Assembly (NCBI GenBank): GCA_965222115.1
Contig: CBDCTJ010000007.1
Coordinates: forward strand, 672,001 to 736,000
DNA: 64,000 nt
DNA from: Planctomycetota bacterium
GTDB lineage: Bacteria > Planctomycetota > PLA2 > JAEUHO01
Direction: 5' to 3'
Numbering within the stretch: the stretch's first letter is position 1; every line of letters begins with the position of its first letter. The notes under the pieces are model-generated. The model was not told the origin of the DNA and did not search any database. It saw only the letters and a program-made list of their open reading frames with translations. Of the stretch, positions 1-64,000 are shown in pieces. The position numbers and the translations under genes are program-made.

Positions 1-2
1 CG

Positions 3-149
3 CTTGAACGGCGGACGATCTACATACGAAATGAAGCGGGCAACCTCATCCGCGTCCGGTTCGACCAAGACGCAGATGGCCGTACCGACGCCATGCGGCG
101 ATTCACTTATGTGAGTTCGACGGCGTTCCAGGCCAGTCAGGTCGATTAG
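3..149 (+). CDS. 3' end of a gene entering from the left edge; YD-repeat-like / DxDxDG-repeat protein (partial)
   Basis: Frame 3 reads LERRTIYIRNEAGNLIRVRFDQDADGRTDAMRRFTYVSSTAFQASQVD* with stop at 147-149; Y-x-x-N-x-x-GN and D-x-D-x-DG patterns resemble YD-type repeats. Confidence 0.5.
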   Translation, partial: LERRTIYIRNEAGNLIRVRFDQDADGRTDAMRRFTYVSSTAFQASQVD

Positions 150-186
150 CCTCCAAGTCCCTCAAGTCCAATTTCTCGAAACAGTT

Positions 187-213
187 TGCGTCCTTCCCAG
201 GGTCTGTCCGTCT
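187..213 (+). promoter_or_regulatory. Putative ECF (SigZ-type) autoregulatory promoter
   Basis: TGCGTC (187-192) - 16 nt - CGTCT (209-213) upstream of the ECF sigma gene; CGTC is a typical ECF -10 core. Confidence 0.35.
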
Positions 214-266
214 CCGGAGAAGGAGGCGCTCCTCATCGGGGCATACTAGAAAGCCGGAGTCGAACC

Positions 267-809
267 ATGCAATCCACAGAAGCCATATGGACGGAGTATC
301 ACGAGCGTTTGGTGGCGTTTATTGCCCGGCGCGTGGGCGCAACCGACGCTGAAGACATTGCGCATGACGTGTTCCTGAAGATTCACGCGCGACTGGGGAC
401 GCTGAACGATGAGGCACGCGTGCGGCCTTGGCTGTACCAAATTGCGCGCAACGCCATCATCGATCACTACCGCACGCGGCGCCCCAACGTGAGCCTGCCG
501 GAATGGCTGGAGGCCTCCGAACCCACCGAGAACGAGGCCGTGACCGAAGAGTTGTCTGATTGTCTCGTTTCCTTGATCGAACGCTTGCCTGAAAAGTACC
601 GCACTGCGCTTAGGCGCTTCGAAATGGACGGAGTAGCCCATCGCGACATTGCGCAGCGAGAAGAGATTTCCATATCGGGCGCCAAGTCGCGCGTACAGCG
701 GGGTCGTCATATGTTGCGCAAGTTGCTCGAAGACTGCTGCGCGATCGAACTCGATCGTAGGGGCCAGCCGATTGACGTCGATCGCAAGAATGAGTGTGGC
801 GGTTGTTAG
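267..809 (+). CDS. sigZ: ECF RNA polymerase sigma factor, SigZ type, with Cys-rich C-terminus
   Basis: DAEDIAHDVFLK and WLYQIARNAIIDHYR (region 2), LPEKYR...SISGAKSRVQRGR (region 4), C-terminal EDCC...ECGGC; ATG 267 preceded by GGAG. Confidence 0.85.
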   Translation: MQSTEAIWTEYHERLVAFIARRVGATDAEDIAHDVFLKIHARLGTLNDEARVRPWLYQIARNAIIDHYRTRRPNVSLPEWLEASEPTENEAVTEELSDCLVSLIERLPEKYRTALRRFEMDGVAHRDIAQREEISISGAKSRVQRGRHMLRKLLEDCCAIELDRRGQPIDVDRKNECGGC

Positions 810-866
810 CAAGCTGTCTTTCGTCGCGTTGGGCTGAGTACCCTCCGCTACTGCTATACCACATCC

Positions 867-1535
867 ATGACGCTTCACGATCGCAATACGGTGTTGGACA
901 TGGACTACGACCTACGAGGGGACGACTGGAAGCCAACGCCGCACGGCGTGCTCATGGGCGAGGCGATCGCGGACTATCCCGCGTTGTTCGCTGGGCGAGA
1001 TGTGCTTGAGCTGGGTGGCGGCGTGGGGAATCACACGGTGCCGATGGTGCGTTTGGGCGCCCGCCGAGTGGTCACGACAGAGATCCTCAAAGAACGCAGC
1101 GATACCACGCGCCGCAGCGTGGAGCGCAACTGCCCCGATTCGAACGTGGTCGAGTACCGGGTTGCCGATTGGCTTCACACCGAAGGCACGTTTGATGTAG
1201 TAGTGGCGAATCCGCCCTTTGCGAAGAGCGGCAAGCGCAACCGCCGGTACTTCATCGATTCGCTCATCCTCGATGCCCACAAGCGGTTGCGCCCAGGTGG
1301 GGATTTGATCTTCGTCCAGTCCTCCATGGCCGACATCAAGAAGACAAGGCGCAGGTTGGTGGAGAACGGGTTCGACGTAGAGATCCTGCGTACGAGCGAA
1401 GGCCCGTTTCGCGACTACTACTTTGAAGACGAGTCGTTTATGGAAGAAATCAAGTCTGTGGATGGCGGCTTTGAAGTTCGCGACGGCACGTACTTTGAGA
1501 CGCTCTTCGTTGCGCGTGGACGATTGACGAGTTAG
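867..1535 (+). CDS. Class I SAM-dependent methyltransferase (HemK-like, NPPF motif)
   Basis: VLELGGGVG motif I and DVVVANPPF motif IV. Confidence 0.8.
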
Positions 1536-2410
1536 TTCTTCGCTACCGCTGACGTGACGTCGAACTCGCCCTTCGTTCGCACGTAAATCGTGCATTCACC
1601 GGCCGAGCAATCAACGTGATGCGTCACGTTGCCCTCGGAGCCAAAATAGCCGCCGGCCTTGAGTGTTTTCGTGTCGCTACTGTCTGCTGCCGTCTCCCCC
1701 TTTACATTGTGGGCAAGTTCACCGTTAATCACCACGCCATGGAGTGGCGAACCACGACTGATCACCGAACCCTTGAACCCGGCGGGAAACTTAACAAGGG
1801 CACGTCGCAGCTGTTCGTCATTTGGGTTGCCCGGCAGCGTCGCCAACGTAGGCCCGCCTGTCGATGCTTTGATGCCGGGAATGTCGCGCCACGGCATATC
1901 GGAAGCGTTCATCCAGATAGGCTGCTCGTCGAACTTAAACGCTTCCTTTGAAGGGAGCACGAGATACGGGCCCTTCTCGATTTCAATGTAGGCAACGTTG
2001 TTGACGCCCTTTACCGCCGTGATGTGAATATCGCCGGCGGGTTGCGTCCAAAACGATCCTGTAGGTAGCCATGTTTCGTCGGCCTTGGGATCGTCATTGT
2101 GAACCAGGCCGCTAATGACAACACCGCGATAGGTAACGGGGTGGATATGCGGCGGTGACGAAAAGCCATCGATGAACTTGACGAGGAAACCACACGGCAC
2201 CGCGGCACCACGATCACCCCAGAGGGTGCCCGCCTTCGGACTCTTGTCGCCGCGCAGGGGATTGAGCGCTTGCCAATCAACGTCCGATGCCAGTACGGTG
2301 CGCACGCTTGTAGGAATCTTCTTCGTAGGGTCCAACAACTGCATGGCCAAGAAGGCACCAAGTATGATGGCGAAGCTGATCAGAACAAGCATCAGTTGTT
2401 TGCGGGACAT
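1532..2410 (-). CDS. DUF4437-like bicupin protein with N-terminal membrane anchor or signal
   Basis: W[20 protein letters not shown], FSSPPHIH and GSFWTQPAG-x-x-H cupin motifs; hydrophobic N-terminus. Confidence 0.75.
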
Positions 2411-2626
2411 GGGGCCTCCTTCAGGTTGAGCGCGGGCTCATTCTCCGTGTGGATGGGCAGACCTGCGTGCAAATCCGCGAGAGGCGCTACGGGATCTTCA
2501 GTCCGTGTTGTTTCGTTTGGCTCAGCGCGTTCGGCTTCGAATCGCGCGCGCATGAATCACCCATCGCGTAGGACACGCGCACGACGGTGAGCGACTCCCG
2601 CTCCCGCGAGTACAGTTGTTTGTTGC

Positions 2627-2657
2627 TGACCTGCCCCCGAAGAGTGTGCCACTTGGT
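2627..2657. repeat. IS3 terminal inverted repeat (orfB end)
   Basis: TGACCTGCCCCCGAAGAGTGTGCCACTTGGT; near-match to the reverse complement of 3822-3853. Confidence 0.9.
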
Positions 2658-2660
2658 AAC

Positions 2661-3494
2661 TCACGAATTTGAGGGTATGAGAGCCCCCGGAAAGGTCCAG
2701 GCTCGTGGCGCAGGCGGCTTGCCACCTAGCGAACTATGCGGACGGAAGTGATTGTACTCCAAGCGCCAGTTCTCAATCAAGACCTGGGCCTCGGTAAGCG
2801 TGTAATAGATCTCGCCGTTGAGATGCTCATCACGAAGTCTCCCATTGAATGACTCGTTGTAGCCGTTCTCCCAAGGACTACCCGGCTCGATGAATAACGT
2901 GGTCGCGCCTACGGCGCTGATCCACTTGCGTACCGCCTTGGCTGTAAATTCGCTTCCATTATCGGAGCGAATGAAGCCTGGCACACCACGCTCCGTCATC
3001 AAGTCGGCAAGGCATTCCAGCACATCACTCGAACAAAGCCGCCTGGCGACACGAATCGCTAAGCACTCCCGTGTGTATTCATCGACTACCGTCAGCATGC
3101 GAATCGCACGGCCATCATGAGTTCGATCCATCACGAAATCGTAGCTCCAGACGTGGTTTCGACGCTTCGGACGAAGTCGGATACACGAACCGTCTCCGAG
3201 CCACAGCCGCCCTCGCTTTCTTTGCTTCTGAGGCACTTTGAGGCCCTCCTGGCGCCAGATTCGCTCCACTCGTTTGTGATTGACCTTCCAGCCTTCGCGG
3301 CAAAGCAACTCGGTGATTCGCCGATAGCCATAGCGACCGAACTGAATCGCTAGCTCGATGATTCTCGCTCGAAGCCTCTTTTGATATGCCGAGTCCTTCG
3401 GTGGATTCTGCTGCGTCGATCTCGCCTGCCCAAGCACCTTGCAGGCTCGACGCTCTGAAACCCCCAACGTCTTCTGGATCTGTTTCACAGCCAT
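2661..3494 (-). CDS. IS3 transposase OrfB (integrase core, DDE)
   Basis: YGYRRI, WSYDF, RSDNGSEF, PGSPWENGYNESFNG and YNHFRPHSSLG motifs. Confidence 0.95.
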   Translation of the reverse strand: MAVKQIQKTLGVSERRACKVLGQARSTQQNPPKDSAYQKRLRARIIELAIQFGRYGYRRITELLCREGWKVNHKRVERIWRQEGLKVPQKQRKRGRLWLGDGSCIRLRPKRRNHVWSYDFVMDRTHDGRAIRMLTVVDEYTRECLAIRVARRLCSSDVLECLADLMTERGVPGFIRSDNGSEFTAKAVRKWISAVGATTLFIEPGSPWENGYNESFNGRLRDEHLNGEIYYTLTEAQVLIENWRLEYNHFRPHSSLGGKPPAPRAWTFPGALIPSNS

Positions 3495-3511
3495 TCGTCG
3501 ACGATGAGGGC

Positions 3512-3790
3512 TTAGAAGTTTCCCCGTGCGGCTTCCTTCAAAATCGCGTTGTCTAGGTGGGATTCGGCCAGCAAGCGCTTGAGACGAGCGTTCTCGCGCT
3601 CCATCTCCTTCAGACGCTTGGCTTGATCCACCCGAAGGCCACCGTATTCCTTACGCCACCGGTAGTACGTGTTGGGTGTCACGCCCAGCTGCTTGCAGAT
3701 CAACCCTACTTTCGTGCCTTTGGCCAGCTCGATCTCTGCCTGCCTCAGCATCCCAATGATCTGTTCCGTCGAGTACCGCTTCCTTGCCAT
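3512..3790 (-). CDS. IS3 transposase OrfA (HTH)
   Basis: MARKRYSTEQII...TYYRWRKEYGGL...LKEMERENARLK; GGAG RBS upstream. Confidence 0.95.
   Translation of the reverse strand: MARKRYSTEQIIGMLRQAEIELAKGTKVGLICKQLGVTPNTYYRWRKEYGGLRVDQAKRLKEMERENARLKRLLAESHLDNAILKEAARGNF
3518..3524 (-). other. -1 programmed ribosomal frameshift site G-GGA-AAC joining orfA and orfB
   Basis: Minus strand CGG GGA AAC TTC TAA; the -1 frame reads GKLLSPHRRRMAVK straight into OrfB. Confidence 0.8.
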
Positions 3791-3821
3791 CTGCTAACTC
3801 CTGATCGAAAAAGTGTATCCG

Positions 3822-3853
3822 ACCAAGTGGCACGCTCTGAGGGGGGCAGGTCA
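3822..3853. repeat. IS3 terminal inverted repeat (orfA end)
   Basis: ACCAAGTGGCACGCTCTGAGGGGGGCAGGTCA. Confidence 0.9.
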
Positions 3854-3854
3854 G

Positions 3855-4652
3855 TTAACCATGCGCTGGTCGTCGTACTTGCTCGTTCTGTTGCTGTCGT
3901 TTGTCGGATTGAATGCGCTATTTGCGACGGTCTATATGGCGCTGGGGCCCGACGCCATCGCCGGCAGTGCAAACACCGGTGTCGACGGTACGTGGTGGCC
4001 GTGTTTCTTCATGAGTGTGCACACCATGACGGGCGTGGGGTATGGAAACGTGGTTCCGCATGGCTTCGCGGCCAACTTGTTTATGACCTTTGAATCGTTC
4101 CTTGGCTTCGTGTTCGTTGCGTTGGCCACCGGCGTCGTGTTTGCGCGCTTTAGTCGTCCCCAAGCCGCCATCAAGTTCAGCCGGCAGGCCATCGTGGCGC
4201 CCTACCGCGAGGGGGCGGGGTTCATGTTTCGGTTGGCCCATGCGCGCAAGAACGAACTAATCAATCTCCGGGCAACAGTGTTGATGTCGCTCATGGAAGA
4301 ACGCGATGGCGTGATGAAGCGCAACTTCCATCAACTCTCGCTGGAACGTGATCGGGTGGCATTGTTCCCGTTGTCATGGACCGTGGTGCATCCCATGGAT
4401 CAGGACAGCCCCTTCGCGGGCCTTACCCACGAGGAACTCCGTGCGCAAGACGTTGAGATACTGGTCATGATCGAAGGGGTGGACGAGACCTTCTCGCAGC
4501 CCGTCTATGCCCGCACGTCTTATAAGGCCGATCAAATCGTGTGGGGTGCTAAGTTCTCGAATGTGTTCCGGCGCACGTCGTTGGGCACGCCCATGGGTGT
4601 GGACGTGAGTGCGATCCATGATCATGAGCCGGCAGTGGTGGCGACGCCGTAG
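3855..4652 (+). pseudogene. Inward-rectifier K+ channel (KirBac-like), 5'-truncated by the IS
   Basis: TM1, pore SVHTMTGVGYG, TM2, FARFSRP and cytoplasmic LSWTVVHPMDQDSP...GVDETF. Homology begins immediately at the IS end (LTMRW), without the usual N-terminal segment; could be translated from ATG 3861. Confidence 0.8.
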
Positions 4653-4770
4653 CGCTAAAGCGTCTTGCTCATGGCCCTGGCGGTAGTTGCCTTGAATCAG
4701 GGAACGCACCGCACATACACATCCCACGGCCATGGATGTGTGCACGTCCCCTTATTCGATTCGCGAGTCG

Positions 4771-5016
4771 TTACTTAAAAACGCCGAGCACCTTCAAGAG
4801 GAAGATAAGTAAAACAGCGCCAGCGACTGCAATAACCCAGCGCATCACGTCACCGGAGGCGACACCAAGCTTCGGTGCGAGCCAAAAGCCAAGTTGGGAA
4901 CCAATGATGCCGACGATGATATTGGCGATGAGGCCCATCTGAGCGTCGGTTTTCATGAGGATGCTTCCAAGCCATCCGATGACGCCGCCAATAACGAGTG
5001 CGATGATGATGTCCAT
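4771..5016 (-). CDS. GlsB/YeaQ/YmgE (transglycosylase-associated) small membrane protein
   Basis: IGGVIGWLGS...GLIANIIVGIIGS...AVAGAVLL; GGAG RBS before ATG 5016. Confidence 0.9.
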   Translation of the reverse strand: MDIIIALVIGGVIGWLGSILMKTDAQMGLIANIIVGIIGSQLGFWLAPKLGVASGDVMRWVIAVAGAVLLIFLLKVLGVFK

Positions 5017-5190
5017 AGCTGCTCCAAGTACGAGAATCACGCGTATGCTAGTCTCGCCGCGTCCGTGACGACTTGCCCTGCGGCGCCCGAATCGTCCAAT
5101 AGGTGGCGCATGAGTGAAGTTTTTATAATTGGGCCTCTGCGGCGCTTGGCGGGACTTGAGCTCCGGCTCCTGGGGTGAGGTGCCTTGGCG

Positions 5191-7467
5191 CTACTTACCG
5201 AGCGTGCGGTCGAGCGCTTCTGAGACGTAGCCCGGCGTAATCGCCGTGCGCAAAACGACGACGTTTCGACGTGGATCGGGCGGCACAATCACGTACACGG
5301 GAATGCTGTTGCGCCCCAGCTTTGCAAGCGCTTTCGAGATGCGGTCGTCGCGCCGGGTCCAATCGGCGATCATGGGGATCACGCCATGTCGTTTGAAGGC
5401 GTTCGCGACCGTGTCGGATTGCAGGGTTGCTGCGTCATTGGCTTTGCAGGTCAAGCACCAGTCTGCCGTGAAGTCTAAGAACACGGGGCGTCCGGCGTCT
5501 TGGTACTGGCGAATCGCGTGACCGCTGTAGTGTTCCCATCCATTAGGGGGCGTAGACGCAGCCGTCTCTTCTGGCACTTGGCGGAGCACGAAGGCCATGC
5601 CGACGAGTAGAAGTGCACACGCGAGCCCGCGCCCAATGAACCATCGAACCTTCGCCGATCGATGAATCGCGCCAAAGCGTCCGTAGCACCATGCCGCGGC
5701 GGCAACGCATAGCAGCGACGCCAGCAACACGGACACGCTGTCACCGCCCATTTGCCGTCCATAGAGCCACGTGAGCCAGACCACGGTTGCGAGAATAGGA
5801 AACGCAAGCACATGGCGGAGTGTTTCCATCCACGGACCGGGCGTGGGGATCCACTTCACGAGTTTCGGAAACACGGTGATGAGCACGTAGGGCGCGCTCA
5901 TGCCGAGTCCAAGGGCGCCAAACACGCTCAATGCAATCACGGCCGGTTGTGTTGCGGCATAACCAATCGCAGTTCCCATGAATGGTGCGGTACATGGCGT
6001 TGCCACGATCGTCGTCAAGATGCCCGTTGCGAACGATCCCCAGTAGCCGCGGGTACCGTGGGCACCGCCCAAGCGACTGAGGCCCGCACCGATTTCGAAC
6101 ACGCCGAACATGTTTAGGCCAAGCAGAAGCATCACAATGCTGAGGCCCGCAACCACGACGGGTTCCTGCATTTGGAATCCCCAGCCGAGTTCTTCGCCCG
6201 CGCTGCGCAGGCTCAATAAGAGACCGGCAATAGCGAGAAACGAAGCCACGATGCCAAGAGCGAATGCATAGCCGTGTCGTCGTTGCTTCGCTGGCGCGTC
6301 GCCCGCGTGTTCTACGAGACCGAGAATCTTGATTGACAGTACGGGCAACACGCAGGGCATGAGGTTGAGAATGAGCCCGCCGGCGAATGCAAGGAGCAGC
6401 GCCCACCACCAGGACGTGTTCTCCTGGCGATGGCTGCTTTCGTACTCGATGTAGCCGTGGGCCCAGCGAAGGTCATCCATTTCGGGATCGGCGATGGATT
6501 CGATTCCACTGTTTACGTCTGGGAGTGTCGCCGGCATGGCTGGCATGGTGACTACGACTTCGTCCAATGTGTTGGGTGAGGGGTTCCCTTGGTCTCGTTC
6601 GCCCCACCCGACGGCATACCCCGTGGTGGTTTCGCCGGTCTGAATCGTCAGTACACCGTGAAACGCATCGGGGATCCGCCCTTGCGGTTGCAGAAACGGA
6701 AGCCGAAGAACCGTGTGTCCATCGCGCTCAAGCAGAATCGGCGCGGCACTTCGATCGAACGCGGCAAACGTCTCTGGATAGAAGTCAAACGTCGCCTGTT
6801 CATCCTGCCACGGCCCATCGCCTCGAAGCACGAGCTCCTTCTTGGGCGAAAATGACCACGTGTCTGGCATCGCGCGCGGCAAGCGTGACTCGAGCGCGTC
6901 GAATCTCGCTGCATGCTCGGACAACGTGGCGGATTCGTTCGCGCTCTTTGGGATCTCAAGTGTGAGCGTGGCACTTCCAGGCGTGCATCCCTTCGCGTCG
7001 TGGCAAACCAGCCAATCCACATTGACCGTGAGGCGTGACACGTCTGGCACGGTAGATGGCGTTTTGATGCGAAACACGAACAGCGCGTCTCGTTCATACA
7101 CCATCGTCCAATTGGGCTCGACCTTGTGCCATGCCGGTAGGGCCCACGGAAGCGGTTCGATATCGAACCCGTCCGGCATGGTCCACGAGAAGGTGGGCGC
7201 AAGGCCCGCATCGCCCGGCTCTTTCCAGTAGACGTACCAGTCTCTCTCTATCTGAAATCGCACGCCTACGCGCATCGACGAATCGGGAACGATCGTCGCG
7301 ACGTCGGCAAGAACAGTTGCGCGCACCTCGTCGGCTGCGTGCGCGCGCGTACGTTCCTCGCCGTGGGCCGCGCTTCCCGTAATCAACAGCACGGCACTCA
7401 CCCATCCGAGCGCAACGGCAAACCTGCGAATGCCGCGCATCGCTTTGCCTTTGGCGACGCGTGTCAC
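5191..7467 (-). CDS. dsbD: DsbD-family thiol:disulfide interchange protein
   Basis: N-domain YWKEPGDAG and LVC-x5-C; membrane LNLMPCVLPVL and ATPCTAPFMG; C-terminal thioredoxin DFTADWCLTC. Confidence 0.9.
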   Translation of the reverse strand: MTRVAKGKAMRGIRRFAVALGWVSAVLLITGSAAHGEERTRAHAADEVRATVLADVATIVPDSSMRVGVRFQIERDWYVYWKEPGDAGLAPTFSWTMPDGFDIEPLPWALPAWHKVEPNWTMVYERDALFVFRIKTPSTVPDVSRLTVNVDWLVCHDAKGCTPGSATLTLEIPKSANESATLSEHAARFDALESRLPRAMPDTWSFSPKKELVLRGDGPWQDEQATFDFYPETFAAFDRSAAPILLERDGHTVLRLPFLQPQGRIPDAFHGVLTIQTGETTTGYAVGWGERDQGNPSPNTLDEVVVTMPAMPATLPDVNSGIESIADPEMDDLRWAHGYIEYESSHRQENTSWWWALLLAFAGGLILNLMPCVLPVLSIKILGLVEHAGDAPAKQRRHGYAFALGIVASFLAIAGLLLSLRSAGEELGWGFQMQEPVVVAGLSIVMLLLGLNMFGVFEIGAGLSRLGGAHGTRGYWGSFATGILTTIVATPCTAPFMGTAIGYAATQPAVIALSVFGALGLGMSAPYVLITVFPKLVKWIPTPGPWMETLRHVLAFPILATVVWLTWLYGRQMGGDSVSVLLASLLCVAAAAWCYGRFGAIHRSAKVRWFIGRGLACALLLVGMAFVLRQVPEETAASTPPNGWEHYSGHAIRQYQDAGRPVFLDFTADWCLTCKANDAATLQSDTVANAFKRHGVIPMIADWTRRDDRISKALAKLGRNSIPVYVIVPPDPRRNVVVLRTAITPGYVSEALDRTLGK

Positions 7468-7479
7468 GGCAGGTGACGT

Positions 7480-8649
7480 CTAGTACTTCACGCTGCAGCC
7501 ATACGATTGACTGCTCTTGATGGCGATCGGTCTGCGCGCGACAATGTCCGCTATAGCAAGCGCGATGTAGTTCTTGGCTCGCAATACATCAGAAGCCCTT
7601 GCGCTGCGAATGCTGTCGATGCCACCGGAGTATTCAATCGTTCCCTGCGGGCTAATGACGCGCATGCCGGGTGTGGTTCGTGCCCCATACGCACGACCCA
7701 CCGTGCCGCGTGGATCCAATAGGTAGGCCGACGGTGTGGCTCCCAAGCCGCGCATCCGCGAATTGGCAACCGAAGGCGAGAAGTACCCTTGCTTTCCGGG
7801 CGACGAGGAACAAATGGAAAGCCACACAATGCCAGCACGTGAAGCCCGCGCTTGCAACGATTGCATATTGCGGTGCGAGGGTGCGTAGTGCTTGTGTACG
7901 AAGGGGCAGTCGTAGTTGACCCACTCCAAGATGACCCACTTGCCGCGGTAATCGCTCAATCGACGCACGACGCCGTTGGTGTCTTTCAAGGTAAAGCCCG
8001 GCGCCTTCGGCCCCGACGTCTTTGGTGACGCTGCTGCGGTCGCGTTGGCGTAGTTGATCCTGCAACCTTGAGAGGCTTTGGCTGTGAATGGCAGTGCGCG
8101 GCGAGCCACCGCCGCTTGTAATACCTGATCCAGGTAGGGAATCGTTGTCGGTGTTCCCGAACTCTCGATGCCGCCTGCGTATGCCACGTCACCACGCGGA
8201 TTGATTACACGCACCTCGGGCGTTACATGCGCGCCATACATCTTGCCCACAGCGCCGGTCGGATCGAAAAGCAAGGCCGTGGGCTGCGCTCCGAACTTCG
8301 CAAGCAGTGTTTTCGCATGGCGTGGATCCATGGCACCGCGGGTACCGGCGGCGTTGCTATTGATCGATAGCCACACCACGCCGTTGGCACGGTAGCGCTG
8401 TTGCAGCGCTGGAATCTTGCGTGTGGGCGCTTGGTACATGGCCGTGACCGATGGGCAGGCAAAGTTCACCCACTCCAGGACGACCCACTTGCCTCGGTAG
8501 TCGGACAGTTGTCGCACAACGCCATCGGCATCGCGCAGTTGAAAATTGGGTTTGGTCTGGACTCCCTTGGCATTCGCTGGCGTGGCGTTTGTAGCAGCTA
8601 CGGTTACGCAGGCTGCAACGACGAGAGTGAGGGATCGGAGGATCTTCAT
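7480..8649 (-). CDS. Secreted tandem two-domain redoxin (AhpC/TSA-like thioredoxin fold)
   Basis: Signal peptide; two copies of LSDYRGKWVxLEWVN-x-x-CP(S/F)V...YGA-x-x-TP...GC-x-(I/V)-x-Y. Confidence 0.85.
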   Translation of the reverse strand: MKILRSLTLVVAACVTVAATNATPANAKGVQTKPNFQLRDADGVVRQLSDYRGKWVVLEWVNFACPSVTAMYQAPTRKIPALQQRYRANGVVWLSINSNAAGTRGAMDPRHAKTLLAKFGAQPTALLFDPTGAVGKMYGAHVTPEVRVINPRGDVAYAGGIESSGTPTTIPYLDQVLQAAVARRALPFTAKASQGCRINYANATAAASPKTSGPKAPGFTLKDTNGVVRRLSDYRGKWVILEWVNYDCPFVHKHYAPSHRNMQSLQARASRAGIVWLSICSSSPGKQGYFSPSVANSRMRGLGATPSAYLLDPRGTVGRAYGARTTPGMRVISPQGTIEYSGGIDSIRSARASDVLRAKNYIALAIADIVARRPIAIKSSQSYGCSVKY

Positions 8650-8884
8650 GGCTTGTGTCGTTCCTTACCGTTTCGAGTTTTCTTTGTTGCGGAATCGGCC
8701 TCGCTACCGCGCCCTGAGCGTGCCGGATGCTCAGGTGCCCACATGCTTGGTCGAACAACTGTTCTGTCGCACCGTGAGCAGGCCACCCGCGGGAAGTCCA
8801 ACACGCGTACGTCCTTCAAGAGACGATGCTTGAACGGCCTCGCGCGGGCTAATGATGGTAAGGAGGTCGTACCCTCCTGCAACC

Positions 8885-8911
8885 AGGCACTTCTTCGTAG
8901 TATAAGTACCT
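8885..8911. promoter_or_regulatory. Inverted-repeat operator in front of the HxlR-type regulator
   Basis: AGGCACTT-N11-AAGTACCT (7/8 complementary) ending just before the ATG at 8913 and enclosing a TAGTAT -10-like hexamer. Confidence 0.55.
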
Positions 8912-8912
8912 C

Positions 8913-9320
8913 ATGGAAACCAAAAAGCCCCGAAAGCCGCTGATTCCCACGGATCCACACATTGGAAATCTCTATTGTGCCACGTGTCCTTGTCGCGAAA
9001 TTCTCGATTTGGTGGCTTCGAAATGGTCATCACTCATTATCGGGCGGCTGGAAAACGACACCCTGCGATTTGGTCAGCTTAAGCGATTGATCCCCGGCGT
9101 GACTTCCAAGATGCTCACGCAGACGCTGCGTCGGCTGGAAGAGGACGGGCTTGTTGCCCGCGACGTTCGACCCACCCGACCGCCGAAGGTTGAATACTCG
9201 TTAACGGCCCTTGGCCAAAGTGCAACCGTACCGCTTGCGGCCATTCGTGATTGGGCAGAACAACACTTGGGCGCCATTGAGGCGGCGCGGGAACGGTATC
9301 GAGCCAATGTCGTTGAGTAG
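8913..9320 (+). CDS. HxlR/DUF24-family winged-helix regulator
   Basis: CPCREILDLVASKWS...RFGQLKR...KMLTQTLRRLEEDGLV...PPKVEYSLT. Confidence 0.92.
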   Translation: METKKPRKPLIPTDPHIGNLYCATCPCREILDLVASKWSSLIIGRLENDTLRFGQLKRLIPGVTSKMLTQTLRRLEEDGLVARDVRPTRPPKVEYSLTALGQSATVPLAAIRDWAEQHLGAIEAARERYRANVVE

Positions 9321-9337
9321 ACGGTTCGTTGTAGGGG

Positions 9338-9943
9338 TCACTTCTTTTGACCTTCTACATAGATTTTGAGCTTCCCGAGTAACTTCTCGTTTGCTGTTTT
9401 GAAAAAACCAAGGACCGCGTCGTACTCCTTGCTTGCGCCGTATCCCGTGCCATACGAGATGACTTCGGTCTTCTTGTTTCCCACGCGGCGAAAGAGAACT
9501 ACGTTGTACAGATTCTTGGCATTCTTGGAGAGGAACGGGGGCCAATTCTTGGCGGGCTGTGCTTGGAGCGTGAGGAGTTCGTTGGGTACATAGTTGACGA
9601 TCCGCAGTCGATTGGTGCCTTCGTCGCCGAGTTTCCCGTCCTTGTCGTATCGCGTTTGAATTTCCCCACCGACGCGAAGATCGATCGAGGCTTGTGTCGC
9701 GGCCCAGGCTGCATAGCCCTTGTCGGTCGTATACGCCTTCCATACCTCACTCGCGGGGGCGTTGATAAGTGCACGGTGTATCAGAATGCGCTCTTTCGCG
9801 GCTGTTGTGCGTATCTCGCTGGTGAGCGGGGATTTCGTCGCCGCGGTTTCTTCCGCACGCGACGTGTCTGAAAGGAACAGAGCCGTACCCACGGCTACGA
9901 GTGCGAAGGAACTCAGCGCAACACCCAATTGAAGCACGTTCAT
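9338..9943 (-). CDS. Secreted SRPBCC/AHSA1-domain protein
   Basis: INAPASEVWKAYTT...W...IDLRVGG; signal peptide; AAGGAG RBS before ATG 9943. Confidence 0.8.
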   Translation of the reverse strand: MNVLQLGVALSSFALVAVGTALFLSDTSRAEETAATKSPLTSEIRTTAAKERILIHRALINAPASEVWKAYTTDKGYAAWAATQASIDLRVGGEIQTRYDKDGKLGDEGTNRLRIVNYVPNELLTLQAQPAKNWPPFLSKNAKNLYNVVLFRRVGNKKTEVISYGTGYGASKEYDAVLGFFKTANEKLLGKLKIYVEGQKK

Positions 9944-10050
9944 TTGATTCTCCTTGCAGATCCTGATTTGGGCCCGTGGCGGCTTTCGCCCCTGAGGTGG
10001 GCTTTCACCAAAAGTCGCATATCGTGTCCATGCTACGTTAGGAGTCGTCC

Positions 10051-10452
10051 ATGCGCATTCGTCTAGCAAGCGTCCCTGTATCCGATCAGGACCATGCGTT
10101 GCGTTTCTATACCGAGAAGCTCGGTTTCTTGGTCAAGCGCGACATCCCTATGGGCCACGGCGCTCGTCTTATCACGCTGGTCGCGCCAGATGACCCCGAC
10201 GGCGCGCAGCTCATGCTCGAACCCTGCGGCGAGCATCCGCCCACCAAGGTGTACAAGCAGGCATTGGTGGACGAGGGGATTCCGTTCAATGCGTTTGAGG
10301 TACAAGACTGCAAGGCCGAGTTTGAGCGCCTCAAGAGCCTTGGCGTCGAGTTCAAGGTTGCGCCCATGGATGCAGGCATGTCGATCGTTGCCACGTTTGA
10401 CGATACATGTGGGAATCTGATCATGATCTACGAAGAGAAAGCAACAGACTGA
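10051..10452 (+). CDS. VOC / glyoxalase-bleomycin resistance family protein
   Basis: VSDQDHALRFYTEKLGF...FDDTCGNLI; AGGAG RBS. Confidence 0.92.
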   Translation: MRIRLASVPVSDQDHALRFYTEKLGFLVKRDIPMGHGARLITLVAPDDPDGAQLMLEPCGEHPPTKVYKQALVDEGIPFNAFEVQDCKAEFERLKSLGVEFKVAPMDAGMSIVATFDDTCGNLIMIYEEKATD

Positions 10453-10480
10453 GTCGAGGCCATCGTGGGGGACGAGCAAC

Positions 10481-10933
10481 ATGAATACTTCTGAACATGA
10501 ACCGACGTTCTACATGCGTATCGCAAAGGGTGACGGCTACGAGGAACATGGCCCGATTCCTCTTTCTAGAATTCGTTCATGGTCCGAGGAGGGGAGCATT
10601 GCGCCGGGGACCAAGTTTTCACGTGAGCGCATGGTTTGGGATCTGACGTTAGACGACGTTCTTAACTACAAACCCCCAGCCAACGTGTCGTCGCCCGATG
10701 TTGAGTCAGCTAGCGGTGGTTCGCCCCTCAGTAGTTTTATTCGGGTGTGTTTCCTCGCGAGCGCAGGCTTCACGGTGCTGGTCTACTTCATGGCACGGCG
10801 TTCAAACCCCTCCGAAGGGATGGTGATTTTCTATACGATCGCCAAGTTCGTAGCTGGCGCTACGTTGCTGTGGCTCATCATCTACACGGCCGTTCGTGAG
10901 GCGATGCTCGTGCTTCGAAGGCGAGATACGTAG
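10481..10933 (+). CDS. GYF/DUF4339-like membrane protein
   Basis: EHGPIPLSRIRSWSEEGSI N-terminal motif plus two C-terminal hydrophobic helices. Confidence 0.55.
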   Translation: MNTSEHEPTFYMRIAKGDGYEEHGPIPLSRIRSWSEEGSIAPGTKFSRERMVWDLTLDDVLNYKPPANVSSPDVESASGGSPLSSFIRVCFLASAGFTVLVYFMARRSNPSEGMVIFYTIAKFVAGATLLWLIIYTAVREAMLVLRRRDT

Positions 10934-11281
10934 TTCGGCGGTTTAGAGAATAGGTCGCTACATGCGCACGTCCGATGTGACGGGATTAGTTGTGCCGAAT
11001 GTCAAACGACGCGTCGCACGCCAGCTGCGTGACAATCTGGTTGGACTCAATGAAACGCTTCAACGGGTCGTGATAGTGCCATAGACATAGTTCCGCCGCG
11101 GGATATTGACGGACGTACTCGCTCGACGGCACGATGTACATGTCGTCGGGGGTAGAATCACCTTCATGACTCGCCTTGATGGCCCGTAGTTGACGCCTGG
11201 TACCTCCTTTGGGGGCCGCACGAATCAGTTCAATTCACCTTGAAACGTCTATTATTCGGCTTTTTTCGTTGAAGATAAGAT

Positions 11282-11323
11282 TTAACTAATGGCTGTTGAC
11301 TAAATTTGACTAATCTGTATTAT
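11282..11323 (+). promoter_or_regulatory. sigma70-type promoter overlapped by three TT(A/G)ACTAA direct repeats
   Basis: TTGACT (11296-11301) - 16 nt - TATTAT (11318-11323); repeats start at 11282, 11296 and 11306 in an AT-rich patch. Confidence 0.6.
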
Positions 11324-11329
11324 CTAAAT

Positions 11330-12748
11330 ATGGACCCTCGTTTCGCTGCCCACAACACTCATCGCGAGGACGTAGGGCGATTCGAGGAGCTGGATCCACA
11401 GCTCCGTCGGCTAGCGCGATTGCCCGTTGCTTGGCGATCACCTTTGCTCGATCAACTGCCTCATGACGTGCCGGGGATCTATACGCTCGGTGGTGCGCGG
11501 CAAGTGGGGAAAACAACGCTCCTAAAGCAGTGGATGCTCGAACGACTTCAGCAGGGTGCGGCGGCGGAGGCGGTCGCGTACATCACTGCAGACATGGCGG
11601 ATGACCATCACACGCTATTGCGTTGGTTGACGTTGGCGTTAGACGACGCGCGCTCGTGTGACCGAGCGTGGATTGTGCTGGATGAAGTGACGTATGTTTC
11701 TGGGTGGGGTCGCGCCATTAAATTCCTTGCCGATGCTGGCGAGTTGGAACGCACCGTATTGATTCTCACGGGTTCTGACTTGGGCATGCTCAAGGATCTG
11801 CGCACAACGTTGCCGGGGCGTCGCGGTCGTGCATCCGAAGTGGATTTTCATCTGCATCCACTCAGTTGGTTGGATGCCGCGCGCGCAAAGCGTGAACTCG
11901 CCGTCGCCGATTGCGACGCGCTATGTAATGCGTTGAGCGATCCGGTGGCGTTGTCTTCCTGCCGTGGCGACCTATGGGAGCGGTGTTGGAAGTCGATCGA
12001 TCAATACTCGATGCACGGTGGCTTCTTGACCGCAATCAACGACGCGGTTGCGTTGGACTCGATTCTCCCCGCAACGTTTGCCACGTATAGCGATTGGGTC
12101 CGTGGCGACATGCTGAAGAGTGGGAAGCGTGAGCCGTACCTAAGAGAAATCGTCCGCGCGTGGGTTAGGCGCCACGGATCACAGGTGAGTTGGAATGCGC
12201 TTGCGCGAGAGCTGTCCATCGAGCACCCCACCACCGTATCCGACTACATCCTGCTGCTTGAACGGCTGGATGTGTGTTTCGTGCAGTACGCACTTCGAGA
12301 ACACACCCTTACGCCTGCACCCAAGAAGTCGCGCAAAGTCGTACCGACCGACCCGTTCATTTTTCACGCACTTGATGCGTGGCACCGGGATGCACACGAT
12401 CCGATGACTCAGGTGGTGGCACCCATGCTCGCGTCGAAGGAACATCAGAGTCGGGTGATCGAGTCCATACTCGTGAGTCATGCCCGTAGACATTGGCCCA
12501 CGTATTACATCAAGCGCAACCGATCCGAAGTGGATCTCGCGATCGTGCGTGAGGGAGAGACCCTGCTGATGGAAGTTAAGTGGCGTCAGCAGCTCCGCCC
12601 CAGCGACGCCGTCGTGCTTGCAAACGACTCGCACGCGCTCGTCGCAGCGCGCACGGAGTCGGTCGGTCATATTCGGGATGTGCCGATACTGCCCATTCCG
12701 GTAGTGCTTGCGTGTTTCTCGCGCGGCGCGTGGCCAACGGATACTTAG
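11330..12748 (+). CDS. AAA_14 ATPase with DUF4143 C-terminal domain
   Basis: Walker A GARQVGKTT, Walker B VLDEV, LTGS, GGF, C-terminal EVD...EVK nuclease-like motif. Confidence 0.88.
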   Translation: MDPRFAAHNTHREDVGRFEELDPQLRRLARLPVAWRSPLLDQLPHDVPGIYTLGGARQVGKTTLLKQWMLERLQQGAAAEAVAYITADMADDHHTLLRWLTLALDDARSCDRAWIVLDEVTYVSGWGRAIKFLADAGELERTVLILTGSDLGMLKDLRTTLPGRRGRASEVDFHLHPLSWLDAARAKRELAVADCDALCNALSDPVALSSCRGDLWERCWKSIDQYSMHGGFLTAINDAVALDSILPATFATYSDWVRGDMLKSGKREPYLREIVRAWVRRHGSQVSWNALARELSIEHPTTVSDYILLLERLDVCFVQYALREHTLTPAPKKSRKVVPTDPFIFHALDAWHRDAHDPMTQVVAPMLASKEHQSRVIESILVSHARRHWPTYYIKRNRSEVDLAIVREGETLLMEVKWRQQLRPSDAVVLANDSHALVAARTESVGHIRDVPILPIPVVLACFSRGAWPTDT

Positions 12749-12817
12749 CCGATCTTCGAGCGCATGACCGCAGCATGATGTGCGGCGCGTCTCATCGGTC
12801 GCGTTGGAGGCCATCGC

Positions 12818-15784
12818 ATGCAACGCAAGACGGGCTTAGTCGTTCTGTTGGGTTTGATCGCCGTGGGGATCGTTGCTTGGTTTGTGATGCGCGGCAGCGA
12901 TCAAGATTCTCAACACGCGTTCTCCGTGGATGAGACGTCTAAAACGGAGAACGACGCCAAGTCAGAACAGTTCCCGGCAACGTTGCGCGGTACGAAGTAC
13001 GCGTCGTCCGAGGACGCGCTAGCGTCCGACAAGGAAGCCACGGATCGATCGCCAAAGGAAGAGATACCCGTTACAAATGACGGCTACCGCGTAGTGGGCG
13101 TCATCGTCAACAAGCGTGGCGAGCCGCAATCGGGAGCTCGGGTGGAAGCACGTACCGTGATAGGCGAACTTGCGGGTACGCCCACGCTTACAGACGCCTC
13201 CGGTCGATTCGACATGCTCCTCGACGCGCACTATCCGACCGAGGAAACGAGGTCACTCATGCTCATGCTGCGAGTTCAAAAAGGAGACCTCGTTGCGGCC
13301 CATCCCGCATACGTGCTTTACCAGCAGGTGCCATCCGATGCCCGTCGCATTGAGTTGTACAGTGGGTTCTCATTCGATGTGCGTGTGACCAGCAACGCTT
13401 GCAGTGGCGTGCCGCCGGCGACGGTTGTCGTGCAGCGATTTGTGCGCGAGGGCATGTCGACGGGTGCTATCGCGCGTCATGAAACGGATGTCGCCGGCCA
13501 TGTACGCGTGGGGCCTGTTCCGGCGGGGAAATATAAGATCTACGCCTATGCCGATTCTTGCGGTCGGGGTGAAGCAGGAGTGACGTTGCCTCAAGGAGTC
13601 GATGCGCCGGTTGAAATTGAGATCGAGGAAAGTCGCGACATCATGGTGACGGTTGTTGATGGGGATGGTGGTGAACCGGTTCCCCATGCAACGCTCGAGC
13701 TCTTGGAGCACATCGGTCGACCTCGGATGGAGTTGTTTAAGCCATGTATGCCGCCTTTGAATGTGCCGCCGACCGATCAGCAAGGCGTGACGATCATTCA
13801 AGGAGTTAGCAAGTCGGTGCAGCTAGCCGTCATGGTCAAGGTGGATGGTCGTATGACACCCACACAGAGCAGCGCCGGCATTCCGTTGCCCCTAATCAAG
13901 GCAGACGAAACGGAGGCGCGCATAGAGTTGCCACCAACCCGAACCGTGCGATGGCCGATCACTGACAAAGAGGGGCCGATTCCGGACGACGGCACCAAGC
14001 TGGCGCTTAAGAGTGGTCCGCAGTCACGGTGGGTAAGCTTGCCCAAGGCCGGGCGCGTGGAGCAGGGGCACGTTGTGATTGACGGGCTACTTCCGACGCA
14101 CATTCACGCGTTGGCGGTTACGCCCGATGGACGCATTGCGCGCCTTTTCGCGAAGAATACGGATGACCTTGGCAATGCAACGTCGTTTCGAAGTCCGCGT
14201 TCGATTGACGTAACCGTGATGTATCCGGATGGAACACCCGTGACCGGTAGGTGGGTCCACTTGCGCGGGCCAGGAAACAACTCAGTTGGAGAGGCGCTGC
14301 CACTTGATGACAAGGGTAAGGCGACGTTTCGAAACCTCTATGGCATGCGCGTGACCGTGTACTTGTCCGAGGCGGGAGAGACGTTTGGGGGCATCGCAAT
14401 AGGGAACGTCGATCTCGACAAGGGTAGTGGCCGCGTCGATCACACACTCGCGCGAAAGCGTGAGGTACTTCTCATGGTCACGCTCAATGGCAAGCCCGGT
14501 ATCCCTGCCAAACTTACACCTCGCACATGGAGTGGTATGGCCTCGACGGCCCACCCCATCGAAGTGGTAGACGCAGCCAAGGGTATCGTGCGCATTTGGT
14601 GGCAACCGCCGGCACCCGGTGCCAAAGGAACGTTTGGGATTACCACGCCCGGGTGGATTGCCAAAAAAGGCGAACTTCCGATTCGGCTTGAAGACTCGGG
14701 GAGCGGCGCCATTGAACGTGCGCTACACCTCGTGCGCGGCGGCACGCTTGAGATACGCATACAGAAGCCGCCGAAGCGCATGGTGGGCATCGTCCTGCAG
14801 CACTGGGCCCCCGAGCGAAGCGTATGGAACGATACGATTCGGCCGATAGAGCTGTCGCCCGATGGAAGCGCAACGTTGGACGCACTCTATCCAGGCCGCT
14901 ACCGACTTGCATCGCGCATGGGCGGGGGCGTCAGCGCGCCGGTTCAAGTTGATGATGGTCAGACAACAAGCGTTACGTTTGATTTGAGCAGAGAAGGCAT
15001 TGTAAGCGGTCGAGTTGAGTTCCCCGAGGGCACGGAGTTCAATGGCGGAAGCGTTGAAGTCGTGGGGCGTTCCTACGTAGCGCGCGGCAGGCGTGGGTGG
15101 CCCGTACGACCGGATGGAACGTTTCAACTCGTCGTCTCTGGAACCGAAGACGTTGTACTTAGACCCAAGAGCGGTCTGCTCATACCTGCATCGAGCGGTG
15201 GGTCGGTCAAGGTCAAAGAACCCCGCGACGGCATTGTCTTACGCCTCGCCGCGGGCCCCGTGATTACAGCGAAGCTCAACCCCGCGCCGCCGATCGTTGC
15301 CAAGCGCCATGATCGAAAGCGGCTGTTGGCTTTCAAAGGCGCTCCGACGTCAATTGCATTGGGTCGTGAGGTGACGATCAAGGTTGAGGATGGCGTGTTG
15401 TCGGCCGGCGGATTGCCCCCGGGCACGTGGACGCTGTGGTTAGACATTCCGGGATTCGTGCCATTGACGATCAAAGACGTCGAAGTGACGGAATCGGGCG
15501 CCGACCTTGGCGCGCTAACGCTCTCCAGAGGTTCGTCGTTTCGCCTCAATTACAAAGTAAAGGATGGGCAGTCGCCGCCGCGTATCACGGTGTGGGTGCA
15601 GTCGGCCACGGAACCTAAGTACTCGCGCAATTCGCGAGCAACCGGCACCGAGATGCTTGTTACTGGTATTGGATCCGGCCGTCACCTTGTGCGAGGCATG
15701 TCGTTGGGCGGCGGGGGCGGCATCAATGAGGAGATTGAGTTTGACGGCGAGTCATTGATCGAGCGCACCATTGACCTGCGGTAG
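12818..15784 (+). CDS. Membrane-anchored carboxypeptidase-regulatory-like (beta-sandwich) repeat protein
   Basis: N-terminal TM; repeated motifs such as GEPQSGARV, TDASGRF, TDVAGHV, VPAGKY, LYPGRY and LPPGTW. Confidence 0.7.
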   Translation: MQRKTGLVVLLGLIAVGIVAWFVMRGSDQDSQHAFSVDETSKTENDAKSEQFPATLRGTKYASSEDALASDKEATDRSPKEEIPVTNDGYRVVGVIVNKRGEPQSGARVEARTVIGELAGTPTLTDASGRFDMLLDAHYPTEETRSLMLMLRVQKGDLVAAHPAYVLYQQVPSDARRIELYSGFSFDVRVTSNACSGVPPATVVVQRFVREGMSTGAIARHETDVAGHVRVGPVPAGKYKIYAYADSCGRGEAGVTLPQGVDAPVEIEIEESRDIMVTVVDGDGGEPVPHATLELLEHIGRPRMELFKPCMPPLNVPPTDQQGVTIIQGVSKSVQLAVMVKVDGRMTPTQSSAGIPLPLIKADETEARIELPPTRTVRWPITDKEGPIPDDGTKLALKSGPQSRWVSLPKAGRVEQGHVVIDGLLPTHIHALAVTPDGRIARLFAKNTDDLGNATSFRSPRSIDVTVMYPDGTPVTGRWVHLRGPGNNSVGEALPLDDKGKATFRNLYGMRVTVYLSEAGETFGGIAIGNVDLDKGSGRVDHTLARKREVLLMVTLNGKPGIPAKLTPRTWSGMASTAHPIEVVDAAKGIVRIWWQPPAPGAKGTFGITTPGWIAKKGELPIRLEDSGSGAIERALHLVRGGTLEIRIQKPPKRMVGIVLQHWAPERSVWNDTIRPIELSPDGSATLDALYPGRYRLASRMGGGVSAPVQVDDGQTTSVTFDLSREGIVSGRVEFPEGTEFNGGSVEVVGRSYVARGRRGWPVRPDGTFQLVVSGTEDVVLRPKSGLLIPASSGGSVKVKEPRDGIVLRLAAGPVITAKLNPAPPIVAKRHDRKRLLAFKGAPTSIALGREVTIKVEDGVLSAGGLPPGTWTLWLDIPGFVPLTIKDVEVTESGADLGALTLSRGSSFRLNYKVKDGQSPPRITVWVQSATEPKYSRNSRATGTEMLVTGIGSGRHLVRGMSLGGGGGINEEIEFDGESLIERTIDLR

Positions 15785-15809
15785 GGCCGACTGGGGACGC
15801 TCACGGGTT

Positions 15810-16328
15810 CTACGATCGATGGCGTAGCAGCAGATCGATGTATGCGCAATCGATGAGATCGTCCGGAGGAATCTCGAAGTATTTCATGAGCTCGTGAGCG
15901 ATCTGAAGCCCCCGCTCGTGGGTGTCGTTATCCCCCAGCACCACCTCCAGCTCCATAAACGTACCGAGATCGGAAACGTCGTCTAAGTGAACGCGCGTTT
16001 GATCGATCATAATGAGTTCTCGCCGCTTGGTTATGGTGCCTAGTTCGCCTAGGGCTCCTGCGAGGAGTGCCCTCATCTCGCTCGGGTTTGTTACCTCCAC
16101 AATTCTGTAGTTTGATGCTTTGGGACCTTGGATGTCGGGCCGGTGATACGCAATTAGTTCCGCGGGGCCGCTGGGGAAACTACGAAGTTTGAGGCGACCG
16201 AAAGGCACGTGAAAGAATACGTCACACTGTTCCAGATGGCTCACGGGTGAGGTCGCGCGCCGATGGGCCTGCTGTCGTACACGCTCCATAGTGGCTATGC
16301 GCGCTTTGATTTCTATGTTGGTGGGCAT
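15810..16328 (-). CDS. CYTH-domain (class IV adenylate cyclase-like) protein
   Basis: NIEIKAR, GRLKLR and RVHLDDVSDLGTFMELEV motifs. Confidence 0.9.
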   Translation of the reverse strand: MPTNIEIKARIATMERVRQQAHRRATSPVSHLEQCDVFFHVPFGRLKLRSFPSGPAELIAYHRPDIQGPKASNYRIVEVTNPSEMRALLAGALGELGTITKRRELIMIDQTRVHLDDVSDLGTFMELEVVLGDNDTHERGLQIAHELMKYFEIPPDDLIDCAYIDLLLRHRS

Positions 16329-16385
16329 GCAATGTTCCCCTGCATGAGGTGTTTACGACGGGATGGATGCGGCTAGGATCTATGA

Positions 16386-17504
16386 ATGATGCATGGCCTC
16401 TCCCACAGTTGCGTAGTGCTTCGAACGCTGTTCGTGCTAGCACTACACGCAGTGCTGCTTGTGCCAGCCACGTTGCATGCCAAAGAAGCCGAGCTTCCTT
16501 ACCCGGCCGGGCGTTCGTCGCATCGTATTGAAGGCCTTCAAGTCGAGCTCGACGTGCCGAAGGATTTGACCGCCAAGAAACCTGCTTCACTGGTTGTGAT
16601 TTTGCATGGTGCTGGCGGCACGGCCACAGGCATGGCGAGTGTGCTTCGGTTACTACCCGAGGAGAACTATGTCGTCTGTGCGCCCAAGTCGGTCGGCAAA
16701 GTTTGGCAAGCCTCGGATCTCGAAAAGGTCAAGGCGATCACCAAGCACCTATTGGATGTACTCCCCATTGAAAAGCAGAGATTTCATGTAGTCGGCTATA
16801 GCAATGGATCATTCAACCTGCATCCGCTGGCATTTCACGAAACGTTGATGCCCGCAAGTGCCACGTGGGTTGCCGGTGGACACGTGGGCGGCCCGCCTCC
16901 CAAGTGGACGGCCAAACGACTGGCGGCGTTGTGCCTCGTGGGGGCCAACGACGCGAATCTGCGCGTAGCACGCGAAACGGTAAAGAAACTTCAAGGCAAG
17001 GTTCGAACCGTGGAGATTCGCACCGAGAAAGGAAAGGGTCACGAATGGCCCGATGGGCTCATGGCCTACTACCGCTGGTGGGTTGGCGTGGCCGAGGGAC
17101 GCATTGATCCCGCCACCGACATGAATTTCAACTGGACAAATGATGTGGATCAAGCACTCAAGAAGCTCGCCGGGCAAAAGAAGGGCGGCGCGCTTGTGTG
17201 GATCTGGAAACGCGCCGACAAACCAACTGAGCTCGATACCAGTTTGCAGCGCACGCTATTTCAAGATCCCGATGTGCGCTTCTTCGGCGAACAACTCGTG
17301 CCCATACGTCTCGAAGTGGAGGCTGACGCTGATGCAGTCGCGCGCGTGTCGGCCCTTGCGAAGCTCAAGAAACCCGTGTGGCCGGTACTTGTCGTACTCA
17401 ACACAAAGGGCGTGGCCAAGAAGGTGCTGTCAAAGAAGATCACCCAGCGAAAGCTCGTGGGCGCATTGCGCAAGGTGGCGCCGATCAAGAAGCGCGACGA
17501 ATAG
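16386..17504 (+). CDS. Secreted alpha/beta hydrolase (esterase-like) fused to a Cys-less thioredoxin-like domain
   Basis: LHGAGG oxyanion loop, GYSNG nucleophile, GAND and GHEW triad residues; C-terminal W-x-x-DVDQAL...LFQDPDVRFFGEQLVPIRL. Confidence 0.7.
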   Translation: MMHGLSHSCVVLRTLFVLALHAVLLVPATLHAKEAELPYPAGRSSHRIEGLQVELDVPKDLTAKKPASLVVILHGAGGTATGMASVLRLLPEENYVVCAPKSVGKVWQASDLEKVKAITKHLLDVLPIEKQRFHVVGYSNGSFNLHPLAFHETLMPASATWVAGGHVGGPPPKWTAKRLAALCLVGANDANLRVARETVKKLQGKVRTVEIRTEKGKGHEWPDGLMAYYRWWVGVAEGRIDPATDMNFNWTNDVDQALKKLAGQKKGGALVWIWKRADKPTELDTSLQRTLFQDPDVRFFGEQLVPIRLEVEADADAVARVSALAKLKKPVWPVLVVLNTKGVAKKVLSKKITQRKLVGALRKVAPIKKRDE

Positions 17505-18938
17505 CTACTCGGTTGTTACCGGTGGCAGGAGCGGGGCCAACGGTTTCTGCGTTGCGCGTTTGAGAAACAACAGCGCATAGCACGTGCGTTCTGCCCCCGG
17601 GCCACTGCGATCCGCCCCCGGCCAGCGGCCCTTGTCGTCATCGTTCGTTACGTGCTGCTTGCTGAGCAAGTACTTCGCGCCATCGCGGTACCAGCGATGT
17701 TCACCCATGTTCGGAACGCCCAACAGTGCGCCCGTGCGCTCCACACCATAGAGCCAATAGTAATGCCACGAAGCGTTGCCTGGATTACTCGATACCGTGA
17801 ACATCTCGCCCAGCTTGGCCCATCCACAGAGAATCGCGTTGTCGATGTCGGCAAGCGTGTACGTTTCGACGACTTTCTTTGCGCGTACCTCAGGCGCATT
17901 GGGTTTCACATTCTTTGCAAGGACCCAGAGCTCTTTCGCAATGGCCAGGCAAGCCACCCCGGCAGCCGTCATGCTGCCGGTTATCTTGGTGTCGTGATCG
18001 CCCTTTGCCTGCTCCTTGCGGATATACGACCAGCCGCGAGCTTCTACCGTTCGGCCCTTTATGACCTCCCCGTAGCGGCGCGATTCCTTACGACTGTTGA
18101 AGTACGTGAGTTGCACCTTCGGTCCACTGGCCTCTTGCGATTCCAGTAGATAGACCAACGCCGGCGTACACAGCGCACATGCCTTCTTGGGCTTGATTGC
18201 GCCCACACGTGCGGCGGCCTTGATGGCCAGCATTACGTACTGCGTGGCCGAGAGATCTTCGGTTGCGATACTGCCCTGCCACGGCCCCGGGTAGCGCCAC
18301 ACATGCGTGGAGCGGTTCTTTTCAAACGTCTTGATGATGTCGCGAATGGACGCTTTGCACTGTCGAATGCGTCGCCGCAATGCGCGCGGAATGCGGGGCG
18401 CATCCTTGTACTTGGCTTCACACGCCTTAATCCAGGCGACTTGAAACAGCACATGCACCGCGTAGCCATAGTTGAGGAACTTGCTGCCTTGAAACCGGCC
18501 ATAGAGCGGCTTGCAACCCATGCCTAGCGTGAACACCTCATCCTCGGGATCAACGCCACACGCGGCAAGCGAATAGAGGATGAATGAGTGCAGCGGCGGA
18601 GCGAGGCCGTCATCCATCAGCTTCGGAAATGAACCGTTATACTCTGCTGCTTTGCCACGCTTCCCGCGCTGTTGATGGCGAATCAGATAGGCTTTACCCG
18701 CTTCAATAGCTCGGTCGATAGCCGCCTGGGTCTCCTTGTCCACACCGTAAATGTCTTCTTTGGGTGGATGCTTGGCTTCCTTTGGCGCGGGCTTGCTTGG
18801 TGGCGCAACGTCCCCAGGCTGCTTCTCCTCTTCGGCGTACGCATGCGAGACGATTCCGAGCACAAATCCTGCAATCACTAGGCATGCCACACCGATTCGA
18901 ACGTCGGGACCTAGGCAGCGCATCGGATTCGTCTCCAT
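17505..18938 (-). CDS. Secreted prenyltransferase/squalene-cyclase-repeat-like (alpha/alpha toroid) protein
   Basis: DLSATQYVMLAI, RGWSY, GSMTAAGVACL, YYWLYGVERTG, WYRDGAKYLL and TCYALLFL motifs; start uncertain. Confidence 0.7.
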   Translation of the reverse strand: METNPMRCLGPDVRIGVACLVIAGFVLGIVSHAYAEEEKQPGDVAPPSKPAPKEAKHPPKEDIYGVDKETQAAIDRAIEAGKAYLIRHQQRGKRGKAAEYNGSFPKLMDDGLAPPLHSFILYSLAACGVDPEDEVFTLGMGCKPLYGRFQGSKFLNYGYAVHVLFQVAWIKACEAKYKDAPRIPRALRRRIRQCKASIRDIIKTFEKNRSTHVWRYPGPWQGSIATEDLSATQYVMLAIKAAARVGAIKPKKACALCTPALVYLLESQEASGPKVQLTYFNSRKESRRYGEVIKGRTVEARGWSYIRKEQAKGDHDTKITGSMTAAGVACLAIAKELWVLAKNVKPNAPEVRAKKVVETYTLADIDNAILCGWAKLGEMFTVSSNPGNASWHYYWLYGVERTGALLGVPNMGEHRWYRDGAKYLLSKQHVTNDDDKGRWPGADRSGPGAERTCYALLFLKRATQKPLAPLLPPVTTE

Positions 18939-19075
18939 GAGAGAGGCTGCAAGGTACCAGAATGTCGGAATCAATGGATTGGCACGCCTGGGCCGAGCGC
19001 CAAACTTGGTCGTTACGTCGAATGCAAACGACGGACTGATGGAATGACGCTTGGTCACAAGCGGTTCAAGAGGGA

Positions 19076-19846
19076 CTAGACCTCGCGCCTTCGTGCCACA
19101 AACGCAACCGATTCCATGTTTTGTGTGATCGTGCCGCCCAGACTCACGATGCGTTGATGCATCGCTGCGTAGAAAGGCCGCTTCACGTTGTCTGGCAAGA
19201 CGATGTGATCCGTGTACGTTTCAAGAATTTGAAGGTATTCATCGGCACTTCGCACAAGTTGCCTGGGCCAGCGCGCCATGTCAACGATGCTAAAGATGTT
19301 GTGGACGTCAAACTCCGCATAGACCTGCTCGATGCGTTGATCGAGTGTCCTTCGAAACGGTGGGGGACTAACCGGCCAGAAGGATGCGTAAATGTCTTGC
19401 ACCTCCGCGAGAGGCGTTACGGGCCAGTTGACGAGTATTGCAAGTGTGCCGCCGGGCCCCATCCACGATGCGACGTTGTGTTCACGCACGTCGGGATCCA
19501 ACCAATGCCATGCCATGCCGGCATACACCATGTCTACGGGTTTTGCCGGTCCGCCCCACGCTTCAAAGAGTGCCTGTTCGAATCGTACATTGGCTTTGCC
19601 GCTCAGGCGGTTACGCGCTTCAGCCAACATCTCGCTCGATGCGTCGATCGCATGAATGGCGTAGCCGCGTTTTGCGAAGCCCATGGTTGCGAGCCCTGGA
19701 CCACAACCGAGCTCCAGGAGGTTTGCCCCCGACTCAAGCCCAGCCGTGGCGATCACCCAGTCATAGAGTGCTTCGGGATACCCCGGACGCACACGACCGT
19801 AGCCCTTCGCGGTGCGATCGAATACCGACGGGTCACGACGTGCCAT
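19076..19846 (-). CDS. Class I SAM-dependent methyltransferase
   Basis: RPGYP, LLELGCGPG and AWHWLD motifs. Confidence 0.9.
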   Translation of the reverse strand: MARRDPSVFDRTAKGYGRVRPGYPEALYDWVIATAGLESGANLLELGCGPGLATMGFAKRGYAIHAIDASSEMLAEARNRLSGKANVRFEQALFEAWGGPAKPVDMVYAGMAWHWLDPDVREHNVASWMGPGGTLAILVNWPVTPLAEVQDIYASFWPVSPPPFRRTLDQRIEQVYAEFDVHNIFSIVDMARWPRQLVRSADEYLQILETYTDHIVLPDNVKRPFYAAMHQRIVSLGGTITQNMESVAFVARRREV

Positions 19847-20042
19847 GTCGTCAAGCTACGCGCTCGAATCGAGCGTGTGCAGCGATTTGTTGATTCCCCG
19901 CCACCACCCGGCGTGCCTTGAGCCGAGACACTTCGGATTTGCGTATCCTTCGGGCTACGGGGTTGCCCTCTGTGAGTACTGACCACACATCTACGCCCAT
20001 CACCGGATCTTAAAGAGAGGCTTCGCGGGTAGTCTGTTTGCA

Positions 20043-21851
20043 ATGAGAGAAGTCGTTGCCATCTTGGCGGTTGTCGCGTTTACGGGCCTCGGTCTTCACT
20101 TCGGGCTTGCATCGAATGACGAGCGCAGTGAGGTGGTGCTGGAGGCACCTACTGCGAACGACGAGCGCACTGCCGTCAGTTCGGACGACATGCCCGCCAA
20201 GCGCAGCGTCAATTCCAAGCCTGTACGAGTTGCACGTAATCTCTTTGTTCGAGTGCGATATCCCGATCGATCGTATGCTGAAGGTATCTGGGTTCGTTGG
20301 CGCAACGATTCAGGCCGTAGCGAGCCGATGCAACTGGACGAGTATGGCTATGCGACGTTTTTCAATCTCAGGGCCACTCGCTATCGCGCGTTTGTCAGTG
20401 CGGACAAGTCGTTCCATGGGGAGTTCGAGATCGGGCAAGCGGATCTTGCTCTCGGTGAATCGCGAGTCGATGCAACGATTCCCAAGCCGAACGAAGTCAA
20501 GTTGCGCGTCACGCTGAATGGAGAGGCTGGGTTTCCGCAAGGGCTTGAATGGATCTATGCGGGAGACCCGCGACACCGCCTGAGCCCTGTTGACGCGATC
20601 GATCGCGAACAAGGAGTAGCGAGAGTCTTTTGGTATCCCACCTGTCGCGGCGAGCAGCGCGTTCTTGAGTTTGTTGCGCGTGACTGGGTCCTTCGGAAGC
20701 CATCCTCCAAGGTCGTAGTACTCGGAAGCGATGCGCGGCAAGTCACTCGTCACGTGGACCTCGTGTGGGGCGGCTCCATAGAACTACGCGTCAAGCGTCC
20801 CGCTTCGGGAACTCCTGAGCTGAGAATCCAACGGCTAGACGAGGCTACAGGTGTGTGGATCACTGACTACGCTCGTCGTACGGACTCCGTCGTGGGTCCC
20901 AATGCTCGAATCAGCCCACTTGCATCGGGTACGTACCGCGTAGTCTCCGTAACGGGTGGGTCGGTCAGTGATTCGGTAGATGTTCGGGCGGGCGAGGCGT
21001 CTCGCCTCACGTTTGATCTCAGCCAAGAGGTGGAGATTGAGGGATGTGTGCGGTCCGCCGTTGGAATCATTCCTTCAGACATCGAGATAGAGGTTCGCGG
21101 TCGCCAATTTAATGACGAGACGTTTCGCGACCGGGTACACGGCAATCGTAGCTATCCGCGTGTCCCCGTTAATCCGGATGGATCGTTTCAGGTGACGATC
21201 CCGGGTTCGCATGAAGTTGAGCTGCACCCCATACACAAACTACTCGTGCTTGATACCGAGCGTAGCGTGGCGAAGTTGACGCGTCCGCGCGACGATGTCT
21301 TCGTGAGATCAAGACCCGGTAGGCGCGTCTTGGTGCGTAAACACAAGGGCGGACGTCTAAAAAGAATTTTGGCATTTCGAGAACCGTTCACTGCGCACGA
21401 CCCCGGGATCAATATTGACTCGCGCTACCTTCGAAATGGGGATCTCGCCATACAGAACTTCCCACCAGGAACGTGGACTGTGTGGATTGACTCAGCCGGA
21501 TTCCTGCCCCTGGTGCTTCGAAACGTCGTCATCTCCAAAGAGGGCCGCGATCTCGGCGTGATCACTTTTGAGAGAGGCGTCCCGTTTCGCATGCGCTGCC
21601 TGCTTCCAGATGGGCAGCAGTCTCCCCCCAAGTTCGTAGTCCTGACGTCCACTACTCACCCGCGCTTTACGCGCCGGGGAGACTACAACGACGGATGGTT
21701 GACGTTTCGGGGTCTGACACCCGGTCGGTATCTGATTCAGATCAAGGACGGGTATTACGGACGAGTCTCGACGATTGCGGATGCGGTCTTTGATCCGGAG
21801 CATCCCATTGGGCCCCTCCTCGACTTGCGCCCGCCTCACTCCGACAAGTAA
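20043..21851 (+). CDS. Carboxypeptidase-regulatory-like repeat protein, shorter paralog of 12818-15784
   Basis: Colinear similarity to the C-terminal half of the 988-aa protein (YPD, ATF-x-NL, VTLNG, TFDLS, PDG-x-FQ, PPGTWT). Confidence 0.7.
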   Translation: MREVVAILAVVAFTGLGLHFGLASNDERSEVVLEAPTANDERTAVSSDDMPAKRSVNSKPVRVARNLFVRVRYPDRSYAEGIWVRWRNDSGRSEPMQLDEYGYATFFNLRATRYRAFVSADKSFHGEFEIGQADLALGESRVDATIPKPNEVKLRVTLNGEAGFPQGLEWIYAGDPRHRLSPVDAIDREQGVARVFWYPTCRGEQRVLEFVARDWVLRKPSSKVVVLGSDARQVTRHVDLVWGGSIELRVKRPASGTPELRIQRLDEATGVWITDYARRTDSVVGPNARISPLASGTYRVVSVTGGSVSDSVDVRAGEASRLTFDLSQEVEIEGCVRSAVGIIPSDIEIEVRGRQFNDETFRDRVHGNRSYPRVPVNPDGSFQVTIPGSHEVELHPIHKLLVLDTERSVAKLTRPRDDVFVRSRPGRRVLVRKHKGGRLKRILAFREPFTAHDPGINIDSRYLRNGDLAIQNFPPGTWTVWIDSAGFLPLVLRNVVISKEGRDLGVITFERGVPFRMRCLLPDGQQSPPKFVVLTSTTHPRFTRRGDYNDGWLTFRGLTPGRYLIQIKDGYYGRVSTIADAVFDPEHPIGPLLDLRPPHSDK

Positions 21852-21896
21852 GCAATCGAGTCCATTTTGGCTGCTTCCCAATTCGATCGACGGATC

Positions 21897-22511
21897 TCAG
21901 TCCTCTTTTTGCGACAAGCGCGTCTTGAGCCACGCGCGCGCGACGTACCACTCCGTTCGGATGAACGTTTCGGAGCGATGAAAGACGTGGGCCACATCAG
22001 CGACGGACATGCCGGCGAAGAATCGAAGTTCGACAATCCGCGCCTTGCTCTCGTCGTGGTCGGCAAGTTCTGAAAGCGCGTTGTCGAGTTCCAAAAGATC
22101 AAGGCCCAACTCATCGTCGCCAGACGAAAGGCCCGCCATGGTCACGCGCTGCCATCCTCCACCGCGTTTGGCGGCTTGACGCTTTCGTGCGTGATCGACA
22201 AGTATGTGTCGCATGGCGCGAGCGACGAGTGCGAGGAAGTGTGCACGATCACTTGGTAGGGCGTGCTCCGAATCAATGAGCCGCGCGTAGGCCTCGTGGG
22301 CAAGCGCTGTGGCCTGAAGCGTGTGTCCCTTGCGTTCCCCGCGCATGAGTGTGTGCGCGAGCCGACGTACCTCATCGTAGATCATGGGATCGAGGCGAGG
22401 ATCGGATGCATCGCCTCGTTCGCACATCGCGCGCAAGAGTTCCGCGGCCTCGGGCCTTGAGGCATCGCCTGAATCGTGAACCGAATCGTCGGTTGTTGGG
22501 TCACTCGACAT
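21897..22511 (-). CDS. ECF sigma factor, TIGR02999/ECF43-like (kinase-associated)
   Basis: YDEVRRLA...GHTLQATALAHEAY...RHILVDHAR...KRGG...VELRFFAG. Confidence 0.9.
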   Translation of the reverse strand: MSSDPTTDDSVHDSGDASRPEAAELLRAMCERGDASDPRLDPMIYDEVRRLAHTLMRGERKGHTLQATALAHEAYARLIDSEHALPSDRAHFLALVARAMRHILVDHARKRQAAKRGGGWQRVTMAGLSSGDDELGLDLLELDNALSELADHDESKARIVELRFFAGMSVADVAHVFHRSETFIRTEWYVARAWLKTRLSQKED

Positions 22512-22548
22512 AGACACTGCGCACATGATACGACCATGTGGCATGGTT

Positions 22549-25500
22549 TCATCGACTTCGGTGCATCACCATGGCGCTTGCTGCCACGCGATCGCGCGGC
22601 TCTAGGGTTGGGTCTGCCAGGCACGCCCGCAGCCGACCTTCAAGGTCGGAGGCCGCAAGCCACGTTCGATCAACGATGGGGGCAATGCGCGTGGCCTGCA
22701 GTGCGGCGAGGCGCTGCCGATGAAGACGTTTGGCGATGGTCGTGGTTGGCCAGAGTTTGACACTTCCATCCCCCGCGCCAGAGGCAAGCATGGTGCCATC
22801 GGGTGAAATGGCTAGTGCGCTCACGTAGTCGTTATGCCCGTGCATCACCATTAATTGGCGACGGTCATCCACGTCATAGAGATGAATGGTGCCGTCACGC
22901 AGTCCGAGCAACGCCCGGCTCCCGTCGTGCGTCAAGATCGCGGAAAGGACTTGGCTGTTGGTGGGGTGATGCCAGGGGTCGTCATCTCCCGCAGCATTTT
23001 GCACGGTAAAGCGTGCGTGGACGCCCGTTGGTGCGCCCGATGCCTGGATCACGCGCGTGGCCCGCCGCATGTGCTCACCCCAGCGCGGCGGAAGCGAAGC
23101 GGCTCGAGGATTTCGATATAGACGCATGGGATCCGTGTTCGTCTTCGGCGGGACTGGTCGCGAGGCCTCGGCAAATGAGACCGTGTCTATGCGGCCATCG
23201 TTGTCTACGAGCAATCCCTCACGTTCAAGCCCGAGTACAGCACGTGAAACAGGGCTCGAAAACACGACGCGTTTGCTCCACACATCCCACACGATGACGC
23301 CAGGCTTTGCGAGCTGCACAGCGAGGCGTTCCCCATCCGGGCTCCAGTCGAGTAGGTGCGCAGCGAAGTATCCTCGGTTCTCGCGCCGTACGTTCGCGAC
23401 CGCGGGATCATCAAAACTCAAGTGGCCCACTTCCTGTTCGGTCCATGTGTCCCAAATCACCACGCGACCATCCCAGGCAGCACTCGCAAGCCATCGGCCC
23501 CCGGGATGCCAGGCCAGGCGGTAGATGTAGGGGTAGGGTTGATGCCCGATCGCGTGGTCCAGTTCGCCCGTGGAGGGCATGGGAGGCCAGTCAATGACTG
23601 CGCCATGCGTGAGCGTGCGCATACTTCCATCAGGACGAAATCGCACAGCTTGCGCTGTCTTGACACCAACGCTGCTCGTACCGCTCATGGGGTTCTTCAA
23701 TCGTGCGTCCCACAGGGTGCGCCTGAGCGCACGACGCGCCAGATCCCAAATCTGAACGGACCCGTCGAGCAGAAGAATCGCGATCAGCGATTCGTGGCGT
23801 GCGAAATCGAAATCGGCCATACTCAAACCGATGCGATGACTCAGCATCCACGTTTCACCCGATGCGGTGTCTTGCACCATCGGTCGCCGAAGGCCGTTGA
23901 GCGTCAGGCGGCCGTCCGGGCTGAATCCGCGCAATGTAAGATCGCCCGGCAGGCGCGGTGTTTCGATGGCTGTTGAGGTCTTCAAGTCGTAGCAACGTCG
24001 GGTTCCACGTGGGTCGTAAGCACTAAGAAAGCGACCGCCGGATAAGTCAAGCCGATGGCCGGCGAGATACGTGCTTAGACGCGCATCATCGATCATCACG
24101 CCGGCGCGTATATCCACGATGCGAGGAGGCGATGCTTCACGCCACAATACGTACTCGCATTCACGAAACTCAGAGGCGAGCGATTGACTCGGAGACGTCG
24201 ACGTAACCGTTCGTGCGATTCGCCTCTGTTCGCAATCAATAACGATGAGCTGATCTTTAGAACTCACGATGAGTGAAGGGTCCTTCCCGTGACTCCACGA
24301 CAGGCGTCCTTCGGGCGAGGAATGCTCTTCATCAAAGAGAGGTTCGAGTCGGGCGGCGTTCAAGTCGACGTAGCAAATCGTTCCGTTGGCATCTCGGCAC
24401 GCCGCGCGATCTGGATGGGGCGAGACGATGACGCGCGCATGCGCTGGAAGGTTGGAGATCGTACGAATGGACGCTGCGTTGTGAGCATGGGCGCGAAGCA
24501 GACGAGCTTCGAGTGTTTGATCATTGTCGTTCAGTTTGAGTTGATCGAGGGTTCCGACTACTTCGCTCCAGCGTTCGGCCTCAACACCAAACCATGCGGC
24601 ACGCATGAGTGCGGCGCGATGATCGAGCGTGGCCCGTTTGGCGACTTGCTGCGCGCGAGTTTCTGCCTTGATGGCTGTGGATCGCTGCCATAGCGCAACC
24701 GCCAACCCACTCAACAACGCGACGCCGACAAGCGCCAAGAGCCCGAACGTTGCGCGGTTACGCCGAACGAGTTTGCGCATTTGATAGAAGCGCGACGGTG
24801 CACGTGCTTCGACCGGCTCGTGGCTTAGGTAGCGCCGCAAATCGTCACCAAACTCGCGGACGCTGCGGTAGCGTCGCGTGGCATCGGTCGCCAGAGCCTT
24901 GCTGAAAATCGCGCTCAAATCTTCGTCGATCGTCGGAACAAGCGTAGAGAGCGATGGTGCGTCGCGTTCGACGACCTGCTGGACCGCCTGATGAAGAGGT
25001 AGCCCCTGAACAATATGCGGTGGACGTTCGGCTAGCAGTTCATACCCCACAGCGCCGAGCCCATACACGTCCACGCGCACGTCAAGCGGTTCGCCCGTGC
25101 GCACGGCTTGCTCGGGGCTCATGTACGCAAGGGTTCCCATGAACAACCCCGAAGCGGTCAGACTCGCGTGGCCATGCTCATCATCAAACGTTCGACCGAT
25201 TCCGAAATCTAGTACGTGCGGGCGCCGCTCCGAATCGACAAGCACGTTGCTGGGTTTGAGATCGCGGTGCAGTACGCCGTTGTCATGCGCGTACTGAACG
25301 GCGTCGGCAACCGTGCGCAGGAGCGTCATGCGCGAGCGCACGTCCAGATCATGCTCTCGTACGTACTCGTGAATGGGAAGTCCCGCAATGTACTCCAGCA
25401 CGAGATAGGGCAAGGGCCCGGTCGGGGTCTTCATGCGACCCATCGAGTACACGCGTGCGATGCCCGGGTGGCGGAGGCGTGCGAGCAAGTGTCCCTCGGC

Positions 25501-25935
25501 TTCAAAGCGACGAATACTCTCGGGCGCCAACAGCTCGAGCCGGATGACTTTGATCGCAACGCGTCGGCTGGGGTTCTCTTGCTCGGCTTCATACACGGTG
25601 CCCATACCGCCGGATGCGATGAAGCGTGTAATCCGGTAAGGCCCTATGCGCTCTGGTATGCGACTGTCAATGAAGTCGCCGGCGGCGCGCGTCTCTGACC
25701 GAACGGCGCGTAGGGCCGATGCGTGCAGTCCCTGTTCGTCATCGTGCGCAGCCAGTTCCGCTTCATGGGCCACGAGCATGTCGAGCAGCACATCGCGCAC
25801 GGCCTCGCGGCCGGCGGTCTGCTGCATGAGAAAGGCGCGCGCGGCATCGCCGCTCAAATCTGCCCGTAGCAGTTCTGCGAAGATCTCGGAAACGAGTGCG
25901 AATTGCTCCGAGCTTAAGGCGGAAGACTGAGTCAT
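22549..25935 (-). CDS. Hanks-type Ser/Thr protein kinase with TM helix and WD40 propeller
   Basis: GGMGTVY, VAIK, HRDLKPSN, DFG and GTLAYMSPEQ; TM ATFGLLALVGVALLSGLAVALW; WD40 repeats (GHNDYVSALAISPDG). Confidence 0.93.
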   Translation of the reverse strand: MTQSSALSSEQFALVSEIFAELLRADLSGDAARAFLMQQTAGREAVRDVLLDMLVAHEAELAAHDDEQGLHASALRAVRSETRAAGDFIDSRIPERIGPYRITRFIASGGMGTVYEAEQENPSRRVAIKVIRLELLAPESIRRFEAEGHLLARLRHPGIARVYSMGRMKTPTGPLPYLVLEYIAGLPIHEYVREHDLDVRSRMTLLRTVADAVQYAHDNGVLHRDLKPSNVLVDSERRPHVLDFGIGRTFDDEHGHASLTASGLFMGTLAYMSPEQAVRTGEPLDVRVDVYGLGAVGYELLAERPPHIVQGLPLHQAVQQVVERDAPSLSTLVPTIDEDLSAIFSKALATDATRRYRSVREFGDDLRRYLSHEPVEARAPSRFYQMRKLVRRNRATFGLLALVGVALLSGLAVALWQRSTAIKAETRAQQVAKRATLDHRAALMRAAWFGVEAERWSEVVGTLDQLKLNDNDQTLEARLLRAHAHNAASIRTISNLPAHARVIVSPHPDRAACRDANGTICYVDLNAARLEPLFDEEHSSPEGRLSWSHGKDPSLIVSSKDQLIVIDCEQRRIARTVTSTSPSQSLASEFRECEYVLWREASPPRIVDIRAGVMIDDARLSTYLAGHRLDLSGGRFLSAYDPRGTRRCYDLKTSTAIETPRLPGDLTLRGFSPDGRLTLNGLRRPMVQDTASGETWMLSHRIGLSMADFDFARHESLIAILLLDGSVQIWDLARRALRRTLWDARLKNPMSGTSSVGVKTAQAVRFRPDGSMRTLTHGAVIDWPPMPSTGELDHAIGHQPYPYIYRLAWHPGGRWLASAAWDGRVVIWDTWTEQEVGHLSFDDPAVANVRRENRGYFAAHLLDWSPDGERLAVQLAKPGVIVWDVWSKRVVFSSPVSRAVLGLEREGLLVDNDGRIDTVSFAEASRPVPPKTNTDPMRLYRNPRAASLPPRWGEHMRRATRVIQASGAPTGVHARFTVQNAAGDDDPWHHPTNSQVLSAILTHDGSRALLGLRDGTIHLYDVDDRRQLMVMHGHNDYVSALAISPDGTMLASGAGDGSVKLWPTTTIAKRLHRQRLAALQATRIAPIVDRTWLAASDLEGRLRACLADPTLEPRDRVAASAMVMHRSR

Positions 25936-26168
25936 TGACGAAATCCTACGTTATCGGGAATTGCACCCGTTTGTCGAATGCTCTTCCAGACGTTCTTGCT
26001 AGGCGCAATACGGTCGCGCGTCATCGCAACAAAGTGGTCACGACCTTCGATAAGGGCGGGTTGTCGTTTTTTTCTCGTTTTCCGCGATGCGTACTCGCTG
26101 GTTTGCGCAATGGCGTGTGTGGGCGGTTCCTTCGCTCATTCCGTTCCGCGTTTTCTGGGAGGTGTCAC

Positions 26169-29100
26169 ATGCGACACGCCATCGTTCTGTTCTTGTTCGC
26201 TTTGGGCCTGTCCTTGCCGTGTTGCTCTGGGGGGGGAGGTGGGAATAGCCACGCATCGTTACTCTCCAACAGCACCGGTCATGACGACGACAATGACACG
26301 ATGGGCGCTGATCTCGAAACCGGGGGATGGGAAATTCTGATTGACGACAAGGGGTTTGGACCCTTTGGCACGGGTCAAACACTCACGCGGCGCTTTGTGA
26401 CAAGCGATCCACTGATTGCCGACACCGACGGGGATGGCCTTGACGACGCACAGGAGTTTTTGCTTCGTACCGATCCACGAAGTCCCGACACCGATGGCGA
26501 CGGCCTATCGGATCGCGATGAATGGCTTCGTTGGCTTACGTCTCCGGTAAGTGTTGACACCGATGGGGACGCGCGTGGCCCCGATCCCGACAGTCCTTTG
26601 GCGCCCAATCCAGATCTGTTTGACGGCGCCGAGCTTCAATTCGATGCAGACGGAAAGCTACTTGGAACTAGCACATCACCTACGTTGGCCGATACCGATG
26701 GTGACGGCAAGACGGATTATGAAGAAGTGGGGCACGCGTTCCGCAGTCTCGTCGTCGCAGAGATTCCTGAGGCGCAGATCCTTCTAGACGGGCCCATTGA
26801 TGTATTCCTCAATGTTGAATACGCGGAGTCACTGGGAACGGAGTCGACCTACGGCACGTCGGTGAGCACATCCCGTTCGTCCTCGATTGGGGCCAGCTCA
26901 TCGAGTACCGAAGAGTCACACATCAACACCAGTGTTGAAGTCACTGTCGGCACCGAAGTCGGCGCAAGTGCAGTTGGACCAGAGGCATCCGTATCGGGGG
27001 AAGTGTCGGCCGGTGTTGAAGTGGGGCAGATGTGGAGTTCGACCAACACCACCACAACCGAATCTTCACAAAGCATGCAGAACGAGTCTTCTAGGCTGGA
27101 AACAGATCGCCGCGAGAAATCCGAGATTTCGTCGAATGGCACGATCACCGCAGGCATCACCATCGAGAACACGAGCCCATCCACCACGGTACGTGTGGAG
27201 AGTCTCGGCATCTCCGTGCGCCATTGGCAGCAAGACGGTTTGGGTAATAAGACGTTTAAGACATTGGGCACACTTCGCCCCGACACCGTGGGTTTCACGT
27301 TGGCGCCTGGGGCGCGCTCGCCTGTGATTCAAGTACACACCGACGAAGTGTCTGTCGATGTTATGCGTCGCTTTATGGCGTCACCCGACAGCTTGCACTT
27401 GGCTCCCGCCTACTTCGACATGGTCGATGAGCAGGGCATTGACTTTAACTTCTTGGCAGAGAACGCATTTGCCCAGACCGCAACCCTCGAGATTGACTTT
27501 GGTGGTGGAGAGGTCGAGCGCCACCGAATTGCGACTAACGTGAATCGCACCGAGGACGGTGAGCTTGCCGGCATATCCCTCGGCGAAGTGCTGACCTCTG
27601 TTCTTGGCAAGTCCTGGACACAGGAGACGAGCACGAGCGACATCTGCGGTGAGCGGCCGCTGGTTCTTACAGAGATTGACGGCCGGATAGGGCTTGCGGG
27701 CTACCAGTTTGGCGTAACGCCTGATGTATATCGCGTGTGGCGAACGTCCATGAACCGAGCAGGATTTCGTCAGTGTGGCGACTGGTCAGATCTAGTGCTC
27801 ATGCCCGGAGACCACATGACACTGAGCTACGTCGAAGATTCCGATGGCGATGGACTGACCGATGGCGCAGAGCGCTATTTTGGTACGCAGGGCGTGATCG
27901 ACAGCGATGGCGATACGCTCGGGGATGGATTTGAAGTTGCGTATGGTTGGTGGGCCGGGGCGCCCGGTATTCAAGCGTCGGTTGCTATTGGCGACATTCC
28001 GACCGATCGCATCGTGCTTTCCTCCTTGGGGTATCCCAAGCGTGTGTTCTCCAATCCTCGTATCGCCGATACAGACGGCGATGGTCTTGACGATGCTGAG
28101 GAGCGATTCAAAGGCAGTGATCCAACTGTGCCCGACACGGATGGTGACGGGCAACTTGATGGCGTCGATCCGTTTCCCTTGATTGCTGGGAAGCGGCTTT
28201 ACGTGGACATCGACGTGGTGCCGACGGCAGATGGACCTTGGGCGAATGCAACGACGCGCATTCAGGATGCGACGGCGGCGGCGCGCGCATCAATCCTAGA
28301 CTTTGAAAGCGTGGTAGCCCCTGGCGCTGATCCCTTGATCGAACGAGTGGATGCGCTGCGCGATCCGAATGATGGCACGCTCTCTGCGTCGATTCGCGAT
28401 GCAGCAGCCCTGCTCGTCACGGAGATATGGGTTGCCGATGGTGAATACATCCTGCAAGATGCGACTGCATACTTCGAACTCGTCGAAGGCGTAGGCATGT
28501 ATGGCGGGTTTACCGGAGCGGGGCCCGGCGGTCTCGATGAACGAACACGTGGCGCTAGAAATCAGAATCCCCATGTCAACGGCACAGTACTCAACGGAAA
28601 CGGCATCGCCAATCGTGTGGTGTTGACAGGAGCCGTCGGTCGGACCGCGGTACTCGATGGTTTCGTGATCACCGGTGGCGTGAACACAGCCCCAGGGGCG
28701 CGTGGCGCAGGAATCTTCTGCGAAGGCTCGCCCACTCTACGCAATCTACTGATTACACAAAATACAGCGAATGGCGGGGCCGGTATGGCCGTCGTGAATG
28801 GAGCGCCACTGCTTGAGTCATGTCAGTTTGTGCAGAACGAATCCACGGGCGCGCTGGGCGGAGGACTGACGCTTCAAAACGGCGGCAGGACACAATCAGA
28901 GCCTCAACCCATTCTTCGAGCGTGTACGTTTTCCGCCAATCTCGGCTTCGGTGGAGGTGGAGGCGTAGCTGCGTGGGACACCGATGGCATGCTCATTGAA
29001 GAATGTGCGTTTCGAAGCAACAGTGGCGTCCCTGGCATTAACCATCAAATCGTTGGCGGCGGGTTGCATCTGCTCCGTTCAAAGGTGATTGTTCGAAACA

Positions 29101-46697: not shown

Positions 46698-47900
46698 TCA
46701 CTTGCTCGATTGGATGGGTAGTTCCTGAGCGTTCTTCCACGGAACCTGGGGCCACCAACGCTCGATCGGTAGCGGTCGTTCCGACTCAATGCTCTCTCCG
46801 GGGCGTGGCGTGGCGATGCGTATGCCAGCGGCTTTCGCGGCGACCAGCGAACGCTCGATGGGCGCCGTCCAGCCATGCGGCGCAAGATTGAAGAGCGCCC
46901 AGTGCACCGGCAGGTACACGTTGCCTCGAAGCATTTGATGAGCCGCCACCGCTTGTTCCGGCCCCATATGGACGTCGGCCCATGCACTGGAATAGGCACC
47001 GGCATCGAGCATGGTGATGTCGAAGGGGCCGAGCCGTTCGCCGATGGTCTTGAAGCCCGGAAACATGGAGGTGTCGCCCGAAAAGAACGCGCGGCGCGTG
47101 GGTCCCACAAGGGCGTAGCCGCACCATAGTGTTTCCCCGCGATCAAACACACCGCGCCCCGAGAAGTGCCGCGCAGGTGTGCATGTGAGGGTGATGTCGC
47201 CAAACGCGTGGGTGTCCCACCAATCCAGGGCAAGGATCTTCTCCTTCGCCACGCCCCAGTACTCAAGGTGCGAACCTACGCCTAGCGGAACCACAAACAA
47301 TGTGTCCCATGATTTGATGCGTTTGATCGTTGGATAGTCAAGGTGATCATAGTGGTCGTGCGAGATCAATACGGCATCGACATCGGGCAGATCGTCGAGT
47401 GCCAACACTGGTGCGTACCAACGTTTGGGTCCAATCCACGGCAGTGGCGAGGCGCGATCGCCCCACACCGGATCCGTAAGAAAGCGCTTGCCATCGATCT
47501 CAATCAACAACGTCGAGTGCCCAAGCCACGTCACGCGCAGCCCTGAAGGTGGCGGCGTAGCAAACATCGTCGGATCGACGGCCCGCGCATCGACGGCGTG
47601 CTTGGGCGTTACATGCTCGGGATTGTCGAAGACCGCCGTTGTAAACGCCTTCCAAAGGCTCATGCGCATGGGCACGGGGTTCTTAAACTCGCCATCGTCC
47701 CAGTTGGGAGAGCGTTGCATACGCGCTAGGCGTTCGCCGGAGGGACGCTTTCCCAGCGGTACCCACATTTGAATCGTGACGAAAATAGAGAACAGCGCAA
47801 GAAACACGAGCAAACCAAGTGCAATGCGACGTAGGCGACGTCGAGGGGGTCGCGTCGTGGGCTTGACGCGAGCATCCGAACGGGTCTCTTTGTCATTCAT
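46698..47900 (-). CDS. MBL-fold metallo-hydrolase (RomA/NAPE-PLD-like)
   Basis: TWLGHST, ISHDHYDHLD, PARHFSGR, FSGDT and PVHW motifs. Confidence 0.9.
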   Translation of the reverse strand: MNDKETRSDARVKPTTRPPRRRLRRIALGLLVFLALFSIFVTIQMWVPLGKRPSGERLARMQRSPNWDDGEFKNPVPMRMSLWKAFTTAVFDNPEHVTPKHAVDARAVDPTMFATPPPSGLRVTWLGHSTLLIEIDGKRFLTDPVWGDRASPLPWIGPKRWYAPVLALDDLPDVDAVLISHDHYDHLDYPTIKRIKSWDTLFVVPLGVGSHLEYWGVAKEKILALDWWDTHAFGDITLTCTPARHFSGRGVFDRGETLWCGYALVGPTRRAFFSGDTSMFPGFKTIGERLGPFDITMLDAGAYSSAWADVHMGPEQAVAAHQMLRGNVYLPVHWALFNLAPHGWTAPIERSLVAAKAAGIRIATPRPGESIESERPLPIERWWPQVPWKNAQELPIQSSK

Positions 47901-47989
47901 ACGAATCCGCGAAGTCTACGAGCAGACAGTGGGCCTCTTTCTGAGTTACGCGCCGCGAAACTGTCCCCACCCACATGGATGCTGAAGCG

Positions 47990-48526
47990 ATGCGCATCAC
48001 CGTCTTGCTCGTCTGTTTTCTACTCGTGCCCACAGCGCTCAGCGCCAAGGACGATACACCTGTGGCGTCGTTTCCGTCGAAACTCCTTGGCACGTGGAAG
48101 GGCCCCGCCACCGTGAAGCGCCCGGGTCAAGCCGATATGTCGTTTCCCATGGAACTTCATGTGGAACCGATCGAAGGCAGAGATTCCTGGACGTGGAAGG
48201 TGATTTACGGCGAAGGTGAGAAGCGCCAGGTGCGTCCCTACGAACTCCTCGCCACAAAGGACGATCCCCACCACTTTCAGATCGACGAGAAGAACAGCAT
48301 CGTCATCGACGCCTACCACATCGACGGTCGCCTCTACTCGCGCTTCTGGGTTGCCGACAACATGATTGACGCTACCTACGAACGCAGCGGCGACAATCTC
48401 ATTTGCACGCTCGTCACCTACGGTGCCAAACCAGTCGTCATGACCGGTGGCAAGGGTCGTGTCCCTCGTGTGGCAAGCTACGAGTTGCGCGCGGTGCAGC
48501 GGGCGGTGTTGAAGAAGTCGCGTTGA
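47990..48526 (+). CDS. Secreted hypothetical protein (possible beta-barrel)
   Basis: Signal peptide; LLGTWKG...RPYEL...IDEKNSIVID. Confidence 0.7.
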   Translation: MRITVLLVCFLLVPTALSAKDDTPVASFPSKLLGTWKGPATVKRPGQADMSFPMELHVEPIEGRDSWTWKVIYGEGEKRQVRPYELLATKDDPHHFQIDEKNSIVIDAYHIDGRLYSRFWVADNMIDATYERSGDNLICTLVTYGAKPVVMTGGKGRVPRVASYELRAVQRAVLKKSR

Positions 48527-48529
48527 CGA

Positions 48530-48553
48530 GCGCTGGCGCGACGGTGCCAGCGC
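48530..48553. terminator. Hairpin between convergent genes
   Basis: GCGCTGGCGC-GACG-GTGCCAGCGC. Confidence 0.55.
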
Positions 48554-51500
48554 TACTTATCAACTTTCAGAGACGTTAGCTGCATATGGGCCTGATCCGC
48601 TCGATAGATCGTGTTATACATCAAGTCGTTTCGCTTTCGAATACCGCTGACGCGATCGCGCAGCTTAGCAACCAAGGATCGATATTTATGCGGATCCCTG
48701 AGGACAATGTCACACTGCGCGAGCACGGCAAGTGGTTCTGATGGGTCAAATACCGGTTGACGTGCAATCCATGTGCGGTGCTCATCAATTTGGCGCTGTG
48801 CGGGTTTCGATTGCTCGAACGAGCCACGCGTGCGGATTGTCTCAAGTTCACTTATGATTCGGGCGCGAATAACCGCTTGGTGCGCAGGATTCGAGGTTTG
48901 AGCGAGTAACGCGAGTAGTCTCTTGACAATCTGCTGGGACTCCCAAATTAGGCCGGGCACGCTGTAAGTGAAGTATCTAGCCTCAGCAACGATGTCGGCG
49001 ACTTTCATATCTATCTTCCATCCAATACACTCCGGGTGCATTGAATGACGCTTGACGATGCCCGATAGTGCTCCCCTTTGTTTAGAGGCCTTTCCGAACA
49101 CCTTGTGGAGCAACGCGCTTGCGGTATGGTAGCTTATGTCAGCTACTTCACTCCTTCGTTCGTGCTGAGGAGTCTTTTCAAGTTGCCTCATTAGATCTTC
49201 ATACTTCTTATGTTTCCATAAGTGGCCGTATAGCTTCCTTTCGCCGGCTATGTTGGTCGGATTGGGTGAGATTGAGCGCTCGTCTTTTGCATACTGAGTC
49301 CATAGTTTGTTGGCAAGTCGCATAAAAGACAAAAGTTCATCTGCGCTATTCGGGGCATCTCGATGCGTGAGGTATGCGCCATCGGGTGCAAGTGCGTAGA
49401 TTTGCGAGAATCCTTGATTTGAAAGTCGCAAATGCAGGAGTCTGCCCTCTTCCGTGGCATCTAGCCCGCCGAGTATCCTAACTGCCACGAACTTGTCGCC
49501 GAATCCTCTCATTTTTAGATCGCAGAACACACGGTCCCGCATGAAGAGTCAGGTTGGTCATGGCGGGTTGTATCTACTCACGACGACAAGTGCGATTTGT
49601 TTCGATTCCTTCGCCTTCTTCATTCCCAATCGAAGCGTAGGCTCAAATCTCACCAATGACGTCTTCGCTGTTCGCCCTTGGCGCACCCGAAAATCGCTTC
49701 GAGGCAACTTCCGCGACAATCGTGAGGGCGCTATACGACTCTCGATGGGGGGCAGAAAGTTGTTACCTTTGTTTGCCCCGACATAGTCGCGGGCGCGGCT
49801 TACGAGATCGCCCACATCTACGGACCATATGCGAACGGTATCAGAGAGCGCGATGACCTGCTTGGAACCGTTCGCAAAGCTTGCAGTGCGAAGGTACTTA
49901 TCGTGCCCATCTAGCGTGTCGATGAGATCGCCGGTCGTTCTAGCCCAGAGTCGTACCTTGCCGTCGTGGCAGGCGGTAATGAATCGATTTGATGAAGATG
50001 AAAACTCCGCTGCGACCACCAAGCTTGGATGCGATTTCCGAAGCACTTCAGCGCCAGTACTTGCGTCCCAAACTCTCGCCGTCTTGTCCATGCCCGCAGT
50101 AATCACCCACTTCTTGTCACGCGAAAGTGCAATATCCGAGACACGATTTTCATGACCGATGAGATAGTGTCTTGTCTTCTCGTTGAATGTCTCAATGATA
50201 GAGGCTGTAAAGTCCTCCGAAGCAGCAGCTATTAGTGATCCGTCTGGCGCTAGCGAGATCGCGTGTATGTGTCTCCGGTGCACATTGGCGCGTAAGATCT
50301 CGCGATGTTTGTTGTCATTCTTCTGAATCGAGCAGGCGACGACATCCCCATGTGAGTTTCCAAGCACGAGCACGTTCCCATCATCGGAAAATGCTTCACA
50401 CGTAATGTACCCACTCATCTTGAACGCATGCGATTCGCTACTGTAGTCTTTGCAGGACAGTAGCGTAGCTGTGTTGTCGTGTCCGATACGCAATAGCCAC
50501 CTACCGTCAGGCGAGAATCGGGTTCGATACGATTGACTCTTGGATACTCGGCTCCACAGGTTCCTGCCCGTAGACGTGTCCCGAATCTGAATAATCTGGT
50601 TGTCAACTTGCCCGGCCCCCTTCTCCTGCGCTGATGAGTGGGCCGGAACAACTGACAACACGGCGATAGTCTTTCCGTCGGGTGAGAGCGAGCAATGGTC
50701 AATCCTGCCCTTGATATCGGATAGCTGGCCCACTTCGCGGCCACTGTGCGTGTTCCGAATCGTCACCCTTGATCCAAACGGGGCTGTTGCGTTTGAACTC
50801 CAAATCGCGCAAATCGTGCCGTCCTGGGAAGTGGCCACACTCGAGACGGATCGAGGATGGTGAGAGAGTTCATGTTGCTGACTCGGGTCGAAAAATCGCC
50901 AAAGACGGGCGATTCGATCTTCGCTCGCGGTCACAATCTCGGGTCGAGAATGCGCGAACGCAACGCTGCGTACACGGTCACGGTGGCCTTCAAACGTATG
51001 AACGAGAGTGCCATGCTCTGTGTCCCAGAGTTTCACGGTGTGATCACTGGACCCAGTCGCTAGTGTTCCGCTGTCATACGAAAAGGCTGCGGAATCAACG
51101 CTCCCGCGATGTCCGGCCAAGCGATGCAGGAGGTCTCCGGAGGTGGCACTCCAGATGTGGACGTCGCCATTCTCTGAAGTTGTGCATACAAACGTGCCAT
51201 TTGGCGAGAAGCCCGCCCACGTCATGGGCGAATGACTATCGGGCACCTTGAGGGAGTGGACTTCGTCACCGGTAACGACGTTCCAAATGCGGGCGGATCC
51301 ATCGTTCGAAGACGTAACGGTGAGCGTTCCATCGCGAGAAAATGATGCGCACGTCAGTGACGCAGAATGGTCGTCTAGGACATGACGCTCTAGAAAGCCG
51401 TCGGTAGACCAAATTCTCGCCGTGCCGTCCCAGGATGCAGTGATTACATGTTTGCCGTTCGCCGAACACGCTACATGAACCACGTCTTTCTCATGCCCCG

Positions 51501-54405
51501 TCATTTTCGTGGCGACTTGTCCTCGCGTGACGTCCCACGCAAGTACATCGCCTCCCGCGCCAACGATCACAAGCGATTCGCCATCTGGTGTAAACGCAGC
51601 GTGAAGTGCCGGTCCTGAGGGTAGCGAGGCCTTTGAGATAATCGCAAGTGTCCTTGCGTTCCAGACGCGAAACGAGCCGTCGCTACAACAAGTGGCAATG
51701 CGATCGCCCGTAGGGCAAAAGCCCGCAAACGTAACGGGCACGCCCCTGTGATCCAGCACGCCGAGCACAGCTCCGTTTCTAGCAAGAGAAATCGTCGCGT
51801 TGCCGTCGTCAGACGCAGTGACCACATGGCGATCGTCGGGAGAAAACTCCGCATGATTTACAAAGCCTTGATGATGTTTGAGTGGCTGCGCGCACTCCAA
51901 CCGATGTAGGGCAAGCCGCAGTGCGACTTCAGCTTCGAGGCTAGGCTTCTTTTCCCTAGCTATCCCTATCGCTACGGCCTTTAGCCCGTCAGCGACGGCT
52001 TCCCGACTCCCGCCTTGTGATTCAAGCGCCTTAGACTTCGCTTTCTGAGCTAAGTGGAGCGCGTCTGCGCGCGCCTTCTCACGCTCCGCATCCCGTTTGG
52101 CCAACCTCTCCCTCGCGCTAGCTTGAGTCGCCTTTTCTCTCTCATTTTCGGCGATTGCTTTGGCCGATTCGGCCTCATCCCGTTGTTTCAGCGCTTCTTC
52201 GGTACTGGCAATGGCCTTTCGTTTCTCGGATTCAGCTTCACCGCGTGCCCGCTCAGCCGATTTCCTAAGCCCTTCCTCTTTAGACGCATATTGGTTCGCT
52301 ACCCGCTCTGACCGCTTCGCTCGTTTCTCTGAGTCTCTCGCCTTTTGGTAGAGCAACAGCACCGCCCCCAACGCAATCACTGCGGCAACAACCGACGCGC
52401 CAAGCACTTTGATGCGTGTGGCACGTGCCCGAACTCTTTGTTCCGCTTCTTCGCGAAGTCGGGCTTCTTCCTTGCGGCGGGACTCCGCTTCGCGTTCGCG
52501 CTGTTGAGCTTCACGTTGTCGTAACTCTGCGTCGCGACGCTTCTGTTCGGCCTCGCGCCGTCGTTGCTCGGAGGCGAGATGGAGTTCTTCGCGCTGCGCT
52601 TGCTCTTGTTGTTCGGCATCTCGACGCGCAACGGATGCTTGGATGAACTTGATTTCTGAAAGATTGAGCTCAACGTCTTCGCTTGCGATGAGGGCTTCGG
52701 CCTCGGCGAGAGGAAGTCCTGAGGGCAAGAGATAATCTTCATGCCGATGCTGTTCGTGCCACTGAATGCAGTCCGCCTCAACGCTCTCGCGCGTCCGGAG
52801 AAGCTTGCGGTTGTCGTCAAGCCAGTCTGCGAGTTGAGCCCACGAACGAAAGAGCGCTTCGTGCGTGACTTCAAGTGTTCGTTGTGTCCCCTCGCCATCG
52901 CTTACGAGTAGGCGGTCCTCTACGAATCGGTGCAGCCAAGGATGCGCAGCTTGTTCGAAGTTGTCCCATGACTCGATGCGTCGCGTAAACGTTCCATCGG
53001 CGCCTGTTCGTACGAGGCGCAAAAATGCGCGGCGGAGAACACTGAACTCAAGCGAGCCCTGCGGAATGTCGGACACAATCCGAGACGCGGCACTCTCGAT
53101 CGCGCCTTCCATTCCACCAACGCGATCTGTGTAGGCAGCGAGTCGAAGCTGCGTTTCACCATCGCATTGAATGCACTCGTCCCATAGCTTTCGCAGCGCG
53201 AAGGCGAGCAACGGAAGTGCGTGTTTTGCGCTGGCGTCCCGGGCAAGAGCGTCCACAAGTGCAGGTTCCATATCAACGCCGGCCAGTTCCGCGGGCCCCG
53301 CAATGACACGTCGCAGGCTTTCAGGGGCAATGGGTCCCAATGAGAGTTGTTCGCACTCGGCAATGTGCGCAAGCGCCGGGTCGTTCTGAAACTCTCCTAA
53401 GTGATCCGAGCGCAACGTAACGAGTACGCGCCATCCTTCCATCTGCGCCAGTTCACCGAGCAGGTGCAACTGATGTTCGTCTTTTCCGCGGTTCTCGGCG
53501 TGCAGGAGTTCTTCGGCTTGGTCAATCGTAACCAAGACGCGCGCTTGTTGATTGTCTCGTGCGCGCCGCATGCGATCGGCGAATCCACGTAGCACGTCAC
53601 GCGTTGTAACGGACGAGGTATCTCCGAACTCAATCGCGTTTCGAAGTTTCGTTTCCTCGCGCCCGGTATCGAGTCCGTCGCCGGATTTGGCGAGTACATC
53701 TTCGATGGCCTCTACGAAGTTCCCCACCAAACCACCGTGGGGCCGAATGGGCCGCAAGACAATCCAGTGATCTGCATCTTCCTTGAGGCGCGGAAGCAGG
53801 CCCGCACGCACCAACGACGACTTACCCGATCCTGAAGCACCAAGGACGAGCAAGAGTCGTGAAGAACCCAGTTGGCGCATGCGCGTGAGCGCGTCGAGAC
53901 CCGTTCGAATCGACTCGTCGCGACCAAAGAACACTCGCGCATGCTCTTCTTGGTACGCAAGTAGTCCGGGATACGGGGGACGCTGTTTGTTCCATGCCTT
54001 CTCCCTGCCGCGGGAGATGCCAAGTCGATTGAACGAGTTCCATAGGCGGTCGTAGGCGTTTGGGTCTGTATCCAGTTTGATGGCTTGAAGATCGTGAATC
54101 GGTTCCGCGAGCGCTGCATCATCGATGGACAGCGGTATGAGGTTCTTACCAATCGCCCGCGCTTGCGTAATTTCTGCAAAACACCACTTCGACGATGTGG
54201 AGTTCTTGCTATTTATGAATAGCACGACGTCACAAGCTCTGATGCGTTGATACAGCTCGCGCTGCCAATTGACGCCCGCGGGGATACCGTCGCTAGGATG
54301 GAAATCCAGGAAGAGTGAGTCATATCCTTGGGCGGTGAGTCGCTGACGAAGGTCCTTCGCCGCAGCATTGTCTTTGCTGCTGTGACTAATGAATATCTGC
54401 CCCAC
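48553..54405 (-). CDS. TIR - nSTAND1 NTPase - TM - WD40 - thioredoxin(UxxU) - helical protein; probable selenoprotein of ~1950 aa (split by the ORF track into 49558-54720 and 48553-49542)
   Basis: TIR IFISHSSKD...WCFAE; PYPGL...FFGR, Walker A GASGSGKSS, IDQAEE; TM; many WD40 repeats; in-frame TGA-CCA-ACC-TGA inside a thioredoxin-like domain. GTG start at 54405 inferred from the TIR boundary. Confidence refers to the read-through; the domain calls are stronger. Confidence 0.75.
49522..49540 (-). other. Candidate bacterial SECIS hairpin
   Basis: Minus-strand GCGGGAC-CGUGU-GUUCUGC 7-bp stem (two G-U pairs); 15 nt separate the second UGA from the loop and 24 nt the first; G at loop position 2. 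Confidence 0.55.
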
Positions 54406-54597
54406 GCTGCGTGCTTCTCTCTGCCTATCCGTGCGATGAAATCCCGTGTGAGAAGGGACGATAGCAAGCAGCAATCGGACGTACGAATCGGTGCGGGACA
54501 GGTATGCTGACAACGGGCTACGGCGTCTAAGCATGGAAGTCATGTTGGGTCGCGTTGAGTGCAGCATGAGACACCGATTCGGAGGTTGATCAACCGC

Positions 54598-55977
54598 ATG
54601 CGCCGCTTCGTCCTGCCCATCCTCTGCGTCGTTGGGATCTTGAGTATTGGGGCATTTGTGACGCACCGCAAAGTGCGTGACGATGAGCTTGAGGCGCTCT
54701 ATCGCGTGTGGAAGTCGCACGGGGAGGCGGGGCGCGGTAATTCTTTGGACGACTTGATTGCCGAGTTGCCGCCACTGAACCTAGACCGGCAGCGGCGCAT
54801 ACGAGAACTGCTTGAGTCGTATCAACAGCTCGAAGATGACGCCTACTGGCACGTGGATGCTGCGCGTTACGTTGACCGAGATACTGCGCGTTCAAACGAG
54901 TCTGCCGCGTGGCACGAACGGCTGCGCCCATTTATGGAACGCTTCTTTGAAATTCTGGAGGAGGACACTTCGTGCCTCTCAAGCGTCGCATGGATCAATG
55001 AACGGCGCGATGAATTGGAGCAAGCGCCCATTGATGAGCCGTGCAAAGGAAGGCCGAAATTGGGCAACGGCATTCACCGCGCAGTTGGCTGGCTCGAGGC
55101 AGAAGTGTTGACGCAAGAGAACCCAACATCATCGCTGCGGCGCATGGATCTCTTGTGGAACTCTCTGAACTATCTAGGTGATGGATCGGATTGGCACTCA
55201 TGGCTTATTGCATCGTATGCTCGTGACTCGTTGTATTGTGTATTGGCGCTGCGTGGTGATCTACCGGAGTCCACACTTTGGCAATGGATTGCCGAGCCCA
55301 GTCAAAGTGCTCGCAACTATGCCGGGTGGTTGCGCTATGAACGCATCGCGCATGTGGGACGATTGTCGCGGCGTGTGCTCAAGGGCGAAGACGTGTCGGA
55401 TTGTTGCGGGCGCCATCTAGGCTTCTTTGCTCGGCTGCGGATGTCGTCACCGCTTGAAGTTGCCCAAGCCCTGGAGTTTGGTCTCGCCGCGGAGGACTAC
55501 CTCCTGGGATCGGCAACCGCCGCACGCGTCCGTGTACTCGGGCAGCGACTCACCCACGCGCGCTATCCGATTTCCATGATGACAAACCTCGAGAGTATGT
55601 CTCACCTCGTCAGTGCGTCGCGGCAGATCGACGCGGCACATCGATCGATCCGCATTGGCACCCTCTTGGCCGTGGCAGCGCAGCGCCGCCGAGAACTGCC
55701 GAACTCCCACGACGACGCGCTGACATGGCTTCCTGAAGCGTTTCGGGATCGCGCCCGTGCTACACCTACGCGCCAGGGGCTGCTCATTGAACGTTTGGAT
55801 GAACAAACATTGCGAGTGCGACCTGATCCCTGGAGCGAAGTCCCCGGGTTCCATCCAAGCGCGAGGCCGCCCTCCGATCCCTTGGCGAACGAGAATCGAC
55901 GGCGGAGACCACGTCCCACGCTCTCGCTCAACCCATTCACGTTTGTCTGTGAGACCTGCACGACCTCCGCAAGGTAG
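54598..55977 (+). CDS. Membrane-anchored hypothetical helical protein
   Basis: GGAGG RBS; N-terminal TM MRRFVLPILCVVGILSIGAFV; long open frame. Confidence 0.65.
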   Translation: MRRFVLPILCVVGILSIGAFVTHRKVRDDELEALYRVWKSHGEAGRGNSLDDLIAELPPLNLDRQRRIRELLESYQQLEDDAYWHVDAARYVDRDTARSNESAAWHERLRPFMERFFEILEEDTSCLSSVAWINERRDELEQAPIDEPCKGRPKLGNGIHRAVGWLEAEVLTQENPTSSLRRMDLLWNSLNYLGDGSDWHSWLIASYARDSLYCVLALRGDLPESTLWQWIAEPSQSARNYAGWLRYERIAHVGRLSRRVLKGEDVSDCCGRHLGFFARLRMSSPLEVAQALEFGLAAEDYLLGSATAARVRVLGQRLTHARYPISMMTNLESMSHLVSASRQIDAAHRSIRIGTLLAVAAQRRRELPNSHDDALTWLPEAFRDRARATPTRQGLLIERLDEQTLRVRPDPWSEVPGFHPSARPPSDPLANENRRRRPRPTLSLNPFTFVCETCTTSAR

Positions 55978-56046
55978 CTGCGAGGTGTGCGTCTAAGATA
56001 GTCAGGTTCGCGCGGGTGTTGCGCGTTGCGCATTTGGAGGACATGG

Positions 56047-57429
56047 ATGCAACCACGTCGATCCGAGGTCGTAACGATTGCGGCGTTTGGCGTGCTCGCG
56101 GCGTGGTTTGTGTTGGCAAGTGCCGTGCAACTTGATGCCAAGGAAGAAGCGCCGGGCCCTACGGTCGAATCCACGCACTACATAGTTCGCTTGGACTTTG
56201 ACGACAAGGCCATGGCGAAGAAGGTCAGCGCCGTGGCCGAATCGGCGTGGAAGCACACACAAGCGTTCACGCAGATGAGCGACGCAATACTCGATCCCAA
56301 ACTCGATGTCTTTGTGTATGAGGCCGTCGCGGGCTATCAAGCGGCCGAAAAGAAACTCACGAAGGGTCGCTTCGCAAAGAGCCTGTTCTTTACGCACCAC
56401 AACACGAAAGCGTGCCATTGCACCCTTGTTCCAGGCGGTGATCGAACCTTGCAATCTGCGCTCGGCGTGTCGGAACACTTCCTGCGCCAATGTGCCCATG
56501 AGGCATCCCATGCGGCAGTCTATGTGTTGTTCAGTAACTACCGCTCCCATCCCGATTGGATGGCCGAAGGCATCGCGACGCATATTGCTGAACGTGTGTC
56601 GAGGGAACGCCGTTGGAGTGCGGACGGATTGAACTCGCCTTTTTACGGCATGCGCATGATCAACTGTCAAACGTTGCGTCGTCGTGGTCTTTTGCCGGAA
56701 CCGCGCGCGATTTTTCAGGAGGAGCTCGATCATCTCTCGACAAACCATCGCTACAGCGTGTGGTGGTCGTTCTTTCGATTCTTGGTCGAGAAACATCCCA
56801 AGGCGCTCCGCAAGATCCTGAAGGGTGCGCGAGGTCTCGGTGGAGGAACGGGCTACACGATGCGGCTTTACGACATCGTTCGAAAGCAGTTTGACGACGA
56901 GGCGCTCGACGCATTGAATCGGTCCTATCGCGACTATGTCGATGCATTTGAACCGGTGTGGAGTGAGCCCCACCGCACATTGGAGGTGCGGGGGAAGCGC
57001 TGGACGCAGATGGCGTATCCCAAGTCCAACGCGATTGCTTGGCAGCGCGCGCAGTTGCCCTCCTCGTGCGCTATCAAGGGGCGCGTGACGATTCCGCCAT
57101 CGGGTAATCCTCAAGCCAATGTGCTGGTGGGTGGCGTCGAAGTGGGTTTTTACTCCATCGCGTTTCGCGTGGGTTCGGGGGTTACGGTCTTTGAGCGCCT
57201 CATCGCGAGAAACAAGTGGAATCGAGCGAAGCACGAGAAGTTCGCGTTTGCCGCCAACAAGCCGATCGACTTCGACATTGAAATTGATGGCGACAAGATC
57301 CATATCGGCGTGAACGGCAAGCAGCGATTTGGTCTCACCGCCACCCGCACGTTGGAAGGCCGATTCGGCGTGGGCGTTCAGGCGCGCGGCGGCGCCACGT
57401 GGGAAAACGTAACGATTCGAACGAAGTAG
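56047..57429 (+). CDS. Secreted zincin (HEXXH) metallopeptidase-like protein with C-terminal beta-sandwich
   Basis: AHEASHA...PDWMAEGIA; C-terminal LEGRFGVG...WENV lectin-like segment. Confidence 0.7.
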   Translation: MQPRRSEVVTIAAFGVLAAWFVLASAVQLDAKEEAPGPTVESTHYIVRLDFDDKAMAKKVSAVAESAWKHTQAFTQMSDAILDPKLDVFVYEAVAGYQAAEKKLTKGRFAKSLFFTHHNTKACHCTLVPGGDRTLQSALGVSEHFLRQCAHEASHAAVYVLFSNYRSHPDWMAEGIATHIAERVSRERRWSADGLNSPFYGMRMINCQTLRRRGLLPEPRAIFQEELDHLSTNHRYSVWWSFFRFLVEKHPKALRKILKGARGLGGGTGYTMRLYDIVRKQFDDEALDALNRSYRDYVDAFEPVWSEPHRTLEVRGKRWTQMAYPKSNAIAWQRAQLPSSCAIKGRVTIPPSGNPQANVLVGGVEVGFYSIAFRVGSGVTVFERLIARNKWNRAKHEKFAFAANKPIDFDIEIDGDKIHIGVNGKQRFGLTATRTLEGRFGVGVQARGGATWENVTIRTK

Positions 57430-57487
57430 CCGTGAGTAGCCCGGGATAGAGCATGACGCCCGTGCACACGGGTGCTATGAGGACGAG

Positions 57488-58408
57488 ATGAGTACCGCGC
57501 CCCGCATCGATGCCCACACCCACTTCTTCTCCCGCGTGTTCTTCGAAACGCTCGCCGGGCTCTCGCCTCTTCCGGGCACCGTGGACGAGCGGCTTGCGGC
57601 AGTTGCTGCCGAGACCGAGTTGGCGCTTCCGTCACGCGATCCGCAAGAACATCTGCGTTGCTGGCTGACCGCGTTTGATGATCATGGTGTTGATCATGCG
57701 GTGACGTTTGCCAGTGTTCCTGCCGAGGCGCCCGTCGTGCGCGACGCGGTGCGTGCAACGAAAGGTCGCTTGACGGGCTATGTGCTTATCAATCCCCTCG
57801 CTGATGCCGATGGATCCAAGACGCGCGCGCACTTCGAGGAAGATGGATTTCGCGGCGTGCTGTTGTTTCCCGCACAGCATCACTATCGGATGTCGGATAA
57901 GGCTATTCGCCCGGTGCTCGACGTGGTTGCGGAGCGCGGCGGCGTTGTTGTCGTTCACTGCGGGCTGCTCAAAGTCAAGCTGCGCGACCTCTTGTCGCTA
58001 CCCAACACGGTGGATCTCAGGTTCGCCAATCCGCTCGACATCGTCCCCGCGGCGAACGCGTGTCCCGGCGCGCACTTTGTGATCCCTCACTTCGGCGCGG
58101 GGTTCCTGCGCGAGTGTTTGATGGCGGGTGACATGGCTCGCAATATCTACGTCGATACGTCCTCGTCCAATGCGTGGATGCGCACGCAGGCAACACCCAT
58201 GACGCTACGCGACGTTTTGGCGCGCGCACTCGACGTGTATGGTGCCGAGCGGGTGCTCTTTGGGACCGACTCCTCCACGTTTCCGCGGGGTTGGCGCAAG
58301 GATCTCTACGACGCGCAACTTGAGGCGGTGACGGGCCTCGGTGTGCCCGCGTCCGAACAGGCGAAGATCTTTGGCGGCAATATGACCCGCATACTGAATC
58401 TGGGCTAG
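57488..58408 (+). CDS. Amidohydrolase family 2 protein
   Basis: IDAHTH, VVHCG, IPHFGAG, VDTS and VLFGTDS motifs. Confidence 0.9.
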   Translation: MSTAPRIDAHTHFFSRVFFETLAGLSPLPGTVDERLAAVAAETELALPSRDPQEHLRCWLTAFDDHGVDHAVTFASVPAEAPVVRDAVRATKGRLTGYVLINPLADADGSKTRAHFEEDGFRGVLLFPAQHHYRMSDKAIRPVLDVVAERGGVVVVHCGLLKVKLRDLLSLPNTVDLRFANPLDIVPAANACPGAHFVIPHFGAGFLRECLMAGDMARNIYVDTSSSNAWMRTQATPMTLRDVLARALDVYGAERVLFGTDSSTFPRGWRKDLYDAQLEAVTGLGVPASEQAKIFGGNMTRILNLG

Positions 58409-58668
58409 GCTCTGTTTGAAAATTCCTCTACTACGTGATCCGATTCTCTCGCTGCGAGGCGCATCCCTTCGAAATTGTCATCCTCGACGTGAACAGACCA
58501 CGCCTGCGGGTCAATTTCTTGGTCCATCGCCTCTCGCATCGGTCTCGAATCACTCGTTACGAGCTTTTTCAAACAGAACCTAACGCTCGGCAGCATCGGG
58601 TGTACGGAGGACTGCCTGAGCGCGGCTTGGTACGCTACGCACGGCCTAATTCTTAAGGTGTTCATTGC

Positions 58669-60801
58669 ATGCGCGACCCGCTTGGCAAGATTCCGATTGC
58701 CTACAAGTTGCCCTTGGGGTTCTTGGTGGTGTGCTTGGTGGTATTTGGCGTGGGCGGCATCGTGCTCATGTCGTCGGCGCGAGGCGCCCTTGAGAAAGAG
58801 ATCGCGCAACGTGTTGGCGAGCGATCAAGCGCCGTCGCGCTCATCATCGAGCGGCACATCGACTTGCTCCGCCAGCGCGCGCGTGACTTTGCCAGTGACG
58901 GGTACATTCGCGAACAGTTTCAATCGCGCGAGACAAGTGATTCATCCAATGCTCGCCTGAGTCGTCACATCGCGGTAAACAAGTTGCCCCTCGTGCACAC
59001 GGTGTCGGGAATTGCGCTGTATGACGTCGAGGGCCGGGAGCGCGTCGCAATTCCGTCGTCATCGGTCGGCGACAGCACGCATGCACGCACAACGGAGACC
59101 GTCGTAGGGGGGCTCAAGCCCGCGTCACGTGAGCAAGCGTTTCCTACCTTTTCGGTTTCTACGCCGCTGTTTTCGCAAGCCGGGAGCCAACGGATTGGCA
59201 CCCTGCAGTTAATTGTGCGCGCCGATCACTGGGTGACATCCATCAAGGCGCTTGCAGCCATGCCGAGTATGCCGCTCACCTCCATGCGACTCTTTGATCC
59301 CGACGGCGATTCACTGCCGTTGATGGCAAACGAGCAGTCCGCCAACGAAACGGCGGGGCGTCCGATTGAGCGCGGGCTTTCGTCGGTGCCGTGGCGAATC
59401 GAACTTCGTGTCGACCACGATGACGTGATGGCTCCCGCGCGGCGACTCCGCAATCAATACCTCTTGATTGGACTCGGATTGCTTCTGGCAACGGCGGCGG
59501 TGTTGTTTTTCCCCTTGCGCTTTCTTCTGCGCCCGCTGCGAAGCGTGGCGGATGCGGCGCGACGTATGTCGGATGGAGACTTTGGTACGCGTGTGGACGT
59601 GGAAGGGGGTGACGAAATCGGCGAGCTGTCGCATGCGTTTAATGTCATGGCTGCAGCCGTTGACGATCGCACCAAGCAGTTGGAGGCGTCGGCCGCCGCC
59701 GTGCGCAAGCGCGAGCAAGACGTGCGTGTGGAGCGCGATCGCCTGGGTGCGGTGATTCACTCTATGAAGGATGGCCTCTTTATTCTTGATAGCGAAGGGC
59801 GCGTCACACTGGCCAACGCTGGCGCGCGGCCGTTGGTGGGCGCACTTGCCCACGACCGTATGGAACGACTGGAGTGTGCGCGCGAAGCGGCGGCGTCGGC
59901 GGGGTGTATGGCATGTCTTGCCGAACCCGATCACGGCCAACAGTCGTGTGTCGTCCAACACGAGGGACGAATCTACGACGTACACACCACCGCCCTTCCC
60001 GCGGCACCGGGTCGCGATGGGGGACGTCTATGCGTGAGTCGCGACGTCACCGAACGCATTCGCCAACAGGAGTCACAGGCGCACCAAGAGCGCATGGCGG
60101 TGTTGGGAGAAGTCGCGGCGGTGATGGCGCACGAGCTCAACAACCCGCTGGCGGCTATCTCGATGTTTAGTGAGATGTTGGAAGAACAGCTCCCTGTCGA
60201 GAGTGATTTGCGCGATAGTGCCTCGGTGATTCGCCGCAACGTCGCCACATGCAAGCGCACCATTCTTGCGTTGCTCGACTTGGCGGCCCGGGGACGGCCG
60301 GAACATGCCCCGTTTTCATTGGGTGATCTTGTGAACGACGCGATGACACTCTTGCGGCCCATCTACCAGCGTGCCGGCGTCACTGTTGGCGTATCGTCCG
60401 ACGTAGACGACACCACGTTGGTAGGCGATGAACTTCGGGTGCGCCAAGTCCTTGTCAACCTCATGATGAATGCAGTTCAGGCGTGTGCCGATGGCGGCGA
60501 GGTCCGCTTGCGGCTCTCTCAGCGCGAAGATCACTTGGTCGTGGACGTCCTTGATACCGGTACGGGCATTTCCCGCGGGGATCGCGAACGGATCTTTGAG
60601 CCTTTCTTCACGACCAAGGGCCCCGGGTCGGGTACGGGGCTCGGACTCTCGACTTCGAGGCGTATTGTGGAAGAGCACGGCGGTACGCTAACGTGCATGG
60701 ATGTAGAGCACGGTGCCCACTTTCGTATACGACTTCCGCGCAAGGCGTCGCAAGCCGCTTGGGAAGCGCGTGCGCGAGTTCAGGCGGAGGTTGCACCATG
60801 A
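58669..60801 (+). CDS. Membrane sensor histidine kinase (sensor-HAMP-PAS-HisKA-HATPase), NtrB-like
   Basis: Two TMs; HAMP DEIGELSHAFN; PAS; MAHELNNPL, QVLVNLMMNA, DTGTG, FEPFFTTK and GTGLGL. Confidence 0.93.
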   Translation: MRDPLGKIPIAYKLPLGFLVVCLVVFGVGGIVLMSSARGALEKEIAQRVGERSSAVALIIERHIDLLRQRARDFASDGYIREQFQSRETSDSSNARLSRHIAVNKLPLVHTVSGIALYDVEGRERVAIPSSSVGDSTHARTTETVVGGLKPASREQAFPTFSVSTPLFSQAGSQRIGTLQLIVRADHWVTSIKALAAMPSMPLTSMRLFDPDGDSLPLMANEQSANETAGRPIERGLSSVPWRIELRVDHDDVMAPARRLRNQYLLIGLGLLLATAAVLFFPLRFLLRPLRSVADAARRMSDGDFGTRVDVEGGDEIGELSHAFNVMAAAVDDRTKQLEASAAAVRKREQDVRVERDRLGAVIHSMKDGLFILDSEGRVTLANAGARPLVGALAHDRMERLECAREAAASAGCMACLAEPDHGQQSCVVQHEGRIYDVHTTALPAAPGRDGGRLCVSRDVTERIRQQESQAHQERMAVLGEVAAVMAHELNNPLAAISMFSEMLEEQLPVESDLRDSASVIRRNVATCKRTILALLDLAARGRPEHAPFSLGDLVNDAMTLLRPIYQRAGVTVGVSSDVDDTTLVGDELRVRQVLVNLMMNAVQACADGGEVRLRLSQREDHLVVDVLDTGTGISRGDRERIFEPFFTTKGPGSGTGLGLSTSRRIVEEHGGTLTCMDVEHGAHFRIRLPRKASQAAWEARARVQAEVAP

Positions 60802-62234
60802 CCGACGCCGCAACCCACACGCCAAGCACAAGTGAACGGCTCGCGCCCGGCCGTTGCCGCGTGTTGGTGGTCGATGATGAGACTGATGTACGCGTTGGCC
60901 TTCGCATGCTTGCGGCGTCAGTAGGCGCAGACGTACGCGACGCCGCGAGCGCCGAGGATGCGCTTGGCATTGTTGAGTCCTGGGAGCCCCATGTTGTGGT
61001 GTCTGACATCACGATGCCCGGGCTTTCGGGGCTGGACCTACTTGATGCGTTGCACGGAGCGCGCCCCCACATTCAAGTTGTATTGATTACGGGGTTTGGC
61101 ACGATTGAAATGGCGGTGTCGGCGATGCACCGCGGGGCGTCGCATTTCCTCACCAAGCCCTTTGAAAATGCAGACGTGCGCGCCGCGATCGTTCAATGTG
61201 GCCAGCAGGCGCTGCTCGCCGAAGAGATCCGCGCGTGCCGTGCAAATGCCGCAGCACAGGGATCGCATGAATTTGTCTCAGCCGATGCGCGTATGCAACC
61301 CGTGTTGGACAAGGTGGAGCAAGTCGCGCCCACCGGCATGAACGTTCTCATTTCCGGCGAGACGGGCGTGGGCAAAGAACTTGTGGCGCGCGCGGTCCAT
61401 GCCCGTAGCGCGGTTTCCGAAAAACCCTTCTTGGCCGTCAATACAGCGGCCCTGCCCGACGCATTGCTTGAAAGTGAACTTTTCGGCCACGTGCGCGGTT
61501 CGTTTACCGGTGCGGTAAAGGATCGCAAGGGGATCTTTGAGAAGGCAAAGGGTGGAACCGTCTTTCTTGACGAGATCGGACTCATGTCGCTGGGCTTCCA
61601 GGGCAAGTTGTTGCGCGTACTCCAAGAACGGACCGTGGTTCCCCTCGGCACGTCAACGGCGGTGCCCGTCTCGTTTCGCTTGGTGGCAGCCACTGCGCAA
61701 GACCTCAAAGCCCGCATTGCCTCTGGCGAGTTTCGCGAGGACCTCTATTACCGGCTTCACGTGGTGGGTATTGAGGTGCCGCCGTTGCGCGAGCGCCCGG
61801 AAGACATTGTGGCACTTGCCTCGCACTTTATGGCGAAGTACGCCGACCAGGTGCCAGCACTGAAAGGGCGCGCCCTCGCGCTCTCGGCGGAGGCGTTGTT
61901 GGTATTACGAAATCACGCGTGGCCGGGAAATGTCCGCGAACTTGAAAACTGTATTCAACGAGCATTGGTTGTCTCTGATGGCGGCGTCATCGAAGCGCAA
62001 CATTTGGGACTTGGCGCGACCCATGGGCTTCCGTCGCGCGAGGCATCGCCCGCCAGCTACGACGAGGCCAAGCAACAAGCTGTCAAGTCCTTTCAGCGTC
62101 AGTATGTCGAGCGCGCGTTGGCGCGCGCGGAAGGCAATGTGACGCGTGCGGCAGAAGCGTGCGGCATGACGCGCGCCGCCCTGCAGCGCATCATGCGCGC
62201 GCTAGAGATCGATCGCGCCTCGTTCACAAAGTAG
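60798..62234 (+). CDS. sigma54-dependent response regulator (NtrC family)
   Basis: Receiver VVDDE...SDITMP; GETGVGKE, ELFGHVRGSFTGA, FLDEIG, WPGNVREL; Fis-type HTH; ATGA overlap with the kinase stop. Confidence 0.95.
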   Translation: MTDAATHTPSTSERLAPGRCRVLVVDDETDVRVGLRMLAASVGADVRDAASAEDALGIVESWEPHVVVSDITMPGLSGLDLLDALHGARPHIQVVLITGFGTIEMAVSAMHRGASHFLTKPFENADVRAAIVQCGQQALLAEEIRACRANAAAQGSHEFVSADARMQPVLDKVEQVAPTGMNVLISGETGVGKELVARAVHARSAVSEKPFLAVNTAALPDALLESELFGHVRGSFTGAVKDRKGIFEKAKGGTVFLDEIGLMSLGFQGKLLRVLQERTVVPLGTSTAVPVSFRLVAATAQDLKARIASGEFREDLYYRLHVVGIEVPPLRERPEDIVALASHFMAKYADQVPALKGRALALSAEALLVLRNHAWPGNVRELENCIQRALVVSDGGVIEAQHLGLGATHGLPSREASPASYDEAKQQAVKSFQRQYVERALARAEGNVTRAAEACGMTRAALQRIMRALEIDRASFTK

Positions 62235-62254
62235 GCCAGAACGAAAGCACCGTA

Positions 62255-62270
62255 CGGCACACCAGTTGCG
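62255..62270 (+). promoter_or_regulatory. sigma54 (-24/-12) promoter
   Basis: CGGCAC-ACCAG-TTGC with exact GG-N10-GC spacing (62256-62269), upstream of a GGAGG RBS and ATG 62293. Confidence 0.8.
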
Positions 62271-62292
62271 AATATGCACCTGGAGGTAGCTC

Positions 62293-63801
62293 ATGCAGTG
62301 CACGGTACATGGAAGGCTTAGGTTTTCTCGAACGCGTAACACGCTTCTCACACTTGTCATGTTGTTGGCAAGCGCCAGTTTCTTCGCGCCTGCGGCGACG
62401 GCCGGTCCAACGGATTGCGAGCCCTATCCGTGCTGTAAGGCAAAGAAGGCGGGCGATCCCCCGTGCCCTGCCGCATACCACAATATGCGGTTCATGGAGA
62501 ATTGGAGTCCGTGCCTGGCGAAGGACCGCTGCAGCTTTGGCGATTGGACAGATGCGCTCAAAGTCGTTCCCTTGAATTGCGACAAGTCGATCTGGGCAAG
62601 CTTTGGTGGACAGATACGCCTGCGCTACGAGTCCTTTGACAACATTGGCTTTGGCGCACCGGCAGATGCCAAGGACGCGTGGTTGCTCTTCCGTGCGCGT
62701 GCGCATGCCGACGTCCATTTCGGCAAGAACCTGCGCGTGTTCGTGGAGGGGATTTTCGCCGATCAGTTTGACGAGCGAGAGTTGGGACCGCGACCGATCG
62801 ATATCAACCGCGGTGACCTGCTAAACGCCTTCGCGGAAGTCAATACTGACTGGGGTTGCAGCGACACGATCGGTGCTTGGCTTGGCCGGCGCGAACTTCA
62901 ATTTGGCAAGCAGCGCCTTGTATCGCCCCTGGATTGGGCCAATACCCGCCGAACGTTTCAAGGCGGCGGCGTGTGGTGGAAACGCCCCGGTCACCGCGTT
63001 GATGCGTTCTATACCCGCCCCGTCACCATCGAAGACGAGTCCTTCGACGACGAGTGGAACGAAGACCGCGCCTTCTTTGGGGTCTACTACCAGAACACGA
63101 CCATGAACTGCGCCAACTGGGACCTCTACTTCTTGGGTCTTCAGCACGACATGACCACCATGCAAACCGAACAGGATCGCTACACGATCGGCGCGCGTGT
63201 TGGCGGGAAGGCCCCTGGTACACGCTTTGACTACGACGTGGAAGCGGCCTACCAGTTTGGTGAGCTTGGAAACGGCGACATTTCGGCGTGGATGGCATCG
63301 GCCACACTTGGCTATTCCCCGTGTCTTCCCTGTAGCACCTTGTCACCTCGATTCGCCATCGGACTTGACTATGCGTCGGGCGACGACGATGCCGCCGATC
63401 CCGACATCGGCACCTTCAATCAGCTGTTTCCACTCGGCCACGCCTACTTCGGGCACGCCGACGTATTGGGCCGACAGAATCTGCTTGCGGGGCGCGTGGA
63501 AGCTTCGATCAAGCCAGCGAAAAACCTCACGCTGCACGCGTGGTACCACATGTTCTGGCGCGCCGACGACAACGACGCCGTCTACAACGTGGGCGGAGGG
63601 GTCTTGCGCGCCGTTCCCGTGGGCGGCCTATCGGATACCGAGATCGGAAGCGAGCTCGATGTCCGCTTGCTCTACAAGATTGATCGTCACTGGACCGCAT
63701 TCGCCGAATGGGCCCATTTCTTCACCGGCGACTTCATCGACAACTCGGGGGCCCACAAAGACTTGGACGTGTTCTACATCGGCGTGCAGGGCACCTTCTA
63801 G
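62293..63801 (+). CDS. Alginate export (AlgE)-family outer-membrane porin
   Basis: Signal peptide; GGQIRLRYE, GRRELQFGKQRLVSPLDWAN, DYASGD, TFNQLFPLGHAY; C-terminal Phe. Confidence 0.88.
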   Translation: MQCTVHGRLRFSRTRNTLLTLVMLLASASFFAPAATAGPTDCEPYPCCKAKKAGDPPCPAAYHNMRFMENWSPCLAKDRCSFGDWTDALKVVPLNCDKSIWASFGGQIRLRYESFDNIGFGAPADAKDAWLLFRARAHADVHFGKNLRVFVEGIFADQFDERELGPRPIDINRGDLLNAFAEVNTDWGCSDTIGAWLGRRELQFGKQRLVSPLDWANTRRTFQGGGVWWKRPGHRVDAFYTRPVTIEDESFDDEWNEDRAFFGVYYQNTTMNCANWDLYFLGLQHDMTTMQTEQDRYTIGARVGGKAPGTRFDYDVEAAYQFGELGNGDISAWMASATLGYSPCLPCSTLSPRFAIGLDYASGDDDAADPDIGTFNQLFPLGHAYFGHADVLGRQNLLAGRVEASIKPAKNLTLHAWYHMFWRADDNDAVYNVGGGVLRAVPVGGLSDTEIGSELDVRLLYKIDRHWTAFAEWAHFFTGDFIDNSGAHKDLDVFYIGVQGTF

Positions 63802-63894
63802 CGTTCGGCCTGCATTCTTCCGTATGCGGTCTTGCCTTGGGTGAGTACGGCATGCGGCACATGACGCTTTGCTTTCCCCTTCCGGAGTTTGTTG

Positions 63895-64000
63895 ATGGAC
63901 ATTCGCAACAAAGCCACGCGGATTGATCTCTTCTCGCTGCGCACGCCGCAGATGCGCGCGTTCCACATGTCGTGGTTCGCGTTTTTGCTCTGCTTCTTCG
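63895..64000 (+). CDS. narK: NarK/NRT2-family nitrate/nitrite MFS transporter (partial, runs off the window)
   Basis: GGAG RBS then MDIRNKATRIDLFSLRTPQMRAFHMSWFAFLLCFF, the typical NRT2/NarK N-terminus; absent from the ORF track. Confidence 0.85.
   Translation, partial: MDIRNKATRIDLFSLRTPQMRAFHMSWFAFLLCFF

What the first reader, a model, noticed from the sequence alone, without database searches (positions are those of the whole stretch)
48553..54405. Hidden di-selenocysteine (UxxU) thioredoxin domain fused to a TIR-STAND-WD40 receptor
Seen: on the minus strand the 1720-aa ORF ends ...TAC AAC CCG CCA TGA (49558-49560), continues CCA ACC TGA (49549-49551) CTC TTC, and enters the 329-aa ORF at ATG 49542 in the same frame. 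Read through, it gives VRFEPTLRLGMKKAKESKQIALVVVSRYNPP-U-P-T-U-LFMRDRVFCDLKMRGFGDKFVAVRI. Established: this is the layout of a Thioredoxin_7-type fold (helix, 'KxxLV' strand, CxxC, 'M...vF.D', 'FVxVRI'), and UxxU motifs exist in selenoproteins such as SelL. Both UGAs sit at the two Cys positions, which is hard to explain as chance nonsense mutation. Inference: a ~1950-aa NLR-like signalling or defence protein whose sensor end carries a diselenide redox switch. I know of no described TIR/STAND selenoprotein, and standard annotation would split it into two genes.
Basis: partly seen in the sequence, partly recalled or inferred. Interest (0 to 1): 0.92.

Follow-up and report, generated by a model that had tools for sequence, protein, structure and literature searches.

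The report
Two-selenocysteine thioredoxin on TIR-STAND receptor
A very large bacterial immune-type protein (TIR, STAND ATPase, WD40) most likely reads through two UGA "stop" codons as selenocysteine and so carries a hidden thioredoxin-like domain with a two-selenium redox centre at its outer end, which annotation splits into two genes.

Summary
On the minus strand the 1720-codon frame ends TGA (49560-49558), then CCA ACC, then TGA (49551-49549), and the same frame runs 331 more codons to 48553. The public protein set holds two proteins here (1615 aa and 329 aa).

Read through, the C-terminal 385 residues fold confidently (AlphaFold2 pLDDT 89) into a thioredoxin fold plus a helical TPR-like domain. 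The two UGAs sit exactly where CxxC sits.

In a conserved Planctomycetota family of secreted Trx7-TPR proteins the same column reads UxxC, CxxC or UxxU. A 6-7 bp hairpin with an xGUxU loop follows UGA1 at a fixed distance in all 12 Sec-type genes, with two-sided changes. It decays in the Cys-type genes.

The genome has tRNA-Sec, SelA and SelB. Its selD carries the usual Sec codon but is broken by frame changes at a contig end, and this is unresolved. Contigs from two samples show both TGAs.

- A single transmembrane segment puts WD40 and Trx outside the cytoplasm.
- The only other UxxU copies (two genes in a related genome) are also fused to TIR plus a transmembrane segment.
- UxxU is already known in a few bacterial families.

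The sensor or redox-switch role is inference.

The parts
48553..54405 (-). Whole proposed selenoprotein gene: GTG 54405 to TAA/TAG stop at 48555-48553, 1950 codons including two UGA (Sec). The frame is open further up, to GTG 54720.
   Evidence: The gene-caller start is implied by the 1615-aa protein P0004.
54043..54396 (-). TIR domain (P0001 residues 109-226)
   Evidence: Pfam TIR_2 74.7 bits against cut-off 28. 'SKWCFAEI' is seen by eye; that its Glu is the catalytic one is recalled from plant and bacterial TIRs, not tested.
52738..53976 (-). nSTAND1 NTPase (residues 249-661), with Walker A 'GASGSGKSS'
   Evidence: Pfam PF20703 288.9 bits against cut-off 27.1, profile positions 1-378 of 379. 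Walker A seen by eye.
52348..52407 (-). Single hydrophobic (transmembrane) segment, residues 772-791, flanked by charged coiled-coil-like stretches
   Evidence: The only Kyte-Doolittle peak >=1.6 in 2055 residues, score 2.73.
49831..51903 (-). WD40 beta-propeller region (about residues 940-1630)
   Evidence: Pfam WD40 227 bits, 9 stretches, plus many beta-propeller families.
49558..49560 (-). UGA1, proposed Sec1721 (first position of UxxU)
   Evidence: Aligned with U or C of UxxC/CxxC homologues.
49549..49551 (-). UGA2, proposed Sec1724 (second position of UxxU)
   Evidence: Aligned with the second Cys of the homologues and with the second U of two G022 genes.
49522..49540 (-). Putative bacterial SECIS hairpin GCGGGAC-CGUGU-GUUCUGC: 7 bp stem and 5-nt loop with GU at loop positions 2-3. 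It lies 24 nt after UGA1 and 15 nt after UGA2.
   Evidence: Model criteria taken from PMC13188914 section 5.
49273..49653 (-). Thioredoxin fold (module residues 20-146 = P0001 1690-1816), with U51 and U54 at the N-terminus of helix 52-61
   Evidence: AF2 pLDDT 89.1, pTM 0.86. Foldseek DsbD-gamma TM 0.72, DsbH 0.63. Profile against 2kuc E 2.8e-10.
48562..49251 (-). All-helical TPR-like domain (module residues 154-383)
   Evidence: 12 helices in the AF2 model. The family profile hits BamD/YfiO 3qky at E 5.9e-11. TPR Pfam hits are in homologues, none in the window's own copy.

Best explanation
This is one gene for a selenoprotein of about 1950 residues, not two genes.

**Decoding.** Both UGAs are decoded as selenocysteine by SelB and tRNA-Sec. 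They are guided by one hairpin in the coding sequence just downstream. The same hairpin serves the single UGA of the UxxC relatives.

**Architecture.** The product is a single-pass membrane protein:
- Cytoplasmic: TIR (effector) and nSTAND1 ATPase (switch and oligomeriser).
- A coiled coil and one transmembrane helix.
- Outside the cytoplasmic membrane: two WD40 propeller regions, then a module borrowed from a family of secreted Planctomycetota proteins. That module is a Thioredoxin_7-like domain with U-P-T-U in place of CxxC, followed by a TPR-like helical domain.

**Basis for each step.**
- Shown by computation: the frame, the fold, the Sec/Cys homology, the hairpin, the Sec genes, and the recurrence of TIR + TM + UxxU-Trx in a second genome.
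- Inferred from the hydrophobic segment and from the signal peptides of the free-standing relatives: the topology.
- Inferred only (my odds about 0.3): the Sec-Sec centre works as the sensing end. Either its redox state (diselenide or selenols) or a mixed selenenyl-sulfide with a periplasmic client held by the TPR part changes the outer domain. That change would be passed through oligomerisation to the STAND and TIR parts.

The confidence given (0.8) is for the single Sec-decoded gene with this architecture, not for the sensing mechanism.
For: 1. **Sec/Cys pairing.** Thirteen places in 9 of 41 related genomes were aligned. The motif column reads UPTU (window), UFLU x2 (G022), UPPC x5, UGGC x1, CPGC/CPAC/CPPC x3, and is lost x1. 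Three more UPPC genes appear.
2. **Database homologues.** The exhaustive HMMER search gave 18 hits. Eight full-length proteins carry CxxC or SxxC, and 7 gene calls begin just after the motif.
3. **Fold.** AF2 pLDDT 89.1, pTM 0.86, order E-H-E-[U51,U54]-H-E-H-E-E-H. Foldseek: DsbD-gamma TM 0.72 at rmsd 2.8, DsbH, AGR2/3, YbbN. The profile aligns the motif to the CGPC of 2kuc, E 2.8e-10.
4. **Hairpin.** The six inner pairs form in 72 of 72 cells of the 12 Sec-type genes, against 13 of 24 in the 4 Cys-type genes. Pair 28-44 is GC x9, AU x2, CG x1. The covariation score is 0.355 against 0.228 shuffled (1 of 500). Slid controls pair in 40-74% of cells. It meets the published bSECIS criteria for UGA1.
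5. **Machinery.** tRNA-Sec 71.6 bits with anticodon TCA, the only UCA tRNA among 51. SelA 416 bits and SelB are intact. selD carries a TGA at the known Sec/Cys site, as do the intact selD genes of 3 relatives.
6. **Second Sec gene.** Another intact Sec-type member lies in the same genome (C1 ~31 kb, 408 bits, 1 TGA).
7. **Recurrence.** The two G022 UxxU genes have TIR_2 (52.3 and 40.9 bits), one hydrophobic segment, Ig-like domains, then the Trx(UxxU)-helical module. The three UxxU modules group together, support 87/93.
8. **Translation downstream.** The G022 paralogues keep 325 codons open after the UGAs, with pN 0.46 below pS 0.64.
9. **Contigs.** Both TGAs are in contigs of two samples.
Against: - **selD.** In this assembly it changes frame at least 8 times within about 1 kb. 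If this is real decay rather than contig-end error, no Sec could be made. The last 2 kb of contig C1 has no open frame >=200 aa, which fits either reading.
- **Pfam and NCBIfam.** The window's own domain hits nothing at E<=0.1. It is only 17-25% identical to relatives.
- **Hairpin confounded by codons.** It lies in conserved codons (E-N-R-V-F-S), and Cys-type genes keep part of it (5/6, 4/6, 3/6 and 1/6 pairs). The covariation rests on about 3 lineages. The 106-nt region does not fold better than shuffles (z 0.39). No Rfam family matched.
- **UGA2 spacing.** UGA2 lies 15 nt from the loop, one short of the 16-37 nt of the published model. Whether one hairpin can serve two UGAs 9 nt apart was not tested.
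- **Rarity.** UxxU was found in only 2 genomes, and the tree join involves long branches.
- **Expression.** No RNA or protein data are available.
- **Topology.** It rests on one hydrophobicity peak. The charges around the window's segment are positive on both sides.
Confidence: 0.8

Rival explanations
1. Both products exist. UGA decoding is inefficient, especially at two sites served by one hairpin. The cell would then make mainly a 1720-residue TIR-STAND-WD40 protein that stops at UGA1 or UGA2, and the full-length form only when selenium and SelB are plentiful. Selenium supply would set the ratio of sensor-less to sensor-bearing receptor.
For: UGA2 is at the edge of the published spacing range. 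TGA is a normal stop in this genome: 257 of 994 long frames end in it. Established knowledge (recalled, not from a call): Sec insertion in bacteria competes with RF2.
Against: A protein stopped at the UGAs would carry a useless one-third of a Trx fold (strand-helix-strand only). The same two-UGA arrangement is kept in two diverged G022 genes, which argues that the full-length product is the selected one.
Confidence: 0.12
2. The gene is real and Sec-containing, but the Trx-TPR end is a working periplasmic oxidoreductase or chaperone (a DsbD-gamma/DsbH- or CnoX-like activity) merely anchored to this membrane protein. It would not be a sensor that controls the TIR domain.
For: Free-standing relatives are secreted or lipoprotein-like Trx-TPR proteins with no signalling domain. 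The nearest folds are the redox enzymes DsbD-gamma and DsbH and the Trx+TPR chaperone YbbN.
Against: In STAND proteins the C-terminal repeat region is the usual sensor position (established knowledge; nSTAND1 context in PMC8195603, passage read). The UxxU subtype is found only in TIR-linked proteins, 3 of 3, and in none of the 23 free-standing rows of the tree. This suggests a role tied to TIR.
Confidence: 0.25
3. These are two genes, or a dead gene. The TGAs are true stops: a CxxC was hit twice by TGY-to-TGA mutations, or the upstream gene simply ends there, and the 329-aa ORF is separate or untranslated.
For: Gene callers split it. TGA-bridged same-frame ORF pairs are common in this genome, 255 at >=150/150 aa. 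selD looks damaged. 'UPTU' also occurs by chance at an IS transposase end.
Against: Both TGAs sit on the two Cys columns. Twelve relatives have TGA at the first column and two at both, all with open frames beyond. The ATG at 49542 is the conserved internal Met of the M-R-D motif shared with the G022 genes. The Trx fold would be cut after strand 2. The hairpin keeps pairing through a two-sided change in the window itself.
Confidence: 0.05

Closest known systems
Prokaryotic Trx-fold selenoproteins with UxxC/UxxU (Prx-like thiol:disulfide oxidoreductase; Prx-like 2 of the GOS data set)
   Same: A thioredoxin-superfamily redox motif with Sec at the first position or at both, and Cys homologues at the same positions (PMC13188914 table, passages; PMC9312934; PMC2398784).
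   Different: Those are AhpC-TSA/Prx-like (PF00578) small enzymes. This one is Thioredoxin_7-like with a TPR tail. No AhpC-TSA hit appeared in any Pfam scan. It is also fused to a signalling protein.
Trx7/PDZ domain-containing (seleno)protein, NCBIfam NF041199
   Same: Thioredoxin_7-type domain, secreted, Sec in the redox motif.
   Different: Listed motif is CxxU, and the partner domain is PDZ. The family's Cys homologues score only 20-22 bits against a cut-off of 300, and the window's module gives no hit.
SelL (eukaryotic UxxU selenoprotein with a diselenide)
   Same: UxxU in a Trx-like fold. A diselenide bond is documented (title of Shchedrina et al. 2007, seen in the reference list of PMC2398784; the paper itself was not read).
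   Different: SelL is eukaryotic, Prx-like, uses a 3'-UTR SECIS and is a small soluble protein. It is not homologous at family level.
DsbD-gamma / DsbH / AGR2-type thioredoxin domains and the Trx+TPR proteins YbbN (CnoX) and Bab1_2064
   Same: Best structural matches: 1uc7 TM 0.72, 2ju5 0.63, 3qou and 7tkv as whole Trx-plus-helical architectures. The family profile matches 2kuc at E 2.8e-10.
   Different: All of these use Cys (or lack the first Cys) and none is fused to TIR/STAND. Sequence identity is 10-18%.
Bacterial TIR-STAND (NLR-like) conflict-system proteins with the nSTAND1 NTPase
   Same: N-terminal TIR effector, central nSTAND1, C-terminal repeats. The clade is defined in PMC8195603 (passage read).
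   Different: A transmembrane segment separates the NTPase from the repeats, and the C-terminal end is a selenoprotein redox domain. That paper's text has no occurrence of thioredoxin, periplasm or redox.

Membership tests
Bacterial selenoprotein gene (UGA decoded as Sec) | In-frame UGA aligned with Cys in homologues (Sec/Cys pair) | tested here: met
   U or C at column 1 and C or U at column 4 of the motif, across more than 25 family members.
Bacterial selenoprotein gene (UGA decoded as Sec) | bSECIS hairpin: 3-9 nt loop, 4-16 bp stem, G in the first two loop positions, 16-37 nt from the UGA, MFE <= -7.5 (criteria from PMC13188914) | tested here: met
   Window hairpin: 7 bp stem, loop CGUGU, 24 nt after UGA1, -8.5 kcal/mol. 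For UGA2 the spacing is 15 nt, which is borderline. Some UxxC relatives reach only -5.9 to -6.2 in the 24-nt local fold.
Bacterial selenoprotein gene (UGA decoded as Sec) | tRNA-Sec, SelA, SelB and SelD in the genome | tested here: inconclusive
   tRNA-Sec, SelA and SelB are present and intact. selD scores 150.6 bits (cut-off 125) but has at least 8 frame changes, and lies within about 1.2 kb of a contig end.
Bacterial selenoprotein gene (UGA decoded as Sec) | Selenium found in the protein | not testable with these tools
   Needs 75Se labelling or mass spectrometry.
Thioredoxin_7 (PF13899) / thioredoxin fold | Score over Pfam's gathering cut-off | tested here: not met
   The window's module gives 0 families at E<=0.1. 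P0020 scores 22.8 bits against 27. Homologues P0007 (29.1) and P0008 (28.3) pass, and P0005 passes Thioredoxin_2 with 27.4.
Thioredoxin_7 (PF13899) / thioredoxin fold | Trx fold with the CxxC position at the N-terminus of the first long helix after strand 2 | tested here: met
   AF2 model, Foldseek matches, and the profile alignment to the CGPC of 2kuc.
TIR_2 (PF13676) | Score over cut-off; catalytic Glu | tested here: met
   74.7 bits against 28. The Glu in 'WCFAEI' was seen by eye; its equivalence to the catalytic Glu is recalled, not tested.
nSTAND1 (PF20703) | Full-length match over cut-off | tested here: met
   288.9 bits against 27.1, profile positions 1-378 of 379.
NCBIfam curated Trx-like selenoprotein families (NF041199, NF041383, NF045694) | Score over the curated cut-off | tested here: not met
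   Best scores are 16-24 bits against cut-offs of 275-805, and only for Cys homologues. There is no hit for the window's module.
SelL / Prx-like UxxU families | AhpC-TSA / Prx-like domain | tested here: not met
   No PF00578 or related hit.

The most novel reading that the evidence does not exclude
Planctomycetota have a class of single-pass TIR receptors, with or without a STAND ATPase, whose extracytoplasmic sensing end is a diselenide (UxxU) thioredoxin-TPR module. Selenium chemistry would be used to detect a periplasmic redox event or to trap a thiol or disulfide client covalently, and this would gate a cytoplasmic TIR effector. That would be the first selenoprotein among NLR-like or TIR immune-type proteins. 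It would also be a natural case of one bacterial SECIS serving two UGAs three codons apart.
Probability: 0.3. Interest if true: 0.9.

Novelty: new variant of a known kind. Interest (0 to 1): 0.8.

Why it matters
- **Hidden domains.** A large NLR-like protein carries a domain that standard gene calling removes. Similar cut-offs may hide sensor domains elsewhere in Sec-using bacteria.
- **An apparently uncurated family.** The Planctomycetota Trx7-TPR family with UxxC, UxxU and CxxC forms did not match the NCBIfam release scanned here above threshold. It is also absent from the text of the 2026 review's family table as far as I searched it. The supplements are closed and were not seen.
- **A testable SECIS question.** The UxxU forms offer a compact natural system of about 66 nt for asking how one bacterial SECIS handles two nearby UGAs.
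- **A possible link between selenium and TIR signalling.** UxxU occurs only in TIR-linked membrane proteins (3 of 3). This hints that selenium redox chemistry is coupled to TIR signalling across the membrane. I found no description of such a coupling.

Tried and rejected
- **Word-indexed protein search.** The search with the 385-aa module found only the window's own 329-aa ORF. The same search for longer fused forms with alignment A1 found none; the tool calls this weak evidence.
- **Rfam.** The 601-nt region gave no match at E<=10.
- **Whole-region fold.** It is not better than shuffles (z 0.39).
- **The search for related loci.** With A1 it failed because the alignment is too diverse. With A2 the tool chose patterns containing Cys codons, which cannot match TGA. 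All 67 pattern matches failed confirmation.
- **Direct DNA pattern.** The pattern for P-U-x-x-U-x-x-M-R-D-x-h-F gave 6 stretches in genome contigs, of which 2 are real (the G022 copies). It gave 7 stretches in metagenome contigs, of which 0 are real. The pattern is narrow, so this does not show that UxxU forms are absent elsewhere.
- **RNA runs.** No RNA holder was listed.
- **N-terminal half.** The search in the 29 genomes of the family found only paralogues of 30-36% identity.
- **Neighbourhood.** The neighbouring genes give no functional clue: an MBL-fold protein, a methyltransferase and four ORFs without Pfam hits.
- **Genetic code.** A change of code (TGA=Trp or Gly) was considered and rejected. 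tRNA-Trp is CCA, no other UCA tRNA exists, and TGA ends 257 of 994 long frames.
- **dN/dS.** Between the G022 paralogues it is only rough, because pS is about 0.63 and near saturation.
- **Not used.** Complex prediction, the protein-atlas search and the second structure job.
Full report
**1. The observation**

On the minus strand the sequence reads ...TAC AAC CCG CCA TGA CCA ACC TGA CTC TTC ATG CGG GAC..., with the two TGAs at 49560-49558 and 49551-49549. The ORF list shows a 1720-aa ORF (54720..49558) and a 329-aa ORF (49542..48553) on the same strand. Translation with TGA=U gives one uninterrupted frame of 2055 codons, with U1721 and U1724.

The public protein collection holds the two halves as separate proteins: P0004 (1615 aa, which implies a GTG start at 54405) and P0002 (329 aa).

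Logan contigs of three runs, from two samples of one study, lie on 49000-50100 with no differing letter. One is a 207-nt contig of the second sample that spans 49480-49686. X1 may be the assembly's own source, so the independent support is the second sample.

**2. Is it more than chance?**

ORF geometry alone is not. This 58.7% GC genome has 255 places where two open stretches of >=150 aa in one frame are separated only by TGA, and 17 with >=300 aa on both sides. The tetrapeptide U-P-T-U even recurs at the end of an ISL3-like transposase gene present in two copies, where the downstream sequences differ, so those TGAs are real stops. The case therefore rests on comparison.

**3. Homologues**

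The window's 385-aa C-terminal module found nothing but itself in the word-indexed search. In whole genomes of relatives it matched 9 of 41 genomes. All were in the same family (8 of 24, against 0 of 11 in the sister family and 0 of 5 elsewhere in the phylum). Several matches had 1 or 2 TGAs inside them.

Aligned, the motif column reads as follows:
- U-PT-U in the window.
- U-FL-U in two G022 genes.
- U-PP-C in five genes, one of them a paralogue in the window's own genome.
- U-GG-C once.
- C-PG-C, C-PA-C and C-PP-C once each.
- Degenerate in one gene.

Three more U-PP-C genes and several Cys or degenerate forms came from the profile scan of all 29 genomes held for the family.

The exhaustive HMMER search of 1.84 billion representatives gave 18 hits. 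Eight are full-length proteins of 386-447 aa with CxxC (one SxxC) and N-terminal signal-like or lipoprotein-like segments. Seven are gene calls that begin just after the motif, which is the usual sign of unrecognised Sec genes.

The Cys homologues reach Pfam's cut-off for Thioredoxin_7 (29.1 and 28.3 bits against 27) or Thioredoxin_2 (27.4). They have TPR repeats behind the Trx domain. None reaches any curated NCBIfam selenoprotein family; the best scores are 16-24 bits against cut-offs of 275-805. Record titles of the two G022 contigs name the phylum Planctomycetota.

**4. Fold**

With alignment A1 (23 rows), AlphaFold2 gives mean pLDDT 89.1 and pTM 0.86. The order of elements is:
- strand 22-23, helix 26-36, strand 39-45
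- the two Sec positions 51 and 54 at the start of helix 52-61
- strand 74-80, helix 87-95, strands 103-107 and 113-118, helix 123-146
- twelve further helices

Foldseek places the first part with DsbD-gamma (TM 0.72 on the target, rmsd 2.8), DsbH (0.63) and AGR2/3. It places the whole model with the Trx+helical proteins YbbN and Bab1_2064. The family profile matches the solved Thioredoxin_7-type protein 2kuc at E 2.8e-10, with the motif on its CGPC. The helical half matches BamD/YfiO at E 5.9e-11.

The window's own module, however, gives no Pfam or NCBIfam hit at E<=0.1. It is a divergent member.

**5. Sec machinery**

- tRNA-Sec is present: Rfam 71.6 bits against 47, and ARAGORN gives anticodon TCA. 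It is the only UCA tRNA among 51, and tRNA-Trp is CCA.
- SelA (416 bits) and SelB lie in open frames of 581 and 651 aa.
- selD scores 150.6 bits and has TGA at the known Sec/Cys site ('AAGG*AAK'). It also changes frame at least eight times in about 1 kb.
- selD lies in the last 2 kb of contig C1. That is the only examined 2-kb bin at that contig end without any open frame >=200 aa, against a mean cover of 0.91 in a 200-kb control.
- Three relatives have an intact selD with exactly one TGA.

This is the main open risk.

**6. SECIS**

A hairpin starts 18-19 nt after UGA1 in all 12 Sec-type genes. The stems are GAGAAC/GUUCUC (UxxC forms), GAGGGAC/GUUCCUC (G022 UxxU) and GCGGGAC/GUUCUGC (window). 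The loop is xGUxU.

On alignment A3, 94% of cells pair. Pair 28-44 is G-C in 9 sequences, A-U in 2 and C-G in the window. Pair 29-43 is A-U in 9, G-C in 2 and G-U in 1. The covariation score is 0.355 against 0.228 for shuffles (reached by 1 of 500). Sliding the partner by 1-3 columns drops pairing to 40-74%.

In the window the two-sided change costs two amino-acid changes relative to the UxxC forms (E to R and S to C). The six inner pairs form in 72 of 72 cells of the Sec-type genes and in 13 of 24 cells of four Cys-type genes, whose loops also lose the GU.

The window's hairpin meets the published bSECIS criteria (PMC13188914, section 5, passages read) for UGA1. Its spacing to the loop is 24 nt and its energy is -8.5 kcal/mol. 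For UGA2 the spacing is 15 nt, one short of the stated 16-37.

Caveats:
- The stem lies in conserved codons.
- The covariation rests on about three lineages.
- No Rfam model matched.
- The wider region folds no better than shuffles.

**7. Architecture and topology**

Upstream of the UGAs the protein has TIR_2 (74.7 bits, residues 109-226), nSTAND1 (288.9 bits, residues 249-661) and WD40 propellers (about residues 940-1630). Between the NTPase and the WD40 part lies a highly charged stretch with a single hydrophobic segment, residues 772-790. It is the only Kyte-Doolittle peak in the protein, at 2.73.

TIR and the ATPase need cytoplasmic substrates, and the free-standing relatives of the Trx-TPR module carry signal or lipoprotein leaders. 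I therefore infer N-in, C-out, with the WD40 part and the UxxU thioredoxin outside the cytoplasmic membrane.

The two other UxxU genes (G022; P0020 and P0021, about 975 and 995 aa) support this. Each has the following:
- an N-terminal TIR_2 (52.3 and 40.9 bits);
- one hydrophobic segment with an Arg/Lys-rich N-side flank;
- a Pro-rich linker;
- Ig-like domains (Glucodextran_B, Big_9);
- the Trx(UxxU)-helical module.

The three UxxU modules share Y-x-P-P-U-x-x-U-x-x-M-R-D. They sit on one side of a branch with support 87/93. That is not decisive, because the branches are long.

The G022 paralogues are 53% identical. They keep 325 aligned codons open after the UGAs, with pN 0.46 below pS 0.64, although pS is near saturation.

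No close orthologue of the window's N-terminal half exists in the 29 family genomes. No longer fused form was found in the protein database, which is weak evidence. A narrow DNA pattern for the UxxU motif found only the G022 copies in genome contigs and nothing real in metagenome contigs.

**8. Mechanism**

Shown by computation: this is one gene, two Sec codons sit in the active-site positions of a Trx fold, a shared SECIS-like hairpin follows them, and TIR + TM + UxxU-Trx recurs in a second genome.

Inferred: the protein is a single-pass membrane receptor of the NLR-like kind. Its outer end (WD40 plus Trx-TPR) senses, and its inner STAND and TIR parts act. The Sec-Sec pair would report periplasmic redox state, or it would capture a client through a selenenyl-sulfide bond.

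The rivals are an anchored oxidoreductase or chaperone without a sensing role (0.25), selenium-dependent production of truncated and full-length forms (0.12), and true stops or a pseudogene (0.05).

**9. What is known**

[quoted passage not shown] A Trx7/PDZ selenoprotein is listed with CxxU. These come from passages of PMC13188914, PMC9312934 and PMC2398784 read.

The review's text has no occurrence of TIR, WD40, TPR, PF13899 or Planctomycet. The search for selenoprotein + 'TIR domain' + bacteria listed only unrelated papers; I judged this from titles and abstracts only. nSTAND1 is defined as a conflict-system NTPase in PMC8195603, whose text has no occurrence of thioredoxin, periplasm or redox.

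The supplements of all these papers are closed and may hold family lists that I could not see.

**10. Verdict**

This is a real and well-supported hidden selenoprotein domain. The Trx-fold selenoprotein and the TIR-STAND protein are both known kinds. The Trx7-TPR Sec family, its UxxU subtype and above all its fusion to TIR membrane proteins appear undescribed.

Confidence that it is a single Sec-decoded gene is about 0.8. The main risk is the state of selD. Interest is 0.8.

Noticed in passing
G000:C1:654300-655637 (outside the window): selD carries the Sec-type TGA but is broken by at least 8 frame changes. It follows the C-terminal end of selA, whose main part is at the start of contig C7, so the contig break falls inside a selA-selD operon. 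The last 2 kb of C1 has no open frame >=200 aa.
   Followed up: partly
G000:C1:30965-32080 (+), outside the window: A free-standing paralogue of the Trx-TPR module with U-PP-C and an N-terminal signal-like segment (408 bits to the family profile, one TGA). This is a second probable selenoprotein gene of the same family in this genome.
   Followed up: partly
G000:C7:2430656-2432734 (+) and G000:C7:184413-186431 (-), outside the window: Two copies of an ISL3-like transposase gene end ...HPKLP-TGA-CCN-ACN-TGA, the same U-P-T-U string as in the finding. The sequences after it differ between the copies, so these are true stops. This is a reminder that the string itself can arise by chance.
   Followed up: yes
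Family-wide scan, (for example G008:C5:264522-265271, G016:C612:2000-2641, G043:C61, G020:C2:42196): Many other Trx-like matches in this Planctomycetota family contain one in-frame TGA. For example, 'GUGPC' in L075 and L043 sits beside 'WCGWC' Cys forms. The lineage seems rich in unannotated Trx-fold selenoproteins.
   Followed up: partly
window:54559-55977 (+), 56002-57303 (-), 56026-57429 (+), 47975-48526 (+): Long ORFs flanking the gene have no Pfam match at E<=0.001. Two of them overlap each other on opposite strands, so at least one is probably not a gene.
   Followed up: no
Whole genome: Among stop-to-stop frames of >=500 codons, TAG ends 518, TGA 257 and TAA 219. TAG being the commonest stop is unusual for a 58.7% GC genome.
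   Followed up: no
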